Positions 1 through 64,000 of a DNA stretch of 64,000 nucleotides are shown piece after piece; positions within the stretch are counted from its first letter, which is position 1; each line of letters starts with the position of its first letter. The position numbers and the translations under genes were made by a program. The notes below the pieces were generated by a model, which saw only the letters and a program-made list of their open reading frames with translations, had not been told where the DNA came from and did not search any database. The stretch spans positions 97,030,001 through 97,094,000 of the forward strand of contig OX597822.1 in NCBI GenBank assembly GCA_951406725.2. The letters run 5' to 3'. This DNA comes from Octopus vulgaris. Taxonomy: Eukaryota.

Positions 1-300
1 CATGCCTCTATACTCCTGCCTCCATACTCACTATGCTTCTACTCGCTGCACATTTATACTCAATCAGCATCTATACTCACTGTTTCTACACAACCCTTCT
101 ATACTCATCCCTCTACTCGCTGTACCTCTATATTCACCATGCCTTCATATTTACTGTGCCTCTATACTCCCTATGCTTCTACTCACCACACCTCTATACT
201 CACTGTGCCTTGATACTCACTATGCCTTTAATCGCTGCATCTTTATCAGTGCAATGAGCATATATCGCTTATAGTACACAGTGCTTCTGTGACCTCCATA
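1..300. repeat. Degenerate minisatellite (~20-bp CCTCTATACTCACTGTG-like unit)
   Basis: Recurrent cctctatactc / ctatgcttctactc motifs throughout 1-290. Confidence 0.7.
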
Positions 301-945
301 TCTGCAATGGTCACCTCCACCTTACCTCTTTATAGTTATAGCATTTCTATAATCATTCTCTCTCTCTTTCACTTTTGCTCTATGTAGTTTTAGTGTCTAT
401 ATAACTGTTCTATACTTCCTTATAAACTGGAACTATATATTTCTGTTGTTTTTCTCTTCAGTCATTAAACATGCAACAGTTCATATTGTAATTCTATCTT
501 CACTAACTTCCCCCCACTTATTTCTTCATGCCGAGCAGGCAACGGGCTTTACTCCTTTCCACCATTTTCCTCTCATGTTTGCCATCCTCTTCTCAACATG
601 TTTCCTATTCTGCTCCGTCCAACCTCCCACTTTCTTCTTCTTCTTCTTCTTAGCTGTCACTGTCATTTCTCCATGTGCTGCATACATATTTATCGATTCA
701 TTTTTAATAACCAGTCTTGCTGGGTTTTCATTGTGCTGGCTGATCAAATAGCTAATAAAACACTGCTGACAACTGAAAGCCTAGAATAGACGCAGCTTGG
801 TGACTTGAAAGTACATTTTTGTTGTTTTTTGTTTTTTTGCTCTACACATTTGCAAGCACACACACACACATACACACACACACGCACACACCCATGTATT
901 GTGTGTACATATGTGCAAATGTAGTGTCTACATGTGTGCATACAC

Positions 946-984
<39 letters not shown>

Positions 985-1534
985 GATATATATGACAGCC
1001 AGTGTTCAATCTATATACACACAGGTATATATTCTGGTGTGATGCATGTGTATGTATGCATATGTGTGTATATTTGTATATGCTTGTGTATATATTTAAA
1101 TATATAAACACACACACACAAACACACTGACATACATGTTAATATGTCTTTTCGCACCCAAAGGATTGTTTACTAGGAAATATTGAAAAAAGGAAACAAA
1201 CTGCAACTAGCTAATTTATTAACCCTTTCAATTAACCTGTCTGCTAATTTGAATTGTAATGATTGAGAATTAATGTAAAAATAATTCTTGTTTTTTCATT
1301 TTTTTTTTTTTTTTTTTTGCACTATCTTAAAATTATTTAAGTTCTGAGTTAATGTCAATGTAATCAACTAATCCTTCCGTCCCCTTCAAAAATATTTCGG
1401 GTTTTGTGTCCATACAACAAACAGTCCTTATAATGGCTGCTCCTTCTCTAACTTCTGTTTTAGATCTTGTATTGCTGGGTCCATATTATGGGCTTGAGGT
1501 GCTGGTGGGATGATGTTACTTGACAACATGCTCT

Positions 1535-1569
<35 letters not shown>

Positions 1570-1672
1570 AAAAAAATCCTCATCATTATTATTAATTCTA
1601 TTGAAGTTAACTTTGCCATTTATCTTTGAGGGAGTCAATAAAATAAGTGAGCCGGGCGACGTGTCCAGCCCA

Positions 1673-1716
<44 letters not shown>

Positions 1717-1888
1717 GATGTGTTGTCACAGGATTTAATGTCATTTACTTTGCTTACAGGATCATAATATACTCAATAGCTGTGGACTTTTAATGAATCG
1801 TTTATATAATGTCTCCCTCCCATACTTTGTTAAACAGTTTGGTTGTTGTCTCTCTTTTCAAAATTATCATTCTCTCTGTGTTTTTCAG

Positions 1889-1970
1889 GATGGATGGGCG
1901 TAGATGGTCTTTTGCATCACTGCCATCATCTGGTTATGGAACCAACACACCTGCTAGCTCCAATGTCTCG
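1889..1970 (+). CDS. MAST: MAST kinase exon (first in window; DUF1908 region, (R)[27 protein letters not shown])
   Basis: tttttcag acceptor, gtatgt donor; matches conserved MAST motif [20 protein letters not shown]. Confidence 0.95.
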
Positions 1971-3027
1971 GTATGTTACTTCGAATTTTTGTATATTTAT
2001 ATATTTTTATAACTTTGCTTTTAGAAGTTTGCTTCCTAAAGGCGGTGCTCCAGCATGGCCGCAGTCAAATGACTGAAACAAGTAAAAGAGTATGTATGTG
2101 TGTGACATTTTGTAATGTTCTAAATGAATATCAGTCATTTTCAATTTTCTTTGAAAACATGTCTGGCTGTGGGGAAATATTACTTTGCTTCAAAACAGGT
2201 AAGGGTTGATGACAGGAAAGGCATCTTACAGTGGAAAACCTGCCTTGATAAACTGTGTCCAAGCTATGCAAGCATGGAAAAGTGGGCATTATGATGATGA
2301 TGATTATAATGACTTTTTAATCTTTTCTGTCTCCTTATTCTTCATTCCTGGCTTAACATCACAACAATGTTCCTGAAATCTGGTAGAAGACAAGCTAACT
2401 AAAACGGCAAATTGGCAGAGTCATAAAATCATAAGTTAGAACACCTCACAGTATTTGTGACAATTCCCCGTTTCAAATCCTGCCAAAGTCAACCTTGGCC
2501 TTCATCTCTTTTGAGGACCAAAAAAAAAAAAATACTGATCTAGGGCAGTGGATTGGTAGAACTGTAAGAATGTCTGGCCAGATATCCTGCTGTATTTGTT
2601 GCAGTTCTTTGAACTCTGAGTTCAATTCCTCCTGCCATAGTCCACTTGGGTGGTAGATTTAATCAGTCACCCAGTTTAACACCACCATCTGGTTGCTTAC
2701 CTTTAACAGAGTTCGTTCTGTTGCAAGCATTCAATAGAAGCTGCAAGCATTCAATAGAAGCTGCAAGCATTCAAGTCTCCAGTTTGAAGGTATCTTCCCC
2801 TCTTCCACACACCGATGCCACATGACCCTGTAAAGAATCATGGGCACTACCTTTCTTCCTTACCAAAAGATTTTTAAAAAGAAGCAAAAAAAAAATTAGA
2901 AGCCACTTTGGGGTGGTGGCTTGCTTGACCTGCTAGAAATAACAGCCAAATCTCTTTCAAATCACTTATATCATTTTAATTGCCAATCCTCTTTGCTAAT
3001 TTTGCTTTTCTTTCCTTAATCTTTCAG

Positions 3028-3203
3028 TCCCAGTGCTCTTCTCAAGAGCGTCTTCACCAGCTGCCATCTCAGCCTACTCCAGATGAACTGCATATTCTCA
3101 CTAGACATTTTGGAAGTAACGAAAACAATGCTGTTCCGCCTGAGGATGACTCTGGTGGAGGACGGTGGTCACCGCGGCCCCGACCCCGCTCCCGAAGTTT
3201 GAG
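3028..3203 (+). CDS. MAST: MAST exon ([28 protein letters not shown]...RPRSRSL)
   Basis: ctttcag / gtaagg; phase 0 to 2; matches [19 protein letters not shown]. Confidence 0.95.
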
Positions 3204-4589
3204 GTAAGGACTCTTGCCACTGCACAGCACTGTACTTTATTTGCATATTTATAATTTGGCAACATCAAGGACAACTGGCGGTAGAATATTTATCTCAACA
3301 AATTCAGTCTGACCCATACAAGCATAGAAAAGTGGGCATTATATGATGATGTCGATGTAAATAAGTTAGTCAACATGTTGGTTATTCTGGAATTGACAGG
3401 CAGAGTCTAATTTTTAACTCTTTTGATAGCAACCCCACTAAAACCACCCCTGGTTTTCTATGATACAATCTAGCTGTTTAAAGTTATCGAAATTAACTCT
3501 TTAGTATTTAAACCTGCCATATCCTTCCAAAATATTCTACCTGCTTTTTGTTCAGATCCAGACACTTACAATGCTGTACAAGGTCGTTCTAAAAGGAAGG
3601 AATCGCATCGTTGAAATCTCAAAGCTATGAGATAATGCATGATTAATTCAAAGCAATGTAAATAAACAAGCATTACATTTGAAAGAGTAATCTGAATGAA
3701 AAAGGGTTAATCAAGACTTCCCATCAAAATTTCACATTAAATTATCTTGCAAGCATTGGTGTAATAACAACGAAGCTATTTTACTACATTCTTTGTTTGT
3801 TTTCAAAATTAATTGAAACAAAAGGTAACGTCTGCCAACAGGAATATAGTAAAATGGTTTATTCGTAACCCACTTTTCTCTGGAACCTAAACAAGTTGCA
3901 ACTTGGTTAAGATGATATTTGTAGGTGAGCCTTATCTGTTAGTATTTACTTTCTTTTGTATCATTTTTAAAACTAGTTTATGTCAGTTGGTTGTTTGCTT
4001 TGTTTTTTGTTTTGTTTTATTTTCATTTGTTTTTGCTTTCACTAGATAACCTACAGCTTTATATGTCAAAGGTCATGTGTTTTCTTTGGTATCTTATCTC
4101 ATCTTCAACTACTGTTCAGAATGCTCCCTGGTGGTGGTAGCATTTACCGTAATGTGTCAATCTGTCACCATTTAGAATGCAAAACACCATTATCTGGTGC
4201 ATCAGTTGATGTACTTTGTCGTATATGGCAATGAAGATGAGTTTTAACTTCATTTAAAAAAAAAAAAAAAAGGGAAAAGAAAAATTTTCACTGACCTCCG
4301 TATTTTTTGAGAAGCAAACAAAGCAATAAAGCAGTAACTCAGATGACCTCCCCTAGATTCTAATGTAAAAAAAAAAACTAAAAACAAAAACAAAAACTGA
4401 TAAAGATTTACTTGATGCAGACAGTTTGATCCGAAAGAGATTATCTTGCCAAAACAGCTCAGCTATACAGTCGTTTTGATACAAGCAGTTACTTCGGTCC
4501 AGTTATTGATATATATAACAATGTGACATCAAAAGTAAAAGTTATTGACAAGAAAAATAAAAACAGGTTTAGAAATCAGCTACAAACTA

Positions 4590-4636
<47 letters not shown>

Positions 4637-5125
4637 TATACATACATAAATCAGGCTTCCTTCAGTTTCCATCTACTAAATTCAGTCAAGGCTTTGGTCA
4701 GCCTGAAGCTATAGTAGAAGACACTTATATGTATATATATGTGTGTGTGTACATATATATATATATATATATATGACTGGCACCCGGCAGATGCCAGGAC
4801 CCCTGGACTGGTGGTACATAAAATGCACTATCCGAATCGTGGCCAATGCCAGCACCGCCTCACCTGGCTTCCGTGCCAGTGGCACGTAAATTGCACCAAT
4901 CCGACCGTGGCCATTGCCAGCCTCGCCTTGCACCTGTGCGGGTGGCACGTAAAAAGTACCCACTACACTCACGGAGTGGTTGGCGTTAGGAAGGGCATCC
5001 AGCTGTAGAAACATTGCCAGATAAGACTGGAGCCTGGTGCAGCCTTCTGGCTTCCCAGATCCCCGGTCGAACCGTCCAACCCATGCTAGCATGGAGAACG
5101 GACGTTAAACGATGATTATGATTTT

Positions 5126-5170
<45 letters not shown>

Positions 5171-5302
5171 TTCACATACAATCATACATACACCTACATA
5201 CGCACCAATACTGAGATATACCTGCTTCTCTTATTTCTTCATTAATGTACAAAATAATGTTTGATTAATTAACTAATGTTTGTTTATATTTTCCCATTGC
5301 AG

Positions 5303-5378
5303 TAGTCCTGCTCGCTCTCCTGCAAGTGATTTGGAAATAGTCATGATGAATAATATGTATAAAGAGAGATTCCCTAAG
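5303..5378 (+). CDS. MAST: MAST exon (SPARSPASDLEIVMMNNMYKERFPK); NAGNAG acceptor, alternative start 5306
   Basis: ttgcag-tag acceptor, gttaga donor; matches EIVMMNHVYKERFPK; missed by ORF track. Confidence 0.93.
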
Positions 5379-6353
5379 GTTAGACTCTTTTAAATATTTC
5401 TCTCTTCCTTTTCCCTTCCTTTCATTGTCATCATATTTCTGTCTGTCTGTCTCTTTCGTATGCACATATCCATTACTTCACTATTATATTGCTCAAAATC
5501 AAAAATTAAATTAATCTGCCTTCTGTTTAGACTTAGCTATGTCTCCTGTAAAATTATTTCATCTGCTCTTTTTAGTTTTATACTCATTTGTTCCTTAAAA
5601 TCAGATAAGAAATAACATTCTTAAAAACACTTCCAGCAACATTTTGAATTAATTTTCAACATGGCATCCAACAGCTTCCTTTATATGATTTCTTCTCAAT
5701 TCAATCAGACATAGCTCTAAATTCATTTATGCTTGTCTTCCTAATTGTATTTTTCTGCTTAATTATGTTTTAAAAATAGATTTAAAAACATCCAAAGAGA
5801 AGAAATGGCTTTGAGAATATGAAGTGTTTTTTTTTTTTATTTTTAGTAACTTTACTTATAAGTGGGCTTTTTTTATGAATAAAGTAACTAGAAATTTTTT
5901 TTTATTCTGGTGGTCTGACATGGTTAATAGAGAAATCATGTATACAATTAATTCCTTCTATATGTCAATGGTCAAACATCTGGCCCAGAGCAATACAACT
6001 CTTTCACACCAGATGTCCTGATCTGCTATTGCAACCTTCATATTCTCAGCTTGATATCCAGTGTCTTCCACAAGTTGATTGATAGATGCACTTCTTGTTC
6101 TACCAATACCTGTATGTCAGTGCTTGGGTTACAAGAGGAGAAGATATGTTCTTCTTCTCCAGCAGTGTTCTGCATAATGTGTTCTTTCTCTGATTACCTA
6201 GGTGCCATACACCTTTTGCTCTGTAAGGTGTTGCTGCCAAGGAAGATTAAATCCTTTATTTGAATGTTTGTTTGTAAATATTTGTTGGATGACAACTGTG
6301 GGGCTCGTTGATAGTATCCAAGGTATAAATTCTGTTTCTCTCTATTTATATAG

Positions 6354-6554
6354 GCCACTGATCAGATGGAAGAAAGACTGGAGCTCTTTATTGAATTAAA
6401 CCGAGCACCAGTTGAACCTGATGCAATTTTAAGCTTTCTTCATCACCAAGTACTTGAATTGGCAAGAGATTGTCTTCAAAAATCTCAGGAAAAACTAATA
6501 ACTAGTAATTATTTCTGTGAATTGTCAGAAAATTTAGAGAAACTACTCAAAGAT
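6354..6554 (+). CDS. MAST: MAST exon (ATDQMEERL...FLHHQVLELARDCLQKS...ENLEKLLKD)
   Basis: tatatag / gtaagc; 201 nt, phase 0-0; DUF1908 core. Confidence 0.96.
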
Positions 6555-8007
6555 GTAAGCTCTTTTATTGCTTTTATTTGATTATTTTATTGTTTTTCTT
6601 TATAGCAAATATTTACAGCTGACAAACAACATGAATTTACCCATGATCCTTCTAGAATTAACGACTATTATTATTATTATTAATATAGGGAAATTGTTGA
6701 CCCTGAAAGAATGAAAGACAAAGTTGATGCCAGAAGAATTTGAACTTAGAACATAAAGACAGGCAAAACGCCATTAAGTAGTTTGCCCAGCATGCTAACG
6801 ATTCTGCCAGCTCACCACTCTATTAATAATGATAATAATAAGCTTGTTGTATATAGTGTTCCGGTACTCTACTGTTCCTCAGAAAATGGTAAAAGAGGGG
6901 ACAGAGGGCAACAATAAGTCAAGTAAAGAAAGACAAAAATAATAGCCAAAAATACTTGCACAGTATATAGGATAAAGCCCAAAAGGACAGAAAAGTGAAC
7001 AATGAAGTGGAAAGTGTGCATCGGCAATTCAGGAGTAGTATTCCGTGGGTTTCGGAAGATACGGAACTTTTTAAGGATGCAGTGTCCTGATGGATAACAA
7101 CCGATGCTGATTTTATTCCATGCTTCAGCAGTTCTGAGCATGGCAAACTGTTTCCAAACTTCATGGATGTTGTGCTGTTTTTTTGCATACCCTCCAGCTG
7201 TTATATTGACAAGCATTCCAATTGATCCGAGCAATGGAACAGCCTACTTGTGAAATTAATATGCGAGCGAATGGCTGGGCACTCCACAGACATGTGTACC
7301 CTTAATGTAGGGAGATTCAGCCCTTTGTATTACCGGTATGACTCATTTTTGCTAGTTGAGTGGACTGGAGCGATGTGAAAGTGCCTCGCCCAAGGACACA
7401 AAGTGCTGCCAAGAATTGAACTTACTACCTTACAAGTACAAGCCGAATATTCCTAACCACTAGGCCATGCTTATTGAATTCAAAAAGGTGGCCAAACTTG
7501 TTGGAAAATTGGTACGTAATTTTATGGGCTTCTGCTAAGTCTGCTGTGAAATGTTGAAGCTTTCGTGCATCAATGCTCAGAGAAGCTTTTTAAGAACAAC
7601 AATCAGTTTCAGTAACTGTCTTTTTATCTTTAGTTAGTTAGTTAGTTAATTTGGCTCAAAAGCAAATAGCGAGGCCATGTAGGGGGACATGGAGTTAAGT
7701 ACAGGGTGGTGTTCATGTAAAGAGTTCAGGCCACTTGAGGTCCAGGGAGGCTTTGAACAAAGCGGTCGTCGGCATCTTCACCATCTCGTCTGGCAGCTTG
7801 TTCCACGGATCCGCAACCTGGACGGAGAAAGCTCCTTGTGTTATGGTTCGTGTGTGTGTGTAACAATGTGGTTTAGAAGTTCACTTTGTAACTACATGGG
7901 TTTGAGTTTGTTATTATGGCATCATACTGACTTATATATATTGTTTCTATCTTTTGAATCTTGTATTCTATTATCCAATAATCTTGTTTCCTATTTTCTT
8001 ATTGAAG

Positions 8008-8106
8008 GCTCAAGAGAGATCTGAAGAGGCATATCAGTACCTCTATCCACTCATCAAAAAGCTACTCATCATTGTTTCCCGACCGGCTCGTCTACTGGAA
8101 TGCTTG
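8008..8106 (+). CDS. MAST: MAST exon (AQERSEEAYQYLYPLIKKLLIIVSRPARLLECL)
   Basis: attgaag / gtaagt; conserved SRPARLLECL. Confidence 0.96.
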
Positions 8107-8333
8107 GTAAGTCACCACGGTGTTTGTCTTGTCAAGTCAGCCTAGTCTGTATTAACCAAAATAACCTCTCCCTCATTGGGGAAAAATCAGGGTTTTGAAC
8201 CCGTGACGATGCAACATTTGAAATTCAAACCCATTGTGTCTAATGTGCCACCTAGCTGCTCCCACTTCTAACCTCCCCAGTAATTAATGCAAATATCCAA
8301 TTCTGAAGAAATATCTAACCTATATGTGACTAT

Positions 8334-8640
8334 GTGGAGGCACATGGCCTAGTGGTTAGAGCAGCGGACTCACAGTCGAGGGATCGTGGGTTCGAATCTC
8401 AGACCGGGCGATGTGTGTGTTTATGAGCGAAACACTTAAGCTCCACGCAGCTCCGACAGAAGGTATTGGCGAACTTCTGCTGACTCTTTCACTACAGCTT
8501 TCTCTCACTCTCTTTCCTCCTGCATCTTGCAGCTCACCTGCGACGGACCGGCATCCCATCTAGGTGGGGGGAACCTATACGCCAAGGAAACCGGAAAACC
8601 GGCCCTTATGAGCCAGGCATGACTCGAAAAGGAACAGACA
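8334..8640 (+). mobile_element. tRNA-derived SINE family D, full length, with 12-bp target-site duplication
   Basis: A box tggcctagtggt, B box ggttcgaatc; ATATGTGACTAT at 8322-8333 and 8640-8651; homologous copy at ~63000-63235. Confidence 0.85.
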
Positions 8641-8880
8641 TATGTGACTATAGTGAAATGAGAATCATTTCTAAAAGATTTGAGAATTGCTTCACAAGAC
8701 AGAATTATGAGTGTTGAAATTTGTCTGAGATGATGTGCCTAGTGCTGCAACAGAACAAGATAGTATTGATGACAAACCAAATATGCTGCTCACTGGTGAA
8801 TAAACCAACTGAGCTATCTTCATCTTAATATCAATTAAGTTTATTCATGTTTTTTTTTTCTCCCTTTTTGTTCCCTAAAG

Positions 8881-9007
8881 GAATTCAATCCAGAGCAATT
8901 TTACCATATGCTGGAGGCAGCAGAAGGCCATGCACGCCAGTATGTCAAAGCTGATATCCCCCAGTATATCATCCAGAAATTGGGATTAAACAGAGATCCA
9001 CTTGCTG
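8881..9007 (+). CDS. MAST: MAST exon ([42 protein letters not shown])
   Basis: ccctaaag / gtaaga; matches [16 protein letters not shown]...DIP.YII..LGL..DPL. Confidence 0.96.
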
Positions 9008-9220
9008 GTAAGAACACACTCTCTCTCTCTCTCTTTCCTGCCAATCCAAGTTTTTTAATTCCTTTTGATTCAAATACCAAAGACATTGTAATATTACGTG
9101 CAAAGTAGACCAGAGTGAATTGGGAATTGTTCAAGCATTTGATACACAACTTTGTCTGTCTCTGTTTATATAAGTATGTATGTGAGTGGGTGGGTGTGGA
9201 TGTGTGTAAGTATAGTTAAA

Positions 9221-9438
9221 GGCTGTGAGCTGGCAGAAACGTTAGCAGGCTGGGCGAAATGCATCTGCCGTTACGGTCTGAGTTCAAATTCTGCCGAGGT
9301 CGACTTTGCCTTTCATCCTTTCAGGGTCGATTAAATAAGTACCAGTTACGCACTGAGGTCGATGTAATCGACTTAATCTGTTTGTCTGTCCTTGTTTGTC
9401 CCCTCTATGTTTAGCTCCTTGTGGGTAGTAAAGAAATA
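9221..9438 (+). mobile_element. tRNA-derived SINE family A
   Basis: ggcagaaacgttagc...gagttcaaatt head; gactttgcctttcatcctttc..ggtcga..aagtacca core; other copies at ~15480, 22090, 26020, 53617. Confidence 0.85.
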
Positions 9439-9939
9439 TATAGTTACATGGTTATGAAGTTAGCTTCACAGCCACATGGTGTTAGGCACAGCCTCATTGC
9501 ATAGCACCTTGGGCAATTTGTCTTATACTTGTTGCTTTAGACTGACCAATATCTTGTGAATAAAACTGATGGATAGACTTTGCTTGGAAATTTTGTGTGC
9601 ATGCGTATGTGTACTTTATAGTTACTATTTCCACTTTCTTACATGAAATTGTCTGAAATAAAAATTTTAAAAAAGCAGTGTCGTGGTGTTTACACTCCCG
9701 ATGAACTTTATGTGCTGCATTTTCAAAATTGTGGAATGCAATCTCAAGTTTAGTGACGAGGAAAAGCATTAATTAGACAAACTGGACAGAAGCCCATCGT
9801 GTGTGTGTGTGTGCATATGTATGTCAATGTTGACTTTCCATGGCTTCACTTGTCACTGTCTGAGCTAAATGGTAATAGGATGTTTCCATTCCTTGTTGAT
9901 GTTGCAAGTGGCCACTCTGAATTTTCAAAAACCAGTGGA

Positions 9940-10198
9940 ATCATCATCATCATCATCGTTTAACATCCGTTTTCCGCGCTAGCACGGGTTGGATGGTTCA
10001 ACCGGGGTCTGGGAAGGCCAGGGGCTGCACCAGGCTCCAGTCTGATCTGGCAGTGTTTCTACAGCTGGATGCCCTTCCTAACGCCAACCACTCCGCAAGT
10101 GGTGTAGTGGGTGCTTTTTACGTGTCACCGGCACAGGTGCCAGGGGAGTCTGGCATCAGCCACAATCGGTTGGTGCTTTTAACGTGCCACCGGCACGG
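9940..10198 (-). mobile_element. SINE family C ((GAT)n tail, RTE-like 3' end)
   Basis: Reverse complement of ggcgttaggaagggcatccagctgtagaaac...gatgatgat; other copies at ~4775, 12472, 27720, 33395, 48274, 50075, 52712, 55530. Confidence 0.8.
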
Positions 10199-10360
10199 AA
10201 TAAAAAAAAGAAGAAAAAAAATCCCTTGGAAAGTGTTGGCAATTGCAAAAAAGCAGCCAGTTCTAAAATCCTGTCTTAAATAAGTCCTACAACCAGCCCA
10301 TGTATGTATGCCATAACTGATATTAAACAAATTAACCATATGTTTGTTCTCTTTCTCCAG

Positions 10361-10431
10361 ATGTTCAGGAAATCGGAATGCACGATAGTACAGATTGCGC
10401 TAGTGGAGCAGAATCAGCGGATAGCAATGCA
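10361..10431 (+). CDS. MAST: MAST linker exon (DVQEIGMHDSTDCASGAESADSNA)
   Basis: ctttctccag / gtaagt; 71 nt bridges phase 1 to phase 0 exactly as required. Confidence 0.85.
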
Positions 10432-11543
10432 GTAAGTTATAATTATCTTACTTCAGAAACGGAATCCATCCATCTAAAACCTTCTCTCTTATTATATGAA
10501 AAAAAACAAGCCTTGTTACTTTCATCTTCTGTTTCTGTTATCTATCATCTGATCAACCTATTAAGCACTTAATCCAGTTCTTTCCCTCCTTAACTCTGTC
10601 CCTCTGGAACTATATCTGCCCGAGTTTTCTTATCACAGACATTAATCATTTTTAACTTTACTTATTTATTCTAGTTTTCTGATCTAGATAGGTAAGGCAC
10701 TGAAAAATCTTTTAGCACTGATCCTCCTCATTGCAATAAAGAATTATCAAATCCTTATGATGAATCTATAATAATAATAATAATGAAATTATTGTATACA
10801 GTGCCCAGGTGCACCACAACTTGTCAAAAAGTGCGTACAAAGTATAAGCGGTAATGTACAAATGTCTGGAAAGCGAACAGTGTATGAGTCAGATACATGT
10901 ATGTGTATGAAAATATAGTTTGTATGGAACATTGGCTTGATATATATTTATATATATATATATATATATAAATGCTTTTATTTTTTATACAGCCAAAACA
11001 GTGCAAATTATGAGAAGTAATACAAGTCAATGGTTTGTTCTTTTATCTCGTATATCAGTATTTCTATGAAGGGGGTCCTAACTGAAATATTGAAATGCAA
11101 AGTAAAAGTACACGCTATCAACTTACATTATTTCCAATAACTTGCATTGTTTTATAGAAAAAATTTTTTAAAAGACATTTTTAGATATATATATGTGTGT
11201 GTGTGTGTGTATAAAGATATATGTGTGTATAAAGATATATGTGTGTGTATGTATGTATATATATATATATATATATGTGTGTATGTATGTATGTATATAT
11301 ATATATATATATATATTTCAAGATTAATCAGCTGAAATTGCGAGGATGATCCGGTTCTTGACTGAAGATTAAAGGCTTCGAATGACCCGTCCATGTTTTT
11401 CGTGTCATCTATCTGGATATTTTGCGTTCTTGTCCCATTTTGTATTTATATATATATATTTATTTGTTCCTCTTTTTCTATCTCTCCTCCTCATGGCTCA
11501 GTAATGATGTTGGTCATTAAAATTTTTCTTCTCCAATTTGCAG

Positions 11544-11617
11544 ACAAAAGAGAAGAAAGCAACCCCATCAGAGGATGATTTTGATACAATAAAACTAATT
11601 AGCAGTGGAGCTTTTGC
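11544..11617 (+). CDS. MAST: MAST kinase exon, subdomain I (TKEKKATPSEDDFDTIKLISSGAF)
   Basis: tttgcag / gtaagt; matches P.E.DF.TIKLISNGAYG. Confidence 0.95.
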
Positions 11618-12011
11618 GTAAGTTAACTCCTTCACTCTTTGTTGTCTTGTTTACGTGTTTGTTTACTCTTTTATTTCTCTTACTTCAGTTCCTTGTTTTG
11701 TGTTTCATCCCACCTTTCAAGACATTTGTTGTTTGTTGGAACACTAGACAGACACACTGTTTTATTTCAATACCTCATTGTTCAGAGTTTGAAATCTTAC
11801 CTAGCTTTGACTTTACCATTTCATACTTTCAGGATCAATACAAATGAGGTCCGACTGCATCATTATCATCATTTTTATTATTGCCCTCTCAATATAAATC
11901 ACTAGCAAAATTAAGCATTTTTTATACCAACCCACCTAAAACCAGCCTTGATTCTATAATACAAATTGCTTGAAAAGTACCACTGATTCTATGGTGCAAG
12001 TTTCTCTTTAA

Positions 12012-12223
12012 CCCTTTTGATACCAAACCGCCTCAGGCTCTGTAGTACAATATCTTGTTTTCAAAAGTTCTGAATTAAAAATCTTCCACCAAACCTTAGT
12101 CACAATTTATGTTTCTAACACCAGCTGAATGATAACTAAATTGTTTTACTAAATTCTTTGTTATATTTAAAATTAATTGAAAGAAACACAGAGCATCTCA
12201 ACAGAAATATGGTAACAAAAGGG
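12012..12223. mobile_element. TTAA-flanked MITE (piggyBac-like), nested in an older related copy (~11905-12386)
   Basis: TTAA|CCCTTTTG...CAAAAGGG|TTAA. Confidence 0.75.
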
Positions 12224-14893
12224 TTAAAGTCATCTTAATTATAATCTTCCATCAAAATTTTATGTTAATTTGTTTCAAACACTAGGTTAACGACTACAGT
12301 TATTTCACTAGATTCATCGTTATTTTCAAAATCAGTTGAAACAGAGGTAGTGTATGTGAGCAAGAATATAGTATCAAAAGCTTTAAGCTAACATAATTTC
12401 TTATTGGTACTGCCCTGTATGCAATACTTCTATTTGTCATAAAGGTGGATGGTTGTCATGTAATGGATGGTTGGCACGTAAAAGCACCATCCGTTCATGG
12501 CCGTTTGCCAGCTCCGTCTGGCTCCTGTGTGGGTGGCACGTAAAAAGCACCCACTACACTCGCGGAGTGGTTGACGTTAGGAAGGGCATCCAGCTGTAGA
12601 AACACTGCCAGATCAGAATGGGCCTGATGCAGCCTTCTGGCTTCACAGACCCCGTTGAACTGTCCAACCCATGCTAGCATGGAAAGTGGATGCTAAATGA
12701 TGATAATGATGATGATGATGAGGTACAGGCATGACTGTATGGTTAAGACATTTGCTTCATGTCCATGTGGTACTGAGTTCAGTCCCACTTGGGCAAGTGC
12801 CATCAACTGTAGCCCCGAATTGACCAATGCCTGTATTGTGTGTTTGTGTGTGTGCCTGTGTGCACAAATCTTGATGTTCCTTGGCTTTTTATTAAGTTAA
12901 ACACTAATGTAATATGTACATTCCTTGTTGACGTTACAACCAGTTGCTCTATGCTTCCAGAGGTCAGTGAAATAAAACAAAAATCCTGTACTTGTAAAAC
13001 AGATAAGGGTTGGTAACAGCAAGAGCATCTGGATGTAACCCTGAAATATTGCTTCAACTACCTCCCTATCTAATTCATACTAGGATAATAAAACAAGCTA
13101 TAAATGAATGAACGATGTGTATGTTTTCAATAAATTAAAGAAAGTATCTTACAAATATTGAGAAAACTCTTGTATCTTCGTATTTCATTTGCAGTCAGAA
13201 GATATTGACTTACTCTCCACAAGGTCATGAGTTTAAACTATGCTATAATCATTACATGCTATGTCTAATCAAGATATAATTATATTGCTTGTTGAAATAT
13301 AAACCAGACATCACACCCATTTCCTGTGATTATTACTAGGACATTTAATGATGTGGTTAATTACAGCAAAAGCATTAAGCATAAAACACAATTTGAACGA
13401 GTAGTTCCTACAGACATGTCCAAGTTTTAAAAGAGAAAGAAAGACATACTATTTATATATCAGCACTAAGAAAAGAACTGGCTGCAGAAGCACCATAGCA
13501 AAACAATATTTGCTTTTGGTCATGTGAAAAACATTGTATCTTCTTCATAGTGGTTGGTTTTATCATGGTAAAAGTATGTTGAAGCTAGAAAGTCACTCGA
13601 CATAGTTGTTTAAACAGCTAAATATTTCAATATTTCGTAAACAACTACCGGATATCATAAGTGTTTATCTAAGCTGTTTGTGTGTGTGTGTGTGTGCATG
13701 TATAAATATGTGTGTGTTCAGAGTGGATGCAGGCAATAATGAGTGGTAAAGGTGTTTGTTTTGCAACCATGAGGTTGCAGGTTCAATCTTGCTACACAGC
13801 ATTTCGAGCAAGCACCTTTACTATAGCCCTGGATGAACCAAAACCTTGTGAGTGAATTTGGGTGAACAAAAACTATATAGAAGCTTGTCAGATTGACCAT
13901 ATGTGTAATTCAATGATTTGGTTGTCCATTTAATTGAATGACTGGAGGAGGATGGCATGTTAAAATCAGTGGGAGAGTCCATCGTCATATATTCAGTTTG
14001 GAGAGCCAGATTATAGCTCCAGTAAATGCAGTGAGACGTAGTGGGAAGAATAATAGTCCCCATGATTAGGATGTTGTACTTAACTTTCCTGGATGATCTG
14101 ATGTTTATTTCTGTCGGATGAACTATTGTAAGGGAGAATAATTTTTATTTATTATAGCCAGGTTCCAACCTGGGCCAATGTTCAATAAAGTGTTCTATAA
14201 AGAATAAGATGTTCTGTGCAAAGTGTCCTATATAGAAAAAGGAATTTTTATCTAGATTAAGGTGTTCTATAGACCATATTTTCCAGCATACAAGTCAAAT
14301 GTACATAGTGTAATCATTCAAGTATCGTCGCTATTTATCAAACTCTTGCTACATTTCACATGGAATTTTTGCTTCTCCAAACTTGTCTTTGTGTATAAGT
14401 CGGCCTACCATTTTTGGTTGTTAATTTTTTGGTGGGGAAAATTTGATTTGTATGTTGAAAATACAATAGAATAAGATGTTCACTATAGAATAAAGTGTTT
14501 AACCATTTAGCATTTAATCTCAGTCATATCCAACCCAAATATTTTCCCTGTTTTATGTTAAAACTGACCAATCCAACCTCTCACACCTACGCTACAGTGT
14601 CATTCTAAAAATTTACAAACACAACATTGAAGCTACAAAATAACGATTAATTCAAAACAGCGTGAATGAATAGGCAATGCATTTGACAAAGAAATGTGAA
14701 TACTAAAGGGTTAATACAGGCCAAGATATTTTATCAGAAGACATTCAACATTCTTACTGCATATTTGAAGTTTGAATTGTGCAAGTAAAAATAGAATGCT
14801 TTTGTGTTTGTGTTTTCTTCTTTTGATATATACTTATCTTTACAGTTTTTGTCACCATACTTGTTTACTCTAAACCTTCTCTATATTTTACAG

Positions 14894-15068
14894 AGCTGTT
14901 TATCTAGTGCGTCACAAAGAATCAAGAAAACGATTTGCCATCAAGAAAATAGGCAAACAGCATTTACTCATGCGCAACCAAACTGAACAAGCATTTGTTG
15001 AGAGGGACATTCTCACATTCACTGACAACCCGTTTGTGGTGAGCATGTACTGCAGTTTTGAGACCAAA
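14894..15068 (+). CDS. MAST: MAST kinase exon ([18 protein letters not shown]...[26 protein letters not shown])
   Basis: ttttacag / gtaagt; catalytic Lys (FAIKK) and alphaC Glu (VERD). Confidence 0.97.
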
Positions 15069-15479
15069 GTAAGTTATTGAATCACCCTTACCACTACTCC
15101 TCCCTAATGTGTTCCAGTTGAAAACAGCCAGTGGGTTGTACATTGACATTATTTAAAGTGTTTGGTTAATAAATTCTATTCTTACAATCATAATCTATAT
15201 TATGCTTGAGTTGTTATTAATAAGATGTATAGAAAAAAATTGTATAATTCAGTTGACGGAAAGTGGTTCAAGGATTTCTGTTGTTGACTGTAGATTGTGT
15301 GTTCTTTTTTGTTAGTGGGATGCAAACTACTCTTGGTGTTGTATTGCATTATTTCGATTTGTTGTGAAGTTTGGTTGCTGTCTTTTGTTGTATTAGTGTT
15401 TGTATTGTGCGTTGTGTGCTTTTTGTTTGGGATCCAGCCTGTTGTGATGGTTGTTTATTTTATTGGACCCTTTTTGTAT

Positions 15480-15776
15480 AGAGCCTGGCAGAATCGTTAG
15501 CACTCCGGGGCGAAATGCTTAGCGGTATTTCGTCTGCCGTTATGTTCTGAGTTCAAATTCTGCCGGGGTTGACTTTGCCTTTCATCCTTTCGGGGTCGAT
15601 AAATTAAGTACCAGTTACGCACTGGGGTCGATGTAATCGACTTAATCCCTTTGTCTGACCTTGTTTGTCTCCTCTATGTTTAGCCCCCTGTGGGCAATAA
15701 AGAAATAAATTATTATTATTATTATCATTATTATTGTTATTATTATTATTATTATTATTATCATTATTATTATTAT
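15480..15776 (+). mobile_element. SINE family A followed by (ATT)n tract abutting the MAST splice acceptor
   Basis: SINE body 15480-15708, then ~70 nt of ATT repeats ending at cag 15777-15779. Confidence 0.85.
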
Positions 15777-15779
15777 CAG

Positions 15780-15871
15780 AAAAACTTCTGTATGGTAATG
15801 GAATATGTGGAAGGAGGAGATTGTGCTACGCTGTTGAAGTTTACAGGTGGACTGCATTTGGACCTTGCCAG
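15780..15871 (+). CDS. MAST: MAST kinase exon ([31 protein letters not shown])
   Basis: tatcag / gtaaaa; [16 protein letters not shown] diagnostic of MAST. Confidence 0.97.
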
Positions 15872-16069
15872 GTAAAAAACCCTGCTGTTACTTAAATCCT
15901 AATATATCCCCCCCACACACACACACACATACACTTATTAATTTCTAATATCACTCTGATTGCTACTCACATACCTACCTCCCTCAATGGCTAATTGGTC
16001 GGTGTTATTAGTTGAAACCAACCAACCAACTGATCAGTGTTGTTAGTCTTTACCTAGTGTTGTTGACTA

Positions 16070-16233
16070 TGGGCATAGCAGTGGCTGTGTGGTAAGTAGC
16101 TTGCTTATGAACCACATGGTTCTGGGTTCAGTCCCACTGCATGGCACTTTGGGCAAGTGTCTTCTACTATAGCCTTGGGCCAACCTAGGCCTTGTGAGTG
16201 GATTTGGTAGATGGAAACTGAAAGAAGCCCGTC

Positions 16234-16281
<48 letters not shown>

Positions 16282-16502
16282 GTGTGTGTGCATATGTTTG
16301 TATGTCTGTGTTTGTTCCCCCAACATCGCTTGACAACTGATGCTGGTGTGTTTACGTCCCCCGTAACTTAGTGGTTCGACAAAAGAGACCGATAGAATAA
16401 GTACTAGGCTTACAAAGAATAAGTCCTGTGGTCGATTTGCTCGACTAAAGGTGGTACTCCGGCATGGCCACAGTCAGATGACTGAAACAAGTAAAAGAGT
16501 AT
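16070..16502 (+). mobile_element. tRNA-derived CORE-like SINE family B with internal (TA)n
   Basis: gtggctgtgtggtaag...gggttcagtccc head; ttgggcaagtgtctt core; tail gcatggccacagtc..atgactgaaacaagtaaaagag. Confidence 0.85.
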
Positions 16503-16656
16503 AGCTAGTCACTAGCCAGTGATGCTGGCTGGCCAACAAACTGGTCATTATTATTAGTCAAAGCCAGCCGCTCAATCTTGCTTAAATGATTTTTGTTTTA
16601 AGAGTGTGGAAAGAAATGTTACATCAGTGTTTATACTTTTCTCCTTTGTGTAGTGA

Positions 16657-16761
<105 letters not shown>

Positions 16762-17184
16762 TAAGTATCCTTTATCCATGACGATGATAATGCTTTTTTT
16801 TTTAATAGCAGTTCTACACTGTTGGTTAAATATAGATTTCTTTCAACTAGTCAGTTGGACAACTGTTATGGGATGAGTTCGTGTTTGCTGAAATTTAACC
16901 CTTTAGTGTTCAGATTAATTTGTCAAATGTTATGCCTATCTGTTCACATTAATTTTGATTTATTGAGGTTCAAGGCGGGTGTCCACAATATTTGCTTCTA
17001 ACTTTGTTAATTTTCTACATACGGATTTGAAATTTTGTAACTGGGTGCTTATAAGCCAGTAGTTTATAGTTACATCTTTCTGGTTAAATTTTACTTTTAT
17101 GGGGAGGTAAATTTAATTAACAGGTGTAAAAACAATAACATTGTAAACAAACACTAAAATTCATATTCTTAACACATCTTACCT

Positions 17185-17463
17185 GTTGAGAGTATAAGAG
17201 GAATCAGATGCTGTGTGCAACAGAGAAGACTAGGTGTGGACATGTGATGTGTCTAAAGGATGACAGTTTGGTAAAGAACTATTGAGTGGTCCAAGTGGAA
17301 GAAACCTGTGCAAAGGAGGACCAAGGGAGATATGGAAACAAATGGTGAAAGATGATCTCATGAAGATGGTGTCAAAGAACCCCAAGTAGCAAGCTGTTGT
17401 GCTAAGGAAAACTGGTCCAGTCTATACAAGCATGGGAAAATGTTATGAAATTATGATAATGAT
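17185..17463 (+). mobile_element. Degenerate RTE-clade LINE 3' fragment
   Basis: Degenerate translation IRGIRCCVQQRRL..GHVM..DDSLVK...W..MVKDDL; ends caagcatgg..aa..(gat)n. Confidence 0.6.
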
Positions 17464-18015
17464 ATTCACAAACTTTGTATGAGAGGATTGATCACATATT
17501 TTTGGTAGTTATTTGATCTGTAAAAGGATAGAAGTTGGAATCCAATATAATATTTAAACTCAGCATAGCTGAAACTTAACTACTGTTTGACTTGAGCATC
17601 TGTACTCTCTTTGCCTTCTTCTCTACATATAAAATATTGATGGCATTTTTTTTTTTTTCTAAACTTACCTGTCAGTTATTAAGATTATGTTCTTTTTTGT
17701 TGTGATGTTATTCTTGTATTTAAATTTAGTTAGATCAACAAAACTTCAATCTGACAATGGTAGAAATAATTACAATGATGACAGGTTTTATCCTGCTTGT
17801 TGTTAGTGTCTCTTTATCCGATGCCTGTAGACTTTAAACTTGTTTTAAATTATGGCAGAAATTTCTAGATATGAATCAAGAGGCTGACATAAGTGGAATT
17901 ACATTTGTTGCTATTCTACAATTCAAGAGGATTTGATTGACATTTTTAATATTGAAGCTTAAGTTATGTGTTACATAATCTACAAAGATAAATTTCTATT
18001 CTAAAGAAAGTTAGA

Positions 18016-18156
18016 TTAGGTTGTCCCAAAAGTTCGTAAACACTTGCGAAAATTGAATTTTTACTCACCAAGTACTAACAAAAGCAACAAAAATTATTCC
18101 TCAAAATAAAGACCATTATTTTCCAAGACTTTCTACGAACTTTTGGGACAACCTTA
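18016..18156. mobile_element. Tc1/mariner-type MITE
   Basis: 21-bp perfect TIR AGGTTGTCCCAAAAGTTCGTA (18018-18038) / TACGAACTTTTGGGACAACCT (18134-18154), TA-rich flanks. Confidence 0.8.
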
Positions 18157-18294
18157 TACATTGACACTGTTTATAGATTGTGCTGCTGTAGTCTCTGTTA
18201 TTATTTTATTGCTCATAAATTTCAAGGTTTATTGTCCCTGCAGTCAGTTTGTAAAATTAGACACATCTCTCACCAAATACTTTTTTTTTTCCAG

Positions 18295-18365
18295 TTTGTT
18301 GATCACTGCCACAGGACATATAAAACTAACAGATTTTGGTTTATCTAAAGTTGGTTTGATGAGCT
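18295..18365 (+). CDS. MAST: MAST kinase exon (LLITATGHIKLTDFGLSKVGLMS)
   Basis: ttttccag / gtaagt; DFG motif. Confidence 0.97.
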
Positions 18366-18932
18366 GTAAGTATTTATTGGTCATTCTTGTTTAATAAAAT
18401 CTTCTGTCTGTGTCGTCATTTCCACCAACAATATAGTAAAGTCTTATAATGCAATTAGTAACAAAAAATCTTCGTTGGTATTCAAGTATATTTAACTTTG
18501 AATTTATTTGTTGTGTTGTTATGCCATAACATTATATACAGCTTACAAAAATATACAAATCTTAATAAAAGCATCATTGTAACATCCAGTTTCTCACCAT
18601 AAAAGTTTTAGTAGATTCTTTATTATAATCTTTGAGTTCCACTGTTAGAGCCTATAAAGCCAGGCTGGACATTTCTTCCTAAATTAACCCTTTTCTCTCT
18701 GACCACCAAGACATTTCAGCACCAACTATTGAGGCATTTTTTACAAATTATATTTTTATCATGCTTTAAAAATTCTAAAATTTATTTAAATTTATCACAT
18801 ATTTTAAATATAAAAGAAAAGACTATACGAGTCGGTTCTAAAGATTTGCTGGCTTTGGGCAAAAGACAATACTGAAGGATCAGTTAATTATGATTTTATT
18901 CAACATAATTCCCCTCTCACATTCACACATTT

Positions 18933-19200
18933 ATAATAATAATAATAATAATAAACATTGTGTACAATGCTCAGGTGCACTACAACTCATCTAAAGTGCA
19001 TATATAATCAGGTGTAGTTTCGACGGATTTCGGAAAGCATGAGGGCCTTAAAGGATGCAGTGTCATGGCAGTCAACAACTGACGCAGGCAGTTTATTCCA
19101 TGCTTCAGCAACTCTGAGCGTGAAGAAATATTTCCGAAAGTCATGGGAGCTGTGTTGTTTTCTGACTTTGTAGGCATGTCCACGTGTGTTAGACACCCCT
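18933..19200 (-). mobile_element. CR1-type LINE 3' fragment with (ATT)n tail
   Basis: NTRGHAYKVRKQHSSHDFRKYFFTLRVAEAWNKLPASVV; related copies at ~7030, 35708, 40350, 49660. Confidence 0.85.
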
Positions 19201-19835
19201 TCGCTGTTTCTATAGCCTGTAAAAGAATTCAAACAGTTGGGCCTCCAACCAGGCCTTTTGCAATACCCTTTAAGCCAAGACCTTTTTAGCAACCCCTTTG
19301 TATATATAAATGTCGGTGTGACTGTGTGGTGGTTAAGAAGTATGCTTTGCAGCCATATGGTTTCAAGTGGGGTCCTACTTCATTGTGTGGCACTTTGGCA
19401 TTCAATACAGCCTGAGGCCAACCAACGCCATGTGAGCAGACTTGGTAGGTGGAAATTGCAGGAGGAAGCCCACTATGTCTATGTGGGTGCATATGTGATT
19501 ATATTCCCTGCAAATCAGTGTTGGTTTTAGCATCCGTTATTGACGTTACGACCAGTTACTCTGCCCTTCCAATGACCTGGCAATAGGAAGAGCATCCGGC
19601 TATAAAAACCTGTTTCAAATAACATCCCCCACCTAAACAACCGATGTTGGTAGTGATCTAAACAACACATGGCGGGGGTGGGGGGAAAGAGTGTAAAAAA
19701 ACAAAATAGTTTTCCTATTCTTTTAAAATACAAAAAAAAATTTGAAATTTAGGATTAAATTTTATTATTCTTTTATTTGTGTGCTCCTCATTTCTAATCC
19801 ACTCCTAACTATTTTTTTTTCATCTCTTCATCTAG

Positions 19836-19952
19836 TGACTACAAATATGTACGAAGGGGCTGTTGATAAAGACTGTAAACAGTTCAAAGACAAACAAGTA
19901 TTTGGCACTCCAGAATACATTGCGCCTGAGGTCATCTTAAGGCAAGGTTATG
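19836..19952 (+). CDS. MAST: MAST kinase exon, activation segment ([38 protein letters not shown])
   Basis: catctag / gtgagt; [17 protein letters not shown]. Confidence 0.97.
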
Positions 19953-20628
19953 GTGAGTAGAATTAAAATTTTTCAACTTCTTCACTAATCCTTTAAACTA
20001 AACTATTATAATAACAGTTTTGTTTGTTTTTGCGGCTAACTTTCTTTTTTTCCTTTCTCCTCTTAGTCGACACTATTAGCTGTACTGATTACTAGAACTC
20101 CTAACACCATTGCCTACTTAAAACTATTACTACCACTGGCTTTACTTAACCAAGTGTCATACTATGCTACAGCTTGTTACATTGTTCTCTCAAGTGGTTC
20201 CGTGACATTTCCCCTGTTAGGACAAGACAAAAACATTTAGGAGGATTTTAACTCGTCACTTCTGGCTAATGAAACTTGTTTGACAGGCCAACAGGGTCAC
20301 TTGGCTAGGTAAAAATAGCAGCCAAATTTCATCCAAATCATAATGCACCATCTTATGAAAGGAAAGACACATTAGATAACATAATCTTAAATACCCTAGA
20401 AAAAGGGGATGATCGTAACTGAAACACCTTTTGATCATAGATCTGCTTGATTAAGACTGATTACAGAGCTAAACAACAACACTTTCCTACTTTGCATCAT
20501 ATAGGTTTATAAAAACTTTCACCTTTATCCCTAATTACATGTCCCGTTTCTTCTTTTGTCAAAGAAATGGTTTTTTTTTTTTTTTACTGTTCTCTAATTA
20601 GAATTGTTTTTTGTTTCTTTTATTTCAG

Positions 20629-20739
20629 GAAAACCTGTTGATTGGTGGTCAATGGGGATAATCCTGTTCGAGTTTCTAACTGGATATGTTCCTTTTTTCG
20701 GGAAAACACCAGAAATCCTCTTTTCCCAAGTCATCAATG
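20629..20739 (+). CDS. MAST: MAST kinase exon ([37 protein letters not shown])
   Basis: tatttcag / gtatgt; subdomains IX-X. Confidence 0.97.
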
Positions 20740-21582
20740 GTATGTTCTCAATATTATCTTTTGTTCCGTTTTTTTTTTCCTAGTTGAGAATTTTAGTTAC
20801 ATGTCAGGGAGTCGCATGATCAAATTACTCGGTAATCTAGCTATTGAAATCTTTAACTCTTTAACATTCAGATTATACTGTCAAATGTAATGCTTTTTAA
20901 TCTACCTTGTTTCTAGTTCATCCTGTATTATCTCATAGCTTTGAATTTTTGATGATGTGAGTGTATATTTTTAGAAGGGCATTGCTGGGTAAGTGTGATA
21001 GGCTGCATCTGGCTGGTTACAACATATAACAAGTGGCATATTTGGGTTGGGTAAATGCTAAATGGTTAATACCTTAAGAAAGAGGGAACTACAGACATAT
21101 ATATATATGCAAATTTCTTTGCATATAATTATTTCAGTTATATTGATGATGTCCCTGGGATAGCATGATTCTCACAATACCTCTTCTCCAATTAAATAGG
21201 GTTAATAATACCTTCTACAGATATATCAGCTCAATTAAATACAGTTAATGACACCTGTAGTTATATCAGCTCACCAAATAATCAAAACATTGACCCCAGC
21301 TATCATACTTTTATGACATAAATAAAATATTGATTGATTGATTTTTGTTCATTTTGTCCATGGCTGATTTCAAATTTTGCCAGGATCAACTTTACATTTC
21401 ATCCACCATCACCACCACTACCCCATGGGTCACATTAGTAACAGCTATTTCTAACTTTGGCACAAGACCAGTAATTTTGCAGTATGGAGGTTTAGTCAGT
21501 TCTTACCACACAGCCACTCCTGCGCCTATTTCTAAATATTATATAAACATCTAATTATTTCCTGTTTCATAATCTATTTCAG

Positions 21583-21810
21583 AACAATTTGAATGGCCAC
21601 CAGAGAAAGAATTGAAAGTGCAGGATGAAGCTAAAGATTTAATAACTCAACTGCTCAGGAATAATCCAAGGGAGCGTATTGGCTCTGGTGGTGCCCACCA
21701 AGTGAAAGAACATGAATTCTTCCAGAGTGTAGACTGGGATGGATTGTTACGGCAGAAAGCTGAGTTTGTTCCACAATTAGACAGTGAAGAGGACACAAGC
21801 TACTTTGATA
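21583..21810 (+). CDS. MAST: MAST exon, kinase XI + AGC C-tail (EWPPE...LLRQKAEFVPQLDSEEDTSYFD)
   Basis: tatttcag / gtgagt; LLRQKAEF.PQL.SE.DTSYFD. Confidence 0.97.
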
Positions 21811-22089
21811 GTGAGTAGTTGACACTTTCATCATCATCCTCATCATTTAACACCTGCTTTTCTATGCTTAGATGGGTCTGACGGAATTTGAGGCAGATTT
21901 TCTACTGCTGGATGCTCTTCCTGCTGCCAACACTTATCTGTTTCTAAGCAAGATAATATTTACCACCCATGACCAGGCATGTCTTGGAAGATTGGAAACA
22001 AAGGGCCATGACACTCATTCACAACTATCATGTGCTATCACATGATATCAAGGCTACACACTCACACACATACATATCTATCTATATTT

Positions 22090-22322
22090 ATTTCTTTACT
22101 GCCCACAAGGGGCTAAATATGGAGGGTACAAACAAGGACAGTCAAAGGGATTAAGCCGATTACATCGACCCCAGTGTGTAACTGGTACTTAATTTATCGA
22201 CCCCCGAAAGGATGAAAGGCAAAATCGACCTCGGCGGAATTTGAACTCAGAACATTACGGCAGACGAAATACCGCAAACCATTTCGCCCGGCGTGCTAAT
22301 GTTTCTGCCAGCTCGCCGCCTT
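22090..22322 (-). mobile_element. SINE family A
   Basis: Reverse complement of the 9221-9438 family. Confidence 0.85.
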
Positions 22323-22444
22323 TTAATATCTATCTATCTATATTATTTAGTTAGTACCAGATGTTTAGTTTGGAGTTATCCAGTATATGTTAAATATAGT
22401 TGTGGATGGTTTAATCAGCTGTTGTTGTTCTTCTTCTTTTCTAG

Positions 22445-22584
22445 CCCGAACTGACCGCTATAGCCACCCTGACCTGGAAACTGAGGACACGGAAGATGAT
22501 ACGGATGACATCATGTTTCACAGCTTCTCATCTTGTTCTCCACGGTACAACAAACTCAGTTTGAAACTGGAGGATTCTCAAGAG
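22445..22584 (+). CDS. MAST: MAST exon (TRTDRYSH...FHSFSSCSPRYNKLSLKLEDSQE)
   Basis: ttttctag / gtaagc; FSSCSPR motif. Confidence 0.95.
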
Positions 22585-23473
22585 GTAAGCAATGTTCAAT
22601 ATTTCAACTTTCCTTCATCCGCCAACCATGTCAACTACATCATTGAATAATTTAAGGATTTAACCTTTTACCTGTTTCCTGTATAGTTATATAATCACTG
22701 GTTATAAACGTTACTACTATTTCCTCTGTTTTCAACTGTACGAAAAAAAAGGTTAAATATTTCAAATGGAACAAAAGAAATCTTGGGACCTGAGGGAAAT
22801 ATTTTGTTTTTCTTGTTAGAATTGGTAAATCTCAAATCATTTATGAACACCTTTTACTTTCTTACTCACTTCAGCATCAGCATCATCATCATCATGATGT
22901 CACCCCTCCTCTTCCCTACCTCCTATTCATTCATTATCTTCGCCACCTCACCCATTTCCTATCTATCCCTCTCCCGTTTACTCATACAACCTTCACACTC
23001 ATAGTTCTTCTGTCTTCATTCAGTTCTACTTGCCTTGTATCATGAAGGTGCATACAGGTGCCTCATCACTGCCATTTTTATCTCTTCCCTTCCCCCATCC
23101 TAATACTTTCCCATCCGGCCTCTTCTAAAATGTTAGCAAAATAGCCTTGTGATCCCTCTACAACAAGAGATCTATTTTCTTCTAGCCTTTTCTCGCTTGC
23201 TTGAACCCCCTCATCATTGCACTTAACGCCATCTCTCTAAGAGTTTGTAGTCTTGCAAGCTACATAGCTACCTCACTAATGCTGATGGCTTGAGTAAAAC
23301 ATCCTGCAAACATTATGAAGTGGTTGGCATTAGGAAGGACATCTGGCTGTCAAACTATCCAATTCATGCCAGGATGGAACAAAGACCTTAAATGATGATG
23401 ACGATGACTTCATTCACTTTTCCCTATTTCCATCTGTTGTTATCTGATTAGATTTTATTTTTGTAATGTTTAA

Positions 23474-23692
23474 CCCTTTAGTGTTCAGATTATTCTATCA
23501 AACATAATGCTTATTGATTCCCATTGATTTGAATTAATCATGCATTATCTCATATCTTCAAGATCTTGATGATGTAATTACTTAATGTAGAATAACATTG
23601 TAGGGTAGGTGTGAGGGCCTGGATCTGGTCAGTTTGAACATAAAACAGATTAAATATTTTAGCCGGATATGGCCGGTTTAGATACTAAAGGG
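23474..23692. mobile_element. TTAA-flanked MITE (piggyBac-like), second family
   Basis: TTAA|CCCTTTAG...CTAAAGGG|TTAA; copies at 39403-39607, ~3495-3707, ~14502-14710, ~41082-41238. Confidence 0.75.
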
Positions 23693-23786
23693 TTAATAAG
23701 CATTTTATTTGTATTGTTTTTGTTTTTGTTTTTGTTTTTTTTTTGTTTTTTTCATGAATTTGTATCTTTTATAACTATTCTTGTAG

Positions 23787-23986
23787 GAGCGGAAAGATCG
23801 AAGGCGACACTCCAGCTCGGATGAAATTCGAACACGTTTGCTGGAGAAACAGGTTCTTGACCGGAAAGATTCCAATCAGTCAGAAAGTTCCGAGAGCTCA
23901 ATAGAAGTACAACGTGTCCTCCGAATTAACAGTACAGGGAGCAGTTATGGAGACAGTCTGCTAGACATATCCAGTTCCAGTAGCAG
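23787..23986 (+). CDS. MAST: MAST exon (ERKDRRRHSSSDEIRTRLLEKQ...DISSSSS); alternative in-frame donor at 24037
   Basis: ttgtag acceptor; open phase-0 frame; phase-2 donors at 23987 (gttaga) and 24038 (gtacgt). Confidence 0.85.
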
Positions 23987-24432
23987 GTTAGAACTCACAC
24001 TGCGAGATGATGATATCTTTACTGCTGCCATAGATTGGTACGTTAGTCTGCTGCTGCTATTGTCTCTGCCAGCTTCATGCTTCCATCTCTTCCCCTGCAC
24101 ACCCCACCAATCCTTTCCATCTAAATTTCTTCTCCCAACTCTTTGAGAAAAAGTATTACAGATTCAGCTCCATAATTATCTTTACCTTGAAATATTTTAA
24201 AATCCATAATTCATTTGTCCAAATTTTAGTTTCTGTGTTATAAAATTTGTTGATAATTAAATATTTGATAAGTTTTTTTTGATAATTTTCATTGATTACA
24301 ATGAATTTATTGAAAACGAAAGATATCTTGAGAAAACTGAAGGGTTTTATATACATATTTAATCTTTCTTATATATGTTTGTGTATGTATGTGTATACAT
24401 ACATGTGTATATGCATATATATACATCTGTGA

Positions 24433-24470
<38 letters not shown>

Positions 24471-24472
<2 letters not shown>

Positions 24473-24675
24473 TTCTTGTTTCAGTCATTTGACTGTGGCT
24501 GTGCTGGAGCACTGTCTGTAGTCAAAGAAACAACTCCTGGACTTATTCTTTGTTAGCTTAATACTTATTCTAGCAGTTTCTTTTGCCGAACTGCTAAGTG
24601 ACAGGCACATAAACACACCAGCATCGGTTGTCAAACAATGGTGGTGGGGACAAACGAAGACACACAAATATGTAC

Positions 24676-24712
<37 letters not shown>

Positions 24713-24886
24713 CATACACTCGACAGGCTTCTTTTCAGTTTCTGGCTACCAAATCCACTCATAAGGCTTCGGTCAGCCTAAGGCTATAGTGAAAGACACT
24801 TGCCCAAGGTGCCACACAGTGGGACTGAATCCGGAACCATGTGGTTGGGTAACAAGCTTCATACCACACAGCCACTCCTGTGCCTA
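24471..24886 (-). mobile_element. SINE family B
   Basis: Reverse complement of the 16070-16502 family. Confidence 0.85.
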
Positions 24887-25416
24887 TATATTAATATATT
24901 TAAGTAGAAGCATATTAAAAATATTAAAGAAAATACTCTGTAATTTGATCATTGAAAAAAAAAATCTCAATTTCAATAGAGTATTATATTTATATATTAT
25001 AATTTATGTCGTAAATACACTGTAGTGAATTTACTTTTCATCTTCAAGTGATTCTGAAATGCTTATCTTTTATTTTTGTGAGATCTGAAGTCAGTGGAGT
25101 TTACTTTCGTATAAAACTGGTATCATCAGCTCTATGTAAGCACTATCGTTCCCTATATCTGTTGTTGCCATGGAAAAGAATCATTGCATCCCCTGTAGCC
25201 ATTCAAGAATATGCAATTTTTTTCTGTGTTTGCCTCTTCTTAAGCTTTTACTTTTCTGTGTGTTTTCTATCTTAGCAGTAACATCTAAGCAAAATTCTAG
25301 TTTATTGAAGAAAAATTGGCTTCAAAATTTATGCATTAATATTTTCTGTTTGACCATGAATTATTTTTCTTTTCGTTGCATCTCTGTGGGCCGCTAGTTT
25401 TGTTATATTTATTTAA

Positions 25417-25638
25417 CCCTTTCGTTACCAACCTGGCTGAAACCGGCTCTGGCTCTTTAGTACAAATGTCTGGTTTTCAAAAGTTCTGAATGAAAAATCT
25501 TCCACCAAACCTTAGTCACAATTTATGTCCCTAACTCTAGCTTAATGATAACGATGTTATTTTACTTCATTCTTTGTTATATTTAACATAATTGGAAGAA
25601 ACACTGAGCATCTCAAAATAAATTCAGTAACGAAAGGG
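25417..25638. mobile_element. TTAA-flanked MITE (same family as 12012-12223)
   Basis: Perfect 12-bp TIR CCCTTTCGTTAC / GTAACGAAAGGG with TTAA on both sides. Confidence 0.8.
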
Positions 25639-26017
25639 TTAATGTTTGTTGTTTATTTCTATTATAAACCAATAATTTTTCTTGTTGATGAATCAGATTG
25701 CTTCTTCATTTTAAACCAACAATTTTTCTTGGTGAATCTGCTTCATTAGTTGTTGGCTTTTTACCATCAGTTTTCTACTTCCACAGTTATCTTCCTTGAT
25801 ATTTTCTGTCTATTGAGATTTTGCTGTTTAACAAAAGACTCCTTCACTTTGCTTTTGCTTTCTCTATTGTGTGTGTGTGTGTTGAATTGACAAAATTGCT
25901 AGAACATTGATCAAAATAACTTGCTGAATTTGTTTTGGCTATTTACGTTCTGAGTTCAAATCCCACTGAGGTTAACTTCACATTTCATCCTTTTTTGATG
26001 GATGAAATAAAATACCA

Positions 26018-26366
26018 ATTTCTTTATTACCCACAAGGGGCTAAAACACAGAGGGGACAAACAAGGACAGACATAGGTATTAAGTCGATTACATCGACCC
26101 CAGTGCGTAACTGGTACTTAATTTATCGACCCCGAAAGGATGAAAGGCAAAGTCGACCTCGGCAGAATTTGAACTCAGAACGTAAAGACAAACGAAATAC
26201 CTATTTCTTTACTACCCACAGGGGGCTAAACACAGAGGGGACAAACAAGGACAGACATAGGTATTAAGTCGATAACATCGACCCCAGTGCGTAACTGGTA
26301 CTTAATTTATCGACCCCGAAAGGATGAAAGGCAAAGTCGATCTTGGTGGAATTTGAACTCACAACG
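26018..26366 (-). mobile_element. Tandem dimer of SINE family A segment
   Basis: ~185-bp unit (tttactacccaca..gggctaaa..acagaggggac...gaactca) present twice, near identical. Confidence 0.8.
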
Positions 26367-27144
26367 TACCTGTGAAACAGTAGACCTGATGTAATCAACT
26401 AGTCCCCTCTCCAAAAATTTCAGGCCTTGTGCCTTTAGCAGAAAGGATTATTATTATCATCATAAGGTGGCAAACTGGCAAAATCATTTACTTTCTGGGT
26501 TCAAATCCCACCAAGGTCAGCATTGCCATTTATCCTTTTTGGGGTCAATAAATAAGGTACCAGTCAAGCAATGGGGTTGATGTAAGCAACTTGCTCTTTC
26601 CCATAAAAAATTGATTGCCTTGTGCCAAAATTCTAAATTATTTATTATATATATATGGAGGTTGGTTGGCAGAATAAGTTGAGCATCAAACAAAATGCCT
26701 TGTAGCTTCTGTTCAGGCCCTCCTTGTTCTGAGTTCACTTTTGCCTTTCATCCTTTTGGGGTTGATAAATAAAGTACCAATCAAGTACAAGGGATGATTT
26801 CATTGACTGACCCTCTCCCTCCTTACAAATTCGAGTCCTTGTGCCTAAACAAAAACAATTATTATTACTATTTTCATCAACAGTTGAACTTGTTACATGT
26901 TTTTATCAAACATGTACATGTTTGTATTAACATGTGTGTGTGTGTGTGTTATAAAACAGTTAAACGAGAGCTTTCTTTTGAATTAATTTTTGATAAATAA
27001 TTAACCTCATTTTACAAAATGAATTTCTTGTCTCTTAAACATTAGCTGTGGCATTATTAAACAGATGTTGTAGTTGTTTTGTTATAGATATTCTTATAGT
27101 ATATGTTCTTTTGATCACTTATATAATGTGTGTATGTGTATATT

Positions 27145-27175
<31 letters not shown>

Positions 27176-27505
27176 TATTTATATATTACATGTTTTTATA
27201 CATCATGTATTAGTGCTTTCTCCCATTTTAGTGGAGTTTTCAAATCGAACTAAAGCCCCACTAGAATGGGAGAAAGCGCTAATATATGATCTAAGTTATA
27301 TGATGTATAAAAAACATGTAATATACAAATAAATATCTGTAAATATAAAACCATCCGAATTTCTGAGTACCTCATTTCTTCTAATATAAAATATCTGTAC
27401 ATCATCTCCAAACCTTCCAATATATATATATATATGTCTTCTTGTTTTGTGTGTGTGTGTGTTTGCTGGGTTTTAATCTCTTTCTGTTTTCTTTTGTTCT
27501 TACAG

Positions 27506-27684
27506 TGAACAGCCAGCTCAGGTTTGCGAGACAGAAAAGACTACGAGCACAACAAAGTCTTCCTTGTCGTCAACCACGCCACAAACCCAGCAACAGCCAC
27601 CACAACAACAGCAGCAGCAGCAGCAACAGATACCCAAATTCTCTATCTCGACTGCATGTGACGCCGATATTCCTCCTTCCAAAG
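27506..27684 (+). CDS. MAST: MAST exon with polyQ (EQPAQVCETEK...QQQPPQQQQQQQQQIPKFSISTACDADIPPSK)
   Basis: cttacag / gttagt; 179 nt, phase 2 to 1, fits flanking exons. Confidence 0.88.
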
Positions 27685-27719
27685 GTTAGTTCACCAATGC
27701 TTGGCCAGTGATATTACAG

Positions 27720-28133
27720 TCCACGTAAAAGCACCATCCGTTCATGTCCGTTTGCCAGCCTCGCCTGGCCCCCGTGCCGGTGGCACGTAAAAGCACCATC
27801 CGTTCGTGGCCGTTTGCCAGCCTCGCCTGGCCCCCGTGCCGGTGGCACGTAAAAGCACCATCCGTTCGTGTCCGTTGCCAGCCATGCCTGGCCCCCGTGC
27901 CGGTGGCACGTAAAGCTCCATCCGTTCGTGGCCGTTTGCCAGCTCCGGGTGGCACGTAAAAAGCACCCACTACACTCACAGAGTGGTTGGCATTAGGAAG
28001 GGCATCCAGCCGTAGAAACACTGCCAGATCAGACTGGAGACTGATGCGTCCTTCCGGCTTCCCAGACCCCAGTTGAACCGTCCAACCCATGCTAGCATGG
28101 AAAGCGGACGCTAAATGATGATGATGATGATGA
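27720..28133 (+). mobile_element. SINE family C with internal ~60-bp tandem array
   Basis: ~4 units ggcacgtaaaagcaccatccgttc.tg.ccgtttgccagcc..., then family C body and (GAT)n. Confidence 0.85.
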
Positions 28134-28540
28134 TAACATCATCTTCATCAGGTATTATCATCTACTTCCAAGCAGATTAAATACCAGCTGTCCCTATCTC
28201 AGATGCTCCTGTGATCACCTTATGCTTTCACAGTATTTCAATTCATCCATTCACATAATTCCTGGGTTCCTCCCCAACATTCTTTCCTCCAATTCCCCTC
28301 TGTCTTTGTAACCCCTCCAGGTTTCACTTTGAACACTACTCCCAGCACTCTGGAATTCCTTCTCTGGTCATGTCTCCCCACGAGGCCAATAATCAGTGGT
28401 ATTTCAGTGATGAAATAATGAAATTATTGTATACAGTGCTCAGGTGCACCACAACTTGTCAAAAGTGCGTATAAAGCATATGCAGTAACGTACAAATGTC
28501 TGGAAAGCGAACAATGTATGAGTCAGATACATGCTTGTGT

Positions 28541-28957
28541 ACTCTTACTCTCTCTCTCTTTTACTCTTTTACTTGTTTCAGTCATTTGACTGCGGCCATG
28601 CTGGAGCACCGCCTTTAGTCAAGCAAATCGACCCCGGGACTTATTATTTGTAAGCCCACTACTTATTCTATCGGTCTCTTTTTTTTGCTGAACCCCTAAG
28701 TGACAGGGACGTAAACACACCAGCATCGGTTGTCAAGCAATGCTAGGGGACAAACACAGACACACACATATATACATATATATATACATATATACGACAG
28801 GCTTCTTTCAGTTTCCGTCTACCAAATCCACTCACAAGGCATTGGTCGGCCCGGGGCTATAGCAGAAGACACTTGCCCAAGATGCCATGCAGTGGGACTG
28901 AACCCGGAACCATGTGGTTGGTTAGCAAGCTACTTACCACACAGCCACTCCTGCGCC
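28541..28957 (-). mobile_element. SINE family B
   Basis: Full-length reverse copy ending ...cacagccactcctgcgcct. Confidence 0.85.
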
Positions 28958-29111
28958 TGATGTGGCATAGTTTACAATGGACTACACTATCCAATGTCTT
29001 TGTTTTTTTTTTTTTGTTGTTTTTTTTTAGACTGTCTGGGTTTTATTTGTGAGAGATCTGACTGCTATATTTAGCAGATCAAGTAATAGATCAGTTGGTT
29101 TCATGCTTTTA

Positions 29112-29154
<43 letters not shown>

Positions 29155-29238
29155 TTTCTGCCTTTTTTGTTTCTCCCACCTCTTTTCCTTATATACCTGA
29201 TGGGTTTCTCTTCATTTCTTTCGTTATTCTTCTTACAG

Positions 29239-29571
29239 AACTCTCTCCAGTTGATGAGATTGACAATAAAGACAGTGGAACCAGCTCAGGGAGGAGTAAG
29301 GCAACCGCCACGACAACTACTACCACTACTACTACTACCACTGCTGTCACCACAACAACAGCCACTGCAGTGTCTTTGGTTGGCGGTGAGAGTGTAGAAC
29401 GCACAACTAACAGCACGCCATTAGTTACCACTGCATCCTCTAAAGCTGCTACCAGCGTCGTCCCGTCCACTTATAGCGAGAGGACTAGGACTTCTGGTAG
29501 TAACGAGGATGTTGTGAAACTACAGAAGTCAGCTTCAGCTAGCGCCCTCACACTACTAGTGCATTCTATAG
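29239..29571 (+). CDS. MAST: MAST exon, Thr-rich (ELSPVDEIDNKD...poly-T...LQKSASASALTLLVHSI)
   Basis: cttacag / gtcagt; KSASA.AL.L motif that precedes the MAST PDZ region; phase 1-1. Confidence 0.9.
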
Positions 29572-30630
29572 GTCAGTCAGCCTTCTTTATCTCATCGCTT
29601 TTCTTCCTTTATGTGTGTACGTGTGTGTTCCTGCATTCTTGTCAAATCTTAGATAAACAAGATGAAAAAAAAAAGGCTCTTTACAATTAAATAAATGCAT
29701 TTGAATAACTATACAAATGTCTATTAAATAAATTTTTTTTAAATATATTGAAATATATTTGCGAGAGGAGAGCAGCTTCCCGCTGCTCACGTAATTACTT
29801 TCTCTCTGTTTTTTCAGTCATTTCTGTTTGAAATATATCTGTTTGTAGAGAACAGAGTACAGGGAGAAATGGTTTCTTTATAGAAAGGTTATCATCAAGG
29901 TTGGACTTGTAAACCTTTGATAAAAAATAATAATAATAATAATAAAACAATCCTAATATAAATAAATAGCTATGTTAAATATATGCTTTGTATTATTACA
30001 CTCCTAACCAATATGATTATATGCATGTGTATATATATATATATGTATATTTATTTATATTATATAGAGGGTACTATTATTCATAGGTACCGCACGCTAG
30101 GAGGGACTCTTGCAGTCAAAACTACTAAAATAAACAAATTGTACCGAATACAAAACTTCAAAGCAAGTCATTTAAAAACAGAATTTAGTTACATATCACC
30201 TGTGATTTCGCAATCTATATAATATAAATATATATTATATAATATAAATAAATATTTTCAAAGTGGAAAAATTTACGGATTTTTTTCTCTTACGAGGTTT
30301 TTCACGCTAACTACTGATAATTTCTTATAAAGATTTTATCCTTAATTTTAAATTTATATATATATATACTCGCGTTTTGAGTTCTAGAGTTTTCTTTTTC
30401 TTTTTGCATATACATATATCAGGTGTATTAGTGAGGGATTATCAATCCATCGTAATTGAAAGGTACAGTCTTGTCACACTGTACAGTCTTGTCATGCTGA
30501 CTCTGCCTGAGAATTGCATTAAGGGTACGTGTGTCTGTGGTATAATCAGCCACTCATACAATAATTCAATAGGTTGAGTTGTTCAAACAACTCAACTCAT
30601 GGTTTGAAATTCTAACCAAGATCCTTTCAT

Positions 30631-30673
<43 letters not shown>

Positions 30674-31484
30674 ATATATAATTATCTAAATCAGTATGAT
30701 TCAGCCCCCTGGAACTAGCAGTTTCATGGGTTCACTATAAGAGCCTCACTGAGCTGTGGTGACTGAATGTAGAGATTCAGAAAGCCCAACAATCTAGGTT
30801 CTTGTAATAAACCTAAATAATATATGTAACTCGTAGTAAATGTGCTGAGTACATCTTTCTTTCCTTTGTCCACTCATATATATCATCATCATCGTTTAGC
30901 GTCCGCTTTCCATGCTAGCATGAGTTGGACAAACTATATATATATTGTAAGGATTATTACGATGTAACTAAGGCTTTTAAAGACCATCAAGTGTTCATTA
31001 GGGCCAAGCTTTCCCCTGTTGATCAAATTTCTTCCCTACCAATCTGTTAGCACCATATGCTAGACTTGAACACTAACCCCTTATATTACTGAACTACTCT
31101 CACTTACTAGTTCTAGCTTCTTTGGAGGATCTAAGATGAACCAGAGTTTAGTAAAAATATGATGGGTATAATGCCTCTGGCCTCTCTGACGTTTCAGGGG
31201 TTCAGAGAGAAAAAAAAAATGATGCTTGGATTTGCTTCATTTGATCACATACTGTTCATTATGATCCCAAAAAGCATTTGGCTGGTCAGCAGAACATTCT
31301 GTGGTCATACAGAACTGGTCAATGAAAGTTTTTGCAGGAGAGTTAACCTCTGTAAACGATATTGAATATAGTAAACACTGGTTAAGCCTTGTCTATGTTG
31401 GCCACTTCGCTTCTTTTCAAAGCTGGGATGTTGGATGTAGAAATAAAAGGATTCGTTTGTTTCAACTAAAACTGTTGAATTGAC

Positions 31485-31932
31485 ATAGTTCTGAAATGCT
31501 TGGTATTTCTGGAAATGGACAGATTGTCCAGGCATTCAGGGATATCTTTCAAGATTGACAGATTGTTCTGACATCCTGGGTATTTCTGAAATTCTACAGT
31601 TTGTTCAGATATCCTGGATATATCTGAAAATAGTTTGTTCTGACATCCTGGATATCTTTGGAAATTGACAGATTGTCCTTAATAATTTAGATAATTCTGG
31701 AAATGGACAGGTCATTCTGACATCCTGAATGTTTCTGGAAACAAACAGATTGTCCTGACATTCTGGGTATGTCTTTGAATCAACTAATTATTTTAACATG
31801 CTGCATAGTTCTGGAAATTGACAGATTGTTCAGACATTCCTGATACTTCAAGAAATTTATGAAATATCCTGACATTTTGGACATTTCTGAAAATGGACTG
31901 ATCATTCTGACATTATTGGTATTTTGGAAATT
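31485..31932. repeat. Degenerate ~40-bp minisatellite
   Basis: Recurrent ttctgacatcctgg..at.tctggaaattgacagattg units. Confidence 0.75.
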
Positions 31933-34732
31933 CAAGCTTTTCTTCTGTCTATTTTTACCTTTTTTCATAGTCTTATGGCCAAGCTGGACCATTTTATGTT
32001 AGTTTTTAATTGATTGATTTTTGACCATATAAGGGCTTACTCCTGGTTGCTGTCATGACATTACCGCTTTCGGGTCGTTTAGTTTGTTATGTATCTATTT
32101 CTTCACTGAGATAATACTTCAGCTAAATTACTGTTAAGACGTTGTTACTGGAATCTTAGTATTGAGAATATGACACCTGTTATGATATCACAAGTTTGAT
32201 AGGATAAAGAAACAGCCTTCGTATTATCTGTTTTATATTATTGACAAAGATGTATTAACATAGCATTGTTGCAATGACACAGTATTTATTGAAATGGTAC
32301 CATATCAGGGTAACTTCACCCTTAAAATAGCACATGACACTGTTGCTCTGAGTGTACATGCATATGTGTGTGTGTGTGTGTGTGTGTCTGTTTTGTATGT
32401 AGTGATTTTAATTTTTACTTATGGCTGCTAAAAACTGATAATGGTGAAGAGAATATACAAAATTATATATATATTATATATATATTCATTTTGAGCAACA
32501 GAAACAGTATTAGTTCAAAATAGCAATCTGTCTATCATTCTTGAAGCAGATACATTGATGAAAGCCTTATAAACTGTATACACACATTTCTGTTTATTTA
32601 ATATTCTAAGGTAATATTCTAAAATAAAGCGAATTTTTTTTTTCCATCACTCTCTCAGCACAAATTCTTATATTCGGTGAAGTTCACTTCTGGTTGTTAT
32701 TGTTTTTGTCCGTGAATCATGATTTTCATTTCTTTTTTTATGTGACTAAACTTTTATCTCTGTTCAGCTCTGAGGTCAGCAAAACAGTTCTGTTCAATTA
32801 GTCTTGTAGCCAACAAATTTTCTCTTGTCTCCTTAGTTGTAGTCCATATATGCCAGTCTAGTAGAATGGTGTGTGTGTGTTTTTATATATACACATATAA
32901 CTACAGATAGCTAACAAGCGTAAAGACATATGCAAATTATGCATGAATTAGAAAACAGTAGAGTGTGAAAATTTGTATAATGCCCATTTTAATCCATTAA
33001 GGGGAGTTATATGCCCTAATGTTAGACTATTTTTTATAGTCAGTATATGGTGAAAGTTTTTAATTCTGTAAAGATATTTATTACATGATAACAGATTGTG
33101 TATACATGAAGTTTGCTCTTGATGTACAGAGAAATATATACGTATGGTATGGTATGGTGGTGTGAATGTGCATGTGTATATGTATGTGTGTGTGTGTGTG
33201 TATATATATATATGACATGATATAGGTAGTTAGGTAAATCCTGGCTGTTTCCTCTTGAAGCACATCTGCTTGTATCCATTGTATTAAAATAGGAAATTGT
33301 GGAAATATTATTTGCGGAGTTATTGTAAAACAAAACAGGAAAGTGGAAATTGTTTGGTATTATTGATAAAAAATACAAAAAAATTTCCACTGGATGTTGC
33401 CAGCGCTGCCCCGACTGGCCTCCATGCCAGTGGCATGTAAAAAGCACCATCTGATTGTGGCCGTTGCCAGCCTCACCTGGCCTCCGCACGTAAAAAGCAC
33501 CACCTGATCGTGGCCGTTTGCCAGCCTCGCCTGGCCTCCATGCCGGTGGCACGTAAAAAGCACCCACTACACTCATGGAGCGGTCGGCATTAGGAAGGGC
33601 ATCCAGCCGTAGAAACACTGCCAGATCAGACTGGGCCTGGTGCAGCCTTCTGGCTTCCCAGACCCCAGTTGAACCGTATAAGAGTACTACATCATCTTTA
33701 TTACTGTTTCCAGTTTCACTTTGAATACTTCCATTGACTCTTATACAAGCTGAAATAGTGTACATATAGTACTCTTAATGTACACTATGTATATTGCTTT
33801 ATCATCAAAATAAGCTTTCCCATAGAAACTTCTTCTTATTGACCCTTGCACTGTCTCGAGCAAATTTAATCCCATATGTTTTATAAAGTATCTCAGCTAT
33901 TTCTATCTATTTATTGTTCCGATGATGGCTTAGCTAGCCAAAACTTTGAAGTCACTGTCAGCAACATTTTTGAATAAGAATTATGTATATGAGCAATAGA
34001 GCCAGTATTAGTTCAAAATAGTGATCTGTATATCATACTTAAAGCTTATACATTTTTGAAAGCCTAATTAACTGCAGTGTTCATCTCAAGAAAGCATCTC
34101 TTAGAGATGTACAGTGTTAAAAAAACAGAAATATATCAATAACAGATGAAATTGTCCAACCTTCAGTGGCTCTTTCTATCTCATCATTCATCTAGCTGTA
34201 GATAAAGACATGCAGCCCATCTCTTTCTGTGTCGCTAAAAGACTGCTATCAGCAGATGTCTTTAGCTTAACATATAATTCTTAAGTTCAAGTATTTCATG
34301 TCAAACTATTCCAAGTTCTTTAAATCACTACCTGAAGACTAAAGACACAATTTTCAGTAATTCTGCCACTTAGATTATTTTCCAGCATACAAGTTGATAT
34401 AGTGGTTAGTGGTAAACATGTAGTGTAAACATTTAAACATCATCACTATCTTTCCAAATCCTGCTGCATTTCACATGGAATTTATGTTCCTCCAAAGTTA
34501 TCATGAAATCAAATGGCCTTTTTGGGGCTGAAAATTTTGATCTGAAAAATTGGACTTTTGTATGCTGGAAAATACAATTTCTAAAACTTTAAATGAATGA
34601 AAACTTACAATAAATGTTTGCCTCTTATTAAGCAATTTTGAGAAGACTTTTGTTTTTTCATTCTTCACCTTATTTCATCAAGATTAGTTTTCTTTTAAGA
34701 TGTTGTTGATTCTGTGTGTGCATTTTCTCCAG

Positions 34733-34786
34733 GTCATCCATTGGATAACTCCGGGGAACTGACTAAGCGTAGACTCTTCTTCCCAG
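34733..34786 (+). CDS. Candidate 54-nt cassette exon of MAST (GHPLDNSGELTKRRLFFP)
   Basis: cattttctccag acceptor, ccag|gtatat donor; symmetric phase 1-1, no stop; GC-richer than flanks. Confidence 0.5.
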
Positions 34787-35190
34787 GTATATTTCTTAAA
34801 CAGCCACCCCTCATACTCCTTTATTCCATTTCAACTGTTTGAGACTCTTGTGTGGCGATCGCTGCCTGTCTTCTTCTGTTGTCACCAGAACCCCTACACT
34901 GTTTGTTTGATTTTTTTTATATATTTATTTCTCTTCAATATTTTTTTTTTTTTTTTACAGAAAATTATTGCTTCATCCCCAGATTTATTGCAATTTAGCT
35001 TGTTTTATCAAATCTAATTTCTTTTTTGTTAATCATTTTCACTCCTTCCCTGTCCCCATTCAAATATATTAGTCTGGCCAAACTTGGCTATTTGTAGAAT
35101 TTTACCATTCCTTAGAATAATTCCTATTTCAGCTGTTTTCCTTCTGTTCTATGCATGTCTTCAATAAGAGAACACTCATTTCTTACTTAT

Positions 35191-35247
<57 letters not shown>

Positions 35248-36036
35248 AACCATACCCTCTATCATGCATACCCACACTCAAATATTCATGCATGATCAAA
35301 ATATATTCATTTCATCTATGCATTCTGGCTTAATGTTTTTATCTATCTCAACACTGGTAAACTAACCTGGGAAAATTGCATGTGAATATTTATAACTCTT
35401 AACAAGTGTTTTTGATTTCGGCAGAAGGTTACAATTTTGAGAGGTGGGTTAGTCAATACCACCAGCCTTAGTACATGAATGGTTTTTTTTATCGGTTCTG
35501 AAAGGATGAGCGGCAAAGTTAACCTCAGCAGAATTTAGGCTCAGAACCTAAAGACCCACAACAAATACTGCTCAGCAATTTTTAAAAAGTTCTATCATTT
35601 CTGCTAGTACACCATCCGTATAAAAGTCGGTCCAATGGATTCCAAAAGTCCAGCATTGTCACACATTGTATCATGCTGTTTCTACCCGAAGATTACTTTA
35701 AAGGTACTTGTGTACAGTGCTCAGGTGCACTACAACTCATCTAAAGTGTATATATAATCAGGTGTAGTTTCGGCGGATTTCGGAAAGCATGAGGGCCTTA
35801 AAGGATGCAGTGTCATGGCAGTCAACAACTGACGCAAGCAGTTTGTTCCATGCTTCAGCAACTCTGAGCGTGAAAAAATGTTTCCGAAAGTCATGGGAGC
35901 TGTGTTGTTTTCTGACTTTGTAGGCATAAAAGAACATATCTAATAAGTATTCATTACTGCACTTAATGTCTCTGTAATCTTAAGTGGCCATCTTAGTTTA
36001 AGTCATACTGTATAAGAGATTTACGAGTCCAGCATA

Positions 36037-36689
36037 TACTCTTTTACTCTTTACTCTTGTTTCAGTCATTTTGACTGCGGCCATACTGGAGCACTGCCTT
36101 TAATCGAGCAACTCGACCCCGGGACTTATTCTTTTGTAAGCCCAGTACTTATTCTATCAGTCTCTTTTGCCGAACCGCTAGGTGACGGGACGTAAACACA
36201 CCAGCATCGGTTGTCAAGCAATGCTAGGGGGACAAACACAGACACACAAACATATACACACACACACTTATATATATATATATATATATATACATATATG
36301 CGACGGCTTTTTCAGTTTCTGTCTCAAATCCACTCACAAGGCATTGGTCTTGCCCTATGTGTCATGCAGTGGGACTGAACCCGGAACCATGTGGTTGGAT
36401 AGCAAGCTCCTTACCACACAGCCACTCCTGCGCCTGTTGTGGTTTATGCCATAGCTCATAAAACTTCCTCCATTTCCTAAATGCAAATATGAGAAAATAT
36501 TTACCATATAAGGGCAAGAGTGGCAAGTAGCTTGCTTACCAGCCACATGGTTCTGGGTTCAGTCCTACTGCATAGCACCTTGGGCAAGTGTCTTCTACTA
36601 TAGCCTCGGGCCAACCAAAGCCTTGTGAGTAGATTTGGTAGACGAAAACTGAAAGAAGCCCATCATATATATGTGTGTGTATGTGTATG

Positions 36690-36725
<36 letters not shown>

Positions 36726-37468
36726 TATATATATACATAATGCTGGCCTGTTTACATCCTTGCAACATAGCGGTTTGGCAAAAGAGACCGATAGAATAAG
36801 TACTAGGCTTACAAAGAATAAGTCCTGGAGTACTTAATGTATTCACTACTGCACTTAATGTCTCTGTAATCTTAAGTGGCCATCTTAGTTTTAAGTCATA
36901 CTGTATATGAAATATTTCCATTTTTGTGATAGCAATGTTAGTCTCTATTTTGTGCATATAAAAATTATAATTTACTTTTTCATTCCTTAGACTCGTTATC
37001 AAGGTAACAGTTTGCATGTATCATTGCTGCCTTACCATGTCTCTTGATGCATGTCATCGCAGCAGCACTACTGCACAGCAGCTTTTATACTTATGGACGT
37101 GTGTCAGAAGGTGTTATTAAAATAATCTCCCTCTCTTGTCTTCTATTATTGCTGCTAAGTCACTTCAAGAGATGGCGTTAATGCTTTATAAACGAACATT
37201 GATCAATCTTTCCATTCAATTCATTATTATTGACTTTCCACTCATTCTAACTTATCTATACTCTTTTACTCTTTTACTTGTTTCAGTCATTTGACTGCGG
37301 CCATGCTGGAGCACCGCCTTTAGTCGAGCAAATCAACCCCGGGACTTATTCGTTGTAAGTCCAGTACTTATTCTATCGGTCTCTTTTGTCGAACCGCTAG
37401 TGACGGGGACGTAAACACGCCAGCATCGGTTGTCAAGCAATGCTAGAGGGACAAACACAGACACAAAA

Positions 37469-37531
<63 letters not shown>

Positions 37532-37695
37532 TACAACAGGCTTCTTTCAGTTTCCGTCTACCAAATCCACTCACAAGGCATTGGTCGGCCCGAGGCTGTA
37601 GCAGAAGACACTTGCCCAAGATGCCACGCAGTGGGACTGAACCCAGAACCATGCGGTTGGTAGGCAAGCTACTTACCACACAGCCACTCCTGCGC

Positions 37696-37697
<2 letters not shown>
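36037..37697. mobile_element. Three SINE B copies in alternating orientation (36037-36435 -, 36515-36830 +, 37260-37697 -)
   Basis: Direct comparison with the family B copies. Confidence 0.85.
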
Positions 37698-37737
<40 letters not shown>

Positions 37738-38244
37738 CCATCCTGTTTCTGATTCACTCCATCTCCTCGTAGAAATACATCAATACCTTTTCTATCCCAA
37801 CCACAACAGCAATAAAAAAGCCACCTATTTTGTCTTTATTTGATTTTATTCGTTTTATTCTCGTGTTTTTTTTTCTTTTTCTTCTTCTTCTTCATCTTCT
37901 TCTTCTTTTTTCCGCTTCAGTAGATTATAATTTACTTTTTCATTCCTTAGACTCGTTATCAAGGTAACAGTTGTGGCATTTGTTATCTTCTCTTGGCTTC
38001 TTTAACTGTTATTAAAAATAAACAAAATTAATAATTACACAGCAGCTTTTATACTTTGTATTTTTTTTGTTTTTTTTTTTTTTTTTTTCCAATTTTAATC
38101 TTTCTTATTTTTTTCTCTTTGCCGAAAATAATACAGAATCCGTTGCCTAGGCAATTCTCTTTGCATGGTACTTTATAAACGAACATTGATCAATCTTTCC
38201 ATTCAATTCATTATTATTATTGACTTTCCACTCATTCTAACTTA

Positions 38245-38352
38245 TGTGTATGTATGTATGTGTGTGTGTATATATATGTATATATATATATATATATAGA
38301 TATATAATATATAGATATATAATATAATATATAGATATATAATATAATATAT

Positions 38353-38419
<67 letters not shown>

Positions 38420-38640
38420 TATATAATATATATATAGAATATATATATAGATATAGATATATATAGATATAGATATATAATATATATATAGATATAGATA
38501 TATAATATATATATAGATATAGATATATAATATAGATATAGATATATAATATATATATATATATATATACACACACATATGTATATATACACACACATAT
38601 TTATATACACACATATATATATGCACACACACATATATAT

Positions 38641-38671
<31 letters not shown>

Positions 38672-38721
38672 CACATACACATATATAAAGTATAAACATC
38701 CATATATTTGTTTGCATATAC

Positions 38722-38755
<34 letters not shown>

Positions 38756-38760
38756 ATATA
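38245..38760. repeat. (TA)n/(CA)n/(TAGA) compound microsatellite
   Basis: Low-complexity dinucleotide tract. Confidence 0.95.
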
Positions 38761-38961
38761 TGCAAATATTATCTAACTCTTTGTCCCAACAGTTTCTTCA
38801 CTGTTTTCTGTTGTTGAACTTTTGTCAATAACACACAATTTGCAGAATATTTTCTTTCAAACAATTCCGTTTCTTAACGTGACGTCTCGTTGTGGCATTT
38901 GTTATCTTCTCTTGGCTTCTTTAACTGTTATTAAAAATAAACAAAATTAATAATTACGAAT

Positions 38962-39018
38962 GCCATCCGGGTATATCTAGGTGATACAGACCTGTACACT
39001 CTGCAACATATGGTTGTT
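38962..39018 (+). CDS. MAST: Displaced 3' half of MAST PDZ exon (AIRVYLGDTDLYTLQHMVV) with intact donor
   Basis: GCC ATC CGG GTA TAT CTA GGT GAT ACA GAC CTG TAC ACT CTG CAA CAT ATG GTT GTT|gtaagt; matches MAST PDZ AIRVY.GD.D.YT..H.V; no acceptor upstream. Confidence 0.9.
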
Positions 39019-39757
39019 GTAAGTATTATTTGCATGCCTTTGATTCTTCGTTGGTTGAAATGTGTTGCTTTAGTGTATTTTTTGTCTGGTATTGATAAAG
39101 CTGAGCTGAACTCAGAACTTGTTAATTCTTGGTCAAATAACATCATAATTTTTAATGTTATTTCATTGACATCATCTTACTGAATTACATAAATGGTCGT
39201 TTTATTCTGTCTAATATATGAATCTTTCCTACATAAAGTAAATATCACTTCGTAAATCTTTAAAATATTTTGTAATTAGTTTCATTCAAAAACAATTGTC
39301 TGAAATCAAAATTAAGGCATCTTTAATGAGATGCATTTTAACTTTTCTCTTTGATCCTTTTTTCCCTTTTTTTTTTTTTTTTTGTTCCAGTTTATGACTT
39401 AACCCTTTAGCATTTAAAGCAACCATATCCAACCCAAATATTCTATGTTCAAACAAACCAGATCTCACACATACTCTGCAATATCATTTTAAGCCTAAAC
39501 AATCCCATGATGGAAATCTCAAGGCTACAAGATAATGCAGGATTAATTAAAAACAAATCTAAATGAATAAACATTGCATTTGACAGAATAATCCGAATGC
39601 TAAAGGGTTAAAAATATATAGTATGCGTTTTTATTAGCTGTGTGTGTATGTTTTAGTCTGTGTATTATGTGCCTGTTTATGCATAACTTATAATAAATGT
39701 ATCACACTTTGTTGTCTTCATATCAATTATATCTTCTTTTTTTTTTTGATATTGCAG

Positions 39758-39921
39758 AAGATTTACTCATCCAGCCCTTAAACTCTCCTGGGGGTTCAAG
39801 CACCAGTTCCCGCGATGGCTCTCCGTCCAGAGATATCTCGCCACTTACCAGGAACTTAAAGCCGCCACTAGTCATCAAGAAAGGTCCTCAAGGGTTTGGA
39901 TTCCGTATCCAAGCCATCCGG
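39758..39921 (+). CDS. MAST: 5' half of MAST PDZ exon (EDLLIQPLNSPGGSSTSSRDGSPSRD...PPLVIKKGPQGFGFRIQAIR), fused to a LINE fragment
   Basis: attgcag acceptor; SSRD.SP.RD and GFGF PDZ carboxylate-binding loop; continues into CR1 sequence 39920-40013. Confidence 0.92.
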
Positions 39922-40351
39922 GAGCTGATGCTGTCTTCTGACTTTGTAAATATGTCCACGGGTGTTAGACGGGTGGAGTTTGAAAAGGTGCTCAGATGCT
40001 TTAGGAACATCAGAATAGATTTATCTTTTTACTTCGTGAAATGATTTGATGTTAATTCAATCAACTCTACCAAGATTATTGTCTGTAGCCATTGTAAATA
40101 TGCATACTTGGACATTTTTGAGATTAAAGTGAATGTGGTTTCACCGCACAGCTATATAAGTAATTAAAAGCTGTGTAATTAGAGATTTATTTTTCTAGTT
40201 TTGTGATTCATTTCAAAATGCTGTGTTTTCCAGCAACCCTGTTTTGTAATCCTGCTTTATCCCAATTCCATCAGCACCATCAACATGATAACAATACTTC
40301 TACATGTAAAAGGCCGAGTCACATGTCATATTTTTATTTGCTGGTTTCTGT

Positions 40352-40743
40352 GATAATAATAATAATAATAATGAAATTATTGTATACAGTGCTCAGGTGC
40401 ACCACAACTTGTCAGAAAATGCATATAAAGTACATGCAGTAATGTGAAAATGTCTGGAAAGCGAACAATGTATGAGTCAGATACATGCCTGTGTGTGTAT
40501 GGAGGGGAGAAAATCAGGTGTAGTGTTGGCGAATCTCAGAAAGCATGGAAGTTTTGAAGGATGCAGTGCTCTGACAACTAACAACTGATGCCGGCAGTTT
40601 GTTCCATGCTTCAGCAACTCTCAGCGTGAAAAAATGTTTCCTGAAGTCATGGGAGCTGTGCTGTCTTCTGACTTTGTAAATATGTCCACGGGTGTTAGAC
40701 GGGTGGAGTTTGAAAAGGTGCTCAGATGCTTTAGGAACATCAG
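40352..40743 (-). mobile_element. CR1-type LINE 3' fragment
   Basis: HLFKLHPSNTRGHIYKVRRQHSSHDFRKHFFTLRVAEAWNKLP; (ATT)n tail; 40651-40743 duplicated at 39920-40013. Confidence 0.85.
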
Positions 40744-42051
40744 TTAAAGGATGAAGTGTTCTACTGAGCAAAAGGAGGAGAGAGAGAGAATTAAAACACA
40801 GGGTTGAAAAAGGATGTGAGCGCTAAGTGTTGTTAAATAAAATGCTGAAATGGGAAACTTTTGTACTTCTAAACATTTGTGATTCATTTCAAATGCTGTG
40901 TTCTCCAGCAACCATGTTTTGTGCTTGGCTCTTCTCTACCCATACACATCTCACCCTCAACTGGAAGCTGCATCCACCTATAAGACTCTTGTCTTATTTT
41001 GTTTCTTTTAAGCATTGTGTGTTGATGCGAGACTTGACACCACTCAGTCTGTTATATTATATTGACAGCTAAGTTGCTTAACTCTTTAGCATTTAAACAT
41101 GCCAAATCCGGCCCTAATATTGTACCTGCCTTATGTTGAAACTAGTCAAATCCAGATTCTCACACTGACCTGGTTAATTGAAAACAATGTGAATAGATGA
41201 ACATTACATTTGACCGAGTAATCTGAATGCTAAAGGTTTAAGTAGGAAATGCTTTCACTTACCTGAATACTCTTATGTAGTTAAGTATGTCTCTTAAGTA
41301 TGTAAAAGCCTACCAACAACAGATTTCAGCTTTTAACTCTACCCAAATGGTGATATTTCAGTGCTTTGTTAATATAACATATTTCTGTACTTCTATGTTC
41401 ATTTTCACTTCCCTTCTCTCTCTTTCTTGTAGTAACTATTTCCCTCTATTTGATACTCGTATTCCTCATACGGCACAGCTGGGGGAGTTCACATTTCTGT
41501 TAGTCTAAACTGTTTTCGGAACCTTTCTCTTATTTTTTTTATTTCTTGGTATATTGTTTCAAAAACCACAAATTCTCTACAGATCTTCATTCTTTCTTTA
41601 CTGATCCAAGATATGTGTAGTGCATGTTCTAATCTGGCAGCCAGAGTTCAACTGTATTATGTACTTTGACCTATGAAATCGTTTTTTTTCTATCTCTGGC
41701 GAGTTAACTCGTCAAAAGATAAACTTGCCAAAATCGACAGCAAACGAGTTCCTTCGTCTATTATAAACTCTTTTTTGACATAGAAGGATCACTTGAGGGA
41801 TCCGAGATATAAGCGGTAATTTAAAATCAATATTATTGAATTAAAATTCATAATAAATAAGGTTTGAAATTTACCTCGAAATCACCATTCAAAACATAGT
41901 AAAATAAAACAATTAAAAAATATGTCTGAAAAAATACATTTATTTTCAAAATAATTGTTGGGTAAGGGGTTAAGCTCTTACAGTTGTATATATTTTTGCT
42001 AAACATTTCAATCTTTAAATAAATGTAATATTTTGATCCTTTCTGTTGCAG

Positions 42052-43002
42052 GCGGTTGAGACAAGTGGTCCTGCTTTTGAAGCTGGTTTACGTCCTGGTT
42101 GTCTGATAACTCATATCAATGATGAATGTATCCAAAGTCTATTGCACACCCAGGTTGTGCAGCTCATTCTCAGTGGTGGGAATGTCCTGCAGATCCGGTC
42201 TGTGCCGTTGGAAAACACAACCATTAAAACTGGAACGCGAAGGCATCGAAGCAATCCTGGGAAAATGGCACGTCGTATTTGTCACAAGAAACGAGAGAAA
42301 AGTGGTGAGAAGAAGAAAGGACGGTCATTGTTCCGAAAATTGAGTAAGAAGGCTGAGCAACATATACACCCTGGCTCACCAATGAGCGCCAACAGAACAT
42401 TCAGTCCTCTCAGCAAGTCTCTGTCTTCAGCTGAAAGTTCACCAAACTTGCCGAGGTCTGCTCGTTCTCTACCAATCAATATGCCATGGTCAACACCAGA
42501 GTCCGCTGCTGGAAGTTCTTCTACCAGTAGCTCACCCAGCTCTAGCGGGCCAAGTTCCCCAGCCACTTCCTCCCACTATGGCCGGCCTAGCTCCTTGCAT
42601 GGCCTGAAACACCACAAACGTGCTCAGAGTATGAAATCCCCCCATCGGCGTAAATCTGTGCACAACATTCCCCTCTCACCTTTAGCAAGGACTCCTTCCC
42701 CATCTCCAATGGCAACATCTCCAACACGGAGCCCCAGCCCACTTGCTTTCACGCAGGGACATCATGCTGGCAGTTCTAACACAGTACAGCACACATACCC
42801 AGCTCAACTTACTGCTTCCGGTTCTCCTGTACCCCACACAGCCTCACGCAGATCTTTCACAAGGCCCAAAAGCTGTGAGCCTGGGTCACCTCTGTTGCGA
42901 TGTACACTATCTCCAGAACGACTGCATCCCAACACAGCAGAGAAGACTCATCTCAGGAAAAGTCCTTGGCAGGAGAAACAGTCAGTCAGTGAATCTTTGT
43001 GA
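42052..43002 (+). CDS. MAST: MAST terminal coding exon: PDZ C-half + Ser/Pro-rich tail (AVETSGPAFEAGLRPG...RPSSLHGL...RRKSVHNIPLSPLARTPSP...RPKSCEPGSPLL...SESL*)
   Basis: ttgcag acceptor; 317 codons including TGA; conserved MAST motifs. Confidence 0.96.
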   Translation, partial: AVETSGPAFEAGLRPGCLITHINDECIQSLLHTQVVQLILSGGNVLQIRSVPLENTTIKTGTRRHRSNPGKMARRICHKKREKSGEKKKGRSLFRKLSKKAEQHIHPGSPMSANRTFSPLSKSLSSAESSPNLPRSARSLPINMPWSTPESAAGSSSTSSSPSSSGPSSPATSSHYGRPSSLHGLKHHKRAQSMKSPHRRKSVHNIPLSPLARTPSPSPMATSPTRSPSPLAFTQGHHAGSSNTVQHTYPAQLTASGSPVPHTASRRSFTRPKSCEPGSPLLRCTLSPERLHPNTAEKTHLRKSPWQEKQSVSESL

Positions 43003-45827
43003 GAATGGAGGATTAATTCACTGCTGCTTCCCCTTGCACCGTTCACATGTAAGTGAAAACTTGCTCCCATCATAGCATGATGCTGTTGTTTGAAGGGATG
43101 TATATAGTAATTTAGAAAGTTTTCTCGACTCAAGAATCAAAGATTTAAAAAGGAGAAAGACTAACACAACCACAAAGCTTTAAATATGAATTGAAGAAAA
43201 ATATATAAATTATATAAACTGATGATAACATTTTCCAAACCCTCACCCCATCCTAAACAAGAAATGTGATTAAAAAAATGTCCCACTCCTCACTAAAAAC
43301 AGAGCTCAAAAAAAAAAAACAAAAAAACGATTTATTGGAAATTACAATACCCACAATGAATAGCGTTTCAACTCCACTAAAATATTATAAAAGGAATAAG
43401 TTGAAGAAGAAAAAAAACAAAAAACAAAAGACAAAATTATTTCTCATGAGACCAACTTTGACTTTTTAATATTATCCTTCAGTATTTGAGTTGTATTTAA
43501 ATTTTTTTTTTTTTTTTCCAATTATTCTCTTCTCTGACTCTAAATAATGTTTTTCTTCTGTTATTCTCATTAACAATTTTTTTTTTTTCTTCAAAATTTT
43601 AACACCCTCTCCAATACCACCATATTTTGTGTTTCATTCAGTGATTATTTATTTTTTATTTCCCTCCTTTTTTTTTTTTTTTTGTTATTCTCTGACCAAC
43701 TATTTTCTAACATCTCCCCCCCTGCTACATGCAACACCAAAACAACTCACCCCCTACCACCACCACCACTTCCACCAAGCATAACATTTCATATTTGGTT
43801 AACTTCAGCTGTTGTCTGTCCATTCTGTCAAGTGGTTGTGATATTTTGCTAGCGATAGATCCCACACATACATGATGTACAGAGTGCAGTTTTGAAAACG
43901 CCAACTTGCCCTAATCTTTCATGTCAGTATTTCTGTCGATTTGTGTTACATTTTACCTGTAAGATTGTGCATTTAAACTGTTTTCTTTTCTAATTTCTTT
44001 CCCCTCTTCTTTCTTGTCAAACTTAATGAAATTCTACAGCCACAGTGAATTATAAATATCAATTAATCTCAGTACTAACTCAACTTATGCCCAGATATCT
44101 GGTTTTATTCTGCATCAGCCATTGACTCACTATTTTGGTCAATGAAATTTGTGCTGTTGTCTCTCTTATTTTATTTTTTTTTTTTTTCAATTTATATTTT
44201 TCCCCACGGGGCTTTTGTTGAGAAATTATCATTGTTGGGTCAATTATTTCAGTGTCTATCATCAGTCAGTAATCTCAGAAATATTTCTGTCTGAGATATA
44301 AAAAAAAAACAGAAATGATCTAGAACTTTCCTATGATTAGTAGGACAATGTGTTTGGCAGAAAGATACCTATTCTAGTTTTTGGAATGAAGAATTTCATG
44401 ACAACTGCCATCGCTTGTATCAAATAGTTGTTTTTTTTCTTTTCTTTTTCTACACAGAAATATTTAATTCCATCTTAGAAAATGCTGTGTCTGGTATATT
44501 TATAAAACAGTAAAACTTGGCATATTTTCTCTAAAATTTCCATAGCCTAGGACCGTGGTACCGAGTGTATTTTTATTGTCTTTTAACACTTATCAACTGT
44601 TTGACATCTCTCCGTGTGTGTCTGTTGTGTAAATTGTAGCCGCTTTGAGATAGTACTTTAACTGAGAGACATGTTCGACACAGCAATGTGTTAGTTGAAG
44701 TTGGTCAAATTGCTTCCTTGCAAGTCTGCAACCGTAACAATACTAGTCTACCTAGAAAGGCAATCCCTGTGATATATATATATATATGAAAAAAAAACAA
44801 AACAAAAACAAAAAAAAGATTTAAAAAAAGCGAAAAATGTAAAAAGAAAAAAAGAAAGATTAAAAAAAAGTGACTTAGAGTCGTCTTCTTTAAACTTTTT
44901 TCTTCTTTCCTTTCATTGACAAAACTGGTGTTTTATCAGTTCCTATGGAAATTCTTTCTAATTTTAAATCTTTTAATTTTTGGCCCTTGTTGCCTCCCGT
45001 TTCCTTTCACTTTCCCCAAACCCATATCTCTTCTTGTCATTGTATATACAACATTTTTCACCCCCCCTACAAACACCACATATGCTTATTCTTCTTTATC
45101 CATCCCTCACTTTCCAACTTTTGACTTGATTGAAGGTCAACTTTTTTTAAGGCTGTGTGCTTTGTCTAGTCCCCCCACCCCCAATTTATATTTCTTGGTG
45201 ACAAACAAAGGTGAATGATATGGGATTTTTTTGTTTGTTTGTTTGTTTTGTTTTTTTTTTACCTTCCTTTAAATCAATTACATATTCATTCATTATAAAT
45301 TATATTCTCATTTAATGTTTTCTTTTCCAAAAAAAAAAAAGCAAGATAAAGTAAAATGTATTATATTGCTCTGATGGTTTGAAACTACACACTCATGCGT
45401 GCACGCACAAACATACACACAATTTAATCCGCCTAGTATGAAGATAACCAAACAAGTTACCGTTGTTAATGAAAGAATTTAAGCAGATGACAAACTAACA
45501 GCCAACATGGTGACTAAAACAGTACTGGTTTTGTTCCTTTTTCAATTTTCAATGTGATTTTGGATTCCTTTTTTTTTTTTTTTTTTTTTTAAAGTATCTG
45601 AATATGAAATGAGCAGTGAAACTACTTGAATTTGGAAATCTTTCATTCCCATGTTGACAAACCTACTTTTTTTTTTTTTTTTAGTTCATTTTATTTTATT
45701 TTATCTTGAACGACACCGCCCCAAACCTCTGCTCTAGCCTGCCATAACAATGATGCATTCATCACCAATTGAATTATGGTTTAAAAAAAAATTAAACAGC
45801 AGCCTACGTCAGATGTTTCTCATTTAT

Positions 45828-45866
<39 letters not shown>

Positions 45867-46751
45867 TATTGTTAGTGAGGAAAGATTTTTCATGGCAACT
45901 GGTCTCACCAAGTATTATGTCGTTATGTTTGTCCATAGAATTAATCTTGTCTTCTAAATATTGTAAGTCCTTCGTTAGTCTGACAAAGGCCACTTCATTC
46001 AGTCCATAACACCCAACGTATATTTACATACAGCTCTGGCTGTTATGACTCTTTTTATTATCTGTATTCCATGCTAGTTGTTTGTTTGATTCCTAATTGA
46101 AGACTCCGGGATGGGGGGAATAGAATGTTTCAATTGAGCCAGAGGGGTTAGGGAACGGGTGCGGTTAGAGGTGGGGGTAGCCATGGCAAAATTAATATTT
46201 AAGTATAAAGAATTTAAAAAAAGTTGGGGGAAAAAAATTATTCTGTGTATTTTGAGTGCTGAACAACTGAAAAAATTTCTACTAATCTAATGTTGGGACT
46301 TATCTTTTAAGTTACAATAAATACTAATGGGAAGAAAATACTTATATCTAACTTTATGGTACCCCATAATGTGTATCTTGTATCAACATTGATACATGTA
46401 CACACATAATGTATATTAAATAACTCTAAAATATGTACATACATGGTGTACAGCTTATATATATATATATACTTGATGCATGTACATAGATGTACATCTT
46501 ACAGAAATTTGGTTTATATATCATGGACTTTCTTTTTCCACTAATCTTAATGTATAATTTGTAAAAAAAAAAGTATATACCCATAACCAGCTTCTGTTAG
46601 GTTGTCCATGAACACATATGATATCGTAGTGGCTATTCAGGGTGGTTGCTTGTACTTGTGAAGTGTGTGTGTGTGTGTGTTTTTTTTTTATTATTATTAT
46701 TATTATTGTTATTCAGCTGTCATTTCTTCCTTTCTTTTGTCACCAGTATAT

Positions 46752-46793
<42 letters not shown>

Positions 46794-47050
46794 TATATAT
46801 CTATATTTTTTTCTACTTTTTCATTCCTTAACCTTCCCTCTCTCCCCCAACCCACCACCCCCCAGATTTCTTTCTTTGTTTACTTATTCAATTTGGAAAA
46901 CTAAATTAAGGAAAACAGCAAAGAAAAGAAAAAAAAATTGGTAGAGATTTATTATCTCACCCAAATTCCTTTCAGTATTCTTTATTTCTTTTTAAACTGA
47001 TAATTATTTATTATTTGTAAAAAGTATTATCATTATTATTATTAATAATA
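43003..47050 (+). other. Putative long AU-rich 3' UTR of MAST
   Basis: ~4 kb after the stop with no recognisable SINE/LINE/MITE, unlike the introns; U-tracts; AATAAA at ~46316; true end uncertain (another AATAAA at ~48013). Confidence 0.5.
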
Positions 47051-47540
47051 ATATTATTATTATTATCATTTTAATAAGGGTTGTGGATTGGCAGAATTAT
47101 TAGAGCATCAGACAAAAGATACCTTGCTGTTCCAGCTCTTTATATGTTATTCTGAGTTCAAACCTCACCCAGGTCGACTTTGCCTTTCATCTCTCCAGAG
47201 ATTGATAAAATAAGTACCAGTCAGTGAAGTACTGGGTGTCGTTGGTATCGACTTTGCCCCTTCCTCTCAAAATTACTGGCCCCTGTGCCTAAATCAGAAA
47301 CCATTATTACTATTAGTATTAGAACTGTGGATTGTCAGAATCATTAGAAAGTTGGCTAAAATATCTTGTATTTTTTTTCAAACTTCTTATGTTCTGGGTT
47401 CAAATCTCACCAGGGTCAACTTTACCTTTCATCCCTCCGGGGTCGCTAAAATAAAGTACCGGTCAAGCACCGGGGTTGATGGTATCGACTAACTCCCTCT
47501 CCTTAAAATTTCTGGCCTCTTACCTAAGAGACCATTATTA

Positions 47541-47577
<37 letters not shown>

Positions 47578-48852
47578 GTGAAGTCTGGTGTAGCAACAAG
47601 TTTTTGGCCAACCGAGTCAACAAGTGAATTTTGATTCCCCATTTGAAGAAACTGTCACCTATATTACACTAATGCCATTGAGAATGGCATTGGCTTCACA
47701 AAATCTCTTTCTAACCATTCTTTGAATGACAAATCTCAAATTTTAATTCTACGTAAGAAATTACAATTAGTATTGATATTTTTATTATTATTATTATTAA
47801 ATTATTCTTATTGTTGTTCTTCTTATTATTACCTGTTTTCCCACCCACCACGAGACAGAAGTAATGTAATATTGCCAAGTTCAGTTTGTAAAGTCTGTCA
47901 GCAGAAGACAGATATTAATCATTGCTTTAAGCCTTCTAAATTTCTGACTATTAAACACATCTGTGATGTTCTGATAGTTTGTCGTTCTATTTTAATCTAA
48001 TGTTCATATTTTAATAAACCATCCTTCTACATAATCGCTGTAGACAGGACAAACTGAATATTTGTGTCTTATCTGTTGTTATTATCATTATGCGCCCGGC
48101 GTGCTAACGTTTCTGCCAGTTCGCCGCCTTTATCACTGTTATATATGTAAATCATTTTCTGGAAATAGCACTTAAGCTTGTCACACACACATATTCACAC
48201 AGGTGAGAAGTCAGATTGTTGTGATACCTGTAGTAAAATTATTCACTAAAAATGTTCATTTAACTAATCACAATGGCACGTAAAAAGCACCAACTGATCG
48301 TGGCCGTTTGCCAGCCTCGTCTGGCACATAAAAAGCACCCACTACACTCTTGGAGTGGTTGGCGTTAGGAAGGGCATCCAGCTGTAGAAACACTGCCAGA
48401 TCAGACTGGGCCTGGCGCAGCCTTCTGGCTTCCCAGACCCCAGTTGAACCGTCCAACCCATGCTAGCATGGAAAACGGACTTTAAACGATGATGATGATG
48501 ATGATGATGATGATTAAGGTACCAAGGTGGCAGAATCATTAACATTCTGGGTAAAAAAAATTGGCAGCATTTCATTCATCTTTATGTTCTGAGTTCAAAT
48601 TCTGCTGAAGTCAATTTTACTTTTCATCCTTTTGAGGTTGATAAAATAAGTACCAGTTGAGTACAAGGGTTGACATAATCAACTTACTCCTTCCCCAAAA
48701 TTGCTGGCCTTGTGCTAAAATTTGAAATCATTATTATTATTATTATGGTTACAATACTTTGAAACTTAGAGCTCCATAAGTTTTAAGGGTTTTGTCAATT
48801 GTTTTGGCTGATAAAAGCCCATTGAGAAACAACAATGGTAACAACAGCAGCA

Positions 48853-49220
48853 GTGGAGGCGCAATGGCCCAATGGTTAGGGCAGCAGACTCGTGATCGGA
48901 GGATCGCGGTTTCGATTCCCAGACCAAGCGTTGTGTGTTTATTGAGCGAAAACACCTAAAGCTCCACGAGGCTCCGGCAGGGGGTGGTGGTGACCCCTGT
49001 TGTACTCTTTCTCTCACTCTTTCTTCCTGTTTCTTGTCCCCGACTTCCTACACAACCGCTGAGCCTGGATGCGCATTCATCCATCCGTCGATGCTCTCGG
49101 TGTCGGGGGTTGACCTGCTTTCTTTTCTGTGGGTCTTACGAATAGCAAAGGACCACGTTTCGGACTTCTCCCATCTTGCGAGCTCTGGGACGAAGACCGT
49201 TCGCTCAATAGCAACAACTG
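48853..49220 (+). mobile_element. tRNA-derived SINE sharing its head with family D but with a different body
   Basis: gtggaggcgcaatggcccaatggttagggcagcagactcg...ggtttcgattccc; gagcgaaaacacctaaagctccacg. Confidence 0.7.
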
Positions 49221-49659
49221 CAGCAAGAGTGAGAACAAAAACAAAAGAATGTTGTCATCAACAGCAAAAACAAGAACAAAAAATGTATGACACCTTTTGA
49301 GGGTAGTTAGCCAATGGACTGTACGTTCGGTGCAATATCTGAAAGGTAAGACCTTTCTAGTACAAAAATGATATTGTAAAACAAGGTGTTATGATGTTTA
49401 GAAAAGAGAAAAAGACTAACTCTGAATGAAAAACCATTATGTATAAATGCACTTCTCACAAGAGGCGGTAACTTAAATTTCCTACTTCTGCAGAAACTGG
49501 AAAATTCCTTCTAGATGTATGACCGTCAGTGATACACGTATACAAAGGAAAATTGTACAAGACTACTGTATTCTGGCAAGTGGGGAAGAGTTGATGAACT
49601 CCTGAAAACACCATCAGACAAAATGCTAATACAAACCAAAACACGCTTGTATCAATATA

Positions 49660-50062
49660 TAAAATTACTAACCATCTTACAAACAATAACTCTGAGCACC
49701 TTTTCAAACTTCACCCATCTAACACCCGTGGACATGTTTACAAAGTCAGAAAACAGCACAGCTCCCATGACTTTCGGAAACAGTTTTTTCACGTTAAGAG
49801 TTGCTGAAGTATGGAATAAACTGCCGGCATCAGTTGTTAGTTGTTGGAGCATGGCATCCTTCAAAACTTCCATGCTCCCTGAGATTCTCCAACGCTACAC
49901 CTGATTTGCTACCCGCCATACACACGCAACCATGTATCTGACTCCTACATTGTTCGCTTTCCAGACATTTGTACATTACTGCATATGCTTTATACGTACT
50001 TTTGACAAGTTGTGGTGCACCTGAGCACTGTATACAATAATTTCATTATTATTATTATTATT
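49660..50062 (+). mobile_element. CR1-type LINE 3' fragment
   Basis: FFTLRVAEVWNKLPASVVSC; 3' UTR and (ATT)n tail. Confidence 0.85.
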
Positions 50063-50571
50063 ATATGACAATATCAAATGGAAATTGTAGTTGTGATACC
50101 CGAGCCAGTGGCACGTAAAAAGCACCATCCGAACGTGGCCGATGCCAGCGTCACCCTGACTGGCTTCTGTGCCGGTGGCACGTTTAAAAAGCACCAACCA
50201 ATCGTGGCTGCTGCCAGCCTCCCTTGGCACCTGTGCTGGCGGCACGTAAAAAGCACCCACTACACTCACGGAGAGGTTGGCGTTAGGAAGGGCATCCAAC
50301 CGTAGAAACACTGCCAGATCAGACTGGAGCCTGGTGCAGCCTTCTGGCTTCCCAGACCCCAGTCAACCTGTCCAACCCATGCTAGCATAGAAAGCGAACG
50401 TTAAGCGATGATGATGATGATAAGCTCTCCAGTTTCTGCTTACCAAATTCACTCACAAGGCTTTGGTTGTATGAGACACTTTCCCAAGTGCTATTGCTGT
50501 ACAATTATTTTTAGGCTCTTTTTAATAATCCTTATCCCTGCATGTAATATGTTAGCATCAGTTAAAACATT

Positions 50572-51253
50572 GATTGATTGATTGATTGATTCTAGTTTCA
50601 GCTCATGAGCTGTGGCCATGCTGGGGCACCGCCATTTGGTGTTGCTACATGGTTTTACTTCACGAAAGCTTTTTAGCAACTGCCATTTGGTGCATGAGAG
50701 AATTCGATGCAGCTGCCCTCATCTGCACCTCCTGCTGTGAAGTTGGTTCATCTGGGATACCTGACAGGAAGAGATCCAGTTTCATTTTAAAGACATCTGC
50801 ATCCACCCCATGCAGGTCTCTTAGGTTCTTCGGGAGGATATTGAAGAGCTGTGGGCCTCGGAAGCCCAGGCTATCACAGTATCTTGTCCTACATCTTGAT
50901 GGCAAATTTGGAGTCCTAGGCACCACGCAGTGGCGCCCAGTTCTGGCATTTGTGTAACTCTCGATGCCAAAGTTTGGGACAAGTCCCTCCAGGATCTTCC
51001 AGATGTATATTATGGCATATCTTTCCCGCCTACGCTCCAAGGAATATAGTTTTAATCTCTTGAGTCTTTCCTAGTAGCTTATATTCTGCATAGAGGCTAT
51101 CTTCTTCGTGTAGCTACGTTGGATCGCCTCAAGTTCTGTGATCAACTTGACACTGGATGGTGACCATAACTGAGAGCAATAGTCAAAGTGGCTTAGGACA
51201 AGTGTCCTCCAGAGGACCATCATGGTTTCTTGTTCTCTTGTTCTAAAGGTTCT
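50572..51253 (-). mobile_element. 5'-truncated copy of the CR1-group LINE at 58397-61170
   Basis: ERRRERYAIIYIWKILEGLVPNFGIESYTN...GFRGPQLFNILPK; (ATCA)n tail. Confidence 0.9.
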
Positions 51254-51780
51254 ATATAGAGTCATCCATGTTTCCTTTGCCATATTATACTGGTGATTGT
51301 CATGAAAAGGGGCCTCAATGCTGTCTCCTTCCCATCACAGTTGGACCTTGTCCTCAACTGCAGTGATGGAAGATGTCCAGATAGTGTAAACTTTTTTCAC
51401 CGAGAGGGCTAAGTCTCTCATCTGATGGGTCATTATTGACAATACATGTTGCTCTCAGAGCAAAGTTTGTCACTTCAGCTGTCAGCCATAAACCCAGGTG
51501 CTGTTGTCTGCAACATAGAAGAGCAGTTGAATAAATGCCATTTATCATCTGACATCTTTTTTTTACACTGGTTGCGGGTAAACCCTCCAGCATCCTTGAT
51601 CCCATGACATAAAAAGAAGGGGACACAATGTATTCATCGCATTTTTGAAGACCACTTTTCTGTGTTTTTGCAAGAAAACTTACTAAAGCAGATGTTTCTA
51701 TAGTTGGATGTTTTTCTGCTACTAAGACTCGACTTCACAAGCGAGCTAATATTTCTGCTAGTGCTTCAAGCAACAAAGAG

Positions 51781-52470
51781 TTAGTCGGTTAGTTAGTTAG
51801 TTAGTTAATTTTTTGGCTCAAAAAGAAAGGCCATGTAGGGGGACATGGAGTTATGTACAGGGTGGTGTTCATGTAAAGAGTTCAGGCCATTTGTGGTCAA
51901 GGGAGACTTTGAAGCGAGCGGTTGTCAGCATCGTCACTATCTCGTCCGGCAGCTTATTCCACGGATCCGCAACCCGGACGGAGAAAGCCCCTCTTCTTCA
52001 ATTGAGATGAAATCGTCGCAGATAGAGCTTTTCGGAGTGACCCCGCAGCCGACGCTCTGGAGCAGGAGTGAAGAACAGCTCTTTCGAGAGATTACACTTT
52101 CCGCTTATGATGCTGTGAGCAAGAATGAGATCACCACGGCATCGTCGTTTTTCTTGAGAATAAAGGTCGAGCGTCTTTAGCCTTTCTTCATAAGACAAAT
52201 GCTTGAGACCAAGAACCATGCAGGTAGCCAGCTTCTGGACTCTTTCGAGATGCTGTATGTCTTTGAGGAGATAAGGAGAAGAGGCTTGAATCCCGTACTC
52301 CAATATGGGTCTCACCAGCGTGACATAGAGTGGTAGGAATATGGCTGCTGTGAGCATTCCGAATGACCGTCGAATCAGAAACAGAACTCCGCATGCTTTG
52401 TTGGCAGCATGGACGCACTGGGCCGAAGGCGAAAAGGAAGAATCCACCAAGATACCCAGAATGACTGAAC
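51781..52470 (-). mobile_element. Distinct CR1-type LINE 3' fragment with (TAAC)n tail
   Basis: LVRPILEY...LERVQKLAT.MV.GLKHLSYEERLK.L.L.S.EKRR.RGDLI; shorter copy at ~7630-7832. Confidence 0.9.
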
Positions 52471-52711
52471 CTGTTTTCTTGGAAGATTGTATAGTATGGT
52501 ACCAAATATGTAAATTGTGACTTTGGTTTTAATCAGCATGCAACTATTAAAACACGGAGAAAATACAAACAGACACACATACACTTGTGTATGTACATGT
52601 GTGGTTAAGAAGCCTGCTTCCCTACGAGGTTTATAGCCTCATTATGTTTTAAAAAGAAAAAAAAAGAATTCTAAACATTGTGTTTTTATGTAAGAGGTTT
52701 ATAGCCTCATT

Positions 52712-53145
52712 CATCATCATCATCATCGTTTAACGTCCGCTTTCCATGCTAGCATGGGTTGGACGGTTCAACTGGGGTCTAGGGAGCCCGAAGGCTGCAC
52801 CAGGCCAGTCAGATCTGGCAGTGTTTCTACAGCTGGATGCCCTTCCTAATGCCAACCACTCCGAGAGTGTAGTGGGTGATTTTATGTGCCACCGACACAG
52901 GTGCCAGACGAGGCTGGCAGACGGCCACGCTCGGATGGTGTTTTTTATGTGCCACCAACACAGGTGCCAGACGAAGCTGGCAGACGGCCACGCTCGGATG
53001 GTGTTTTTTATGTGCCACCGACACAGGTGCCAGACGAGGCTGGCGAACAGCCACGCTTGGATGGTGTTTTTTATGTGCCACCGACACAGGTGCCAGACGA
53101 GGCTGGCGAACGGCCAGGATCGGATGGTGTTTGTTACGTACCCAC
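52712..53145 (-). mobile_element. SINE family C with 4 x 63-bp internal tandem repeat
   Basis: Units start at 52884, 52947, 53010, 53073. Confidence 0.85.
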
Positions 53146-54112
53146 AGAACGGAGGCCTCATTGTGTTTTAAAAAGAAAAAAAAGAATTCTGAACATTGTG
53201 TTTTTTATGTAAGAAGTTTATTGCCTCATTGTGTTTTCTATAAAAAAGAAAAAAGAACAATGTTTTAGAGAAGCGAAAGTCGGCGGGTGCTTTTCGTCTT
53301 CTCCCATTATCATCATTTTTGCATCATTATCATTCATCCCATTAATGTCCCTGTCCGGCCTGTAAGCTTCTATCTGTGTGATGCCCTCGTGGCAAATTGA
53401 ATGAAATAAAGAAGCCTGCTTCCCAACCATGTAGCGTTGGTCTCAGTCCCACTGTGTAACAGATTAGGTATCTGCTACTATAGCTCCTCACCAACCAGAG
53501 CCTTGCAAATAGATTCAAGCTCTATACTGATTTCAAATTTTGGCACAAAGCCAGTAATTTCGTGTGAGGGGATAAGATTACATTGACCCCAGTGTTCAAC
53601 TGGTACTTATTTACTACGGCGAGTTGGCAGAACCGTTAGCACGCCGGGCGAAATGCTTAGCAGTATTTCGTTTGCTGTTACGTTCTGAGTTCAAATTCTG
53701 CCGAGGTCGACTTTGCCTTTCATCCTTTCGGGGTCGATAAATTAAGTACCAGTTACGCACTGGGGTCGATGTAATCCATTTAATCCGTGTGTCTGTCCTT
53801 GTTTGTCCCCTCTGTGTTTAGCCCCTTGTAAAGAAATTGGTACTTATTTACTGAGCTTGAAAGGATAAAAGGCAATGTCAACCTTGGTGAGATTTGAACT
53901 CAGAACATAAAAATGAATGAAACGTTTACTAAACATGCTGCCCAGTATATTAATAGATCTGCCACCTCAGTGTCTTGTTCAAAGTCATCTTGCCTTACAT
54001 TCTTCCTGCTGTCAATAAAATTAGTATCATTGATGACATCCAACTCTAAAATTTGTGATCTTGTGTCAATGTCAGAAATCAGCTCCGTACAAATACGAAA
54101 CTTCCAAAGATA

Positions 54113-54517
54113 TACTCTTTTACTTGTTTCAGTCATTTGACAGTGGCCATGCTGGAGCACCGCCTTTAATCGAGCAACTCGACCCCGGGACTTATTCTTT
54201 TGTAAGCCCAGAACTTATTCTATCGGTCTCTTTTGCCGAACCGCTAAGTAACGGGGACATAAACACACCAGCATCAGTTGTCAAGCAATGCTAGGGGGAC
54301 AAACACAGACACACAAACATATACACACACATACACATATATATACATATATACGACGGGTTTCTTTCAGTTTCCGTCTACCAAATCCACTCACAAGGCA
54401 TTGGTCGGCCCGAGGCTATAGTAGAAGATACTTGCCCAAGATGCCACGCAATGGGACTGAACCCGGAACCATGTGGTTGGTAAACAAGCTACTTACCACA
54501 CAGCCGCTCCTGCGCCT
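54113..54517 (-). mobile_element. SINE family B
   Basis: Full-length reverse copy. Confidence 0.85.
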
Positions 54518-54832
54518 ATGTCAAAAATCAAACATCTCTAACCATACTAGAAAAAATAATTCACTCATTTCTATATTTATTAAATGATAAACCATTGTCA
54601 TCATCATTTAACATCCATATTCCATACTGGCATCGGTTGAATGGTTTGACAGGATCTGATGGGTCCAAGGACTGCATTATGCTCCAGTGCCTGCTTTGTC
54701 ATGGTTTCTACACCTGGATGCCCTTCTTAAGACCAACCACTTCTTAGCATGTGATGGGTGCTTTTTTTCATGTTGCCAGCAGTAGTGATGTCAACCACGC
54801 AGCTTTTAAAACTACAAGCCCCAAGGAAGTAC

Positions 54833-55349
54833 AGACCATATGGTGTTGCAACCGTGCGTTGGTGCGGATAATTGAAGTTTAATATTATTAGTGAATGGAA
54901 GAAATGGAGTTGAACGAAGATTGTACAGAATTCCTTTTATTACATTCTACACATGTTTCAAAGGCCACAATTTTCCAAATTCTGATAATAAGGATACCAT
55001 ATTGCAGCTTTCTCTTCAGGAAAAACCAGGAATTACGTTGTCAGAACAAAACAAAACAGAGGCGCAGCAAAGCAATTCGAACGAGGACGCTCCTTAAGAG
55101 CCCATGGATAAACTCCATGGATAAATTGTTTTGTTCTGACAACGTAATTCCTGGTTTTTCCTGAAGAGAAAGCTGCAATATGGTATCCTTATTTAATCAG
55201 AATTTGGAAAATTGTGGCCTTTGAAACATGTGTAGAATGTAATAAAAGGAATTCTGTACAATCTTCGTTCAACTCCATTTCTTCCATTCACTAATAATAT
55301 TAAACTTCAATTATCCGCACCAACGCACGGTTGCAACACCATATGGTCT
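54833..55349. repeat. Long near-perfect inverted repeat (arms ~54833-55054 and 55126-55349, ~71-nt spacer), Penelope pLTR-like
   Basis: Arms are reverse complements apart from a 2-nt indel. Confidence 0.95.
55158..55237 (+). ncRNA. Type I hammerhead ribozyme motif (mirror copy on - strand at 54945-55022)
   Basis: TTC-CTGAAGA-[GAAAGCTGCAAT...ATTGTGGCCTTT]-GAAAC-ATGT-GTA^GAA; stem I only 3 bp. Confidence 0.6.
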
Positions 55350-55451
55350 TATCTCCAACCGTGTTTTTTTCTGCTGTGATTTTTGCTACCCAGGTATCGG
55401 TTAAACTTTTGAATAATCTGTAACAAGAAAATTCATCTTTCCATTTCAACA

Positions 55452-55676
55452 AATATATATATGTATGTATATGTATATATGTATGTATATATATACATAT
55501 GTATATGTATATATATATATATATATATCATTATCATCATCGTTTAACGTCCGTTTTCCGTGCTAGCACGGGTTGGACAGTTCAACCGGGGTCTGCACCA
55601 GGCTCCATTCTGATCTGGCAGTGTTTCTACAGCTGGATGCCCTTCCTAACACCAACCACTCTGCGAGTGTATATAT

Positions 55677-55717
<41 letters not shown>

Positions 55718-55723
55718 TATATG

Positions 55724-55758
<35 letters not shown>

Positions 55759-55853
55759 ACATATATATATGTATATATATATGTATAAATGTATATATAT
55801 ATATATTTGTATATATATGTATATATATATTTGTATATATATATGTGTATATG

Positions 55854-55885
<32 letters not shown>

Positions 55886-55963
55886 CTCTTTTACTTGTTT
55901 CAGCCATCCGGCTGAGGCCATGCTGGGGCACCACATATATATATATGTATATATGTATGTATG

Positions 55964-55994
<31 letters not shown>

Positions 55995-56111
55995 GTGTGT
56001 GTGTGTGTATGTATATATATATATATATATGTGTGTGTATATATATGTGTATGTATATATATATATATATATATGTATGTATATATATATATATATATGT
56101 ATGTATATATG

Positions 56112-56143
<32 letters not shown>

Positions 56144-56283
56144 TGTATGTATATATATATATATGTATGTATATATATATGTATATATATATATGCATGA
56201 ATATGTATGTATATATATATGAATTAATATATATGCATGAATATGTATATATATATATGTGTATATATATATGCATGAATATG

Positions 56284-56316
<33 letters not shown>

Positions 56317-56328
56317 GTATATGTATAT

Positions 56329-56360
<32 letters not shown>

Positions 56361-56368
56361 GTATATAG
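55452..56368. repeat. Long (TA)/(TATG) microsatellite with embedded SINE fragments
   Basis: Low complexity; SINE C piece 55530-55670, SINE B tail piece ~55885-55933. Confidence 0.95.
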
Positions 56369-56370
56369 AT

Positions 56371-56760
56371 TGTTTACCAACCACATGGTTCCAGGTTCAG
56401 TCCCACTGTGTGGCACCTTGGGCAAGTGTCTTCTACTATAGCCTTGGGCTGACCAAAGCCTTGTGAGTGGATTTGGTAGACGGAAACTGAAAAGAAGCCC
56501 GTCGTATATATGTATGTATATATATGCATGTTTGTGTTTGTGTGTCTGTGTTTGTTCCCCTCGCATTGCTTGACAACCGATGCTGGTGTGTTTATGTCCC
56601 CGTTACTTAGCGGTTCGGCAAAAGAGACCGATAGAATAAGTACTGGGCTTACAAAAGAATAAGTCCTGGGGTCAAGTTGCTCGATTAAAGGCGGTGCTCC
56701 AGCATGGCCGAAGTCAAATGACTGAAACAAGTAAAAGAGTAAAAGAGAGAAAAAAGAGTA
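56371..56760 (+). mobile_element. SINE family B
   Basis: Matches family B. Confidence 0.85.
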
Positions 56761-56893
56761 TATATGTATATATATATATATATATAATATTAATTCGAGA
56801 CAAAACCACTATTTTGCAAAACAAACAAGGAAAGACTTAATCAATACTTAATCAATGACTTCATAAATTAAAACTGATTAGAAGATCGGAAAT

Positions 56894-56937
56894 CCACCTG
56901 ACGAATGTCATTTGAGGACATGAAACAATTGTAGTGG
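56894..56937 (+). ncRNA. Canonical minimal type I hammerhead ribozyme
   Basis: CCAC-CTGACGA-ATGTC(atttgag)GACAT-GAAAC-AATT-GTA^GTGG: complete core, 4-bp stem I, 5-bp stem II, palindromic stem III (ACAATTGT). Confidence 0.85.
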
Positions 56938-57307
56938 CGGTTTATTTACTTTATATTAAAATTTTTATGTTTATTTACTTTATATTAAAATTTTTATGTC
57001 TTTCCTTGTTTGTTTTGCAAACTAGTGGTTTTGTCTCGAATTAATATTATATAATATTTTACTATAAAATTGGATTTAATCCTAAATCTGATTTTTTCCC
57101 TGTAAATTTGGATTTATTCCCTAATATTTATTATTATATATATATATATATATATATGTATATTATATATGTATATACATATATGTATATATATATATAT
57201 ATATACATATATATACATATATATACATATATATATACATACATATATATACATATATATACATACATATACATACATATACATACATATACATATACAT
57301 ATATACA

Positions 57308-57687
57308 ACTTCTTCCCTGACCCTACCTCCCAACCTGGCTTGTTCTCCTGCTCCCGCCCACGTTGCCGCACTTGCCCTTACCTCTCCAGCACCACCCTCC
57401 TCACTGGCACCCATCATCGACCCTATCACATCATCGACTCCTTCACCTGCACCTCCAGCAATATCATCTATTGCATCTCCTGCTCTCTCTGCCATTCCCT
57501 GTACATCGGACAAACAGGACGCCACTTGGCTGACCGGTTTGTGGAACACCTCCGAGACATCCGCCTGGCCAATGACACACCAGTCTCACGCCATTTCCGC
57601 TCCACCAGTCACTCCTTGGAACACCTGTCTGTGTTCGGATTGTCCTTGCACAGAGGCCATCCGGATTCTCCTCCCCTTTTCATCTAA
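57308..57687 (+). mobile_element. Penelope-like element GIY-YIG endonuclease remnant
   Basis: [11 protein letters not shown]...[36 protein letters not shown]...PVSRHF..H: Cys-rich linker + IIY/YIG + R + H motifs of PLE endonucleases. Confidence 0.9.
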
Positions 57688-58136
57688 CCCCCCCTTTTTT
57701 TCATCTAACCTCCCCCCGACTCCTACTTCTCTTCAGTCCTTCATCTTTTCATCCCTACTCTCTTTCCCTCCTCGTTCTTCTTCCCTCTTCCCCTCTCTCT
57801 TTCTCTCTGCTCCCTCACTCCCCTTCTCTTCCTCCTCTCCCCTCCCCCCTCCCCCACACCACACTACACTACACCATACGACATTACACATCACATCATA
57901 CATACATACACACGTCTAGACTACCAGCCCTCTTCCGCATGCACATACATGCTCTCTTATGCACACACGCACCTTCAGGTTGGAGCGAGGTCACTTGACC
58001 CTGTTATCTCCCCTACTATCCCTCTAGCATCTAACGTTTGACCTCCGATCTCTGACTTCTCCTGAAATCAAAACGCCATGTTGGATCGTTATCCCCTACA
58101 CGCAATTTTTTTCTTTCCTCGTTTCTTTTCTGTGTA

Positions 58137-58174
58137 TCTTTCTGTCGAAGAGCGTAGGCTCGGAACGTAAAAGA
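58137..58174 (+). ncRNA. Degenerate hammerhead motif in the 3' pLTR region of the Penelope-like remnant
   Basis: TCTTT-CTGTCGA-A-GAGC(gtag)GCTC-GGAAC-GTA-AAAGA; stems intact, two core substitutions. Confidence 0.5.
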
Positions 58175-58300
58175 CTTGTTTTATTTCTATTCCTGAGCGC
58201 CATACTAATACATTATTTGTTTGTACTCCACCTGCCTTTGTCTCTTGTTTATTTTCATAAACCTGCCTTCGCCTTTTGTTTATTTTCGTAAACCTTCTCG

Positions 58301-58363
<63 letters not shown>

Positions 58364-58396
58364 CATATATATATATATACATATATACATACTCAA

Positions 58397-61170
58397 ATTC
58401 GGTGTGTGACACACTAATTGTACATATAAGGCAACTTGGTGTAGTTATATGTGCTACATATCACCCTCCAGATGCCCCAAGCCATGTAGGCAAGTTTGAA
58501 GACTGCCTTATAAAAATAGAAAAAGTTCTATGTCACATTAAAACAACACATAAGTGTACTTCTTATGGGAGACTTCAATCTGCCCAATGTCAGATGGCCC
58601 GAGGGTCTTTCTCTCCCAGGAATGACACGATGCGAATGAGGACAGGCGAGGTCCCTCCTGAACCTCATCAACACTCTGTACATGGAGCAAATAATACTCT
58701 AACCAACCAGGGCAGGTAACATACTGGATCTCTGCTTCACAAATAATATGGATCTCATCCATAATGTGAAAGTGACACCGACACTACTCTCGGATCACAA
58801 CATGGTAGAGCTGACCATGTATGGGCCAAAGGAAAGCATGGACATGCAGCCTACAAGAAACTCTCAGAATCTTTCCAGCTTGAACTTCCATAAGGCAAAC
58901 TGGAAACAAATTGAGAAAGAGATCCTCATACAAAACTGGCCTGAATGTCTCGCCTTGCCAGACATCGACATGAAACTTCAACAATTCATGTCTGTAATGC
59001 AAGCCATATGCTACAAATGTGTCCCAGAGAGAAAGGCCACTGTACACAAGAACAAAATCCCCAGAGAGAGGAAAATTCTAATGAGACGGCGTACAAAGGT
59101 TTCAAATCGCTTAAACAAACAAATTGAAAGCAGTGAAAAGTCCCGCCGCCTGAAAATAAAACTGTTGGAAATTGAAAAATGTCTGCAACTCTCCCATGAA
59201 AAAGAAAGAGCAGACAAAGGAGCCTGGGCTATAGACAACATAAAAACTAACCCCAGAGCTTTCTACAGGTATGCCAAAGAAACAGCTACGGTGCACTGTA
59301 GGATAGGGCCACTCCTTGAAAAGGATGGCATACTCACAGGAAAACCAATGAGGGTAAGTGAAATACTGAATGAGCAATTCAAGAGTGTTTTCACTCCACC
59401 CCTTGGGCATTTCCAAATCACCAATCCAACTGACTTCTTTACCACTGCAGATATAAAATCAGAGGCAGCGATGATCGATTACATCAATATAAAGGAAGAC
59501 GATGTAATAAAGGCTATAGATGAAATGAAAACAAACTCAGCTACTGGCCCGGATGGATTCCCAGCAATTCTTCTAAAAGTATGCAAGAGTCCTAGCAAGA
59601 CCACTGCAGTTCCTCTTTCAGAGCTTCCTTGCAACTGGAAAACTTCCAAGAAAACTGAAGGAAGGTAAAATATGCCCTATTCATAAAGGAGGTAGCAGAG
59701 CGGAGGCCAAGAATTACAGACCTATCTCTCTGACCTCACACATCAGCAAGGTCATGGAACGAATAGTCAGAAGGAAACTAATCACCTTCCTTGAAGAAAA
59801 TGACTTGCTGCCTGACACCCAACATGGTTTCCGACCAGGAAGAAGCTGCCTAACTCAGCTCCTACAACACTATGACTGGGTGCTGAAATGATTGCTTAAC
59901 CCCGCAAATGTGAAAGTGATATATCTCGACTTTGCAAAGGCCTTTGATAAAGTCAATCATGGAATGATATGTCACAAACCGCGTGACCTTGGCATAGTTG
60001 GAAAATTGGGAGAATGGCTTCATGACTCTCTGAAGGATAGAAGTCAGGTGGTAGTAGCCAATGGGGCCACCTCCAATAACATGCAAATAGTGAGCGGTGT
60101 TCCGCAAGGCACTGTTTTGGGACCACTACTGTTCATAATGGCCCTCTCAGACATGCCCTCAGCCACGATCACAGGTTATGCAGATGATACAAAAGTTTCA
60201 CAGGCAATATGGAACCCTGAAGACACTATGCACCTGCAATGTGAGCTGGATAAAATATACAAGTGGGCTGAAAAGAATAGCATGCAGTTCAATGCTGAAA
60301 AGTTTCAAGCTTTATGCTATCAGCATGCAAAACTAAATGCAATACCCAATAAATACACGGGACCTGGAGGGATTGCAATCCCAGCGGCACAATCAGTGCG
60401 AGACCTGGGTATTTACATGAGTGATGATGCAACCTTTCATGTGCATGTTGCTAAATTGGCAATGAAATGTAGGCGACTGACCAGATGGATTCTTAGAGCT
60501 TTTAGAATAAGAGACCAGGAAACCATGATGGTCCTCTGGAGGACACTTATCCTAAGCCACTTTGACTATTGCTCTTAGCTATGGTCACCATCCAGTGTCA
60601 AGTTAATCACAGAACTTGAGGTGATCCAACGAAGCTACACGAAGAAGATAGCCTCTGTGCAGCATATAAGCTACTGGGAAAGACTCAAGAGATTAAGACT
60701 CTATTTCTTAGAGCATAGGCGAGAAAGATATGCCATAATATACATCTGGAAGATCCTAGAAGGACTTGTCCCAAACTTTGGCATTGAGAGTTACACAAAT
60801 ACTAGAACTGGGCACCACTGCATGGTGCCAAGGACTCCAAATTTGCCATCAAGATGTAGGACAAGATACTGTGATAACCTGGGCTTCAGAGGCCCACAGC
60901 TCTTCAATATCCTCCCGAAGAACCTGAGAGACCTGCATGGGGTGGATGCAGATGTCTTTAAAATAAAACTGGATCTCTTCCTGTCAGGTGTCCCAGATGA
61001 ACCAACTTCACAGCAGGAGGTGCAGATGAGGGCAGCTGCATTGAATTTTCTCATGCACCAAATGGCAATTGCTAAAAAGCATTCGTGAAGTAAAATCATG
61101 TAGCAACACCAAATGGCGGTGCCCCAGCATGGCCACAGCTCGTGAGCTGAAACTAGATAAAATAGAATAA
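58397..61170 (+). mobile_element. CR1/L2-group LINE ORF2 (APE C-part + RT), frameshifted with stops
   Basis: YHPP, GDFN, NILDL, SDH endonuclease motifs; GPDG, YRPISLTS, QHGFR, YLDFAKAFDKV, GVPQGTVLGPLLF, YADD; 3' UTR ggcggtgccccagcatggcc. Confidence 0.95.
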
Positions 61171-61243
61171 AACACACATATATATATATATACACATACA
61201 TACATACTTACATATACATACATATATGTATATATATAAATCC

Positions 61244-62975
61244 TTAAAATTGTTTCAGCTCGAAGGCTGTGACCATGCTGGAGCACCACCACTGAATCGA
61301 TGCTTCTGCCCGTATCTGTGTCTCCTGCCGAGAGGTAGGTTCATCTGGGACCCCCAACAAGAAGAGATCCAGTTTAGTTTTAAAGAAACCCACATCCACA
61401 CCATGCAAGTCTCTCAGGCATTTAGGGAGGATGTTGAAGAGCTGTGGTCCTCTGAAACCCAAGCTGTTGCAGTATCTGGACCTGTATTTTGATGGTGATG
61501 TTGGAATCCTTGGCACCATGCAGTGGCGCCCCGTTCTGCAGTTGGGGTAACTTTGAATACCAAAGTTTGGGACAAGACCCTCCAGGATTTTCCAGATGTA
61601 TATCACCACATATCTCTCCGGCCTTCGCTCTAGGGAGAAGAGTTTTAATACTTTCAGTCTTTCCCAGTAGCTGATATGTTGCATTGAGACGATCTTCTTA
61701 GTGTAGCTTCTTTGAATCGCTTTGAGTTCTGCTGTTAGCTTTATATTGTGTGGCGACCAAAGTTGGGAGCAGTAGTCCAAGCGGCTGAGGACGAAAGTTT
61801 TCCACAGGACCATCAGTGTCTCCTTCTCTCTTGTTCTGAAAGTTCGGAGAATCCATCCAGCTAGCCGTCTGCATTTTATCACCAGATTAGTAATATGCAC
61901 TTGGAAAGATGCATCATTGCTCATGTCAATGCCCAGGTCACGCACTGATTTTGACTCAGGAATTACAATTTTTCCGGGGCCAGTGTATCCAGTCTGCATG
62001 TTGTTTACCTTTGTGTGCCAGTAGTACAGGGCCTGGAACTTACCTGCATTAAACTGCATGTTGTTGTCCGCAGCCCACCTGTATATTGTATCCAACTCCT
62101 GTTGAAGATGTGCAATATTTCCAGGGTTTTGTATTGTGTGGGAGACTTTTGTGTCCTCTGCATAGCTAGCAAGGGTGGCCATCTTAGCAACTGAGAGCAT
62201 GTCTGAAAGGGCCACTATGAACAGCAGTGGCCCCAAGACAGTGCCCTGTGGAACACTGCTTGTTATTTGTGTTTCCTTGGAGGTGGCTCCATTGGTCACA
62301 ACTGCCTGCCTTCTATCTTTTAGGAAGTTGTGCAGCCACTCTCCAAGTTTTCCGCCCATGCCAAGACCACGCAGTTTGTAACAAATCAAACCGTAGTCGA
62401 CTTTATCAAAGGCTTTTGCAAAGTCGAGATATATCACATCCACATTTGAGCCATTTAGTAGCTGTTTTAACACCCAGTCATAGTGTTGCAGGAGCTGTGT
62501 TAGGCAGCTTCTACCTGGTCGAAATCCATGCTGGGTATCAGTCAGCAAGTCATTTTCTTCAAGGAACATGATTAGTTTCTTGCGGACTATTCGTTCCATG
62601 ACTTTGCTGATGTGTGAGGTCAGAGAGATAGGCCTATAATTTTTAGGTTCTGCTCTGCTTCCTCCCTTATGGATAGGGCATATTACCCCCTCTTTCAATT
62701 TGACTGGGAGCTTACCACTTGCAAGAAAGCTCTGAAAAAGAAGCTGTAGCAGTTTTGCAAGGACTTGTTTGCACAATTTGAGAAGGATCACTGGAAATCC
62801 ATCAGGTCCAGCAGCTGAGTTTGTGTCAATCTCATCTATGGTGATGTACTCAATTTTTGCCTCTTTACCCACAGGTAAAGTGGCAAAGAATTCTTCTGGG
62901 TTGTTTACTTGCCAGTGTCCTAGAGGTGTAGTGAACACACTTTGGAACTGGTCGTTCAGTATTTCACTTATCCTC
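61244..62975 (-). mobile_element. Related CR1/L2-group LINE RT (564-aa open frame, 5'-truncated)
   Basis: GPDGFP, NYRPISLTSH, QHGFRPGRSC, YLDFAKAFDKV, VPQGTVLGPLLF; YAED in place of YADD. Confidence 0.95.
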
Positions 62976-62999
62976 GTGGGGGTTTCCTATGAGGTAGCC

Positions 63000-63235
63000 A
63001 TCTCAGACCGTGCAATGTGAGTGTTCATGAGCGAAAACACCTAAGCTCCATGCGGCTCCGACAGAAGGTAATGGCGAACTTCTGCTGACTCTTTCACCAC
63101 AACTTTCTCTCACTCTTTCCTCCTGCATCTTGCAGCTCACCTGCGACGGACCGGCGTCCCATCCAGGTGGGGAACCTATACGCCAAGAAACCGGCCCTTA
63201 TGATCCAGGCATGGCTCGAGAAGGAACAAACAACA
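63000..63235 (+). mobile_element. SINE family D, 5'-truncated
   Basis: Matches 8397-8640. Confidence 0.85.
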
Positions 63236-63900
63236 CTAGGTTTCTTTCAAAAAACATATCTAAAGCAAAATTTCATAGACCCTTGATTTACTTATTTTGC
63301 TTGCATGGACCTCGCAAAAATCTTATATGGACGCTCAGGGGTCGTATGGATCCTGACTCAGAATCACTGGATTAGATGAATATGTTATTTGAAGCATCGT
63401 AATATAGCCAGGTTCCCTTCTTAATGTTACCTTTTTATCCAAATAAAGGATCTCTTATTCCACACAGCCTTGCATATCTACAATAGGCTTCCACAATAGG
63501 TTTCTATCAACTGATTTCCCTTACAAGGCATTGGTCAACCCAATGCTATAATAGAAGACACTTACTCGAGGTACTGCATAGTTGGATTGAACTTGAGACC
63601 AGATGGTTATGAAGTACACTTCTTAACCACACGACCATGCTTGCACCTACAATGAAGTTAAACTTGCATACATTTAGAAGATAAATTTTCATAAAAGCAG
63701 AAAAATTTTAATTTTAAAACCATTATTTCTAAATTAACTGAAAATATATGAAACATTGCAGAGGGTGTCCCTAGTTATAGATATTGTTTCAAGGTATATA
63801 ACTCCAATATGGATTATAATTAAAGTTATTTTACCTTGATCCAATTCTCCCATACAATATTGTCGCTCCTACAGTGGTTTCAGTATGTCTTTTTAGTCTT

Positions 63901-64000
63901 TAGTCTTTTAGTTGTTTCAGTCATTTGACTGCGGCCATGCTGGAGCACCGCCTTTAGTCGAGCAAATCGACCCCGGAACTTATTCTTTGTAAGCCCAGTA
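63901..64000 (-). mobile_element. SINE family B 3' end (runs off the window)
   Basis: tgtttcagtcatttgactgcggccatgctggagcaccgccttta. Confidence 0.85.

Follow-up and report, generated by a model that had tools for sequence, protein, structure and literature searches.

In the window analysed here, a 64,000-nucleotide stretch of Octopus vulgaris DNA, an exon of a MAST kinase gene which encodes the start of the PDZ domain is assembled as two halves in reversed genomic order. This exon split is almost certainly not a real feature. It is very probably a consensus artefact; in the favoured model, reads from two haplotypes were forced into alignment with a displacement of ~0.7-1 kb, and the consensus alternated between them. 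Support for an artefact is good, and for its exact route moderate. The gene itself is a cephalopod MAST kinase of the usual kind (DUF1908, kinase, PDZ), and its 212-nt exon is intact.

The swapped halves had been described in an earlier note on this DNA, and recomputation from the sequence found them where that note had placed them. The 10-mer GCCATCCGGG occurs at both 38962-38971 and 39913-39922 (951 nt apart), the 5′ half keeps a polypyrimidine/CAG acceptor ending at 39757 and the 3′ half (38962-39018) has a GTAAGT donor starting at 39019. As had been noticed, the 3′ half is without an acceptor, there being no AG in 38880-38971 and the sole AG of 38880-38985 lying at 38979, inside the exon piece. 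Together the two halves make 212 nt and keep the reading frame of the 42052 exon, neither half shows decay (tblastn and sequence check), and read-through of the assembled 5′ half stops at 40042-40044. The near-copy reported after the 5′ half was also recovered, 39920-40013 aligning to 40651-40743 with one inserted base and 85 nt exact. The earlier note overlooked that this 94-nt copy belongs to a larger set of offset duplicates (35955, 36964, 37074, 37184, 37223, 37970, 39929 and 40200).

By tblastn, MAST proteins of the cuttlefish cluster match ~24 exons ordered from 1887 to 42999, the displaced exon half being the sole piece out of order. The exons of a Logan cluster member (P0126), in which Pfam PF08926 (DUF1908) is followed by PF00069 (AGC-type kinase), likewise lie in order on the window, with identity mostly 80-100% (tblastn); PDZ matches at P0126 residues 983-1062 and in the last exon are both under Pfam's curated cut-off. 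The closest named protein to the last exon is from cuttlefish, with 92% identity over that exon. In all ten cephalopod cluster proteins covering the region, the exon halves are contiguous (12 were compared, the two shortest fragments giving no region). Compared with MAST kinases from cuttlefish (P0001/P0122) and the Logan cluster (P0126), the DUF1908-kinase-PDZ order and every exon agree, including a 54-nt alternative exon, and no difference is left once the artefact is discounted. A tandem (NAGNAG-type) acceptor is present at 39755-39760, and the first residue of the exon is missing in the cuttlefish-cluster proteins P0124 and P0129. A literature search returned no paper treating MAST kinase, PDZ and cephalopod together.

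Self-comparison of the window revealed exact duplicates of otherwise unique DNA from 35955 to 40893, at offsets of 892, 960, 964, 987, 990, 919, 730 and 676. Over the 64 kb, 31 exact matches of at least 16 nt were found at an offset of 300-2000; six of them reach at least 30 nt, all six in 35.9-40.8 kb, and many of the shorter matches (<30 nt) are pieces of multi-copy repeats. This cluster of duplicates pointed to one sequence present as two tracks at an offset, a prediction which was set before the comparison with contigs described below. In 38.9-40.3 kb, three patches hold, in place of the true sequence, letters that belong 675-950 nt further downstream (Table 1). The duplicates further upstream follow the same pattern as these three contig-checked patches and are listed as candidates. 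The part of the window from 35.9 to 40.3 kb is a consensus mosaic, the upstream share of this part being a candidate only.

Table 1. Coordinates of the MAST exons, patches, candidate duplicates and LINE fragment (positions in the window).
Feature	Position	Strand	Evidence and remarks
Alternative exon (54 nt, phase 1-to-1) spliced onto the exon at 39758	34733..34786	+	cuttlefish isoform P0122; X8 loose end before 39755 matches
Candidate upstream patches (zone), offsets 892-990	35941..38245	+	same pattern as the contig-checked patches, judged from sequence
Candidate upstream duplicate	35955-36014/36847-36907	+	self-comparison
Candidate upstream duplicate	36964-37012/37924-37972	+	self-comparison
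Candidate upstream duplicate	37074-37092/38038-38056	+	self-comparison
Candidate upstream duplicate	37184-37255/38171-38245	+	self-comparison
Candidate upstream duplicate	37970-38038/38889-38957	+	self-comparison
Patch 1: displaced exon end (38962-39018), donor, ~120 nt of next intron	38958..39150 (right edge approximate)	+	replaces ~190 nt of real upstream intron; X3 record 15, X1 records 1 and 2
MAST exon 5′ part, 165 of 212 nt, phase 1-to-0, linker and PDZ start	39758..39922	+	true place; tblastn; X1, X2 and X3 contigs join upstream intron
Patch 2: LINE end and unique flank copied from 40654-40743, offset 730	39923..40005	+	stands in for ~148 nt, from exon end through donor into the intron; X1 and X3 contigs
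Patch 3: copy of 40876-40922, offset about 675-676	40200..40247	+	3/3 DNA runs differ
Truncated LINE fragment (presumably CR1-like), end copied into patch 2	40352..40727	-	reading frame 40514-40822; loose ends at 40726
Last MAST coding exon, remaining PDZ and C-terminal tail	42052..43002	+	tblastn; Pfam; X8 record 21 spanning 42052-42976

Two observations concern the upstream duplicates. The most upstream one (~80 nt; 35941-36020 and 36835-36913) flanks a pair of oppositely oriented SINE-like copies; it may be the mark of a heterozygous indel from which the misalignment arose, or a real duplication. A 13-nt microexon-like stretch (36991-37003, with a copy at 37951-37963) is bounded by a pyrimidine-rich AG and by GTAACA; its use would cause a frameshift, and it is absent from all cluster proteins covering the region.

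Contigs of four public runs, each from a different study (24 runs were listed, none of them on record as RNA), were compared with 38780-43100. Three runs (X1, X2 and X3) are probable DNA and one (X8) is probable RNA, a contig of which skips 39019-42051 as a spliced form would. The data are the listed rows of Logan contigs, and the runs may come from animals other than the assembled one. In the main contig of all four runs, the match to the window ends at 39912, and among the contigs listed three of the four runs (X3, X1 and X8) give the intact exon. A single X3 contig (record 15) runs through 39587-39912, 38962-39138, 40006-40343 and 40725-41108, that is, the intact exon and then the true intron, with 11 other letters and 19 gaps on 38962-39138; its joint from 39912 to 38962 is read from the piece table of this record, the 15 listed joints not including it. 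The X1 path, pieced together across two tables, agrees with X3, record 2 having 159 letters between 39912 and 40006 (158 in X3); the same X1 contig (depth 47.8) is also placed with gaps on 39041-39107. In the probable RNA run, X8 record 21 has exactly 57 letters from 39912 to 42052, the length of 38962-39018. X8 depth in bin 38925-39069 (20.7) equals 52.7 x 57/145 and is fully accounted for by this record, record 15 on its own explains X3 depth in the same bin (9.18), and in 38780-38924 neither X2 nor X3 has any depth. X2 record 7 continues for 71 further letters past 39912, without placement among the rows listed, and X2 is consistent with the intact exon. A PDZ domain after the kinase, encoded contiguously, is hence found in the X3 and X1 DNA contigs and in the X8 contig.

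On the upstream side, contigs of X1, X2 and X3 are continuous from the intron into the 5′ part of the exon (39583/39587-39912). The intron itself is given by X1 record 1, which starts at 38780, has ~190 poorly fitting letters and then matches 39155-39352 without difference; its placement on 38780-39091, which spans the upstream junction at the cost of 23 other letters and 16 gaps, is read as a forced extension. The last ~100 nt of patch 1 carry extra letters, with gaps in X1 record 2 at 39041-39107, and past this patch the contigs resume, X1 record 1 exactly at 39155 and X3 record 16 at 39144. At patch 3, all three DNA runs disagree with the window at many sites in 40206-40244. None of the listed contigs of the four runs (three DNA and X8, the individual not being matched) carries the assembled junctions cleanly, and the ordinary form is present in their place. 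These contigs thus back misassembly or haplotype collapse, which had been the first choice of the earlier note.

The following mechanism is proposed. The displaced track would be the second haplotype of the assembled animal, since the two mismatches of patch 3 correspond to alternative alleles at 40903 and 40914, both seen in X1 and X3 (two sites only). Reads of this haplotype would have been force-aligned out of register, probably between two putative, roughly compensating heterozygous indels, so that the offset drifts (951, ~795 and ~740 nt, 65 lost bases being counted). The consensus path would change track at short shared words, such as GGG at 39920-39922 and AACATCAG at 40006-40013. The exon end would have been overwritten in its true place, leaving a surviving copy ~950 nt upstream. 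Scattered extra letters at 39041-39107 resemble two sequences interleaved base by base.

Collapsed haplotypes have been described, in the portion of the source available, to give a mosaic consensus which matches neither allele and breaks coding sequence, polishing placing reads wrongly (PMC7545148). The window is similar in that one sequence represents neither allele, coding is broken and reads would be wrongly positioned. However, the cases in that portion are frameshifts and wrong repeat copies, whereas here alleles ~0.7-1 kb off register would have led to a reordered half-exon and short offset duplicates. Titles and abstract openings of the literature on polishing errors and octopus misassembly contain no description of such an out-of-register pattern.

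A toy simulation, consisting of a simple windowed partial-order consensus and unit-cost alignment, supports plausibility only. Unrelated intron DNA here differs by ~0.52 edits per base, so that where compensating 950/700-nt indels lie up to 2 kb apart, unit-cost alignment slips out of register between them; in the 2-kb case the offset drifts from 944 to 725. From 2.5 kb up, the alignment stays in register, and the candidate zone spans 4.3 kb. The partial-order consensus produced offset duplicates, with mostly falling offsets, in five of eight two-haplotype 2-kb runs (the three without them being the 8:8 low-error ones), in none of four single-haplotype controls and in none of five runs with a 3-kb span. 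Simulated duplicates measured 15-24 nt vs 33-85 nt observed, and the fit of the simulation is partial.

This shortfall in length, along with the lack of simulated duplicates at 3 kb, leaves room for another artefact route, namely gap filling, a merge between two contigs or haplotigs that overlap, or successive rounds of short-read polishing on a backbone misplaced near a (TA)n array. Such an array, a ~530-nt microsatellite at 38243-38770, does lie within the zone. However, a single merge would give one junction instead of repeated alternation, and the offsets drift as in forced alignment. This route is a possible variant of the best explanation, to which we give the smaller share of our confidence in an artefact, and its biological conclusion is identical.

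A very improbable alternative is a genuine allele, carried by the assembled animal only and encoding a MAST kinase without a complete PDZ domain, which would have been formed by serial inter-homologue template switching (FoSTeS/MMBIR-like) at a near-constant offset of ~0.7-1 kb. The runs compared may differ from the assembled animal, and complex microhomology rearrangements have been reported: in the excerpts available, FoSTeS/MMBIR products combine discontinuous duplications with deletions and share short words at their junctions (PMC2621351, PMC9199198), and the window also shows such duplications and deletions. Words of 1-8 nt are shared at several patch edges, the putative switch points, but they are also expected where consensus paths merge, and the upstream edge (38958-38961) matches neither track. 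At least six switches would be needed for the three contig-checked patches, and more with the upstream ones, all in one direction, with a smoothly drifting offset and almost conserved total length. Furthermore, bases are interleaved at 39041-39107, both exon halves are undecayed, and junctions in genomic molecules, which template switching predicts, were not carried cleanly by any listed contig of the three DNA runs (individual not matched). Unlike the FoSTeS/MMBIR cases in those excerpts, no junction is supported by any listed contig, and an offset that hardly changes, a length that is conserved and bases that interleave suggest alignment rather than replication. If it were true, this private allele would swap the PDZ exon halves and the kinase read-through frame would end at 40044.

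Excision and reintegration of a circle, by which 38962-39922 would be rotated true DNA bounded by a 10-nt duplication, had been offered in the earlier note as a route to a PDZ-less allele and can be set aside: the same 10-mer does stand at both ends of this 961-nt segment, but two facts contradict the model, the loss of content (at 38958-39154, ~190 nt of intron given by X1 record 1 are missing) and the nature of the 10-mer, which had been taken for junction microhomology but is plain exon sequence present by chance in both patches. In addition, 39155-39912 is in native order (X1 records 1 and 2; X3 record 16; X8 record 20), the base after 39922 belongs to a foreign patch from 730 nt downstream and is not the true next base, and patch 3 and the upstream duplicates are left unexplained.

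Two further readings were rejected. Patch 2 is not an independent LINE insertion, as the copy reaches 17 nt past the element end (40726-40727) into unique flank, and the 10-mer is not a target-site duplication, since in the intact contigs it lies inside the exon. The LINE fragment, called CR1 in the earlier note and presumably CR1-like from the look of its reading frame, gave no Pfam match for its family, and multi-copy depth was seen in the run contigs. It is absent from the X3 contig (40343, 8 letters, 40725) and its right end is crossed by an X2 contig, a presence/absence difference between runs; X3 is labelled as a different organism. Long reverse-transcriptase-like frames, presumably also of LINE origin, lie at 58703-62986, fragmented on the + strand (58703-61088) and 580 aa long on the - strand (61244-62986).

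Clustered exact duplicates of unique DNA, 30-90 nt long and at a drifting, near-constant offset, offer a cheap screen for out-of-register mosaics. Gene models derived from this assembly lose or truncate the PDZ domain and need correction from transcripts. The exon split being an artefact of the consensus, it carries no biological weight, and the octopus gene is an ordinary MAST kinase.
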